Shown: one piece after another, positions 1-17,475 of the stretch
Numbering within the stretch: the first letter of the stretch is position 1
Layout: the number at the start of each line of letters is the position of its first letter
Virus record (IMG/VR): IMGVR_UViG_3300018080_008418
Length of the DNA stretch: 17,475 nt
From: a virus
Reading direction: 5' to 3' (one strand)
The notes under the pieces: model-generated
Database searches by the model: none
Told to the model about the DNA's origin: nothing
What the model saw: only the letters and a program-made list of their open reading frames with translations
Translations under genes and position numbers: made by a program

Positions 1-6632: not shown

Positions 6633-8256
6633 TGAAGCCAGTCTAGATTTCTGGATCAAGCATGGCTACAACGTCATGTTCAAGGGCCGACATGGTGTGG
6701 GCAAGACATCCATCGTCAAGGAAGCCTTCGACCGTGCGAAGTTGAAGTGGCGGTACTTCAGTGCTGCTACGATGGACCCGTGGGTGGATTTCATCGGCGT
6801 GCCGAAAGAGCAACAGAATGGTCATGGTTCCTATCTCGAATTGGTGCGCCCGATTGAGTTTCAACAGGACACGGTTGAAGCTATTTTCTTGGACGAATTC
6901 AATCGTGCCCACAAGAAGGTCCGCAATGCGGTCATGGAGCTAATTCAATTTCGCTCGATCAATGGAAAGAAATTCAACAATCTGAGGATGATCTGGGCGG
7001 CGATCAACCCGGATGAGGAAGAAGAGTACGATGTCGAGGTGCTGGACCCGGCCCAACGAGATCGCTTCCCGATCCAAGTGGAGCTTCCATACAGGCCGCA
7101 TCTGCCATACTTCATCGAGGTCTATGGCGAGGAAACCGCCCGAGGGGCCGTAAGTTGGTGGCAGGATCTCCCCGACGATCAGAAGGATTTGGTCTCGCCA
7201 CGCCGTTTGGATTACGCCCTGGACGTGCTCTCGAAGGGTGGCAACGTGCGAGACGTGGTTCCGGCCTCGGCCAATATTTCCAATTTGCTCACAACGATTA
7301 AAACCGGTCCCGTTGCGGATCGGTTGCAACGTTTCTGTGACCAGAGCGATGAAGAGGGCGCACGGAAATTCTTGGCTTCGGAGAATCAATACTCAGCCGC
7401 CATTGGCTACATAGTCTCCAAGCGAACGTACCTCGAATTCTTCGTGCCGCTGTTGGGCGACGAGAAGATCAGCCTGCTAATTGCCACAGAGAAATCCGTC
7501 TTTGATTATGCGGTCCAAGCCGCACGATTGGACCGTCGAATTCGTCAAATCATTGCGGACATCATCAGGGCGGATGCCAACAAGAAGTTGGTGAGGAAGC
7601 TGAAGAAAGAGTTTGCTGGCGACCCCAATGCACCGGCGTTGTTTGGCGCTGGCTACTTGTTGCCGACTGGCGAGTTGATTGGCGATGATACGCCTGAGAA
7701 TTCGTATTTCAAGAGTCAGATCACCTCGACAACGATGGTGGATAATTGGCACAGGCGATCCAACAACATCAGCCAGACACATGATCGCAGGAAGCTTTTG
7801 GAAGAGATTAAGGATCGCATGCCCTGTCGCCTTACAACGGATGAGGCACTGAAGATGCTTCGTGTCTTTTCCAACATTGCTGCTCGTTGTCAGCAAAAGA
7901 CGATGAAAGGTTGGGGCGGCTCCTCATTTAAGTGGGTCGGCATGGTCAATCATTGTGTTGAGCAGATCCACAAGAACGACAATGCAACGTGGCCAGAAAT
8001 GGTTGCGGCGCACAAGATCGACCAGATGGGCATTTTCGCTAAATTGGCCGAGGGCGGATTTGGCAACAAGATCTACACGCCCAACAGGAAACTGAAAGTG
8101 CCCGCAGGACAAAAGCAGCCCAATCCGCTCAAGGGGAAGAAATTCTCCAAGACCGGCAATGCCCCCGCTGTTGGGAAAACGTGCCCCAACTGTCAGGCCA
8201 TCGTGGGCTGTAGAACGAAGTTTTGTAAGTGTGGACATAAATTTTACGGACCATGA
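6625..8256 (+). CDS. MoxR-like AAA+ ATPase (AAA_5/dynein-related type) with a C-terminal zinc ribbon.
   Basis: The Walker A motif is 'GRHGVGKTS'. The Walker B and MoxR signature is 'IFLDEFNRAHKKVRNAVMELIQ'. The C-terminus reads 'GKTCPNCQAIVGCRTKFCKCGHKF', a CxxC...CxC arrangement. ATG 6625 overlaps the upstream stop and has a GAGGG RBS. Confidence 0.75.
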   Translation: MISEASLDFWIKHGYNVMFKGRHGVGKTSIVKEAFDRAKLKWRYFSAATMDPWVDFIGVPKEQQNGHGSYLELVRPIEFQQDTVEAIFLDEFNRAHKKVRNAVMELIQFRSINGKKFNNLRMIWAAINPDEEEEYDVEVLDPAQRDRFPIQVELPYRPHLPYFIEVYGEETARGAVSWWQDLPDDQKDLVSPRRLDYALDVLSKGGNVRDVVPASANISNLLTTIKTGPVADRLQRFCDQSDEEGARKFLASENQYSAAIGYIVSKRTYLEFFVPLLGDEKISLLIATEKSVFDYAVQAARLDRRIRQIIADIIRADANKKLVRKLKKEFAGDPNAPALFGAGYLLPTGELIGDDTPENSYFKSQITSTTMVDNWHRRSNNISQTHDRRKLLEEIKDRMPCRLTTDEALKMLRVFSNIAARCQQKTMKGWGGSSFKWVGMVNHCVEQIHKNDNATWPEMVAAHKIDQMGIFAKLAEGGFGNKIYTPNRKLKVPAGQKQPNPLKGKKFSKTGNAPAVGKTCPNCQAIVGCRTKFCKCGHKFYGP

Positions 8257-8474
8257 GTAAACAGACAGAGGAAATGAGGGCCTTCATCGAGCGGGCCAGG
8301 GCTGGAGACCTAAACGCACTCGAACGAATAAGAACGTATTTGCAAAATCATGCGTTCCCCCTGTTCGGCGAAGAATTGTGGCCGCAGGACGAGCGCCAAT
8401 TCGTGCTTGAATCAGACGAACGTTCCATTGAAACCCTGGAGATCATTATCGACTACATCGAGGAGGCTGAGTAG
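8253..8474 (+). CDS. Small acidic hypothetical protein of 73 aa.
   Basis: ATGA overlap with the AAA+ gene stop; translationally coupled. Confidence 0.5.
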   Translation: MSKQTEEMRAFIERARAGDLNALERIRTYLQNHAFPLFGEELWPQDERQFVLESDERSIETLEIIIDYIEEAE

Positions 8475-8617
8475 TGACTTACACCTGGGTGTTCATTTGT
8501 GATCTGGTGGGTGGTTGCGGGGCGGTCATCAAGATCAAGTCAGATCGGTACGGTGGGCATACCTTCATCAACTGTCCGGTGTGCCACAGAAATGCAGGGC
8601 TCAAGCACAAAGAATGA
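8474..8617 (+). CDS. Putative 47-aa zinc-ribbon protein, below the 60-aa cutoff of the ORF track.
   Basis: A GTG start follows AGGAGG at 8461-8466 by 7 nt. The product 'VTYTWVFICDLVGGCGAVIKIKSDRYGGHTFINCPVCHRNAGLKHKE' has a Cx5C...CxxC arrangement. Its stop TGA at 8615-8617 overlaps ATG 8614 of the next gene in an ATGA junction. Confidence 0.35.
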   Translation: MTYTWVFICDLVGGCGAVIKIKSDRYGGHTFINCPVCHRNAGLKHKE

Positions 8618-9879
8618 CGAACCTTCTTTCCCAAGAAGATTTTCTGAGCATCTGCATGGAGTTGGAAGAACACCATGCAGTTTTCTATCAACTCTGGACG
8701 ATGGGCAAGCCAGTCTTCACTTCGTCCGTTGAGACGGCGGCGGTGTGTTTTGACCACCAGGGGCAATGGGTGGAGTTTGTTTTCAATCCCGATTATTGGA
8801 AGGGCCTGGATCACTACCAGCGCAAGTTTGTCATCTGCCACGAGTGTTTGCATGTCATCTTGAATCACGGCTTGCGGATCAACAGTATTGGTCAGTTCAA
8901 CCATGACGCCGTGAACGCTTGTTTGGACGTGGTTGTCAACGAGTCGTTGGTGCGTGGTTTCGGATTCGACCGCAAACGCTTGGGGCGTCTCACCAAGAAC
9001 GGCTGTTGGGTGGACACCGTTTATCCCAATCGCAAAGACATCCCCGCTGATGCTGCTTTCGAGTATTACTTGAATCAGCTTCCCAAGGTGAAACTTCCCC
9101 TCCATATCGCTGGCCTACTTGGCGGCATCGACGATCACACCGGATTGGCCGGTTCGGTGTGGGAGGATGCGATTGATGAATTGGACAAACATCTCACGCC
9201 GCAGGAAAAGGAAACGCTCAAAGACTTCATCCGGCGAAATTATCAGACAGATGATGAGGGCGAGAAAGAAAGGGTGCGTCGTGGGGAAGGTTGCGGTGGA
9301 TGGTCTTTCATCAACACCGGTCCTGTCAAGAAGAAGAAGAAATGGGAGTCGGTCATAAAACGGTGGTCGAAGAAGTACGACCGAGCCGAGCTTAGGGATG
9401 TTGAGCAATGGGCAAGATTGAATCGTCGCCTCACCTCCCTGTCTTCCGATCTTATGCTTCCCAGTGAAATGGAGACGGAGCATGATATGGACGGCAAGAT
9501 CCAGGTGTGGTTTTTCCAAGACACCTCTGGCTCTTGCTGGCACCTGAAAGACCGATTCTTCAAGGCCGCACGGTCGCTGGACCCGAAACGGTTTGATGTG
9601 CGCATGTTCTGTTTCGATACCAAGGTCAAAGAAATAGACATAACCGAGGGGAAGATTTATGGAGGGGGTGGAACCCGCTTTGATATTTTGGAAACAGAAA
9701 TTCAAGCAAAACGAGCGACGAAGGGTAATTATCCCGAGGCGGTCTTCGTCATTACAGATGGCTACGGAACGCCCGTCGCCCCGGAAAAACCCGAACGATG
9801 GTATTGGTTCCTCAGTCATAGCCACCGCCGTTGCATTCCCCAAGAGTCAAATGTGTACATGCTCAATGATTTTGAATGA
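8614..9879 (+). CDS. HExxH metallopeptidase-like N-domain plus von Willebrand A (MIDAS) C-domain protein; typical partner of MoxR ATPases.
   Basis: 'VICHECLHVILNH' contains the HExxH motif. 'VWFFQDTSGSC' contains the DxSxS MIDAS motif. The first in-frame ATG is at 8614; the track's 8515 start is a GTG lying within the small zinc-ribbon ORF. Confidence 0.65.
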   Translation: MTNLLSQEDFLSICMELEEHHAVFYQLWTMGKPVFTSSVETAAVCFDHQGQWVEFVFNPDYWKGLDHYQRKFVICHECLHVILNHGLRINSIGQFNHDAVNACLDVVVNESLVRGFGFDRKRLGRLTKNGCWVDTVYPNRKDIPADAAFEYYLNQLPKVKLPLHIAGLLGGIDDHTGLAGSVWEDAIDELDKHLTPQEKETLKDFIRRNYQTDDEGEKERVRRGEGCGGWSFINTGPVKKKKKWESVIKRWSKKYDRAELRDVEQWARLNRRLTSLSSDLMLPSEMETEHDMDGKIQVWFFQDTSGSCWHLKDRFFKAARSLDPKRFDVRMFCFDTKVKEIDITEGKIYGGGGTRFDILETEIQAKRATKGNYPEAVFVITDGYGTPVAPEKPERWYWFLSHSHRRCIPQESNVYMLNDFE

Positions 9880-10108
9880 TTGCACCCTTAGAAAAAAGTG
9901 AAGAAAAATCGTTTGCGAGTCTACTACATTATTAAGAATGCATTAGTTGGTTTGCCTGCATGGTAACCCACTAGTGCCGGGAAGGAATCTTTTCCTCCCC
10001 CATGACCGGGCGAAAATCAACCCGGTCGAGTTCGTCTTTCCTCCTTCGTGCGGGAAGCGGCTGAAGGCTTGGCTGTTTTCCGCACGACTTTTTTTGCGCA
10101 AAGAGGGG

Positions 10109-10137
10109 TTTACAAAACGGCATTGTTGGCATACAAT
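10109..10137 (+). promoter_or_regulatory. Near-consensus sigma-70 promoter upstream of tRNA-Met.
   Basis: TTTACA (10109-10114), an exact 17-nt spacer, then TACAAT (10132-10137). Confidence 0.55.
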
Positions 10138-10284
10138 ACATGTGTTGGAGATTTGGCTGTTGCAGTAAATTTCCTGCACGAAGGAGGGAAGATGGGGCCG
10201 GGAGGCCAGGAAATCCAGATTGGTGCAGAAAATTTCCTGTGTTTGGCGAACCTTTTTTCGCCATCGACACTCTATATAACACAT

Positions 10285-10358
10285 AGCGGGGTGGAGCAGT
10301 CCGGTAGCTCGGGAGGCTCATAACCTCCAGGTCGCAGGTTCGAATCCTGCCCCCGCCA
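10285..10358 (+). tRNA. tRNA-Met (CAT), initiator-like.
   Basis: Cloverleaf read directly: acceptor AGCGGGG pairs with CCCCGCC with an A1xC72 mismatch; U8 G9; D-arm GAGC-AGTCCGGTA-GCTC with A11:U24; anticodon arm GGAGG-CTCATAA-CCTCC; T-arm GCAGG-TTCGAAT-CCTGC; discriminator A. Confidence 0.8.
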
Positions 10359-10575
10359 CTAACTATCGCCCCACGGCGAGTCCCCAATGGGGAGCGAGTA
10401 ATCGTCAGCCGTGAATTACCGTGAGGATGGGAGAGATGTTGACAAGCCGAACAGATAGACGTAGCTGGAAATGCAGCCACCATATTATTTGGTGCCACGC
10501 TACCAGTGCGTCCTGATCGACTTGCGGCATGCAGCCGGTGAAGGACACCAAACCTGAGCCGGAAGAGATGATTAG

Positions 10576-10611
10576 AAGCCCTCGGCTCAGGTGAGCCGAG
10601 GGCTTTTTTTT
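10576..10611 (+). terminator. Rho-independent terminator.
   Basis: GAAGCCCTCGGCTCA-ggtg-AGCCGAGGGCTT is followed by T8. Confidence 0.85.
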
Positions 10612-10676
10612 GTGAAAGGAGCAGTAGGTGAACGACACCGAATGTAAAATCTGAACTTGAGGGAAAAATCGTCGCC

Positions 10677-10862
10677 GTGTATCCTGACCAAGGCGTGGTC
10701 ATGGTGAAGGACGATAAGAAGCTCGCCGATTGGCGACTTGACATCCTTGAGTACGAAGACCTAGAAGCCCTTGGCTTGGAGCCTGACTTTTGGTGGGAAG
10801 GGCAAAGAGTCAAAGTAAATTTCAAAAATGGAGAACCATCACATGTACAACTCGGAGCATGA
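10677..10862 (+). CDS. Small hypothetical protein; start uncertain (GTG 10677, or ATG 10701).
   Basis: The + ORF ends in an ATGA overlap with the next gene. No strong RBS for either candidate start. Confidence 0.35.
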   Translation: MYPDQGVVMVKDDKKLADWRLDILEYEDLEALGLEPDFWWEGQRVKVNFKNGEPSHVQLGA

Positions 10863-11182
10863 CTGACAACGTTACATTCCCCGACTGGCTGCCGCCCTAT
10901 TTGGAGCGGAGCGAGATCTTGGGGAAGCTTGCCAACTGGTTAAAGGAAGGCAAGTCGGACGAAGACATCGCCAGGATGTGGAATTCAACAGCAGAGAAAG
11001 TTCATGATCTGCGAACCCACTGGAGCATGATACGAGACGGCGAGTGCCCGCATTGCGGAGACAAGAGATACGATTGGGACAAGAAAGAATGCCCTAATCG
11101 ACGATGCATAACAAATTGGTATATTCCGCCGCATTGGAGAGAAGGCGGTAAGAAGAAAGGGAAGAAAGGGAAGAAAAAATGA
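10859..11182 (+). CDS. Hypothetical Cys-containing protein of 107 aa with a Lys-rich tail.
   Basis: ATG 10859 is in an ATGA junction. The motif 'CPHCGDKRYDWDKKECPNRRC' suggests Zn binding. Confidence 0.5.
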   Translation: MTDNVTFPDWLPPYLERSEILGKLANWLKEGKSDEDIARMWNSTAEKVHDLRTHWSMIRDGECPHCGDKRYDWDKKECPNRRCITNWYIPPHWREGGKKKGKKGKKK

Positions 11183-11226
11183 TGATGCTCAACAGGTTGA
11201 AACGCAGGGTTACGAATGGCTACACG

Positions 11227-11299
11227 CCCTCGTAACTCAGTTGGTAGAGTTGGGAGCTTTTAACTCTCGGGTCGTAGGTTCGAGTCCTACCGGGGGCAC
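11227..11299 (+). tRNA. tRNA-Lys (TTT).
   Basis: Acceptor GCCCTCG pairs with CGGGGGC; D-arm ACTC-AGTTGGTA-GAGT; anticodon arm GGGAG-CTTTTAA-CTCTC; T-arm GTAGG-TTCGAGT-CCTAC; discriminator A. Confidence 0.8.
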
Positions 11300-11355
11300 T
11301 GAGACTTTCCGACAAAATGTCCGGAGGTTACTCATATATACCTTGGAGGTGTAAT

Positions 11356-11802
11356 ATGAGTAACCCAAAGGCTAAAGGTGAAAAAGGACAAAAGGTAGTA
11401 ATAGGAGAATTGGCAAAGCATGACATTGAGGTGTTGATTCCGCTGAGCGATAACCTGCCATACGATTTGGTAATTGATTGGCAAGGCAGGCTGTTGAAGT
11501 GCCAAGTGAAGTCAAGCGACTATCGGCCTTCTAAAGCAAGTGGAATGGTGGAGTTCAGTCTGAAAACAAACAACTGGTACAAGAAAACCAGCAAGACGTA
11601 TTCAGCGGATGAGATAGATGTGATGCTTTTGTGTGACTTGCGTGATTGGAGTGTGTATGTGCTAGGTCCAAAGGATTTCGATGGACGGTCATCATTCGCC
11701 ATGCGTGACGAAGCAGCCAAGAACGGCCAAAAGAAAGGCGTCAATCTTCGTGAAGACTACTTGCTGTCAGAGGCCACCTTGACGAGAAAGCTGAGCCTAT
11801 AG
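11356..11802 (+). CDS. Putative PD-(D/E)xK-fold nuclease (Hjc/restriction-endonuclease-like core) of 148 aa.
   Basis: A GGAGG RBS lies 6 nt before ATG 11356. 'GEKGQKVVIGELAKHDIEVLIPLSDNLPYDLVIDWQGRLLKCQVKSS' matches the E...D...(E/Q)xK architecture of Hjc-like nucleases. The gene lies between tRNA-Lys and the interrupted tRNA. Confidence 0.35.
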   Translation: MSNPKAKGEKGQKVVIGELAKHDIEVLIPLSDNLPYDLVIDWQGRLLKCQVKSSDYRPSKASGMVEFSLKTNNWYKKTSKTYSADEIDVMLLCDLRDWSVYVLGPKDFDGRSSFAMRDEAAKNGQKKGVNLREDYLLSEATLTRKLSL

Positions 11803-11886
11803 CTCAATTGGTAGAGCATCGGACTTACAGGCCAGACCGCCTACAAGTTAATCCGAAGGTTTCCGGTTCGATCCCGGATGGGCTCA
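11793..11886 (+). tRNA. tRNA-Asn (GTT)-like, 94 nt, with a 21-nt insertion between nt 33 and 34. It would read Val-TAC instead if the insertion were placed at 37/38.
   Basis: A canonical body: acceptor GAGCCTA pairs with TGGGCTC; U8 A9; D-arm GCTC-AATTGGTA-GAGC; anticodon stem TCGGA pairs with TCCGA; variable loop AGGTT; T-arm TCCGG-TTCGATC-CCGGA. The anticodon loop is 28 nt, CT[TACAGGCCAGACCGCCTACAA]GTTAA. The insert can form its own AGGC/GCCT hairpin. Confidence 0.6.
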
Positions 11887-11888
11887 CT

Positions 11889-12092
11889 ATGGGAAGAAAA
11901 CAATCACCAAGTACAAAAAGGCTGCGAAAGCGGAGGATAAGTTTGGCAAAAAGGGCCAAGGAAGAGGGTGTGACCATAGAGCACCTTGAAGAATTAGACT
12001 ACCACTACCCAGACAGGGAGACAATGCAGAGTCCCTATTGTTTGTGTGAAGTGTGTATGGCCAACTTCAACAGGCGACAGAACCCTTTATAG
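11889..12092 (+). CDS. Small basic hypothetical protein of 67 aa, doubtful.
   Basis: The ATG lies 3 nt after the tRNA and has no RBS. Its TAG stop is formed by U8-A9-G10 of the downstream tRNA-His. Confidence 0.2.
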   Translation: MGRKQSPSTKRLRKRRISLAKRAKEEGVTIEHLEELDYHYPDRETMQSPYCLCEVCMANFNRRQNPL

Positions 12093-12153
12093 CTCAATGG
12101 AAGAGCGGCGGTTTGTGGAGCCGCTAGTGCAGGTTCGACTCCTGCTGAAGGGA
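12083..12153 (+). tRNA. tRNA-His (GTG), non-canonical: no encoded G-1, and A73.
   Basis: Acceptor CCCTTTA pairs with TGAAGGG; D-arm GCTC-AATGGAA-GAGC; anticodon arm GCGGT-TTGTGGA-GCCGC; T-arm GCAGG-TTCGACT-CCTGC; discriminator A. Nucleotide -1 is A. Confidence 0.65.
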
Positions 12154-12158
12154 CTAAG

Positions 12159-12572
12159 ATGAAAGAAGTGAAAGGACCGCTTTATCAAGCGAAGGGAGTG
12201 TTGAGGTATTCGGAGGGCTTCAGGTTGGTCGTTGAGGTCGATCAGGAGTTGGCGAATTACTACCGGTCGATGATACCGAAGTGGAAGGTGGTCAACCGGC
12301 AGATGTACCCAGCACACGTGACCGTCGTAAGGGGGCAAAAGGAAACGCCGCCTAATACAGAGCCATGGGAGAGATACCAAGGCGAGTTGGTTGAATACAC
12401 GTACAGCCCAATCGTGCATGAAGGCACGGTGTACTACTGGTTGAATGTGTTTTCAACAAGGTTAGAAGAGGTGAGGCGTGAACTGGGTCTTCCAGTTCAT
12501 AGCGAGTACACCTTGCCGCCCGGTGGGTTTACTAGGTGCTTTCACATGACGTTGGGGAACAAGAAAGAATGA
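12159..12572 (+). CDS. 2H phosphoesterase superfamily protein (LigT / cyclic-phosphodiesterase / Acb1-like) of 137 aa.
   Basis: Two H-x-T-x motifs flanked by hydrophobic residues, 'PAHVTVVRG' and 'CFHMTLGN', about 77 aa apart. This is the defining signature of the 2H family. The gene sits inside the tRNA cluster. Confidence 0.5.
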   Translation: MKEVKGPLYQAKGVLRYSEGFRLVVEVDQELANYYRSMIPKWKVVNRQMYPAHVTVVRGQKETPPNTEPWERYQGELVEYTYSPIVHEGTVYYWLNVFSTRLEEVRRELGLPVHSEYTLPPGGFTRCFHMTLGNKKE

Positions 12573-12997
12573 GAAAGAAAATAGAAGAAGGAAGCTTCTG
12601 GGGGAATGTGAGCACGGGCGCAGTCCGAAAAGTTACTGGCTTCTTTGTCGAGTCAGTGCAGTACAGGGAGTACAATCAAGGTTGCAAGACGGCCATCCAA
12701 GGCCAACTTCTTCCGGCCTCGTTGAGGGCTTGGGGGAAGGAGATGACCGAGGAGAATGCACGAAGGGCATTTCCCAACTTGGATGAAATTGATGCGGCCA
12801 CGGACGTAGAAAACAGCAAGCGTAATCGAAGGATTGTGCAGGCATTGAGCGACGAGATGGACATGGCCATCTTCCACGTCGAGCAGGATGTTCGTGACTT
12901 GGAAGAAGAAGTGGTTCGGGGTAAAATGAGTCACAAGGCCATCGCTCGTAAACTGGACGGTATAGCCATGAAGCTAGGAGCTTTGCAAAATGGTTGA
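12569..12997 (+). CDS. Hypothetical protein of 142 aa.
   Basis: ATGA overlap at 12569-12572 with the upstream gene. Confidence 0.5.
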   Translation: MRKKIEEGSFWGNVSTGAVRKVTGFFVESVQYREYNQGCKTAIQGQLLPASLRAWGKEMTEENARRAFPNLDEIDAATDVENSKRNRRIVQALSDEMDMAIFHVEQDVRDLEEEVVRGKMSHKAIARKLDGIAMKLGALQNG

Positions 12998-13262
12998 TTA
13001 TGCGACAGCGAAGTTGACACCGGTCGATCCAGCGGAGTTGGCGGGCAAGACGATCAAAGAAGTTGATGCATCGTCTTCCAACGTCTTGCTGATCGAGTTT
13101 ACGGATGGGACGAGTGTTGCGATTGAATCGCATCACAACTTCCATGGGATGGATCACTACGAGATTATGGAGATGACCGATGCTGTGCCCGATAACGGAG
13201 GCAGCCAAAGCCGTTTGCAAAAAATGGAATCTGGGAGACGAAAGCGTGCGAGAAGTGGCTGA
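12990..13262 (+). CDS. Hypothetical protein of 90 aa; its 3' end overlaps the next ORF by about 80 nt.
   Basis: ATG 12990 overlaps the upstream stop. The frame stays open to 13262. Confidence 0.4.
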   Translation: MVDYATAKLTPVDPAELAGKTIKEVDASSSNVLLIEFTDGTSVAIESHHNFHGMDHYEIMEMTDAVPDNGGSQSRLQKMESGRRKRARSG

Positions 13263-13365
13263 CTTGATCGCCGAGACGATTCACAAAGTTGAAGCACGGA
13301 TTGAGAATGACAGACATATAAGGATGCTGGCTGACGCCACTGGTTACGGTCCAGATTTTTCATGA
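13180..13365 (+). CDS. Hypothetical protein of 61 aa.
   Basis: A GGAG RBS lies 7 nt before ATG 13180. The stop overlaps ATG 13362 in an ATGA junction. Confidence 0.4.
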   Translation: MLCPITEAAKAVCKKWNLGDESVREVADLIAETIHKVEARIENDRHIRMLADATGYGPDFS

Positions 13366-13553
13366 ATGACAAATACGAAAAGCATGTAAAAGAGATCATC
13401 GAGGAGTTGGTTGAAGAGTATGGCGAGCAGTATCGCCTATTGCTGGAAGATGCTTGGTTTTGGGTGAAGACACGAGAACCAGTGTGGGATCTTCCCAGCC
13501 CTCTCAATCACGAAGAGTTTTTGAGGGACGTGGTGATACGAGCCACAATGTAA
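13362..13553 (+). CDS. Hypothetical acidic protein of 63 aa.
   Basis: ATGA coupling with the upstream ORF. Confidence 0.45.
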   Translation: MNDKYEKHVKEIIEELVEEYGEQYRLLLEDAWFWVKTREPVWDLPSPLNHEEFLRDVVIRATM

Positions 13554-13554
13554 A

Positions 13555-13755
13555 ATGACTTTCCAATACGAAGATGGATGTAGGGTTGAGACACAGCCGA
13601 ACCGGCCATACGGAGTGCGGGCGAGGCTCTTCAATCCTGATGGGAAGTTGGTAAAGCAGATGACGTTCGAGCCGAACGAAGAAGAACATTGGGCGGCTGA
13701 AGTCATTTATGTAAGACACTGGTTGATGAAAAATGGAAGTGTGTATTACGGGTGA
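13555..13755 (+). CDS. Hypothetical protein of 66 aa.
   Basis: The ATG lies 1 nt after the upstream stop. Confidence 0.45.
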   Translation: MTFQYEDGCRVETQPNRPYGVRARLFNPDGKLVKQMTFEPNEEEHWAAEVIYVRHWLMKNGSVYYG

Positions 13756-14005
13756 ACAGTTAAGGGTAGCATTGAAGCAGATTGAACAAGCGGAAGAGCA
13801 GGGGTTCGAGCACTGTTTGTCGATCTTTAAGATCTTTCAGGTAGGTGAATGCGTAAGCGATTGTCAAGCAAGACACGTGGGATTGATATTGCGAGCAGAT
13901 AAGGCCGACCCGAACAAGGATTGGGGTCGGATTTGCAATCAGTTCCTCGGCGACTATAGATATGTTGACGGAGAATTGATCGACATAGCTGAACAAGGTA
14001 GTTGA
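13733..14005 (+). CDS. Hypothetical protein of 90 aa.
   Basis: A + ORF that overlaps the upstream gene by 23 nt. Its stop falls inside the 5' end of tRNA-Ile. Confidence 0.4.
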   Translation: MEVCITGEQLRVALKQIEQAEEQGFEHCLSIFKIFQVGECVSDCQARHVGLILRADKADPNKDWGRICNQFLGDYRYVDGELIDIAEQGS

Positions 14006-14068
14006 AGGCTGGTGGCCTGACTGATGCTGATAACATCGGGATGTCGAGTTCGATTCTCGGAACTACCA
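13997..14068 (+). tRNA. tRNA-Ile (GAT)-like with a non-canonical D-arm.
   Basis: Acceptor GGTAGTT pairs with AACTACC; anticodon arm TGATG-CTGATAA-CATCG; T-arm TCGAG-TTCGATT-CTCGG; discriminator A. Position 8 is G and the D-loop is short. Confidence 0.5.
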
Positions 14069-14078
14069 CTGGGAGATA

Positions 14079-14360
14079 ATGATGGATTACGTAACAGGGA
14101 ATCAGAGAAAAGAGTTGATGCGTCGGCTTAAAGATCGTGGTGTAGCCTATCAGGTCTACACGAATCTGACCCAGCTTCAACTTCTTGCCAGCCAGGGAAA
14201 AGATCCTCAGCAGATCGCTTCCCAGTTAGGGGCAACTAACGAGGACGTGTTACGGGCTTTTGAAATTTTGGGGATTCGCCACAAAGCGAAGGTTGCTGAC
14301 ATGCGGAAGGTGAGGGAGGCCCTTACGAAAGTGAAAGAGGAGCCGATGAAGGGAGTATAG
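14079..14360 (+). CDS. Hypothetical protein of 93 aa, possibly a helix-turn-helix DNA-binding protein.
   Basis: A GGGAGA RBS lies upstream. 'DPQQIASQLGATNEDVLRAFEILGI' is HTH-like. Its TAG stop is formed by U8-A9-G10 of the downstream tRNA. Confidence 0.45.
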   Translation: MMDYVTGNQRKELMRRLKDRGVAYQVYTNLTQLQLLASQGKDPQQIASQLGATNEDVLRAFEILGIRHKAKVADMRKVREALTKVKEEPMKGV

Positions 14361-14424
14361 CTCAGTCGGTTAGAGCGCTAAGCTGATAACTTAGAGGTCG
14401 GAGGTTCGACTCCTCCTACTCCCA
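14351..14424 (+). tRNA. tRNA-Ile (GAT), canonical.
   Basis: Acceptor GGGAGTA pairs with TACTCCC; D-arm GCTC-AGTCGGTTA-GAGC; anticodon arm CTAAG-CTGATAA-CTTAG; T-arm GGAGG-TTCGACT-CCTCC; discriminator A. Confidence 0.8.
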
Positions 14425-14438
14425 CTAGGAGAAATGAT

Positions 14439-14690
14439 ATGTGGCTATGTGGGATCAACGACGTTCCGACGAACTGCTCCAGGTGTGGAGCCGGGATGTA
14501 CGCCCACTATGCCATTGTTGATAACCCCTTCGGGGGCGAGGCGATTTGCGAGGCATGCGAGAAACGTGAAGCCCAGGAAATCAAAATCAAAACGCAAGCG
14601 GCAAAAGGTGCATGTCAAGAAGCGCCTGCGCCAGCGTTACGGCATCGACGCCACGAAATATATCCTGGCCGAAATGACCGAGTTGGTTAG
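14439..14690 (+). CDS. Zinc-ribbon protein. Its C-terminal third overlaps a better-looking reading frame.
   Basis: A strong AGGAGA RBS lies 6 nt before ATG 14439. The product carries 'CSRCG...CEAC'. After about residue 45 the +1 frame looks more protein-like than this frame. Confidence 0.45.
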   Translation: MWLCGINDVPTNCSRCGAGMYAHYAIVDNPFGGEAICEACEKREAQEIKIKTQAAKGACQEAPAPALRHRRHEIYPGRNDRVG

Positions 14691-14943
14691 GAGTCAGCCG
14701 AATGACCACGTGCTCCTATTGAGCGATGGATACATGTCGGGGCCAAACCACTCGTGTCGCACGCATATATACAACATAATGTACATGGGCCAATGGATAC
14801 GGGTGGTCTACGATGTGGACCAGGAGAAGCTGTTGACGGCTCTCCCGCCAAAGCCACCGAAGGATTTAGAGTTTTACGACGCCAACGAGGCAAAAGCAGA
14901 GGTCGAGAAAGACCTTGACGTGAAAGTGTTGTGGAGGGAATAA
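14566..14943 (+). CDS. Hypothetical protein with a basic N-terminus. It is either an independent gene (GTG 14566, or ATG 14672) or the C-terminal part of a frameshifted fusion with 14439.
   Basis: In the +1 frame relative to 14439, 'YGIDATKYILAEMTELVRSQPNDHVLLLSDGY...' is globular-looking, while the overlapping part of frame 0 is Ala/Pro/Arg-rich. Confidence 0.4.
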   Translation: MKPRKSKSKRKRQKVHVKKRLRQRYGIDATKYILAEMTELVRSQPNDHVLLLSDGYMSGPNHSCRTHIYNIMYMGQWIRVVYDVDQEKLLTALPPKPPKDLEFYDANEAKAEVEKDLDVKVLWRE

Positions 14944-15023
14944 TTTTTGAAAACACAGGAGGATGCGATGCTGAATTGTAGTGGTTTCTTGTAAGGCAAT
15001 AACGCCTTACAGGAGACAGTACC

Positions 15024-15221
15024 ATGGCCAAACTGTACAAGCACATGGGTCTGCGTCACCCAAAAACGACGCAAGAACGACGTGAGAGCCAAGAGGGTTG
15101 GGGTCGTCCCCGAAGAAACGTAGCCAACTTGGTTGAGGCGTATGACGACGTGCCCAGGAGCATTCAACGGAGTTGGAAAGAACACAGGAAAACAAGATAC
15201 CATCGTATAAAGGATGCGTGA
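15024..15221 (+). CDS. Small basic hypothetical protein of 65 aa.
   Basis: AGGAGA lies 7 nt before the ATG, preceded by the hairpin GTAAGGC-aataac-GCCTTAC. Confidence 0.55.
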   Translation: MAKLYKHMGLRHPKTTQERRESQEGWGRPRRNVANLVEAYDDVPRSIQRSWKEHRKTRYHRIKDA

Positions 15222-15416
15222 ATGGATTGGGAACAGTTTGGGAAGGATCTCAAGAAGGCCCGTGAAGAGATCACGCTGCAAGACCTAACTCGGTCGCAGT
15301 GGGAAAGGGTTTGCAACCGGATCGCCAACTGCATTCACCAACAAATCCCTTCCAGTGATTTTGACTGGGGGAAGTTCATGAATGCCTGCGGGCTGAAGGA
15401 CAGGAAGGTGGCCTGA
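15222..15416 (+). CDS. Hypothetical protein of 64 aa.
   Basis: The ATG lies immediately after the upstream TGA; AAGGA is the RBS. Confidence 0.5.
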   Translation: MDWEQFGKDLKKAREEITLQDLTRSQWERVCNRIANCIHQQIPSSDFDWGKFMNACGLKDRKVA

Positions 15417-15646
15417 TGGAGCCAGCTAAGCGGCTGATAAGACGGAGCGTATGGGCAATGTTTTACAGCCTGGGAAACAACTTGCCGATGTACGTTTTGC
15501 TAGGCTTTGGCGCATTGATCGAGTGGTTTGGAGCAGATGTGGGAAGTTTTAAGCTTTGCACATTTTTGTTAGGGGCCTTTTTCCTACTTTCATGGTTCCT
15601 TTGGCTGAAGAGTCCTGAAGTAAACAGGAGAATGAACGATGAATGA
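15416..15646 (+). CDS. Small membrane protein of 76 aa with two predicted transmembrane helices.
   Basis: ATGA-type overlap. The hydrophobic stretches are 'MYVLLGFGALIEWF' and 'LCTFLLGAFFLLSWFLWL'. Confidence 0.5.
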   Translation: MEPAKRLIRRSVWAMFYSLGNNLPMYVLLGFGALIEWFGADVGSFKLCTFLLGAFFLLSWFLWLKSPEVNRRMNDE

Positions 15647-15983
15647 ACCTGAACTGGTTGTGCTTGGCGATACTCAGGATCGTTATACTCCTGATCCGGG
15701 CACCCACGGCATTGGGGTTGAGATTTGTTGCGGCGTGTGTGGCACCCCCATGGAGGTCTTCCGCAATGCGTTGGGGCCTCGGGGATTTGCCCAGGCGATG
15801 GGTGGTGGCAAGAGCCCGCATGATGCTTACACTTGTCCCCATCGTGGTGAGGATTGGCATGAACAAGTCGTTGCCCTGAGACAAGAGGCCAAGAAGACGC
15901 CGAGCATGCGTTTGGCCAAGATTATGTTGGAAGAAGCGGGAGATATTTTAGAGACGAAGAAGGTGACCAAGAAGATCACCTGA
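15639..15983 (+). CDS. Hypothetical Cys/His-containing protein of 114 aa.
   Basis: It overlaps the upstream gene in an ATGAATGA junction. The motif 'CCGVCG...CPH' suggests metal binding. Confidence 0.5.
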   Translation: MNEPELVVLGDTQDRYTPDPGTHGIGVEICCGVCGTPMEVFRNALGPRGFAQAMGGGKSPHDAYTCPHRGEDWHEQVVALRQEAKKTPSMRLAKIMLEEAGDILETKKVTKKIT

Positions 15984-15988
15984 TTTAT

Positions 15989-16062
15989 GGTGGGCGTAGC
16001 TCAGTTGGTAGAGCGCTGGATTGTGGTTCCAGTCGTCGCCGGTTCAAGTCCGGTCGCCCACC
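15989..16062 (+). tRNA. tRNA-His (GTG), canonical bacterial type with encoded G-1 and C73.
   Basis: G-1 followed by acceptor GTGGGCG pairing with CGCCCAC; D-arm GCTC-AGTTGGTA-GAGC; anticodon arm CTGGA-TTGTGGT-TCCAG; T-arm GCCGG-TTCAAGT-CCGGT; discriminator C. Confidence 0.8.
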
Positions 16063-16065
16063 CCT

Positions 16066-16140
16066 GTGGCCGTCCCATGCTGGTTTTGGGGCCCTGGCCG
16101 TGAACCAGGGTTACGGCGGGTTCAATTCCCCCCGGTCACC
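16066..16140 (+). pseudogene. Degenerate tRNA-like gene, possibly a pseudo-tRNA-His.
   Basis: Acceptor GTGGCCG pairs with CGGTCAC and the discriminator is C. The anticodon arm CCCTGG-CCGTGAA-CCAGGG has a 6-bp stem and C33. The T-stem has a mismatch and nucleotide 9 is missing. Confidence 0.3.
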
Positions 16141-16145
16141 TTGAT

Positions 16146-16219
16146 GCCCCTATGGCTGAATGGAACTAGGCACCTCGCTTCTAACGAGGATCATGTGGGT
16201 TCGAGTCCTACTGGGGGTA
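16146..16219 (+). tRNA. tRNA-Arg (TCT).
   Basis: Acceptor GCCCCTA pairs with TGGGGGT through G1·U72 and U6·G67 wobbles; a 3-bp D-stem; anticodon arm CCTCG-CTTCTAA-CGAGG; T-arm GTGGG-TTCGAGT-CCTAC; discriminator A. Confidence 0.65.
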
Positions 16220-16276
16220 CTCGGAGCAGACTGTAGAGATGGACTTCCGGCCACCTGTGGCCGGAAGTCCGAACAT

Positions 16277-16348
16277 AGGTCCGTGGTGTAATTGGTAGCA
16301 CGTTGCTCTCCAAAAGCAAAAGTCCGGGTTCAAGTCCTGGCGGGCCTG
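16277..16348 (+). tRNA. tRNA-Trp (CCA).
   Basis: Acceptor AGGTCCG pairs with CGGGCCT; D-arm GTGT-AATTGGTA-GCAC; anticodon arm TTGCT-CTCCAAA-AGCAA; T-arm CCGGG-TTCAAGT-CCTGG; discriminator G. Confidence 0.7.
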
Positions 16349-16414
16349 CTGGGACCAATCTTGCAAGAGAGTTTGGAGCGGTCGCCGCCGACCGTGCCCT
16401 AAACGGCGGCACAC

Positions 16415-16508
16415 AGGTGCCTAGCTCAATTGGTAGAGCACTGGTCTTTTGCCCAAACAGGCAACAAGCCAAAACCAGCGGTTGGGGGTTCGATTCCCTC
16501 GGCACCTG
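16415..16508 (+). tRNA. tRNA-Trp (CCA)-like, 94 nt, with a 21-nt insertion between nt 33 and 34.
   Basis: Acceptor AGGTGCC pairs with GGCACCT; D-arm GCTC-AATTGGTA-GAGC, Trp-like; anticodon stem CTGGT pairs with ACCAG; T-arm GGGGG-TTCGATT-CCCTC; discriminator G. The loop is CT[TTTGCCCAAACAGGCAACAAG]CCAAA. Removing the insert leaves CTCCAAA, identical to the Trp loop at 16308-16314. The insert forms a TTGCC/GGCAA hairpin. Confidence 0.6.
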
Positions 16509-16513
16509 CTTGA

Positions 16514-16608
16514 GCGCCCGTAGCTCAATGGATAGAGCAACGGACTAGAGGTCAGGCTGCCTCACAAATCTAATCCGTAGGTTGCAAGTTCGAGTCTTGC
16601 CGGGCGTG
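16514..16608 (+). tRNA. tRNA-Arg (TCT)-like, 95 nt, with a 22-nt insertion between nt 33 and 34.
   Basis: Acceptor GCGCCCG pairs with CGGGCGT; D-arm GCTC-AATGGATA-GAGC, matching the layout of Arg-UCU tRNAs; anticodon stem ACGGA pairs with TCCGT; T-arm GCAAG-TTCGAGT-CTTGC; discriminator G. The loop is CT[AGAGGTCAGGCTGCCTCACAAA]TCTAA. Removing the insert leaves CTTCTAA, identical to the loop of the Arg tRNA at 16146. Confidence 0.6.
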
Positions 16609-16624
16609 CTTAAGGAGGGAGCCG

Positions 16625-16801
16625 ATGATCGGATACGAAGAAGGCGACGTATGTGGCCGGGATGGCTGTGAAGGCGTCATTGAAATCCATCCGGTTGAGA
16701 ATTGTTCTTGTCACATTAACCCGCCGTGTAGTCAATGTACGGCTCCACGGGAATTCTGCCCTGTGTGTGATTGGGAAGCATCGGAGGAAGAAGATGAGTG
16801 A
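16625..16801 (+). CDS. Cys-rich small protein of 58 aa, zinc-ribbon-like; below the cutoff of the ORF track.
   Basis: A strong AAGGAGGG RBS lies 5 nt before ATG 16625. The product is 'MIGYEEGDVCGRDGCEGVIEIHPVENCSCHINPPCSQCTAPREFCPVCDWEASEEEDE'. Its stop overlaps the next ATG in an ATGAGTGA junction. Confidence 0.5.
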   Translation: MIGYEEGDVCGRDGCEGVIEIHPVENCSCHINPPCSQCTAPREFCPVCDWEASEEEDE

Positions 16802-17135
16802 ATTTGATAAGGGCATCAAGCCCGGCGATCTGATTACAGCCTACCATGCCGGGTTCCACGTGGTCGTAAAGGTCGAGCGTCGTTTTGTCACCAAGGCTGA
16901 CGAAGAGAGATACGACGGTCGTCACGGCAAAGCGGGTGATGAGTACAATTCTTTGGTCTACTACAAGACTGTCATGTCGGCCAAGTACAAGCCGTCGAAG
17001 TCCAAGAAAGAGAAGTGTTGTGATGCGGCATTCTGTTTCAAGCTTTCCAAGGCTCAGATCGAGAAGCGTCGGGCGGAATTGCTCAAAGAGATTAACGAGG
17101 GGCACGACGCCTTGTTGAGGTTGGCTAACCATTAG
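16794..17135 (+). CDS. Hypothetical Lys-rich protein of 113 aa.
   Basis: A GGAGGA RBS lies 5 nt before ATG 16794. The N-terminal extension from 16653 shown in the track reads as out-of-frame filler over the Cys-rich ORF. Confidence 0.55.
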   Translation: MSEFDKGIKPGDLITAYHAGFHVVVKVERRFVTKADEERYDGRHGKAGDEYNSLVYYKTVMSAKYKPSKSKKEKCCDAAFCFKLSKAQIEKRRAELLKEINEGHDALLRLANH

Positions 17136-17475
17136 GGCCGGATGGCGGGTCCGGGCGCTCGAAGTCTTTAGGGTCGTCGTAAAGCTCGTCTTCCATGGCG
17201 TCGTCTACGTAACCATCGGCGAACCTGACCCGGTAGGCCAGGGGCAGCCCGGCCTCCATTCTTTCTTGTTGGGAGCGAATGTCCGCTCCGTCATTGGGTG
17301 CCATACCCAGGATCGTGCATTGCTGGTGTGAATGATACCAGAGCTTGGCATCACACGATTCGTGGCTCTCGAAGCAGTGGTACTCGAACCAGGGGTGATC
17401 GCCAACTTTCCTTGCCCCCTCTACATTGGCGATGGGTAGGATCTTCTTATTTTCTAGCCACTGGGAGAATTTCAT
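17125..17475 (-). CDS. Hypothetical protein of 116 aa. It is the only convincing minus-strand gene, and its start codon is the last triplet of the window.
   Basis: A complete minus-strand ORF beginning 'MKFSQWLENKK'. It converges on the + gene 16794-17135 with an 11-nt overlap. Confidence 0.45.
   Translation of the reverse strand: MKFSQWLENKKILPIANVEGARKVGDHPWFEYHCFESHESCDAKLWYHSHQQCTILGMAPNDGADIRSQQERMEAGLPLAYRVRFADGYVDDAMEDELYDDPKDFERPDPPSGPNG

What the first reader, a model, noticed from the sequence alone, without database searches (positions are those of the whole stretch)
10285..16608. The tRNA repertoire is dominated by isoacceptors that are classic targets of anticodon nucleases
The set is initiator Met, Lys-UUU, Asn-GUU (interrupted), His-GUG twice, Ile-GAU twice, Arg-UCU twice (one interrupted) and Trp-CCA twice (one interrupted). 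Lys-UUU is the target of PrrC-, RloC- and PARIS-type nucleases. Arg is cleaved by colicin D-type nucleases. His and Asn, with Q34-type anticodons, are cleaved by colicin E5-type nucleases. Initiator Met and Trp are targets of VapC-type toxins. The set looks more like a counter-defence kit than a codon-usage supplement. Duplicated isoacceptors with divergent bodies, one canonical and one odd, would fit the idea of cleavage-resistant spares.
Basis: inference. Interest (0 to 1): 0.6.

Follow-up and report, generated by a model that had tools for sequence, protein, structure and literature searches.

The report
Phage tRNA island with interrupted tRNAs
This piece of a very large bacterial-virus genome carries twelve tRNA-like genes, three of them split by a short hairpin insert just before the anticodon, and the set is probably one part of a much larger tRNA complement, not a kit chosen to match known tRNA-cutting defence enzymes.

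Summary
The tRNA list is essentially right. There are 12 tRNA-like genes at 10285-16608. Ten pass Rfam and two are ARAGORN-only.

The claim that the set is dominated by nuclease targets does not hold as evidence. It is significant only against a target list drawn up after seeing the set. With a fuller list of known tRNase targets, P is 0.2-0.75.

An 89.9-kb viral contig with nearly the same tetranucleotide signature (r=0.95) carries about 14 more tRNA-like genes (Ser, Leu, Tyr, Phe). The window therefore probably shows one island of a broad complement.

Phage codon usage does not favour the encoded tRNAs. The host is unknown.

Some context fits a tRNA-damage theme. A 2H phosphoesterase lies among the tRNAs, and a cyclic-phosphate domain protein lies in the sister island. 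That idea is already published.

The tRNA-Lys gene is part of a recurrent cassette with an I-Ssp6803I-like homing endonuclease.

The most unusual feature is three tRNA genes (Asn, Trp, Arg) with 21-22-nt hairpin inserts starting exactly at position 34. They have no bulge-helix-bulge and are far too short for group I introns. Similar inserts occur in other viral contigs. I found no description of them in four literature searches. How they are removed, if at all, is unknown.

The parts
10285..10359 (+). Initiator-like tRNA-Met (CAT)
   Evidence: ARAGORN. Rfam 62.6 bits. A1.C72 mismatch and A11:T24 pair read from the sequence.
11226..11299 (+). tRNA-Lys (TTT), first half of a recurrent tRNA-Lys + homing-endonuclease cassette
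   Evidence: 64.4 bits. In three homologous contexts a tRNA-Lys(TTT) gene lies 40-78 nt upstream of the endonuclease gene.
11356..11802 (+). Free-standing PD-(D/E)XK homing endonuclease, I-Ssp6803I-like. Its stop codon lies inside the next tRNA gene.
   Evidence: Pfam PF11645 1.5e-22. PDB 2ost 2.9e-7. PADLOC 'HEase' 1.9e-8.
11793..11887 (+). Interrupted tRNA, most likely Asn (GTT), 95 nt
   Evidence: Rfam 62.7 bits. Clean Asn-GTT cloverleaf after removal of the insert. ARAGORN alone reads Val-TAC.
11826..11846 (+). 21-nt hairpin insert TACAGGCCAGACCGCCTACAA between U33 and G34
   Evidence: No bulge-helix-bulge can form.
12083..12154 (+). tRNA-His (GTG) without an encoded G-1 and with A73
   Evidence: 65.5 bits. 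Acceptor end read from the sequence.
12159..12572 (+). 2H phosphoesterase, 137 aa, with two H-x-T motifs
13997..14069 (+). Degenerate Ile (GAT)-like tRNA
   Evidence: ARAGORN only. Not matched by Rfam at E<=1. Folds as a cloverleaf.
14351..14425 (+). tRNA-Ile (GAT), canonical
   Evidence: 77.5 bits.
15990..16064 (+). tRNA-His (GTG), canonical bacterial type with G at -1 (15989) and C73
   Evidence: 65.7 bits. Sequence.
16066..16140 (+). Degenerate His (GTG)-like tRNA with C33, one base after the canonical His gene
   Evidence: ARAGORN only. Not matched by Rfam. Fold.
16146..16220 (+). tRNA-Arg (TCT), uninterrupted, with a divergent body
   Evidence: 52.1 bits. 70% identical to the spliced interrupted copy.
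16277..16349 (+). tRNA-Trp (CCA), uninterrupted, with a divergent body
   Evidence: 62.7 bits. 67% identical to the spliced interrupted copy.
16415..16509 (+). Interrupted tRNA-Trp (CCA), 95 nt
   Evidence: Rfam 58.3 bits. Clean Trp-CCA cloverleaf after removal of the insert. A1:T72 pair and G73.
16448..16468 (+). 21-nt hairpin insert TTTGCCCAAACAGGCAACAAG between U33 and C34
16514..16608 (+). Interrupted tRNA-Arg (TCT), 95 nt
   Evidence: Rfam 58.9 bits. Clean Arg-TCT cloverleaf after removal of the insert.
16547..16568 (+). 22-nt hairpin insert AGAGGTCAGGCTGCCTCACAAA between U33 and U34
   Evidence: 16 of 22 bases match the insert in tRNA-Phe of IMGVR_UViG_3300018080_000148, including one compensatory stem change.

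Best explanation
The region is one tRNA island of an uncultured, very large (jumbo or huge class) phage of a bacterium.

**A broad complement, not a selected set.** The island is probably one part of a broad tRNA complement. With the probable sister contig the count reaches about 26 tRNA-like genes for 11 specificities in 52 kb sampled. Such a complement makes phage translation less dependent on the host tRNA pool, whether that pool is mismatched, shut down or cut by host nucleases. The particular specificities seen here reflect how the genome groups its tRNA genes. The sister island holds the class II tRNAs plus Phe. This island holds Met, Lys, Asn, His, Ile, Arg and Trp. Selection for known nuclease targets is not needed to explain the list.

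**Selfish DNA shapes the island.** tRNA-Lys(UUU) travels with an I-Ssp6803I-like homing endonuclease gene.

**RNA end healing.** The 2H phosphoesterase between the tRNA genes is inferred to process 2',3'-cyclic phosphate RNA ends.

**The interrupted genes.** The three interrupted genes are most likely precursors. A 21-22-nt hairpin intron lying between U33 and the wobble base would be cut out and the halves rejoined by proteins. This would be neither the archaeal bulge-helix-bulge route nor self-splicing.

**Shown and inferred.**
- Shown: the genes, the insert positions, the absence of a BHB, the protein families and the cassette.
- Inferred: same-genome status of the sister contig, the RNA substrate of the 2H enzyme, and any splicing.
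For: **Gene set and inserts.**

**Bacterial host.**
- Two sigma-70 family ORFs score above the NCBIfam cut-off.
- The initiator tRNA has a 1:72 mismatch.
- The sister contig has a bacterial-type long-arm tRNA-Tyr and a bacterial SRP RNA hit.

**Large-phage lineage.**
- The DUF2201 and AAA proteins are 39-53% identical to those of the 595-kb phage LR756511 and of an 859-kb contig.
- Relatives of a sister-contig protein lie on 340-533-kb viral contigs.

**Sister contig.**
- Tetranucleotide r=0.948 to the window. The next best of 97 viral loci is 0.61 and the median is 0.34.
- GC is 0.514 against 0.523 for the window.
- It carries a near-identical type of insert.
- It holds 14 more tRNA-like genes with no overlap in specificity.

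**Relatives with other tRNA subsets.** Other loci carrying the 2H homologue have Ser/Leu/Tyr/Phe islands together with EF-Tu and an aminoacyl-tRNA synthetase.

**No codon-demand signal.**

**2H fold and motifs.**

**cREC protein in the sister island.**

**Endonuclease cassette.** Found in 4 of 4 contexts.

**Inserts.**
- No BHB.
- No group I or other Rfam hit.
- The tRNA bodies are intact.
- Similar inserts occur in other viral contigs.
- Apart from archaeal 37/38 introns, the first 120 genome-contig hits to the same pattern include only two candidate inserts: one Parcubacteria tRNA and one uncultured archaeon.
Against: - Same-genome status of the sister contig rests on composition and insert similarity only. 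There is no overlap or shared gene, and codon-usage correlation is only 0.65.
- No RNA ligase, kinase or RNA endonuclease is present in the window itself.
- There is no expression or splicing evidence.
- The splice-site geometry differs among the three predicted precursor folds.
- The host is unknown, so neither the supplementation test nor the nuclease test could be completed.
- All copies of the window sequence may come from the same or closely related samples, so there is no sequence variation to test selection.
Confidence: 0.55

Rival explanations
1. First reader's model. The set was selected because these isoacceptors are the ones host anticodon nucleases cut (PrrC/RloC/PARIS for Lys, colicin D type for Arg, colicin E5 type for His and Asn, VapC for fMet and Trp). 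The duplicated odd copies are cleavage-resistant spares.
For:
- There is no codon-demand signal in the phage ORFs.
- 2H and cREC cyclic-phosphate enzymes lie in the islands.
- The inserts sit at 33/34, which is the bond PrrC cuts in tRNA-Lys (established knowledge). An interrupted loop could not be recognised by such enzymes.
- The concept is shown experimentally for T5 tRNA-Lys and for tRNA-Tyr (PMC11464382, PMC11555353) and proposed generally (PMC10264068, PMC7824862).
Against: - The target list is post hoc. With a fuller list P=0.2-0.75.
- The probable sister island adds Ser, Leu, Tyr and Phe in full isoacceptor sets.
- The Lys, Arg, Trp and Met anticodon loops are canonical.
- tRNA-Lys is linked to a homing endonuclease in 4 of 4 contexts.
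- The host and its defence systems are unknown.
Confidence: 0.2
2. Codon supplementation. The tRNAs supply codons that the phage uses more than its host does.
For: - This is the classical explanation for phage tRNAs.
- Arg-UCU, Ile, Lys-UUU and Asn tRNAs read A/U-rich codons, which are rare in GC-rich hosts.
Against: - In 4329 window codons AGA has RSCU 0.65 and AAA 0.64.
- The duplicated His and Trp tRNAs serve only 2.7% and 2.0% of codons.
- The most used codons (GAA/GAG, AAG, TTG, GTG) are not specially served.
- Only 17 kb of the phage was available and no host, so this is half a test.
Confidence: 0.1
3. The interrupted and degenerate copies are not working tRNAs. They could be genes inactivated by insertion of a small mobile hairpin element, gene variants kept because the insert destroys a homing-endonuclease target in the anticodon-loop DNA, or RNA decoys that bind but cannot be used.
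For: - Homing endonuclease genes lie in these islands: the PD-(D/E)XK ORF overlaps the start of interrupted tRNA-Asn, and an HNH ORF ends 3 nt before interrupted tRNA-Thr in L031.
- I-Ssp6803I cuts a tRNA gene at the anticodon-loop DNA (established knowledge).
- Related inserts occur in different tRNAs at slightly different positions: Arg at 33/34 here and Phe at 32/33 in the sister contig. This suggests mobility.
- No splicing enzyme is known in bacteria for such inserts.
- The two ARAGORN-only copies fail Rfam.
Against: - The interrupted genes have intact cloverleaves and the more canonical bodies. They are 80-84% identical to E. coli Trp and ArgU as recalled from memory, against 67-68% for the uninterrupted paralogues.
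- Precise removal of the insert restores a perfect 7-nt loop in all three.
- The hairpin stem is kept by a compensatory A:T to G:C change between the Arg and Phe inserts.
- The PD-(D/E)XK endonuclease is consistently linked to tRNA-Lys, not to interrupted genes.
- Asn has no uninterrupted copy in the window.
Confidence: 0.25
4. The virus infects an archaeon and the inserts are ordinary archaeal tRNA introns removed by the host splicing endonuclease and RtcB.
For: - Archaeal tailed viruses carry intron-bearing tRNAs and RNA ligases (bioRxiv 10.1101/2021.05.26.445827).
- In the genome scan nearly all true interrupted tRNAs were archaeal.
Against: - No BHB at 33/34 or 37/38: 2-6 of 10 pairs, below the best score in shuffled sequences.
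- Two sigma-70 family proteins.
- The initiator tRNA has a 1:72 mismatch.
- The sister contig has a bacterial-type tRNA-Tyr and bacterial SRP RNA.
- Loci carrying homologues of the 2H protein encode a T4-type major capsid protein and bacterial EF-Tu.
Confidence: 0.03

Closest known systems
Phage T4 tRNA gene cluster with SegB homing endonuclease, and the Pnkp/Rnl1 repair of PrrC-cut tRNA-Lys
   Same: - A cluster of phage tRNA genes interspersed with small ORFs.
- A free-standing homing endonuclease sits inside the tRNA region.
- An RNA end-healing theme is present (2H here, cREC in the sister island, RNA ligases near 2H homologues).
- The inserts lie at the same bond, 33/34, that PrrC cuts.
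   Different: - No Pnkp or Rnl gene is in the window.
- The endonuclease is of the PD-(D/E)XK I-Ssp6803I type, not GIY-YIG.
- T4 tRNA genes are uninterrupted.
- The host nuclease is unknown.
Nuclease-resistant phage tRNAs (T5 tRNA-Lys against PARIS, tRNA-Tyr against Retron-Eco7 PtuAB, mycobacteriophage C1 tRNAs): PMC11464382, PMC11555353, PMC10264068
   Same: - A phage-encoded Lys-UUU and other isoacceptors that are known nuclease targets.
- Duplicated copies with divergent anticodon stems.
   Different: - Resistance in those cases comes from point changes in the anticodon stem-loop relative to the host tRNA. That cannot be assessed here without a host.
- No known case uses an insert in the loop.
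tRNA complements of huge phages (>200 kb) with translation genes
   Same: - Distant protein relatives lie on 340-859-kb contigs.
- tRNA genes are grouped in islands, with duplicated isoacceptors.
- Related loci carry EF-Tu, an aminoacyl-tRNA synthetase, a CCA-adding enzyme and a ribosomal L7/L12-like protein.
   Different: - The genome here is fragmentary.
- Hairpin inserts 5' of the anticodon have not, as far as I could find, been described for these phages.
Archaeal and eukaryal bulge-helix-bulge tRNA introns
   Same: - Short inserts (about 12-30 nt) in the anticodon loop whose precise removal restores the tRNA.
- The insert forms a hairpin.
   Different: - Position is 33/34, not 37/38.
- No BHB can be drawn.
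- The host is bacterial and has no known splicing endonuclease.
Group I introns in bacterial tRNA anticodon loops (for example Synechocystis tRNA-fMet with intron-encoded I-Ssp6803I)
   Same: - The interruption is in the anticodon loop of a bacterial-type tRNA gene.
- An I-Ssp6803I-family endonuclease is in the same locus.
   Different: - The inserts are 21-22 nt, ten times too short for a ribozyme, and there is no group I hit in Rfam.
- The endonuclease is free-standing and linked to the uninterrupted tRNA-Lys.

Membership tests
tRNA (Rfam RF00005) | Covariance-model score above the gathering threshold (29 bits) | tested here: met
   Ten genes score 52-78 bits. The two ARAGORN-only copies (13997, 16066) do not match even at E<=1, so for those two the feature is not met.
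Bacterial initiator tRNA | Mismatch at 1:72, A11:U24 pair, and three consecutive G:C pairs at the bottom of the anticodon stem | tested here: inconclusive
   The A1.C72 mismatch and A11:T24 pair are present. Only two of the three G:C pairs are present (A29:T41, G30:C40, G31:C39), read.
Bulge-helix-bulge tRNA intron | A 3-nt bulge, 4-bp helix and 3-nt bulge around both splice sites | tested here: not met
   The scripted scan gives 2-4 of 10 pairs at 33/34 and 2-6 of 10 at 37/38, below the best score of shuffled sequences.
Bulge-helix-bulge tRNA intron | Splicing endonuclease (EndA/Sen) available in the host or virus | not testable with these tools
   The host is unknown. No such domain is present in the window ORFs. 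Bacterial host markers argue against it.
Group I intron in a tRNA gene | Ribozyme core of about 200 nt or more | tested here: not met
   The inserts are 21-22 nt. Rfam gives no intron family hit.
2H phosphoesterase superfamily | Two H-x-T/S motifs on a two-lobed fold | tested here: met
Acb1 anti-CBASS phosphodiesterase | Specific sequence or fold relationship to Acb1, and cleavage of cyclic oligonucleotides | tested here: inconclusive
PD-(D/E)XK_5 / I-Ssp6803I homing endonucleases | Sequence membership | tested here: met
   PF11645 at 80.6 bits against a cut-off of 26.1. 2ost at 2.9e-7.
PD-(D/E)XK_5 / I-Ssp6803I homing endonucleases | Encoded inside the intron whose insertion site it cuts | tested here: not met
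   The ORF is free-standing. It lies 57 nt after tRNA-Lys and overlaps the start of the next tRNA. The same position after tRNA-Lys holds in three homologous contexts.
Nuclease-evading phage tRNA | Anticodon stem-loop differs from the host isoacceptor at nuclease recognition or cleavage positions, and the host carries the nuclease | not testable with these tools
   The host was not identified and no host tRNA or defence gene is available. The loops of the uninterrupted copies are canonical, apart from C33 in the degenerate His copy.
Codon-supplementing phage tRNA | Cognate codons over-used in phage genes | tested here: not met
   RSCU and amino-acid shares over 4329 codons show no excess. The comparison with the host could not be made.

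The most novel reading that the evidence does not exclude
The 21-22-nt hairpin inserts between U33 and the wobble base would be a new class of tRNA intron in viruses of bacteria. They would be neither self-splicing nor bulge-helix-bulge, and would be removed by a protein cut-and-rejoin pathway built from phage RNA-repair enzymes (cyclic-phosphate healing plus a ligase). Because the insert occupies the very bond that PrrC-type nucleases cut and disrupts the anticodon-loop DNA that tRNA-gene homing endonucleases recognise, it could keep a host-like tRNA body immune to attack until the phage's own enzymes mature it.
Probability: 0.3. Interest if true: 0.8.

Novelty: new variant of a known kind. 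Interest (0 to 1): 0.5.

Why it matters
The finding as written adds little. Phage tRNAs as insurance against tRNA-cutting defences is a published idea, and this window cannot test it.

The interrupted genes are what would matter. Bacteria are thought to have only self-splicing group I introns in tRNA genes. Intact phage tRNA genes with short non-BHB inserts, recurring in several viral contigs beside RNA end-healing enzymes and homing endonucleases, would point to an undescribed tRNA maturation route in infected bacteria. They would also make testable the question of whether phages hide tRNAs from nucleases as precursors.

The recurrent cassette of tRNA-Lys(UUU) with a PD-(D/E)XK endonuclease also shows that selfish DNA, not only selection on translation, shapes phage tRNA sets.

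Tried and rejected
**Searches for close relatives.**
- Megablast of the region against 50,697 phage records found no match.
- The search for related loci in viral contigs with the 2H protein and with a DUF2201 alignment found nothing.
- The metagenome scan gave four distant loci without tRNAs next to the DUF2201 gene.

**Search for a longer contig of this phage.**
- Only contigs of 1-15.6 kb with the same genotype were returned.
- The cluster tables mention a 115,554-bp contig carrying the identical 2H and endonuclease proteins. It could not be retrieved.

**Candidate second contig.**
- L140, from the same samples, carries a 2H paralogue, a CCA-adding enzyme and an RNA ligase.
- I rejected it as part of the same genome: GC 0.465, tetranucleotide r=0.33.

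**Collaborative-homing idea.**
- I considered that the PD-(D/E)XK endonuclease is paired with the interrupted tRNA-Asn.
- This was weakened when three homologues were all found after an uninterrupted tRNA-Lys with different downstream neighbours.

**Splice-site geometry.** Hand and scripted searches for a BHB, for RNase III-like 2-nt staggered geometry and for a hammerhead core found nothing consistent across the three inserts.

**Extra insert copies.** No further copies of the Arg insert occur elsewhere in the window.

**Intron placement by software.** ARAGORN's own intron placement is unreliable. It calls Lys, Trp and Ser for the three genes with the -i option.

**Literature.** Four full-text searches for short tRNA introns in phages found no description.

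Full report
**Observation**

ARAGORN and Rfam together give 12 tRNA-like genes on the + strand between 10285 and 16608. They are:
- Met-CAT, Lys-TTT, and an interrupted 95-nt gene at 11793;
- His-GTG (12083), Ile-GAT (13997, weak) and Ile-GAT (14351);
- His-GTG (15990) and a His-GTG-like gene (16066, weak);
- Arg-TCT, Trp-CCA, and interrupted Trp and Arg genes.

Ten pass the Rfam threshold at 52-78 bits. The two weak copies are ARAGORN-only and are not matched even at E<=1.

The Met tRNA has an A1.C72 mismatch and an A11:T24 pair, so it is initiator-like (sequence).

In each interrupted gene the insert begins at tRNA position 34. Removing 21, 21 and 22 nt gives clean Asn-GTT, Trp-CCA and Arg-TCT cloverleaves. 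The Asn assignment is probable rather than certain. ARAGORN on its own reads Val-TAC, and the discriminator base is A.

The same sequence (>=99.8% identical), including the inserts, occurs in ENA, Logan and JGI assemblies. These may derive from the same or sister samples.

**What the window is**

All genes run on the + strand and GC is 0.52. No close relative exists among deposited phages.

The upstream half encodes:
- two sigma-70 family proteins, both above the NCBIfam cut-off;
- a JAB/ThiF pair;
- a MoxR-type AAA protein;
- a DUF2201 metallopeptidase-like protein.

The last two are 39-53% identical to proteins of the 595-kb phage LR756511 and of an 859-kb metagenome contig. The sigma factors and the initiator tRNA point to a bacterial host. 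The sister contig supports this with a bacterial-type tRNA-Tyr and an SRP RNA hit.

**Is the set enriched for nuclease targets?**

That list was built after seeing the set. It takes Trp from the M. tuberculosis VapC family but omits that family's other targets.

I then counted, from my own knowledge, the specificities for which a tRNase has been described. This includes the other VapCs, CdiA toxins (among them one specific for Ile-GAU), MazF-mt9, PtuAB and Schlafen-type enzymes. On that count 14-18 of 21 specificities are targets, and P rises to 0.21-0.75.

More importantly, the window is a fragment. A pattern scan for interrupted tRNAs found contig IMGVR_UViG_3300018080_000148 (89.9 kb).
- Its tRNA-Phe carries an insert that matches the window's Arg insert at 16 of 22 bases.
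- Its tetranucleotide signature correlates with the window at r=0.948. The next best of 97 viral loci is 0.61 and the median is 0.34.
- The 34 kb of it that I could read holds Ser x5, Leu x5 (all five anticodons), Tyr, Phe x2 and one 124-nt tRNA-like gene. None overlaps the window's specificities.

Another locus carrying the 2H homologue has 15 Ser/Phe/Leu/Tyr tRNAs beside EF-Tu and an aminoacyl-tRNA synthetase. The simplest reading is a broad complement stored in islands, as is usual in very large phages.

**Codon usage**

I counted 4329 codons in the window's ORFs.
- AGA has RSCU 0.65 and AAA 0.64.
- His makes up 2.7% of codons and Trp 2.0%, although both tRNAs are duplicated.
- The most used codons are not specially served.

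This argues against simple supplementation. Without a host it is only half a test.

**Proteins inside the island**

ORF 12159-12572 is a 2H phosphoesterase.
- Two invariant H-x-T motifs are present in 23 homologues.
- The structure model is confident.
- Fold alone cannot separate an RNA cyclic-phosphodiesterase from an Acb1-like anti-CBASS enzyme.
- Its position between tRNA genes favours RNA ends. So does the position of its homologues in tRNA islands and within 4-10 kb of RNA ligase genes.
- The sister island carries a cREC cyclic-phosphate-processing domain protein. Iyer et al. link that family, together with 2H enzymes, to RNA repair in jumbo phages (PMC7824862).

ORF 11356-11802 is an I-Ssp6803I-like PD-(D/E)XK homing endonuclease.
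- In the window and in three homologous contexts (43-54% identity) it lies 40-78 nt downstream of a tRNA-Lys(UUU) gene.
- tRNA-Lys plus endonuclease is therefore a recurrent cassette. This resembles SegB in the T4 tRNA region, and by itself it can explain why Lys-UUU is present.

**The interrupted genes**

The inserts are TACAGGCCAGACCGCCTACAA, TTTGCCCAAACAGGCAACAAG and AGAGGTCAGGCTGCCTCACAAA. Each is a 4-5-bp hairpin followed by a short A-rich tail.
- They cannot form a bulge-helix-bulge at 33/34 or at 37/38.
- They are ten times too short for a group I ribozyme, and Rfam gives no such hit.
- The predicted precursor folds give no common cleavage geometry.
- The gene bodies are intact.
- After splicing they are closer to standard bacterial tRNAs than the uninterrupted paralogues are: 80-84% against 67-68% identity to E. 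coli Trp and ArgU. The E. coli sequences were recalled from memory.
- Paralogues within the window are only 50-70% identical.

Comparable hairpin inserts on the 5' side of the anticodon occur in other viral contigs:
- Phe at 32/33 in the sister contig;
- Trp at 33/34 in L028;
- Thr at 34/35 in L031.

The Arg and Phe inserts differ by a compensatory A:T to G:C change in the stem.

Nearly all hits were normal tRNAs. The true interruptions were almost all archaeal 37/38 introns (14 tRNA-Tyr genes and one further uncultured archaeon), plus one Parcubacteria tRNA.

Four literature searches found no description of such inserts in phages.

**How it most likely works**

Shown:
- the gene set;
- the exact insert positions;
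- the absence of a BHB or ribozyme;
- the 2H and homing-endonuclease families;
- the cassette.

Inferred:
- The island is part of a broad complement that keeps phage translation going whatever happens to host tRNAs.
- The 2H enzyme heals cyclic-phosphate RNA ends.
- The interrupted genes are precursors matured by protein cutting and rejoining.

The inserts sit at the bond that PrrC cuts in tRNA-Lys. They would also disrupt anticodon-loop DNA of the kind I-Ssp6803I-type enzymes recognise. Both observations are suggestive and neither is tested. The main alternative is that these copies are not working tRNAs (insertion-inactivated genes, endonuclease-immune variants or decoys). This cannot be excluded without RNA data.

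**Verdict**

The enrichment argument is not sound. The counter-defence reading is plausible only in the general, already published sense. The feature worth following up is the class of short non-BHB inserts in phage tRNA genes.

Noticed in passing
window 1538-2053 and 2208-2852: Adjacent JAB-domain and ThiF/E1-like ORFs. They match the JAB and E1-E2 models of ubiquitin-like defence systems in PADLOC, and weakly match the NCBIfam 6A-MBL cap2_3 model. A phage-borne E1/JAB pair could act on host ubiquitin-like defence conjugation.
   Followed up: partly
window 3-713 and 5702-6280: Two sigma-70 family ORFs (TIGR02937, 44.0 and 47.6 bits against a cut-off of 42.9). The phage seems to bring its own sigma factors. 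I used this only as evidence for a bacterial host.
   Followed up: partly
window 6625-8256 and 8656-9879: A MoxR-like AAA ATPase followed by a DUF2201 metallopeptidase-like protein. The pair is conserved (39-53% identity) in a 595-kb phage and in metagenome contigs of up to 859 kb. Its function is unknown.
   Followed up: partly
window 12083-12154 versus 15990-16064: The two good tRNA-His genes carry different identity sets. One has no encoded G-1 and has A73. The other has G at -1 and C73, the usual bacterial type. They are only 58% identical.
   Followed up: partly
window 10360-10676: About 300 nt without a convincing ORF after the initiator tRNA, ending in a strong G+C hairpin followed by a T run (about 10577-10611). 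This may be a small RNA or a long tRNA trailer. Rfam gives only sub-threshold hits.
   Followed up: no
window 2984-3466: An ORF with a signal-peptide-like, lipoprotein-like start followed by a long acidic proline-rich repeat (PAPEDPAPEDP...). No family hit.
   Followed up: no
L265 14432-14515, 15307-15831, 17877-18000, 19848-20285: The probable sister contig carries several further items:
- a hit to bacterial small SRP RNA just above threshold (41.9 bits against 40), overlapping the start of a tRNA-Leu;
- a cREC cyclic-phosphate domain protein;
- a 124-nt tRNA-like gene with a roughly 49-nt insert in the anticodon loop;
- a ribosomal L7/L12 C-terminal domain protein.
   Followed up: partly
L278 2996-3086 and 6035-6123; L031 7658-7746, 8996-9086, 9124-9214: In other phage tRNA islands, tRNAs that are normally class I (Trp, Arg, Asn, Lys) carry long hairpin variable arms and are 89-91 nt long. 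Those in L278 fall below the Rfam threshold; L031 was not scanned. L278 also carries a tmRNA (59.5 bits).
   Followed up: no
L143 1850-1925, 2052-2127, 2668-2744: A locus carrying a 2H homologue has short (76-77 nt) tRNA-Leu copies beside normal 82-87-nt copies with the same anticodons. This is another case of paired canonical and unusual isoacceptors.
   Followed up: no
L160 (Parcubacteria MAG PQAE01000002.1), match at 2817-2888: A bacterial genome tRNA, probably Lys-TTT, with a 21-nt hairpin insert at the 5' edge of the anticodon loop. It is the only bacterial case among the first 120 genome hits.
   Followed up: no
L267 16706-17395 and the 116.7-kb contig holding the P0011 homologue: PF08003 (Methyltransf_9) methyltransferases, which I recall as the CmoB family of tRNA wobble-uridine modifying enzymes, occur near the tRNA islands of the sister contig and of another phage carrying the 2H homologue.
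   Followed up: no

What the first reader, a model, noticed from the sequence alone, without database searches (positions are those of the whole stretch)
11793..11886. tRNA with a 21-nt insertion exactly between anticodon-loop positions 33 and 34 (Asn-GUU-like)
Every helix of the cloverleaf is canonical: a 7-bp acceptor stem, U8 A9, a GCTC/GAGC D-stem with GG in the loop, a 5-bp anticodon stem and a TTCGATC T-loop. Only the anticodon loop is abnormal, at 28 nt instead of 7. Deleting 21 nt after U33 restores CTGTTAA, an Asn loop. The alternative placement at 37/38 restores CTTACAA, a Val loop. Known bacterial tRNA introns are group I ribozymes longer than 200 nt, and 21-nt bulge-helix-bulge-type introns are an archaeal and eukaryotic feature. 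The insert ends in CTACAA and can fold into its own small hairpin. The same design recurs twice 4.6 kb downstream.
Basis: seen in the sequence. Interest (0 to 1): 0.85.

Follow-up and report, generated by a model that had tools for sequence, protein, structure and literature searches.

The report
Short hairpin introns in phage tRNAs
Three tRNA genes of this large bacteriophage carry a 21-22-base hairpin insert in the anticodon loop that belongs to a conserved, apparently undescribed family found in many bacterial viruses, matches neither known type of tRNA intron, and almost certainly has to be cut out to make a working tRNA.

Summary
tRNA 11793-11886 is a full-length cloverleaf with a 28-nt anticodon loop, and two more such genes lie at 16415-16508 and 16514-16608. 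The placement and identity are probably wrong. Comparative evidence puts the 21-nt insert between positions 34 and 35, which gives Lys(UUU), not Asn(GUU).

I found 22 further members in independent viral and metagenomic contigs, covering 11 anticodons. All share one build: 1 nt, a 4-5-bp stem, a 6-nt loop (about YAGACA) and a 4-5-nt tail ending Y-R-A-N. Total length is 21 or 22 nt.
- The stem covaries strongly: 92% paired against 56% in shuffles.
- The tRNA bodies are perfectly maintained: 315 of 315 stem cells paired.
- The insert sits at 32/33, 33/34 or 34/35, but always in the same register relative to its own hairpin.
- It fails the bulge-helix-bulge test, which true giant-virus introns in the same scans pass.
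- It is far too short for a group I intron, and was absent from 185,579 cellular genomes for the D-arm pattern scanned.

Best reading: a new class of enzyme-excised tRNA intron in bacteriophages, recognised through its own hairpin. Splicing itself and the enzymes responsible are inferred, not shown.

The parts
11793..11886 (+). Interrupted tRNA 'A', most likely tRNA-Lys(UUU). Exon 1 is 11793-11826, the insert is 11827-11847, exon 2 is 11848-11886.
   Evidence: Rfam tRNA 62.7 bits. Arm parse. Lys rather than Asn from the junction rule, the 3' motif, A73 and body type.
11827..11847 (+). 21-nt insert of A: N1 A (11827), stem frame CAGGC (11828-11832, inner 4 bp pair), loop CAGACC (11833-11838), stem frame GCCTA (11839-11843), tail CAAG (11844-11847).
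   Evidence: Hairpin kept in the MFE fold. Frame. The covariance model built from 25 introns hits exactly 11827-11847 (this sequence was in the training set).
16415..16508 (+). Interrupted tRNA 'B', tRNA-Trp(CCA). Insert at 16448-16468 (21 nt, between positions 33 and 34): T TTGCC CAAACA GGCAA CAAG.
   Evidence: Rfam 58.3 bits. The masked body is closest to Trp tRNAs. It has A1-U72 and G73, and only the 33/34 register restores CUCCAAA.
16514..16608 (+). Interrupted tRNA 'C', tRNA-Arg(UCU). Insert at 16547-16568 (22 nt, between positions 33 and 34): A GAGGT CAGGCT GCCTC ACAAA.
   Evidence: Rfam 58.9 bits. The masked body is closest to Arg tRNAs. Only the 33/34 register restores CUUCUAA.
11226..11298 (+). 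Intact tRNA-Lys(UUU), uninterrupted isoacceptor twin of A.
16146..16219 (+). Intact tRNA-Arg(UCU), uninterrupted twin of C.
16277..16348 (+). Intact tRNA-Trp(CCA), uninterrupted twin of B. Its sequence is very different from B, so it is not a recent duplicate.
11356..11802 (+). Free-standing PD-(D/E)XK endonuclease gene of the I-Ssp6803I family (148 aa; GGAGG 7 nt before the ATG). It lies between the intact and the interrupted tRNA-Lys, and its last 10 nt including the stop codon overlap the 5' end of tRNA A. It is a possible partner at the DNA level and is not shown to act on RNA.
   Evidence: PF11645 E 1.5e-22. PDB 2OST E 3.3e-7. Homologues sit directly after tRNA-Lys(UUU) in L005 and L008, and a distant copy sits in the L249 tRNA cluster.
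12159..12572 (+). 2H phosphoesterase (137 aa; motifs HVTV and HMTL). It is a possible RNA end-healing enzyme, but an Acb1-like anti-defence phosphodiesterase is equally possible. Its link to the inserts is weak.

Best explanation
The three long tRNA genes are intron-containing genes of a previously undescribed class, which I call hairpin introns. Each is transcribed as a pre-tRNA whose anticodon loop holds a 21-22-nt cassette: one unpaired nucleotide, a 4-5-bp stem, a 6-nt loop of roughly YAGACA, and a 4-5-nt tail ending Y-R-A-N. An endonuclease, phage or host and not identified, recognises the cassette itself. It cuts 1 nt before the stem frame and just after the Y-R-A-N tail, wherever the cassette sits in the loop (32/33, 33/34 or 34/35). 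An RNA ligase then joins the halves into a normal 7-nt anticodon loop, possibly after end-healing by enzymes of the T4-like RNA repair set found in relatives. The products here are Lys(UUU), Trp(CCA) and Arg(UCU).

Shown: the architecture, its conservation and covariation, the intact tRNA bodies, and the failure to fit known intron classes.
Inferred: that excision occurs, the exact cut sites, the enzymes, and the biological purpose. Candidate purposes are shielding the palindromic anticodon-arm DNA from tRNA-targeting homing endonucleases such as the adjacent PD-(D/E)XK enzyme, or keeping a precursor pool that host anticodon nucleases cannot attack.
For: (1) There are 25 non-identical members in independent contigs (3 in the window; L026, L249, L307 from IMG/VR; the rest from metagenomes), with GC from 36 to 57% and 11 different anticodons. 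All have inserts of 21 nt (8 members) or 22 nt (17 members).
(2) The hairpin covaries. 92% of cells are paired against 56% in shuffles (0/500 reach it) and 31-41% in slid controls. The inner 4 pairs are paired in 25/25 members, each using 3-4 pair types. 44 cells are compensatory against 10 expected. G-U pairs occur on the sense strand.
(3) One mechanical rule, 5' junction 6 nt before the hairpin loop and removal of loop length minus 7 nt, yields Y32, U33 and R37 in 25/25 members. For the six 'CA...' members only 1-2 registers can do this.
(4) The anticodon given by the rule matches the anticodon-masked tRNA body: Trp, Arg, Met, Asp, Lys.
(5) A Y-R-A-N motif is anchored to the predicted 3' junction: 67/75 matches against 19-38/75 when shifted.
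(6) The cloverleaf stems are 100% paired (315/315 cells) with 96 compensatory cells, so the genes are under selection as tRNAs.
(7) In L277, L288, L249 and L307 the interrupted gene is the only visible copy of its anticodon in the tRNA cluster.
(8) A single phage carries inserts in different registers (window: 34/35 and 33/34; L277; L303), so recognition cannot be measured from the tRNA body.
(9) Member loci show Shine-Dalgarno enrichment and strand bias typical of phages, and the window encodes sigma-70-type factors.
(10) Relatives carry RNA ligase PF09414, a HAD hydrolase, a sirtuin and 2H next to each other. This matches the phage tRNA repair modules described in PMC9503650.
Against: There are no RNA data, so excision has never been observed. 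No candidate endonuclease was found that tracks the inserts. The PD-(D/E)XK gene is absent from most member loci as far as they are sequenced. The 2H gene occurs in six loci without inserts and may be an Acb1-type anti-CBASS enzyme. No ligase was demonstrated in any contig that carries an insert (inconclusive). For members whose loop starts with CT, the loop-restoration criterion is weak on its own, because 62% of all registers pass it. The hairpin frames were chosen by maximising pairing, which inflates the pairing percentage somewhat. The distances from the stem to the cuts are not perfectly constant, since the tail is 4 or 5 nt. In the window each interrupted gene has an intact twin, so here the interrupted copies are not strictly needed for decoding. 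The literature check is limited to open-access papers and bioRxiv.
Confidence: 0.58

Rival explanations
1. The insert works mainly at the DNA level. The anticodon arm of a tRNA gene is an inverted repeat and an ideal target for a dimeric or tetrameric PD-(D/E)XK or HNH homing endonuclease. A 21-22-bp insert between the two half-sites makes the phage's own copy immune, while the free-standing endonuclease next door cuts uninterrupted alleles in competing phages. This would be 'collaborative homing' of a nuclease gene and a nuclease-less intron. It explains why the inserts exist, does not exclude RNA-level excision, and in fact requires it.
For: The 148-aa PD-(D/E)XK gene belongs to the family of I-Ssp6803I (PF11645 E 1.5e-22; PDB 2OST E 3.3e-7). 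From my own knowledge, that enzyme cuts the anticodon-loop region of an intron-less tRNA-fMet gene. The gene lies between an intact and an interrupted tRNA-Lys(UUU) and overlaps the latter by 10 nt. Homologues sit directly after tRNA-Lys(UUU) in L005 and L008. HNH endonuclease genes abut interrupted tRNAs in L298 and L303 and recur in L279 and L302. The variable register (32/33 to 34/35) is what a 'split the site' function would tolerate.
Against: Immunity alone needs neither a covarying hairpin, nor a conserved loop and tail motif, nor a fixed 21-22-nt length. B and C have no recognisable nuclease gene next to them. L249's PD-(D/E)XK copy abuts a normal tRNA-Pro, 9 kb from the interrupted gene. 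Homing endonucleases are common in phage tRNA clusters in any case.
Confidence: 0.3
2. The inserts are never removed. The RNAs are tRNA-like molecules with another role, such as decoys or sponges for host anticodon nucleases, synthetases or modification enzymes, or scaffolds that display a protein-binding hairpin.
For: In the window and in L026 every interrupted gene has an intact isoacceptor twin, so decoding does not depend on it. No splicing enzyme was identified. The hairpin loop has a conserved sequence that could be a protein-binding site.
Against: A decoy for an anticodon nuclease should present a normal anticodon loop, and 21 extra nt destroy it. Without excision there is no reason for the flanks always to sum to a canonical 7-nt loop with U33 and R37, nor for the split anticodon to match the body identity. 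In four other phages the interrupted gene is the only visible copy of its anticodon.
Confidence: 0.14
3. They are ordinary bulge-helix-bulge introns of the archaeal/eukaryotic type, placed at non-canonical positions and cut by an EndA/TSEN-type enzyme.
For: The length is typical of short archaeal introns. The 5' junction lies 1 nt before a helix, as in the 5' half of a BHB. Non-canonical positions are known in Crenarchaeota (PMC3241643). PD-(D/E)XK is the fold superfamily that also contains EndA (my own knowledge).
Against: In the formal test the central 4-bp helix pairs 0-3 of 4 and the flanking helices are missing in all but one member; L275a reaches 4/4 but with no inner helix and a non-canonical product. 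No register gives a BHB together with a canonical loop. True BHB introns found in the same scans (L278, L291) score 4/4 plus a 4-5-bp inner helix. The tail is 4-5 nt where a BHB needs 6. Member loci look bacterial (SD motifs, sigma-70 factors), whereas the BHB controls sit on NCLDV-like contigs. In cellular genomes the same pattern found only archaeal 37/38 BHB introns.
Confidence: 0.03
4. They are pseudogenes: tRNA genes inactivated by insertion of a small palindromic mobile element.
For: The insert is a small palindrome-containing unit that occurs several times per genome at slightly different positions in the loop.
Against: The stems differ in sequence between copies and covary, so they are not recent copies of one element. 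The cloverleaf stems are 100% paired with many compensatory changes. The motif occurs nowhere else in the 17.5-kb window. The inserts are found only in anticodon loops, in a register that restores the loop.
Confidence: 0.04
5. Sub-rival on identity only: tRNA A is Asn(GUU) with the insert at 33/34.
For: Arithmetically valid: CT|21 nt|GTTAA. The anticodon stem TCGGA/TCCGA is identical to that of the clear Asn-type members L277c and L281. B and C use 33/34.
Against: This register would place the 5' junction 2 nt before the stem frame, unlike all 24 other members, and would end the insert in ACAA, violating Y(-4) and R(-3). A73 and the AGGTT variable loop group A with the interrupted Lys tRNAs L277b, L288a and L249, not with the TTGTC/T73 Asn group. 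In the nearest-neighbour body comparison the top-12 tally is Lys 5, Asn 0, though that test separates the two poorly.
Confidence: 0.22

Closest known systems
Bulge-helix-bulge (BHB) tRNA introns of archaea, eukaryotes and giant viruses, cut by EndA/TSEN and joined by RtcB or Trl1
   Same: A short intron (11-30 nt is common) in the anticodon loop, presumably removed by protein enzymes in a cut-and-rejoin pathway. The 5' junction lies one nucleotide before an intron-internal helix. Several tRNAs per genome are affected.
   Different: There is no second bulge and no 4-bp central helix, so the defining motif fails. The tail is 4-5 nt instead of 6. The class has a conserved hairpin-loop sequence and a Y-R-A-N 3' motif of its own. 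The register floats over 32/33-34/35 within one genome. The hosts are bacterial viruses, where no EndA-type enzyme is known.
Group I self-splicing introns in bacterial, plastid and phage tRNA genes (Leu-UAA, fMet, Ile, Arg, Asn, Asp)
   Same: They interrupt the anticodon loop of bacterial-type tRNA genes at several positions, including 34/35. They are often associated with homing endonucleases, and I-Ssp6803I, the structural relative of the neighbouring gene, is encoded in one (my own knowledge).
   Different: Group I introns are more than 200 nt long with a P1-P9 catalytic core. These inserts are 21-22 nt, and Rfam finds no group I model in the window. They cannot self-splice by that chemistry.
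T4 anticodon-nuclease and repair circuit (PrrC cleavage of tRNA-Lys 5' of the wobble base; repair by Pnkp and Rnl1) and the 2H/KptA/ligase RNA repair modules of large phages (PMC9503650)
   Same: Breaks at 33/34 in a phage-infected cell are healed and sealed by phage enzymes. Relatives of this phage carry RNA ligase, HAD, sirtuin and 2H genes together on T4-type (Gp23) contigs. The same enzymes could perform the joining step.
   Different: That system repairs damage to an uninterrupted tRNA. Here 21-22 nt are encoded in the gene and two cuts are needed. No link between these enzymes and the inserts has been shown.
Collaborative homing: a nuclease-less intron plus an adjacent free-standing homing endonuclease (cyanophage psbA intron with F-CphI; my own knowledge), and T4 SegB in the tRNA gene cluster (PMC13096335)
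   Same: A free-standing endonuclease gene lies directly beside an interrupted gene whose uninterrupted form would be its natural target, inside a phage tRNA cluster.
   Different: In the known case the intron is a self-splicing group I intron. The target of the endonuclease here is unknown. Two of the three interrupted genes have no nuclease neighbour.
Intervening sequences of bacterial 23S rRNA, removed by RNase III without re-ligation
   Same: Short extra hairpins inserted in a conserved bacterial structural RNA and removed after transcription by a host nuclease.
   Different: Those stems are long enough for RNase III and the pieces are not rejoined. A 4-5-bp stem is too short for RNase III, and a tRNA nicked in its anticodon loop does not decode, so ligation would be required.

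Membership tests
tRNA (Rfam RF00005) | Full cloverleaf scoring above the gathering threshold (29 bits) | tested here: met
   62.7, 58.3 and 58.9 bits, model positions 1-71. 100% stem pairing across 15 members.
BHB (archaeal/eukaryotic) tRNA intron | Two 3-nt bulges on opposite strands, separated by a 4-bp helix, with both splice sites in the bulges | tested here: not met
   At the junctions that restore a 7-nt loop the central helix pairs 1/4 (A), 3/4 (B) and 1/4 (C). No register across the 23 remaining members gives H = 4/4 with an inner helix and a canonical loop. Positive controls L278 and L291 score 4/4 with an inner helix of 4-5 bp.
BHB (archaeal/eukaryotic) tRNA intron | An EndA/TSEN-type splicing endonuclease available in the virus or host | not testable with these tools
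   None was seen among 140 neighbour ORFs or in the window. Only partial genomes were available and the host is unknown.
Group I intron | A catalytic core of paired regions P1-P9, more than about 200 nt | tested here: not met
   The insert is 21-22 nt. There is no Intron_gpI hit in the window at the gathering threshold.
Hairpin-intron class proposed here | A 21-22-nt insert in the anticodon loop made of N1, a 4-5-bp stem, a 6-nt loop and a 4-5-nt tail ending Y-R-A-N, whose removal restores Y32-U33-NNN-R37-N38 | tested here: met
   A, B and C all fit. The class is defined by 25 members.
PD-(D/E)XK homing endonuclease, I-Ssp6803I family (PF11645) | Sequence membership above the Pfam cut-off and similarity to the solved enzyme | tested here: met
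   80.6 bits against a cut-off of 26.1. 2OST E 3.3e-7 over residues 15-102, including the D...QVK motif region.
PD-(D/E)XK homing endonuclease, I-Ssp6803I family (PF11645) | Site-specific cleavage of an intron-less tRNA gene, with immunity of the interrupted allele | not testable with these tools
   Needs a biochemical assay. Only synteny with tRNA-Lys(UUU) was observed.
2H phosphoesterase superfamily | Two H-x-T/S-x motifs on an internally duplicated beta-beta-alpha-beta fold | tested here: met
2H phosphoesterase superfamily | Action on 2',3'-cyclic phosphate RNA ends (tRNA healing) rather than on cyclic-nucleotide signals (Acb1 type) | tested here: inconclusive

The most novel reading that the evidence does not exclude
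Bacteriophages possess a third mechanistic class of tRNA intron, besides self-splicing group I and BHB introns. It is a 21-22-nt cassette that carries its own recognition hairpin, can sit at any of at least three positions in the anticodon loop, and is excised and re-ligated by a so far unknown bacterial or phage enzyme pair. This would be the first protein-dependent tRNA splicing pathway in the bacterial world. It may have evolved as protection of tRNA genes or tRNAs in the conflict with homing endonucleases and anticodon nucleases.
Probability: 0.5. Interest if true: 0.92.

Novelty: categorically new. Interest (0 to 1): 0.86.

Why it matters
Textbook knowledge holds that tRNA introns in bacteria and their viruses are group I ribozymes, and that short enzyme-spliced introns belong to archaea and eukaryotes. 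A conserved, covarying 21-22-nt intron family in phage tRNAs would overturn that division. It would imply an undiscovered RNA endonuclease specificity, and possibly a physiological substrate for the long-puzzling bacterial and phage RNA ligase, 2H and Tpt1 repair enzymes. It would also add a new layer to the phage-host contest over tRNAs.

There is a practical side. Standard annotation miscalls these genes: ARAGORN gave Val, an undetermined type and nothing at all for the three genes in this window. tRNA repertoires of large phages are therefore being misread. The compact cassette, if autonomous, could also become a small programmable RNA-excision tag.

Tried and rejected
1. Megablast and blastn of the region against 50,697 phage records found no usable match.
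2. Exact-protein lookup with the longest ORF failed. It worked after moving the start to 11356, but returned only near-identical contigs of 15.6 kb or less.
3. The DNA pattern built on the shared hairpin core GGTCAGGC was too loose. It returned 120 chance hits and no tRNA, and wasted one scan.
4. Broader D-arm patterns in IMG/VR mostly returned eukaryote-type Tyr, Ile and Lys tRNAs with 37/38 introns from giant viruses.
5. I first placed L278, L291, L033 and L079 in the class as '32/33' members. I removed them once they proved to be perfect BHB introns on NCLDV-like contigs.
6. I first accepted 'always 33/34' and Asn for tRNA A. I dropped this after L307 (Met-CAU) and L288c (Asp-GUC) required 34/35.
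7. Nearest-neighbour classification of tRNA bodies cannot separate Lys from Asn, because the control L277c failed.
8. 2H as a specific splicing partner is rejected: only 1 of 7 viral 2H loci has an insert, and the fold is equally close to Acb1.
9. PD-(D/E)XK as the RNA-cutting enzyme has no co-occurrence support.
10. The search for the PF09414 ligase in insert-bearing contigs was inconclusive, since the method depends on exact peptide words.
11. Checked by eye or reasoning and set aside: RNase III (the stem is too short), RNase P-like cleavage (N1 is unpaired, mostly A opposite A), and hammerhead-like motifs (wrong order of elements).
12. The promoter and terminator scan was not above chance.
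13. The small ORFs next to B and C have no family hits.
14. Six literature searches found no description of such inserts.
Full report
**1. What is in the window**

The region 10.2-16.6 kb is a phage tRNA cluster on the + strand. ARAGORN finds 11 tRNA genes and Rfam finds 10.

Three Rfam hits are about 20 nt too long: 11793-11886 (62.7 bits), 16415-16508 (58.3 bits) and 16514-16608 (58.9 bits). Each covers the whole tRNA model, with the extra bases in the anticodon loop.

The anticodon loops are 28, 28 and 29 nt.

The same DNA occurs in independent assemblies from other samples at 99.8-100% identity with identical inserts, so this is not an assembly artefact.

The surrounding genes point to a large phage of bacteria:
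- two sigma-70-type factors, a ThiF/JAB pair, and an AAA ATPase plus DUF2201 pair;
- best matches in a 595-kb uncultured phage, Burkholderia phage BCSR5 and Ralstonia phage RSL1;
- relatives carrying a T4-type Gp23 capsid gene.

**2. The insert is a family, not a curiosity**

Pattern scans anchored on the D-arm and T-loop mostly returned eukaryote-type Tyr, Ile and Lys tRNAs with 37/38 introns from giant viruses. They also found two phage contigs with window-like inserts: L026 (90 kb) and L249 (532 kb).

The single metagenome scan, plus intron-mode ARAGORN on the loci it recovered, added many more. There were often several per contig: L277 has three, L288 four and L303 at least three.

L307 lies on a 259-kb contig and is a true relative of the window phage: ATPase 49%, DUF2201 60% and 2H 58% identical, in the same gene order. 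It carries one insert as well.

After removing false members (section 4), 25 distinct inserts remain. Their loci range from 36 to 57% GC and they cover 11 anticodons: Asn, Lys-UUU, Lys-CUU, Trp, Arg-UCU, Phe, Gln, Asp, Leu, Gly and Met.

**3. Architecture and junction rule**

Every insert is 21 nt (8 cases) or 22 nt (17 cases). Each consists of one nucleotide (A 15, T 8, C 2), a five-position stem frame, a six-nucleotide loop, the complementary frame, and a tail of 4-5 nt.

On the 25 aligned inserts:
- 92% of stem cells are paired, against 56% in column shuffles (0 of 500 reach it) and 31-41% when the partner is slid by 1-3 columns.
- The inner four pairs are paired in all 25 sequences, with three or four pair types each.
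- There are 44 double-sided changes against 10 expected.
- The fifth, outer pair forms in 15 of 25.
- A few G-U pairs indicate that the sense strand, meaning the RNA, is what folds.
- The loop is roughly Y-W-R-A-C-W, consensus YAGACA.

A single mechanical rule works for all members: put the 5' junction one nucleotide before the stem frame and remove loop length minus 7 nt. This gives a loop with C/U32, U33 and a purine at 37 in 25 of 25.

Taken alone this is only moderately discriminating for inserts whose loop begins with CT, because 62% of all registers pass the same minimal test. For the six 'CA...' members only one or two registers pass, and the rule picks one of them.

Two independent checks support the rule:
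- The anticodon it produces agrees with the identity of the anticodon-masked tRNA body: B is closest to Trp tRNAs, C to Arg, L307 to Met, L288c to Asp and L249 to Lys.
- A Y-R-A-N motif appears at the predicted 3' junction, with 67 of 75 matches against 19-38 of 75 when the junction is shifted by one or two bases. The motif stays anchored to the junction whether the tail is 4 or 5 nt.

The insert therefore sits between 32/33 (6 cases), 33/34 (10 cases) or 34/35 (9 cases). Different registers occur within one phage: the window, L277 and L303. Whatever recognises it must read the cassette, not measure from the tRNA body.

**4. What it is not**

I coded the canonical bulge-helix-bulge geometry and ran it on every member in every register.

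L278 and L291 (with the identical copies L033, L079, L292 and L300) pass perfectly: central helix UCAG/CUGA 4/4, inner helix 4-5 bp, product CTGTTAA. They sit on contigs with 37/38 Tyr introns and no Shine-Dalgarno enrichment, and an NCLDV capsid gene turned up among the loci scanned, most probably on L278. They are genuine BHB introns of giant viruses. I removed them from the class, and they serve as positive controls.

All three window genes and the other 22 members fail the test.

A group I intron is excluded by size and by the absence of any Rfam hit.

A scan of one genome from each of 185,579 bacterial and archaeal species, using a D-arm/T-loop pattern tuned to 28-29-nt loops, returned 18 hits. 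The real tRNAs among them were archaeal genes with 37/38 BHB introns. There was no bacterial genome with the hairpin cassette.

Member loci show 2-5-fold Shine-Dalgarno enrichment and strong strand bias; the BHB controls do not.

A covariance model of the cassette finds only the three tRNA sites in the window, with everything else at chance level, so this is not a dispersed repeat.

**5. Not pseudogenes**

Across 15 divergent interrupted genes, all 315 cells of the acceptor, D, anticodon and T stems form standard pairs, against 70% in shuffles. There are 96 compensatory cells.

In L277, L288, L249 and L307 the interrupted gene is the only visible copy of its anticodon in the cluster.

In the window, and in L026, each interrupted gene instead has an intact isoacceptor twin of quite different sequence: Lys-UUU at 11226, Arg-UCU at 16146 and Trp-CCA at 16277.

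**6. Identity of the tRNA in the finding**

Several lines favour Lys(UUU) with the insert at 11827-11847 between positions 34 and 35:
- the family rule;
- the tail motif: CAAG fits Y-R-A-N, whereas ACAA does not;
- the A73 discriminator: 23 of 26 normal viral Lys tRNAs have A73, against 5 of 19 Asn;
- the AGGTT variable loop, shared with the interrupted Lys tRNAs L277b, L288a and L249, in contrast to the TTGTC/T73 Asn group;
- ARAGORN's intron mode, which also calls Lys.

I put Lys at about 0.75 and Asn at about 0.22. The Val (37/38) reading has no support.

**7. Neighbouring enzymes**

*PD-(D/E)XK endonuclease.* The ORF ending inside tRNA A (11356-11802) is a PD-(D/E)XK endonuclease of family PF11645 and resembles PDB 2OST. 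From my own knowledge, 2OST is the tRNA-fMet intron homing endonuclease I-Ssp6803I.
- It lies between the intact and the interrupted tRNA-Lys.
- Homologues in L005 and L008 also follow a tRNA-Lys(UUU).
- A distant copy in L249 abuts a normal tRNA-Pro.
- HNH endonuclease genes abut interrupted tRNAs in L298 and L303.

This suggests, but does not show, that the inserts also protect the palindromic anticodon-arm DNA from such nucleases.

- It recurs beside interrupted tRNAs in L277, L282 and L307.
- It also occurs in six loci without them, and it is structurally as close to phage Acb1 as to RNA-end enzymes.
- In relatives it lies within a few kb of an RNA ligase (PF09414), a HAD hydrolase, a sirtuin and a NUDIX enzyme. 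This matches the phage tRNA repair modules described in PMC9503650.

Such enzymes could do the joining step, but I could not show a ligase in any insert-bearing contig.

**8. Conclusion and limits**

The comparative data strongly indicate selection for three things: a defined hairpin cassette, a length that restores a 7-nt loop, and intact tRNA bodies. The simplest explanation is a new class of excised intron.

Excision itself, the cut chemistry, the enzymes and the biological purpose are all inferred. Six literature searches of open-access papers and bioRxiv found nothing comparable, but subscription journals were not covered.

Noticed in passing
window 11356-11802 and 11793-11802; L005 9889-10492; L008 1335-2179: The PD-(D/E)XK homing-endonuclease gene always sits directly downstream of a tRNA-Lys(UUU) gene, in three unrelated contigs. 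In the window its stop codon TAG lies inside the acceptor stem of the next tRNA, a 10-nt overlap.
   Followed up: partly
L041, L069, L093, L102, L114, L122, L126, L251 (tRNA-Lys-UUU); L307 8492-8573 (Lys) and 10668-10751 (Trp): Contigs of 77-420 kb, most over 200 kb, carry Lys and Trp tRNAs, normally class I, with a long stem-loop variable arm of about 13-20 nt. This is a different and also unusual tRNA elaboration.
   Followed up: no
L032 7139-7206: A Trp-like tRNA body (A1-U72) with anticodon CUA and a long variable arm. It is a probable amber suppressor in a 76-kb viral contig.
   Followed up: no
L276, L283, L285, L297 (metagenome contigs): Asn-type tRNAs with a 23-24-nt insert that contains a 6-7-bp hairpin followed by GCTGAAG, placed before a complete CTGTTAA. 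The junction is ambiguous because CT is repeated. They fit neither the BHB motif nor the 6-nt-loop cassette and may be yet another type.
   Followed up: partly
L318 7723-7793, L319 6565-6636 (Acidobacteriota MAGs): tRNA-Cys-like genes whose anticodon loop reads CTGCA + about 21 nt + AA, in bacterial genome bins. No hairpin cassette is evident. This could be a further kind of short insert in a cellular genome, or a mis-binned virus.
   Followed up: no
window 16066-16140: ARAGORN calls a second tRNA-His(GTG) immediately after the genuine one at 15990-16062, but Rfam does not reach threshold there. It may be a degenerate or atypical tRNA-like element.
   Followed up: no
window 3227-3241 and 11152-11160 versus L001: The only differences between the window and an independent assembly of the same phage over 15.3 kb are two in-frame indels of 15 and 9 nt. 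The second lies in a lysine-rich GAAGAAAGG repeat at the end of ORF 10790-11182.
   Followed up: partly
window 3-713, 5702-6280, 1538-2053, 2208-2852: There are two sigma-70-like factors (regions 2 and 4) and an adjacent JAB deubiquitinase-like plus ThiF/E1-like pair. The latter is a ubiquitin-like conjugation module in a phage genome.
   Followed up: no
L303 1208-1301 and 2888-2989: Two further over-long tRNA-like genes (loops of 29 and 33 nt) in the same AT-rich contig that I could not resolve with the junction rule. One has a class II-type D-arm but a short variable region.
   Followed up: no
L288 4822-6672: A full-length HSP70/DnaK homologue (Pfam E 6e-206), together with a clamp-loader-like ATPase, on a contig with phage-like Shine-Dalgarno usage and four interrupted tRNAs.
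   Followed up: partly
window 10359-10620: There is a non-coding stretch of about 250 nt after tRNA-Met. It ends in a strong terminator-like hairpin (10574-10607, 15 bp, followed by a T-run). No Rfam family matches it.
   Followed up: no

What the first reader, a model, noticed from the sequence alone, without database searches (positions are those of the whole stretch)
12159..12572. 2H phosphoesterase (LigT/CPDase/Acb1-like) gene inside the tRNA cluster
The double HxTx signature ('AHVTVV' and 'FHMTLG') is diagnostic of the 2H superfamily. Members of this family open or form 2',3'-cyclic phosphate ends, as in tRNA ligase CPDase domains and LigT. Phage members such as T4 Acb1 degrade cyclic-oligonucleotide immune signals. 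Here the gene begins 6 nt after a tRNA-His and lies within 300 nt of an insertion-bearing tRNA. That raises two hypotheses: healing of tRNA halves produced by anticodon nucleases or by excision of the inserts, or anti-CBASS/anti-cOA activity.
Basis: partly seen in the sequence, partly recalled or inferred. Interest (0 to 1): 0.65.

Follow-up and report, generated by a model that had tools for sequence, protein, structure and literature searches.

The report
Mini 2H phosphoesterase in phage tRNA cluster
This is a real gene for a very small two-histidine (2H) phosphoesterase, part of a large family nearly confined to huge phages, and its neighbours point to repair of broken tRNA ends, a role already predicted for such enzymes but never tested.

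Summary

By sequence it belongs to neither the LigT/ThpR nor the Acb1 family. Its nearest curated family is Pfam PF22547 (2H-SAK); the window protein scores below that family's threshold, but close relatives pass.

The family has about 1,000 clusters at 50% identity. Members are stand-alone proteins of about 130 aa and are almost entirely phage-borne, many on contigs over 200 kb.

Across 52 lineages, 25 have a tRNA-related neighbour:
- a tRNA within 600 nt in 12 lineages;
- an HD-less CCA-adding enzyme directly upstream in 6 (within 4 kb in 10);
- an RNA ligase within 6 kb in 6;
- one in-frame fusion to a DUF4326 phosphatase-like domain.

The best reading is healing of 2',3'-cyclic-phosphate tRNA/RNA ends. 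An Acb1-like role in destroying immune signals is not excluded. A dedicated role in removing the tRNA inserts is unlikely. Jumbo-phage 2H enzymes were already predicted to do this, so this is a new member of a known kind.

The parts
12159..12572 (+). Gene for a 137-aa stand-alone 'mini' 2H phosphoesterase (stop codon included)
12312..12332 (+). First catalytic motif, A52-H53-V-T55-V-V-R58 (HxTxxR)
   Evidence: H53 167/168, T/S55 168/168, R58 167/168. It lies on strand E53-57 of the model. hhalign aligned it to the ThpR distal motif HITLLR, whose Arg130 is essential (PMC4201822).
12540..12566 (+). Second catalytic motif, F128-H129-M-T131-L-G-N134-K-K136 (HxTxxNxK)
   Evidence: H129 166/168, T/S131 166/168, N134 and K136 159/168 each. 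It lies on strand E128-134.
12083..12154 (+). tRNA-His(GTG) immediately upstream. Its 3' acceptor strand (GAAGGGA, 12147-12153) is the only Shine-Dalgarno-like sequence ahead of the ATG.
   Evidence: ARAGORN and Rfam at 65.5 bits. Sequence read. No sigma-70-like promoter was found between the tRNA and the ATG. Co-transcription with the tRNAs is inferred, not shown.
10285..16608 (+). Surrounding cluster of 12 tRNA genes, all on the same strand as the 2H gene and none encoding a 3'-CCA
11793..11887 (+). 95-nt tRNA with a 21-nt hairpin-containing insert in the anticodon loop, 271 nt upstream. It is a neighbour and is not shown to be a substrate.
   Evidence: Rfam tRNA at 62.7 bits with a 22-nt insertion in the loop. 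Fold. ARAGORN intron mode.
12569..12997 (+). Downstream 142-aa ORF whose ATG overlaps the 2H stop (ATGA). It is probably translationally coupled, has no known family, and is not a conserved partner.
   Evidence: Called on L001-L003. No Pfam match. No cross-lineage cluster.

Best explanation
The ORF encodes a minimal, stand-alone member of the 2H (two-histidine) phosphoesterase superfamily. It consists of two copies of a beta-beta-alpha-beta unit, each carrying one Hx(T/S) motif on its last strand.

By analogy with characterised 2H enzymes, H53 and H129 would act as general acid and base in metal-independent hydrolysis of a 2',3'-cyclic phosphodiester. The invariant R58 (HxTxxR, as in ThpR) would stabilise the transition state. 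This chemistry is inferred, not shown.

The most likely substrate is the 2',3'-cyclic-phosphate end left on tRNA or other RNA by metal-independent host ribonucleases such as anticodon nucleases, acceptor-end nucleases or HEPN-type effectors. Opening the ring gives a phosphomonoester. A separate phosphatase (DUF4326, HAD or a host enzyme) or Tpt1/KptA then removes it. After that the phage CCA-adding enzyme can rebuild a 3' end, or an ATP-dependent RNA ligase can reseal a broken loop.

In this window the gene starts 4-5 nt after a tRNA, on the same strand, with no promoter-like site in between. It is therefore probably transcribed with the tRNA cluster. All twelve tRNAs lack an encoded CCA and depend on a CCA-adding enzyme.

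Shown: gene reality, superfamily membership, motif conservation and gene neighbourhoods. Inferred: the substrate, the product and the partnership with the CCA-adding enzyme or ligase.
For: Superfamily:
- Both HxT/S motifs are almost invariant.
- The AF2 model has pLDDT 93 and pTM 0.85, with topology E-E-H-E twice.
- 90 of 133 members hit Pfam 2H-SAK (best E 1.7e-8), 12 hit 2_5_RNA_ligase2 and 5 hit LigT_PEase.
- Relatives 55-62% identical carry a precomputed PF22547 assignment, and one is named '2'-5' RNA ligase'.
- BFVD hits include an 'SAK 2H phosphoesterase domain-containing protein'.

Context in 52 dereplicated lineages:
- A tRNA lies within 600 nt in 12 lineages whose 2H proteins are only 30-72% identical to each other. 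These include the 595-kb phage LR756511, with 32 tRNAs in 24 kb. The 546-kb contig L082, found separately and not among the 52, shows the same arrangement.
- A CCA-adding enzyme with PolyA_pol head and RNA-binding domains, and no HD domain detected, lies directly upstream on the same strand in 6 lineages and within 4 kb in 10.
- A PF09414 RNA ligase lies within 6 kb in 6 lineages, abuts the gene in L050, and is also near on the P0011 contig.
- In Rak2-like phages the order RNA ligase, DUF2828, 2H, then CCA enzyme, NUDIX and macro is conserved.
- In the remaining lineages, neighbours within 2.5 kb include RlaP x2, another PolyA_pol, another RNA ligase, a Glu/Gln-tRNA synthetase and a PP-loop enzyme.
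- L012 has an in-frame DUF4326-2H fusion. DUF4326 is predicted to be a rhodanese-type phosphatase acting on terminal ribose phosphates (PMC9503650).

Other support:
- The HxTxxR motif matches the essential Arg130 motif of the RNA cyclic phosphodiesterase ThpR.
- Iyer et al. 2021 (PMC7824862) independently predict that jumbo-phage 2H enzymes clear 2',3'-cyclic ends for ATP-grasp RNA ligases.
Against: - There is no biochemical data for any member of this family.
- Foldseek against the PDB and HMM searches against PDB sequences found no 2H enzyme.
- The window protein scores 17.9 bits against 2H-SAK, below the 27-bit cutoff.
- No RNA ligase, kinase or CCA-adding enzyme lies within the 17.5-kb window.
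- 27 of 52 lineages show no tRNA, CCA-enzyme, ligase or DUF2828 linkage within the distance limits used.
- The six lineages with a directly adjacent CCA enzyme form one syntenic clade (2H identity 58-81%), so they are not six independent events.
- T4 Acb1 (57B) itself lies 1.4 kb from the T4 tRNA cluster, so proximity to tRNAs alone does not discriminate.
- The R58 motif sits on the first lobe, whereas in ThpR the equivalent Arg is on the second.
Confidence: 0.55

Rival explanations
1. Acb1-like counter-defence enzyme. The protein degrades cyclic or 2'-5'-linked oligonucleotide immune messengers (CBASS cGAMP or cA3, type III CRISPR cOA, Panoptes or Pycsar signals) and has nothing to do with tRNA ends.
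For: - It is a small stand-alone viral 2H protein of the same size class as Acb1.
- Acb1 of phage RisingSun appears among the BFVD hits.
- T4 acb1 (57B) also lies close to a tRNA cluster.
- Doherty et al. 2025 show that many divergent phage 2H enzymes cleave immune messengers.
Against: - There is no sequence-level relationship to T4 Acb1 (hhalign probability 7.6%).
- The nearest curated family is 2H-SAK.
- The recurrent, same-strand, abutting neighbours are a CCA-adding enzyme, an RNA ligase, RlaP and a phosphatase-like domain, which are not expected partners of a messenger nuclease.
- Two structural groups of phage 2H enzymes in Doherty et al. were inactive on all 18 messengers tested, so not all phage 2H proteins are messenger nucleases.
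- The structural scores do not favour Acb1 over RNA-end enzymes.
Confidence: 0.2
2. Enzyme for ADP-ribose-derived cyclic phosphates. [quoted passage not shown] It would work like yeast Cpd1 or plant CPDase, with DUF4326, NUDIX and macro proteins finishing the breakdown.
For: - NAD/ADP-ribose genes recur nearby: SIR2, NUDIX, ADP-ribosylglycohydrolase, an NMN-transporter fragment and a macro 'ADP-ribose binding protein'.
- DUF4326 lies within 10 kb in 5 lineages and is fused to 2H in L012.
- DUF4326 is predicted to act on terminal ribose phosphates of ADPr products (PMC9503650).
- Iyer et al. note that 2H and macro domains process ADPr>p downstream of KptA.
Against: - These NAD-related neighbours are less frequent and less tightly placed than tRNAs and the CCA enzyme.
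- No KptA/Tpt1 was identified near any family member in the census.
- Yeast and plant CPDases have Tyr where this family has the ThpR-like Arg.
- This role partly overlaps with RNA repair rather than excluding it.
Confidence: 0.12
3. Dedicated splicing factor. [quoted passage not shown]
For: The 2H gene shares a tRNA cluster with insert-bearing tRNAs in three lineages: the window (3 tRNAs), L017 (1) and L082 (3). A PD-(D/E)XK_5 nuclease gene abuts the first insert-bearing tRNA in the window.
Against: - At least eight tRNA clusters that contain the 2H gene have no such inserts: L009, L020, L037/39, L046, L051, L058, L071 and L075.
- Most family members are not next to any tRNA.
- The inserts do not fold into a canonical bulge-helix-bulge.
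- There is no evidence that the inserts are removed at all.
- PD-(D/E)XK_5 is a family that includes intron-homing DNA endonucleases (recalled from memory), and such genes are common in phage tRNA clusters, for example T4 segB.
Confidence: 0.05

Closest known systems
Pfam PF22547, 2H-SAK ('Swiss Army Knife' 2H phosphoesterase domain; from memory, defined in Burroughs & Aravind 2016, a paper not held in the library)
   Same: It is a short 2H domain (model length 124) with the same two HxT/S motifs. 90 of 133 family members match it at E<=0.01, with a best E of 1.7e-8. Relatives 55-62% identical to the query are already assigned to it. The setting is phage-borne and RNA-repair related.
   Different: The window protein itself scores 17.9 bits, below the 27-bit gathering threshold, and only over its C-terminal lobe (residues 88-136). 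Members here are stand-alone, not part of a multidomain protein.
E. coli ThpR (LigT) and the archaeal/bacterial LigT subfamily of RNA 2',3'-cyclic phosphodiesterases
   Different: There is no profile-level sequence relationship (hhalign probability 6.0%). This protein has 137 aa against 176. The HxTxxR motif is on the first lobe instead of the second, and there is no HxTxxF motif. The family is phage-restricted, with only 4 MAG contigs among 185,579 species genomes.
Phage T4 Acb1 (gene 57B) and related anti-CBASS 2H nucleases
   Different: There is no profile-level relationship (probability 7.6%). T4 Acb1 has HITLSY where this family has HxTxxR. The gene neighbours here are tRNA- and RNA-repair enzymes.
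CPDase domain of fungal/plant tRNA ligase (Trl1/AtRNL), and T4 Pnkp plus Rnl1 as the classic phage tRNA repair pathway
   Same: The proposed role is the same: healing a 2',3'-cyclic phosphate on broken tRNA so that an ATP-dependent ligase can seal it (background from PMC4201822, and PMC7824862).
   Different: Here the healing enzyme is a separate 137-aa protein and is not fused to a kinase or ligase. T4 Pnkp uses a DxDxT phosphatase rather than a 2H domain. No kinase partner was identified here.
HD domain of the E. coli-type CCA-adding enzyme (2',3'-cyclic phosphodiesterase, 2'-nucleotidase and phosphatase activities; recalled from memory and reflected in the product name of GAP32_186)
   Same: It would provide a phosphoesterase activity physically coupled to CCA addition, allowing repair of tRNA 3' ends. 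Here that role would be supplied in trans by the gene immediately downstream of HD-less CCA enzymes.
   Different: The fold is unrelated (HD metal-dependent versus 2H metal-independent). The partnership is inferred from gene order only.

Membership tests
2H phosphoesterase superfamily | Two Hx(T/S)x motifs flanked by hydrophobic residues and conserved across homologues | tested here: met
   H53 167/168, T/S55 168/168, H129 166/168, T/S131 166/168. Both His are invariant in the 24 close homologues.
2H phosphoesterase superfamily | Internally duplicated two-lobe fold, with each His motif on a beta-strand, and structural similarity to solved 2H enzymes | tested here: met
2H phosphoesterase superfamily | Metal-independent cyclic phosphodiesterase or phosphoesterase activity | not testable with these tools
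   This needs an enzyme assay.
Pfam PF22547 2H-SAK | Score at or above the curated gathering threshold (27 bits) | tested here: inconclusive
   The window protein scores 17.9 bits, E 0.0038, so it is below threshold. However, 90 of 133 family members match at E<=0.01 with a best E of 1.7e-8, and relatives 55-62% identical carry the precomputed assignment. The family straddles the threshold.
LigT/ThpR subfamily | Sequence-profile membership (PF02834 or PF13563, or similarity to ThpR) | tested here: not met
   hhalign against ThpR gives probability 6.0%. Only 5 of 133 members hit LigT_PEase and 12 of 133 hit 2_5_RNA_ligase2, all weakly. The PDB HMM searches found no LigT.
LigT/ThpR subfamily | Extended motifs: proximal HxTxxF and distal HxTxxR (PMC4201822) | tested here: not met
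   HxTxxR is present and invariant but on the proximal motif (H53..R58). The distal motif is HxTxxNxK, and there is no HxTxxF.
Acb1 (anti-CBASS 2H nuclease) | Sequence-profile similarity to T4 or FBB1 Acb1 | tested here: not met
   hhalign against T4 57B gives probability 7.6% and aligns non-equivalent lobes. No PHROG is shared; the query falls in phrog_12204, of unknown function.
Acb1 (anti-CBASS 2H nuclease) | Structural similarity closer to Acb1 than to other 2H clades | tested here: inconclusive
Acb1 (anti-CBASS 2H nuclease) | Cleavage of cyclic di- and trinucleotide messengers | not testable with these tools
   This needs an enzyme assay. The family could not be mapped onto the groups tested by Doherty et al. 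2025.
Phage RNA/tRNA repair module (functional class) | Conserved linkage to an RNA ligase, CCA-adding or RlaP nucleotidyltransferase, end-processing phosphatase, or tRNA genes | tested here: met
   25 of 52 lineages have a tRNA within 2 kb, a CCA enzyme within 4 kb, a ligase within 6 kb, or an adjacent DUF2828. Further RlaP, PolyA_pol and ligase neighbours occur in the remaining lineages. L012 carries a DUF4326 fusion. None of these protein partners lies inside this window.

The most novel reading that the evidence does not exclude
A clade of huge phages carries tRNA genes split in or next to the anticodon by 21-22-nt hairpin inserts. There are seven examples in three lineages, with positions that differ between tRNAs. 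These phages would mature the tRNAs by a protein-only cut-and-rejoin pathway that they bring themselves. In that pathway this 2H enzyme heals the 2',3'-cyclic phosphate on the 5' half, which would amount to a bacterial-virus counterpart of archaeal and eukaryotic tRNA splicing.
Probability: 0.06. Interest if true: 0.8.

Novelty: new member of a known kind. Interest (0 to 1): 0.33.

Why it matters
Phages with large genomes carry their own tRNAs and tRNA-repair enzymes to survive host nucleases that shut down translation. This protein belongs to a very large, almost entirely phage-borne family, about 1,000 clusters at 50% identity, that annotation pipelines leave as 'hypothetical' because no NCBIfam model exists and the Pfam score is borderline.

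The neighbourhood census gives a concrete and cheap test. The question is whether a 130-aa 2H enzyme, paired with an HD-less CCA-adding enzyme or an Rnl2-type ligase, forms a minimal tRNA end-repair module. Alternatively it may be another immune-messenger nuclease. Either answer would assign a function to a widespread huge-phage gene. It would also help to sort the growing list of viral 2H enzymes into RNA-repair and counter-signalling classes.

The finding does not change current concepts. Comparative genomics had already predicted RNA-end healing for jumbo-phage 2H domains.

Tried and rejected
- **Sequence searches against solved structures.** A single-sequence search and two profiles (A1, A2) found no 2H enzyme, only chance hits such as Pfs230, a mannanase and TrmK.
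- **Megablast of the region against sequenced phages.** No match.
- **NCBIfam.** No model matches this family or T4 Acb1.
- **A conserved operon partner.** The translationally coupled downstream 142-aa ORF, the 67-aa ORF between the tRNAs and the other small window ORFs have no cross-lineage clusters. A conserved 'antisense ORF' (12087-12419, minus strand; cluster 2) is a shadow of the 2H coding frame and was rejected as a gene.
- **Further domain fusions.** The longer family members appear to have miscalled starts or unrelated N-terminal extensions. None other than L012 contains DUF4326.
- **Literature on short anticodon-loop inserts in phage tRNAs.** Nothing relevant was found.
- **Burroughs & Aravind 2016 (PMC5062991).** Not held, so statements about the SAK system rest on the Pfam name and on memory.
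- **Supplements of Doherty et al. 2025.** They do not mention GAP32, Munch, RaK2, Atu_ph07 or phage G, so the family could not be mapped to their tested groups.
- **ARAGORN intron mode across all loci.** Most 'intron' calls were misparsed long variable arms and were discarded.
- **The search for related loci with the broad alignment A2.** It failed because no stretch was conserved enough. A1 was used instead.

Full report

Yes. ORF 12159-12572 (+) starts with ATG and encodes 137 aa.

The gene sits in a same-strand cluster of 12 tRNA genes spanning 10285-16608. ARAGORN finds 11 of them and Rfam adds one at 16514-16608. tRNA-His(GTG) ends at 12153 or 12154, so the ATG follows after 4-5 nt rather than 6. 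The nearest insert-bearing tRNA (11793-11887) ends 271 nt upstream.

The only Shine-Dalgarno-like sequence (GAAGGGA, 12147-12153) is the 3' acceptor strand of the tRNA. No sigma-70-like promoter lies between the tRNA and the ATG. Co-transcription with the tRNAs is therefore likely, but it is inferred. The stop codon overlaps the ATG of a 142-aa ORF (ATGA at 12569-12572).

**2. Is it a 2H phosphoesterase?**

Two HxT tripeptides alone could arise by chance, so I tested conservation and fold.

- An identical protein is called on three public metagenome contigs.
- In 24 homologues of 54-74% identity both His are invariant, and the +2 residue is always T or S.
- An exhaustive profile search found 1,026 clusters at 50% identity with E<=1e-3 and 577 with E<=1e-10. 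Nearly all are stand-alone proteins of 125-145 aa.
- In 168 diverse members the counts are H53 167, T/S55 168, R58 167, H129 166 and T/S131 166. Y82, Y92, R106, N134 and K136 are each at least 94% conserved.
- AlphaFold2 gives pLDDT 93 and pTM 0.85, with a duplicated beta-beta-alpha-beta layout and each His motif on the last strand of its repeat.

Foldseek and sequence-only PDB searches missed all of these. This family is therefore a divergent, minimal version of the fold.

**3. Which 2H family?**

Pfam gives the window protein only a sub-threshold hit to PF22547 (2H-SAK): 17.9 bits against a 27-bit cutoff, covering the C-terminal lobe only. Across the family the picture is clearer. 90 of 133 members hit 2H-SAK (best E 1.7e-8), against 12 for 2_5_RNA_ligase2 and 5 for LigT_PEase. 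Relatives 55-62% identical to the query already carry a precomputed PF22547 assignment, and one is named '2'-5' RNA ligase' by JGI.

Profile comparison with E. coli ThpR and T4 Acb1 gives probabilities of 6.0% and 7.6%. In both cases the first lobe of this family aligns to the second lobe of the reference, which is a symptom of the fold's internal symmetry. The protein is thus a borderline member of the 2H-SAK family and not a sequence-level member of LigT or Acb1.

One detail leans toward RNA-end enzymes. The invariant H53-x-T-x-x-R58 reproduces the ThpR distal motif HxTxxR, whose Arg130 binds the phosphate and is essential (PMC4201822). T4 Acb1 has HITLSY at that position. In this family the motif sits on the other lobe, so this is only suggestive.

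**4. Distribution**

Among sequenced phages, tblastn hits occur only in jumbo phages of 340-600 kb. These are the Rak2-like group (GAP32, CBB, K64-1, Munch, 7t3), Bacillus phage G, Atu_ph07, RsoM2USA, Phosso and the uncultured 595-kb phage LR756511 at 43% identity.

IMG/VR yielded 67 loci. Of their 46 lineages, 16 are on contigs of at least 200 kb. T4-type major capsid (Gp23), gp32 and UvsX/RecA genes recur nearby.

A scan of one genome per 185,579 prokaryotic species found only four MAG contigs. Two of them are 383 and 546 kb and look like mis-binned huge phages. PHROG 12204 (function unknown) covers the family, and NCBIfam has no model.

**5. Gene context**

I dereplicated the loci into 52 lineages (less than 90% 2H identity between lineages). 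I then scored tRNAs with ARAGORN and neighbouring proteins by all-against-all ORF clustering, followed by Pfam annotation.

- **tRNAs.** One lies within 600 nt in 12 lineages whose 2H proteins are only 30-72% identical, so this is not the synteny of a single clade. Examples are LR756511, with 32 tRNAs in 24 kb and the nearest 365 nt away, plus L020, L037/39, L046, L051 and L058. The MAG contig L082, found separately, has 24 tRNAs in 16 kb with one starting 34 nt after the stop. If 5-10% of a huge-phage genome lies that close to a tRNA, which is my rough assumption, 12 of 52 gives a binomial P between 8e-6 and 5e-3. Lineages are not fully independent.
- **CCA-adding enzyme.** The most frequent protein neighbour other than the capsid is a class II CCA-adding enzyme with PolyA_pol head and RNA-binding domains, and no HD domain at E<=0.01. 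It is always on the same strand. It lies directly upstream (0-306 nt) in six lineages, which form one clade with 2H identity of 58-81%. It lies within 1.3-3.6 kb in four more distant lineages.
- **RNA ligase.** A PF09414 ligase lies within 6 kb in six lineages, abuts the 2H gene in L050, and is also near on the P0011 contig.
- **Rak2-like phages.** The order RNA ligase, DUF2828/DUF7788 protein, 2H, then hibernation factor, CCA enzyme, NUDIX and macro protein is conserved.
- **Union.** 25 of 52 lineages show at least one of these links.
- **The other 27 lineages.** Neighbours within 2.5 kb still include RlaP (twice), another PolyA_pol, another RNA ligase, a Glu/Gln-tRNA synthetase, a PP-loop enzyme, YqeY (twice), NUDIX (twice) and an ADP-ribosylglycohydrolase. 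No CBASS-related or cyclic-nucleotide-related theme appeared.
- **Fusion.** In L012 (62% identity to the query) a DUF4326 domain (78.7 bits) runs in frame into the 2H domain with no stop codon. DUF4326 also lies within 10 kb in four other lineages and on the P0011 contig. Iyer et al. 2022 place DUF4326 in the rhodanese-phosphatase superfamily and predict that it removes terminal phosphates on ribose. That fits a two-step chemistry of opening a cyclic phosphate and then removing the monoester.

The window itself contains no ligase, kinase or CCA enzyme. None of its 12 tRNA genes encodes CCA, so all of these tRNAs depend on a CCA-adding enzyme.

**6. Mechanism and rivals**

The best-supported reading, at confidence of about 0.55, is an RNA or tRNA 2',3'-cyclic phosphodiesterase. 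It would heal ends made by metal-independent host nucleases so that a CCA-adding enzyme or an ATP-dependent ligase can finish the repair. The adjacency to HD-less CCA enzymes suggests that the 2H protein may supply in trans what the HD domain supplies in E. coli-type CCA enzymes. That part rests on my memory of the HD-domain activities and on gene order alone.

- **Acb1-like rival (about 0.2).** It stays open because structure cannot discriminate, because T4 acb1 also lies 1.4 kb from a tRNA cluster, and because many divergent phage 2H enzymes cleave immune messengers (Doherty et al. 2025). That study also found two structural groups with no activity on 18 messengers.
- **Appr>p or ADP-ribose-derived cyclic phosphate role (about 0.12).** This is compatible with the NAD-related neighbours and partly overlaps with RNA repair.
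- **Insert-excision idea (about 0.05).** Genuine 21-22-nt anticodon-loop inserts occur in only three 2H-containing clusters: the window, L017 and L082. At least eight other such clusters have none.

**7. Novelty**

Iyer et al. [quoted passage not shown] They predicted that these enzymes clear 2',3'-cyclic ends for ATP-grasp ligases. Pfam curates the nearest family. Doherty et al. 2025 surveyed the diversity of viral 2H enzymes.

What this analysis adds is a quantified neighbourhood census, covering tRNA clusters, HD-less CCA enzymes, the ligase and the DUF4326 fusion, together with the ThpR-like HxTxxR motif. I rate the finding as a new member of a known kind, with interest of about 0.33. It is correct and testable, but it would not surprise a specialist.

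Noticed in passing
window 11793-11887, 16415-16509, 16514-16608; L017 7689-7782; L082 1006-1101, 8685-8779, 13897-13993: Seven tRNA genes in three related huge-phage lineages carry 21-22-nt inserts inside the anticodon loop. Each insert has a 4-6-bp hairpin followed by about 5 nt (ACAAG, ACAAA, CUAGAA, ACAGA or AUGAC). Keeping the first 2 and last 5 loop nucleotides gives GUU (window A, L082_b), UCU (window C, L082_c) and CCA (window B). The L017 and L082_a tRNAs have initiator-like bodies and give CAU only if the insert sits inside the anticodon. The inserts are too short for group I introns and show no canonical bulge-helix-bulge. No literature was found.
   Followed up: partly
window 11317-11802 (+): A 161-aa PD-(D/E)XK_5 endonuclease (PF11645, E 1.5e-22) lies between tRNA-Lys and the first insert-bearing tRNA, and its stop overlaps the tRNA start by 10 nt. 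A relative sits in the tRNA cluster of L039. It is probably a free-standing homing-type nuclease like T4 segB in the T4 tRNA cluster, but that was not tested.
   Followed up: partly
window 12083-12153, 15990-16062 and 16066-16140: There are three tRNA-His(GTG) genes of two kinds. The one next to the 2H gene has no G at position -1 and has A as discriminator. The other two begin with an extra G and have a C discriminator, which is the usual bacterial pattern. This may reflect host range or identity rules.
   Followed up: no
window 10285-16608 (all 12 tRNA genes): No tRNA gene encodes a 3'-CCA, and 9 of 12 have 'CU' immediately after the discriminator. This suggests a common 3'-processing signal and obligatory CCA addition.
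   Followed up: no
L012 8972-9628: A DUF4326 domain and the 2H domain form one in-frame protein of about 219 aa with no stop between them. It is the only such fusion seen.
   Followed up: yes
L026 15470-15564, 17676-17770, 19111-19199; L039 17357-17444; L071 6022-6112, 6121-6210, 8287-8378; L075 7515-7609: These are phage tRNAs for Met, Ile(UAU), Thr and Asn with long variable arms (88-95 nt), a feature normally limited to Leu, Ser and Tyr tRNAs in bacteria.
   Followed up: no
window 3-713, 1538-2053, 2208-2852, 5702-6280, 6625-8256, 8515-9879: Upstream of the tRNA cluster lie two sigma-70-like factors (regions 2 and 4), a JAB deubiquitinase-like protein next to a ThiF/E1-like protein, and an AAA+ ATPase followed by a DUF2201 metallopeptidase-like protein. 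The last pair is shared with L017.
   Followed up: no
L078 (phage T4 70000-80000), 57B at 3953-4411 (-): T4 acb1 (57B, still annotated 'RNA ligase') lies about 1.4 kb from the T4 tRNA cluster. Closeness of a phage 2H gene to tRNAs is therefore not by itself evidence for a tRNA-related function.
   Followed up: partly
window 12087-12419 (-): A 110-aa antisense ORF inside the 2H gene recurs in 10 lineages. It is a shadow of the conserved coding frame and not a separate gene.
   Followed up: yes

Follow-up and report, generated by a model that had tools for sequence, protein, structure and literature searches.

Related 21-22-nt inserts in the anticodon loops of three tRNA genes of a large phage

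Protein-spliced tRNA introns are believed to be absent from bacteria and the viruses that infect them. The viral contig studied here (IMG/VR record IMGVR_UViG_3300018080_008418; the whole 17,475-nt stretch analysed is called the window below) carries tRNA genes whose anticodon loops are broken by inserts of 21-22 nt, and it raises the question of what these inserts are and what becomes of them, since either they must leave the RNA by some route or the interrupted genes must be dead.

Interrupted tRNA genes and their empty counterparts

ARAGORN and Rfam together place 12 tRNA genes in the window, all on the + strand, and the anticodon loop is interrupted in three of the 12. Two of these, for Trp and Arg, could be compared both with uninterrupted orthologues in L124, the closest usable relative contig (NCBI assembly GCA_043956575.1), and with an uninterrupted twin of each within the window itself:

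16415-16508, + strand: interrupted tRNA-Trp(CCA); Rfam RF00005, 58.3 bits; body of bacterial type with A1-U72 and G73
16448-16468, + strand: Trp insert, 21 nt, between T33 and C34, TTTGCCCAAACAGGCAACAAG; edges from the L124 orthologue
Trp exon junction with the insert removed: GGTCT joined to CCAAAACC / CCAAAACCAG
16514-16608, + strand: interrupted tRNA-Arg(UCU); Rfam RF00005, 58.9 bits
16547-16568, + strand: Arg insert, 22 nt, between T33 and T34, AGAGGTCAGGCTGCCTCACAAA; edges from the L124 orthologue
Arg exon junction with the insert removed: GGACT joined to TCTAATCC / TCTAATCCGT
16277-16349, + strand: twin tRNA-Trp(CCA), uninterrupted and divergent; ARAGORN and Rfam; orthologue at L124 2925-2997
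16146-16220, + strand: twin tRNA-Arg(UCU), uninterrupted and divergent; ARAGORN and Rfam; orthologue at L124 1869-1944

The first-pass annotation had described a Trp-CCA-like and an Arg-UCU-like tRNA with inserts of 21 and 22 nt at position 33/34, and both are real, as judged by their Rfam scores and their empty orthologues in L124. Together with the third interrupted gene (62.7 bits) they score above the RF00005 gathering score of 29 bits and match model positions 1-71, the insert being accommodated as a loop insertion. Comparison of the cloverleaf folds with shuffled controls gave z = -3.3 for 16415-16508 and z = -2.7 for 16514-16608, with anticodon loops of 28 nt and 29 nt, respectively. 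Caution is due with standard tRNA finders, which mislabel or miss interrupted genes: ARAGORN called one of the three Val, returned 16415-16508 as a 95-nt tRNA to which it assigned no type, and missed 16514-16608.

On other contigs, of which some measure 220-290 kb, there are homologues (46-64% identity) of a 114-aa protein encoded just upstream of the tRNA cluster, and the order of the cluster in L124 is the same as in the window: His, His, Arg(UCU), Trp, Trp, Arg(UCU). The His tRNA of the window has an encoded G-1 and is of bacterial type. The uninterrupted Trp gene at L124 3197-3269 matches 71 of the 73 positions in the joined Trp exons, both differences being in the T loop, and the uninterrupted Arg gene at L124 3666-3739 agrees with the joined Arg exons at 64 of 73; these nine differences comprise four fully compensatory stem pairs and the discriminator base. 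The empty orthologues make the edges of the Trp and Arg inserts exact, at T33/N34 and with no alternative register, and identify the inserts as the derived state. The tRNA bodies of both genes are free of decay, and no exon carries a structure-breaking change. Each of the two inserts occurs once in the window, and no donor copy of any of the three inserts was found elsewhere in it. An assembly artefact was ruled out, since the identical sequence was recovered in independent assemblies.

The uninterrupted Trp and Arg twins that had been pointed out earlier were also found, with the 7-nt loops CTCCAAA (16308-16314) and CTTCTAA. Since both twins have orthologues of their own in L124, the duplicate isoacceptors are older than the insertions. 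Positions 25-45 are the only part of the divergent Trp twin that departs from its L124 orthologue; there the entire anticodon stem is replaced, and this suggests that a pressure may have acted specifically on the anticodon arm.

For the third interrupted gene, no uninterrupted orthologue was found among the relatives searched, and the register of its insert was taken from a MAFFT alignment with the other two:

11793-11886, + strand: third interrupted tRNA, most likely Lys(UUU); 94 nt, Rfam 62.7 bits, A73; called Val by ARAGORN
11827-11847, + strand: third insert, 21 nt, in the Lys register (after T34); 11826-11846 if the split is at 33/34
Third exon junction with the insert removed (Lys register): GGACTT joined to TTAATCCGA

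Removal of 21 nt after T33 gives the loop of an Asn (GTT) tRNA, and removal after T34 that of a Lys (TTT) tRNA. Among the matches listed for IMG/VR tRNAs with the same D and anticodon arms, the distinct Lys sequences all have A73 and the Asn sequences all have G73. The body of the third gene resembles Lys and Ile2 genes, and the alignment of its insert with the Arg insert begins after CTT. The A73, the Lys/Ile2-like body, the alignment with the Arg insert and the tRNA-Lys linkage of the endonuclease family discussed below argue for Lys, and the gene is most likely a tRNA-Lys(UUU) split at 34/35 rather than, as the first reading had it, a tRNA-Asn split at 33/34. The earlier statement that all three inserts occupy the same position thus holds for Trp and Arg, at 33/34, and probably fails for the third gene. 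With Lys split at 34/35, the edges of the insert would be set by the element (6 nt before its loop and 9-10 nt after it) and not by tRNA numbering.

Inserts of this kind are rare in the data reached. Among the matches listed from IMG/VR and metagenome loci, the identical Trp anticodon arm turns up 180 further times, always without an insert, and the roughly 75 tRNAs inspected in relatives have none either. A Trp-arm pattern that allowed a gap of 0-30 nt gave, among the matches listed from metagenomes, uninterrupted genes. When loci fetched regardless of inserts were scanned for structure, 788 tRNAs had 7-nt loops, and no 28-29-nt loop of the insert kind appeared. In IMG/VR, exact-arm patterns with a 15-30-nt gap had zero matches, and a generic long-anticodon-loop pattern gave, among the matches listed, none resembling the inserts; these long-loop matches were mostly tRNA-Tyr with 37/38 introns, many on contigs labelled as giant viruses. 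When ACAA was required, all that the pattern retrieved from IMG/VR and GTDB genomes were 37/38 introns of archaeal type, matches due to chance and one unrelated tRNA type that is Arg-like, and a search of IMG/VR for relatives by means of the window's AAA protein yielded none. Three such loops among the 12 tRNAs of the window are far above the chance expectation. The idea of a conserved class of inserts was not borne out, as relatives carry none in the data reached.

A single family of structured inserts

The MAFFT alignment of the three anticodon arms with their inserts has a single register, in which the inserts are divided as follows:

Trp insert: lead TT, 5' stem TGCC, loop CAAACA, 3' stem GGCA, tail ACAAG
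Arg insert: lead AG, 5' stem AGGT, loop CAGGCT, 3' stem GCCT, tail CACAAA
Third insert: lead AC, 5' stem AGGC, loop CAGACC, 3' stem GCCT, tail ACAAG

All three have a 2-nt lead, a 4-bp stem, a 6-nt loop that fits CARRCN and a tail that fits ACAAR. The hairpins noticed at first pass are confirmed as 4-bp stems that are more stable than shuffled sequences (p = 0.009-0.04 per insert); the Trp hairpin has -5.5 kcal/mol, equalled by 0.85% of shuffles, and the Arg hairpin -6.4 kcal/mol, equalled by 2.8%. Pairing holds in all 12 stem cells, and at two of the four stem positions both partners are altered, which with three sequences is a weak signal equalled by 64 of 500 shuffles. The ACAA-containing 3' junction that the first-pass annotation had found common to the inserts also holds, a shared 4-mer at the 3' ends having a chance probability of about 5e-4. 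Between the third and the Arg insert, 16 of 21 positions agree (76%), a level reached by 11 of 5000 random pairs (p of about 0.002).

The complete hairpin and tail motif occurs three times in the 17.5-kb window, each time in an interrupted loop, and five times in 2.75 Mb of other loci, which is about the number expected by chance and includes none within a tRNA. The three inserts are a single element family with a covarying stem. Related and structured inserts, compensatory stem changes and intact tRNA bodies uphold the earlier preference for a deliberate element over random decay. The context GCA-N-Y-GG-W-CT ahead of the anticodon is found only in the three interrupted genes, and points to a probable sequence-specific targeting.

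The adjoining endonuclease gene and the fate of the inserts

The third interrupted gene adjoins an ORF for a nuclease, and a second ORF of interest lies within the same tRNA cluster:

11226-11299, + strand: uninterrupted tRNA-Lys(UUU); ARAGORN and Rfam; 56 nt upstream of the endonuclease gene
11356-11802, + strand: free-standing homing endonuclease of the I-Ssp6803I family, PD-(D/E)XK; Pfam PF11645, PDB 2OST
12159-12572, + strand: 2H phosphoesterase

The ORF at 11356-11802 matches PF11645 with E = 1.5e-22 and 80.6 bits (cut-off 26.1) and I-Ssp6803I itself (PDB 2OST) with E = 2.9e-7, and its residues E9, D37, Q50 and K52 are invariant across 17 homologues. Profile score, similarity to the solved enzyme and catalytic residues place it in the I-Ssp6803I family. 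It is located between the uninterrupted tRNA-Lys and the third interrupted gene, and its stop codon TAG constitutes tRNA positions 8-10 of the latter. The PF11645 genes of phages are free-standing and follow a tRNA-Lys(UUU) gene at a distance of 7-59 nt, both in the window and in nine of 11 other loci examined; in the other phages the adjoining tRNA-Lys is uninterrupted. A stretch of 4.6 kb separates the interrupted Trp and Arg genes from the endonuclease gene, and neither of the two has a recognisable endonuclease gene beside it. Members of PF11645 are borne by group I introns at 33/34 of tRNA-fMet (PMC13011429), and the target of I-Ssp6803I is a 23-bp pseudo-palindrome (PMC3384342).

The part in RNA processing once considered for this nuclease finds no support, since the protein is homologous to a homing endonuclease that acts on DNA, in tRNA genes, and has no evident RNA-processing activity. 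The first-pass identification of 12159-12572 as a 2H enzyme is correct in that the protein has the two HxT/S motifs on a duplicated alpha-beta fold that define the 2H phosphoesterase superfamily, but a role in RNA end healing is no likelier than the degradation of signalling nucleotides of the Acb1 type. No splicing endonuclease, RNA ligase or RNA endonuclease was recognised among the window ORFs. In relatives of the clade there are genes for a PF09414 RNA ligase, RlaP, PTH2, aminoacyl-tRNA synthetases, EF-Tu and a T4-type capsid protein.

We tentatively favour, while stopping short of calling it probable, the explanation that the inserts are intron-like mobile mini-elements that break the target of a homing endonuclease and are removed from the RNA by proteins that cut and rejoin it. 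One small structured intron-like element would have colonised the anticodon loops of 'canonical-type' tRNA genes in a T4-like large phage. At the DNA level, each copy would split a pseudo-palindromic anticodon-arm sequence at, or one base off, the 33/34 position where endonucleases of the I-Ssp6803I family have their own introns. The interrupted allele would resist cleavage by the endonuclease for which this arm is the presumed target, and could be copied into the empty alleles of co-infecting relatives, as in collaborative or trans homing and in the T4 mobA/gene 60 cassette. At the RNA level, 21-22 nt make self-splicing impossible and protein removal would be required: a protein that recognises the hairpin by its CARRCN loop and ACAAR tail may excise the element, and the tRNA halves, held by the cloverleaf, may be rejoined by an RNA ligase such as that encoded in this phage clade. 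Put in its most specific form, the inserts would be protein-spliced tRNA mini-introns of a phage, a kind not previously described, in which 21-22-nt hairpins move between anticodon loops, shield genes from homing endonucleases that target tRNA genes (or RNAs from anticodon nucleases) and are taken out of the RNA by the joint action of an endonuclease guided by the hairpin and a phage or host RNA ligase; this we regard as doubtful, if worth serious attention.

Selection on an RNA is favoured by the kept architecture with its covarying stem and by the absence of damage in the exons, and the replaced anticodon stem of the Trp twin, which fits a pressure on the anticodon arm, is also counted for the mobile mini-element explanation. 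Other observations count against it. The inserts were found in no relative and no other contig examined, which gives no sign of a conserved splicing system dedicated to them; the window shows no recognisable processing enzyme, and the Trp and Arg genes are far (4.6 kb) from the endonuclease. Two genes are split at 33/34, the third probably at 34/35. The tRNA-Lys beside the endonuclease is uninterrupted in other phages. The intact exons could simply reflect recent insertion, and the intact twins make a loss of function tolerable.

Several of these observations fit as well, or better, with inserts that simply stay in the RNA, the three genes being inactivated and tolerated by virtue of their twins, and the inserts persisting as endonuclease protection or because they are recent. 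Every interrupted gene has an intact isoacceptor twin, the twin pairs are older than the insertion, the inserts are confined to this contig among those examined, the window has no visible processing enzyme, and the linkage of the endonuclease to tRNA-Lys applies equally. Immunity of the DNA, however, needs no set length, hairpin, loop or tail, and all of these are kept, with the stem compensated; the exons have no structure-breaking changes, and point changes in the stem, as in the divergent Trp twin, would give immunity free of cost. Inactivation of the genes is the main rival, a possible outcome that we nevertheless place on the unlikely side.

Position 33/34 is the cut site of PrrC-type nucleases, whose products are resealed by T4 Pnkp and Rnl1, and one may speculate that the unspliced RNAs are functional, either as decoys or sponges for anticodon nucleases or as latent tRNAs that are activated by cuts at the junctions and resealed by the phage. 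The inserts lie at that very cut site in the Trp and Arg genes, and large phages combine tRNA sets with RNA-repair enzymes (PMC7824862), a pairing that suits this idea. The relatives have RNA ligase and RlaP, a 2H enzyme lies within the tRNA cluster, and in the predicted folds the structured plug keeps N34-A38 single-stranded. Against this, no host nuclease is known to prefer such junctions; cleavage would have to come after U on the 5' side and after G, A and G on the 3' side, and a single specificity does not suit both ends. The proposal is purely inferential and leaves the link to a DNA endonuclease unexplained, and we consider it improbable.

The inserts might also be DNA-level miniature hairpin transposons of REP or IS200/IS605-like type, moved by a single-strand transposase into targets ending in CT, for which precise excision would be possible. 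A hairpin with conserved flanks at fixed distances from the junctions, the absence of a target-site duplication and the GG-W-CT context common to the three insertion sites agree with such an origin. No HUH or Y1 transposase domain was detected in the window, though, and copies were found only in the three anticodon loops and nowhere outside them on either strand, a distribution that does not place the inserts among the REP/IS200/IS605 elements; to our knowledge such elements are recorded neither in phages nor at a size of 21 nt. This origin is in our estimation highly improbable.

Group I introns have a catalytic core (P3-P9), are usually longer than 200 nt, and have a 5' exon ending in U and an intron ending in G. 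At 21-22 nt, and with no Rfam group I match at the gathering score or even at E <= 1, the inserts are not group I introns. That they are remnants of such introns once located at 33/34 and almost wholly deleted is barely credible, for although PF11645-bearing group I introns occupy this position in tRNA-fMet, the base ahead of every insert is U, and the Trp insert and the third (in the Lys register) end in G, three independent deletions would have had to arrive at the same 21-22-nt architecture, the Arg insert ends in A, and no consistent P1-type pairing was apparent by inspection.

Further candidates were rejected on structural grounds. A self-splicing intron is excluded by size. Bulge-helix-bulge introns have two 3-nt bulges around a 4-bp helix with the splice sites within the bulges, which is impossible at 33/34 of the standard cloverleaf since the second bulge would fall outside the loop; by inspection, the predicted folds are those of a plug hairpin. 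No EndA/Sen splicing endonuclease was found among the window ORFs, and the tRNAs are bacterial in type. Staggered cuts of the RNase III type, with a 2-nt 3' overhang, would suit the Trp gene as well as L129 but neither the Arg gene nor the third, and MazF-type cleavage at ACA fails because the 5' junctions of the Trp and Arg genes have no ACA.

Comparison with known systems

The locus is a compact and testable case, with three related elements, empty-site controls, a defined hairpin, loop and tail, and a candidate partner endonuclease. Should the inserts be spliced, they would represent a new bacterial RNA-processing pathway and provide the RNA-repair ligases that seal tRNAs with a natural splicing substrate or role. 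Should they not be spliced, they would indicate that tRNA genes of phages can be put out of action in conflicts over homing endonucleases, and would help to explain the retention of duplicate divergent isoacceptors in these phages.

Archaeal tRNA introns are of the bulge-helix-bulge type, and short non-canonical ones have spread between tRNA genes in Thermoproteales. The inserts resemble them in being short (tens of nt), interrelated and present in several tRNA genes of one genome. Archaeal introns are removed by protein and differ in structure and setting, as here there is no bulge-helix-bulge at 33/34, the tRNAs are of bacterial type and no EndA-like protein was found in the window.

'Enigmatic introns' have been reported in tRNA genes of Lak megaphages, with no mechanism given (bioRxiv 10.1101/356790). 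Like the present inserts, they interrupt tRNA genes of large phages without being group I introns, occur in some variants and not in others, and have edges derived from allele comparison. They belong to a different phage lineage and host, and, compared by description, at least one is long enough for a tRNA-like sequence; neither an element family nor a link to an endonuclease is described there (bioRxiv 10.1101/356790). In T4, SegB is a homing endonuclease whose gene lies amid the phage tRNA genes and drives the inheritance of the tRNA region (PMC2988022, PMC13096335). The embedding of a homing endonuclease gene in a tRNA cluster is common to both cases, but SegB is a GIY-YIG enzyme, its target is listed as a tRNA intergenic region (PMC2988022), and it has no associated interrupted tRNAs.

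Free-standing endonucleases that work together with inserts lacking an endonuclease of their own have precedents (PMC2988022, PMC2790892, PMC6083498, bioRxiv 10.1101/2022.08.31.505936). In the systems formed by F-CphI and the psbA intron of cyanophage S-PM2, by T4 mobE and the I-TevIII intron, and by T4 mobA and the 50-nt bypass cassette of gene 60, a free-standing endonuclease gene adjoins a gene with a small insert, and the insert breaks the target while the gene stays usable. The insert is there a self-splicing intron or a stretch skipped by the ribosome, whereas the host here is a tRNA. As in such cassettes, the endonuclease gene lies beside an interrupted gene, 11793-11886, which overlaps its stop codon, and insert-free alleles exist in relatives, namely the Trp and Arg orthologues of L124. 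Two of the three interrupted genes, however, are not adjacent to the endonuclease gene, which sets the locus apart from collaborative homing and the mobA cassette.

A further comparison is with I-Ssp6803I and the group I intron of cyanobacterial tRNA-fMet, with which the locus shares the endonuclease family, the presumed type of target in a tRNA anticodon arm and the interruption at 33/34. It differs in that the endonuclease is free-standing beside tRNA-Lys, and in that the inserts are of 21-22 nt, have no ribozyme core and reside in phage genes for Trp, Arg and probably Lys. According to a review from 2014, the phage introns known by that time were confined to protein-coding genes (PMC3984707). 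What is new here is a defined three-member family of 21-22-nt inserts at 33/34, and probably also at 34/35, with exact empty-site controls, and its physical link to an endonuclease family whose own introns use position 33/34.

Paired isoacceptors and the divergent tRNA-Trp

Pairs of isoacceptor genes, each made up of a canonical copy with the D stem GCTC/GAGC and a divergent copy, are kept in the window phage and in the phages represented by contigs L124, L126, L128 and L317. The pairs in the window are Trp, Arg(UCU), His and Ile(GAU), while Asn, Lys, Phe and Tyr pairs occur in relatives of this phage. Two divergent copies in the window, at 13997-14069 and 16066-16140, were both missed by Rfam.

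The divergent, uninterrupted tRNA-Trp(CCA) at 16277-16349 was compared with its orthologue at 2925-2997 in L124, a related phage contig (NCBI assembly GCA_043956575.1). The two sequences differ only at positions 25-45 and are otherwise identical, and the 14 differences form one block in which all five anticodon-stem pairs are replaced. The block looks like the product of either diversifying change or a gene-conversion patch, in both cases restricted to the anticodon arm.

Endonuclease genes beside tRNA-Lys

A tRNA-Lys(UUU) gene lies 7-59 nt upstream of a free-standing PF11645 (I-Ssp6803I-like) gene in the window and in nine of the 11 other loci examined, and the phage contigs that carry this arrangement are very different from one another.

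tRNA-Lys(UUU) followed by a PF11645 gene
window 11226-11802
contig L319, 9889-10492
contigs L320, L321, L324, L327, L331 and L337-L339, approximately 2370-2930

The next tRNA after the endonuclease gene is often Pro and once Asn. In the window, the endonuclease ORF stops at a TAG (11800-11802) that also supplies positions 8-10 of the tRNA encoded by the interrupted gene at 11793-11886, and the ORF therefore runs into the tRNA gene.

Other unusual tRNA genes

tRNA-like genes of about 91 nt, in which a CTTATA(C) loop with the anticodon TAT precedes a second hairpin that takes the place of the variable arm and has a CTGATAA-type loop, are repeatedly present across many viral contigs. Arg(TCT)-like tRNAs in two further contigs carry a 27-28-nt insert, CTTCT|TTTGTGC...ACAAAAG|AA, by which the anticodon arm is lengthened to about 19 bp.

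Unusual tRNA genes in comparison contigs
L126 9175-9265 and L127 460-550, about 91 nt, anticodon TAT
IMG/VR loci L023-L025, L053, L064, L070, L071, L074, L078, L103 and L109, about 91 nt, anticodon TAT
L129 4899-4996 and L353 approximately 1225-1320 (minus strand), Arg(TCT)-like with insert

An 18-nt inverted repeat brackets the L129 gene, half of another tRNA lies upstream, and no recognisable endonuclease gene was seen in the vicinity. In the tRNA-Met(CAT) at 10285-10358 of the window, the uppermost acceptor-stem pair is mismatched (A1/C72), the D arm resembles that of an initiator tRNA and the anticodon stem is rich in G; although AGGCT stands at the end of its arm, the gene has no insert.

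Gene content of the window phage and its relatives

Over 15.3 kb the window and contig L001 differ solely by two in-frame indels, one of 15 nt at 3227-3241 and one of 9 nt at 11152-11160, the latter within a repeat, rich in lysine and glycine, with which ORF 10790-11182 ends. Further proteins encoded in the window (1538-2852, 3-713, 5702-6280 and 6625-9879) are a JAB-domain protein, whose gene adjoins that of a ThiF-like E1 enzyme; two proteins resembling sigma-70; and an AAA ATPase of the MoxR type, which has a DUF2201/VWA-like partner. The relatives L317 and L125 carry genes for EF-Tu, class I aminoacyl-tRNA synthetases, an RF-1-like protein, PTH2 and RlaP.

Translation and RNA-repair genes of relatives
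L317 4454-5650 and 8780-10045
L125 6705-9536 and 14102-14527

The translation and RNA-repair gene set of the clade to which the window phage belongs is unusually large.
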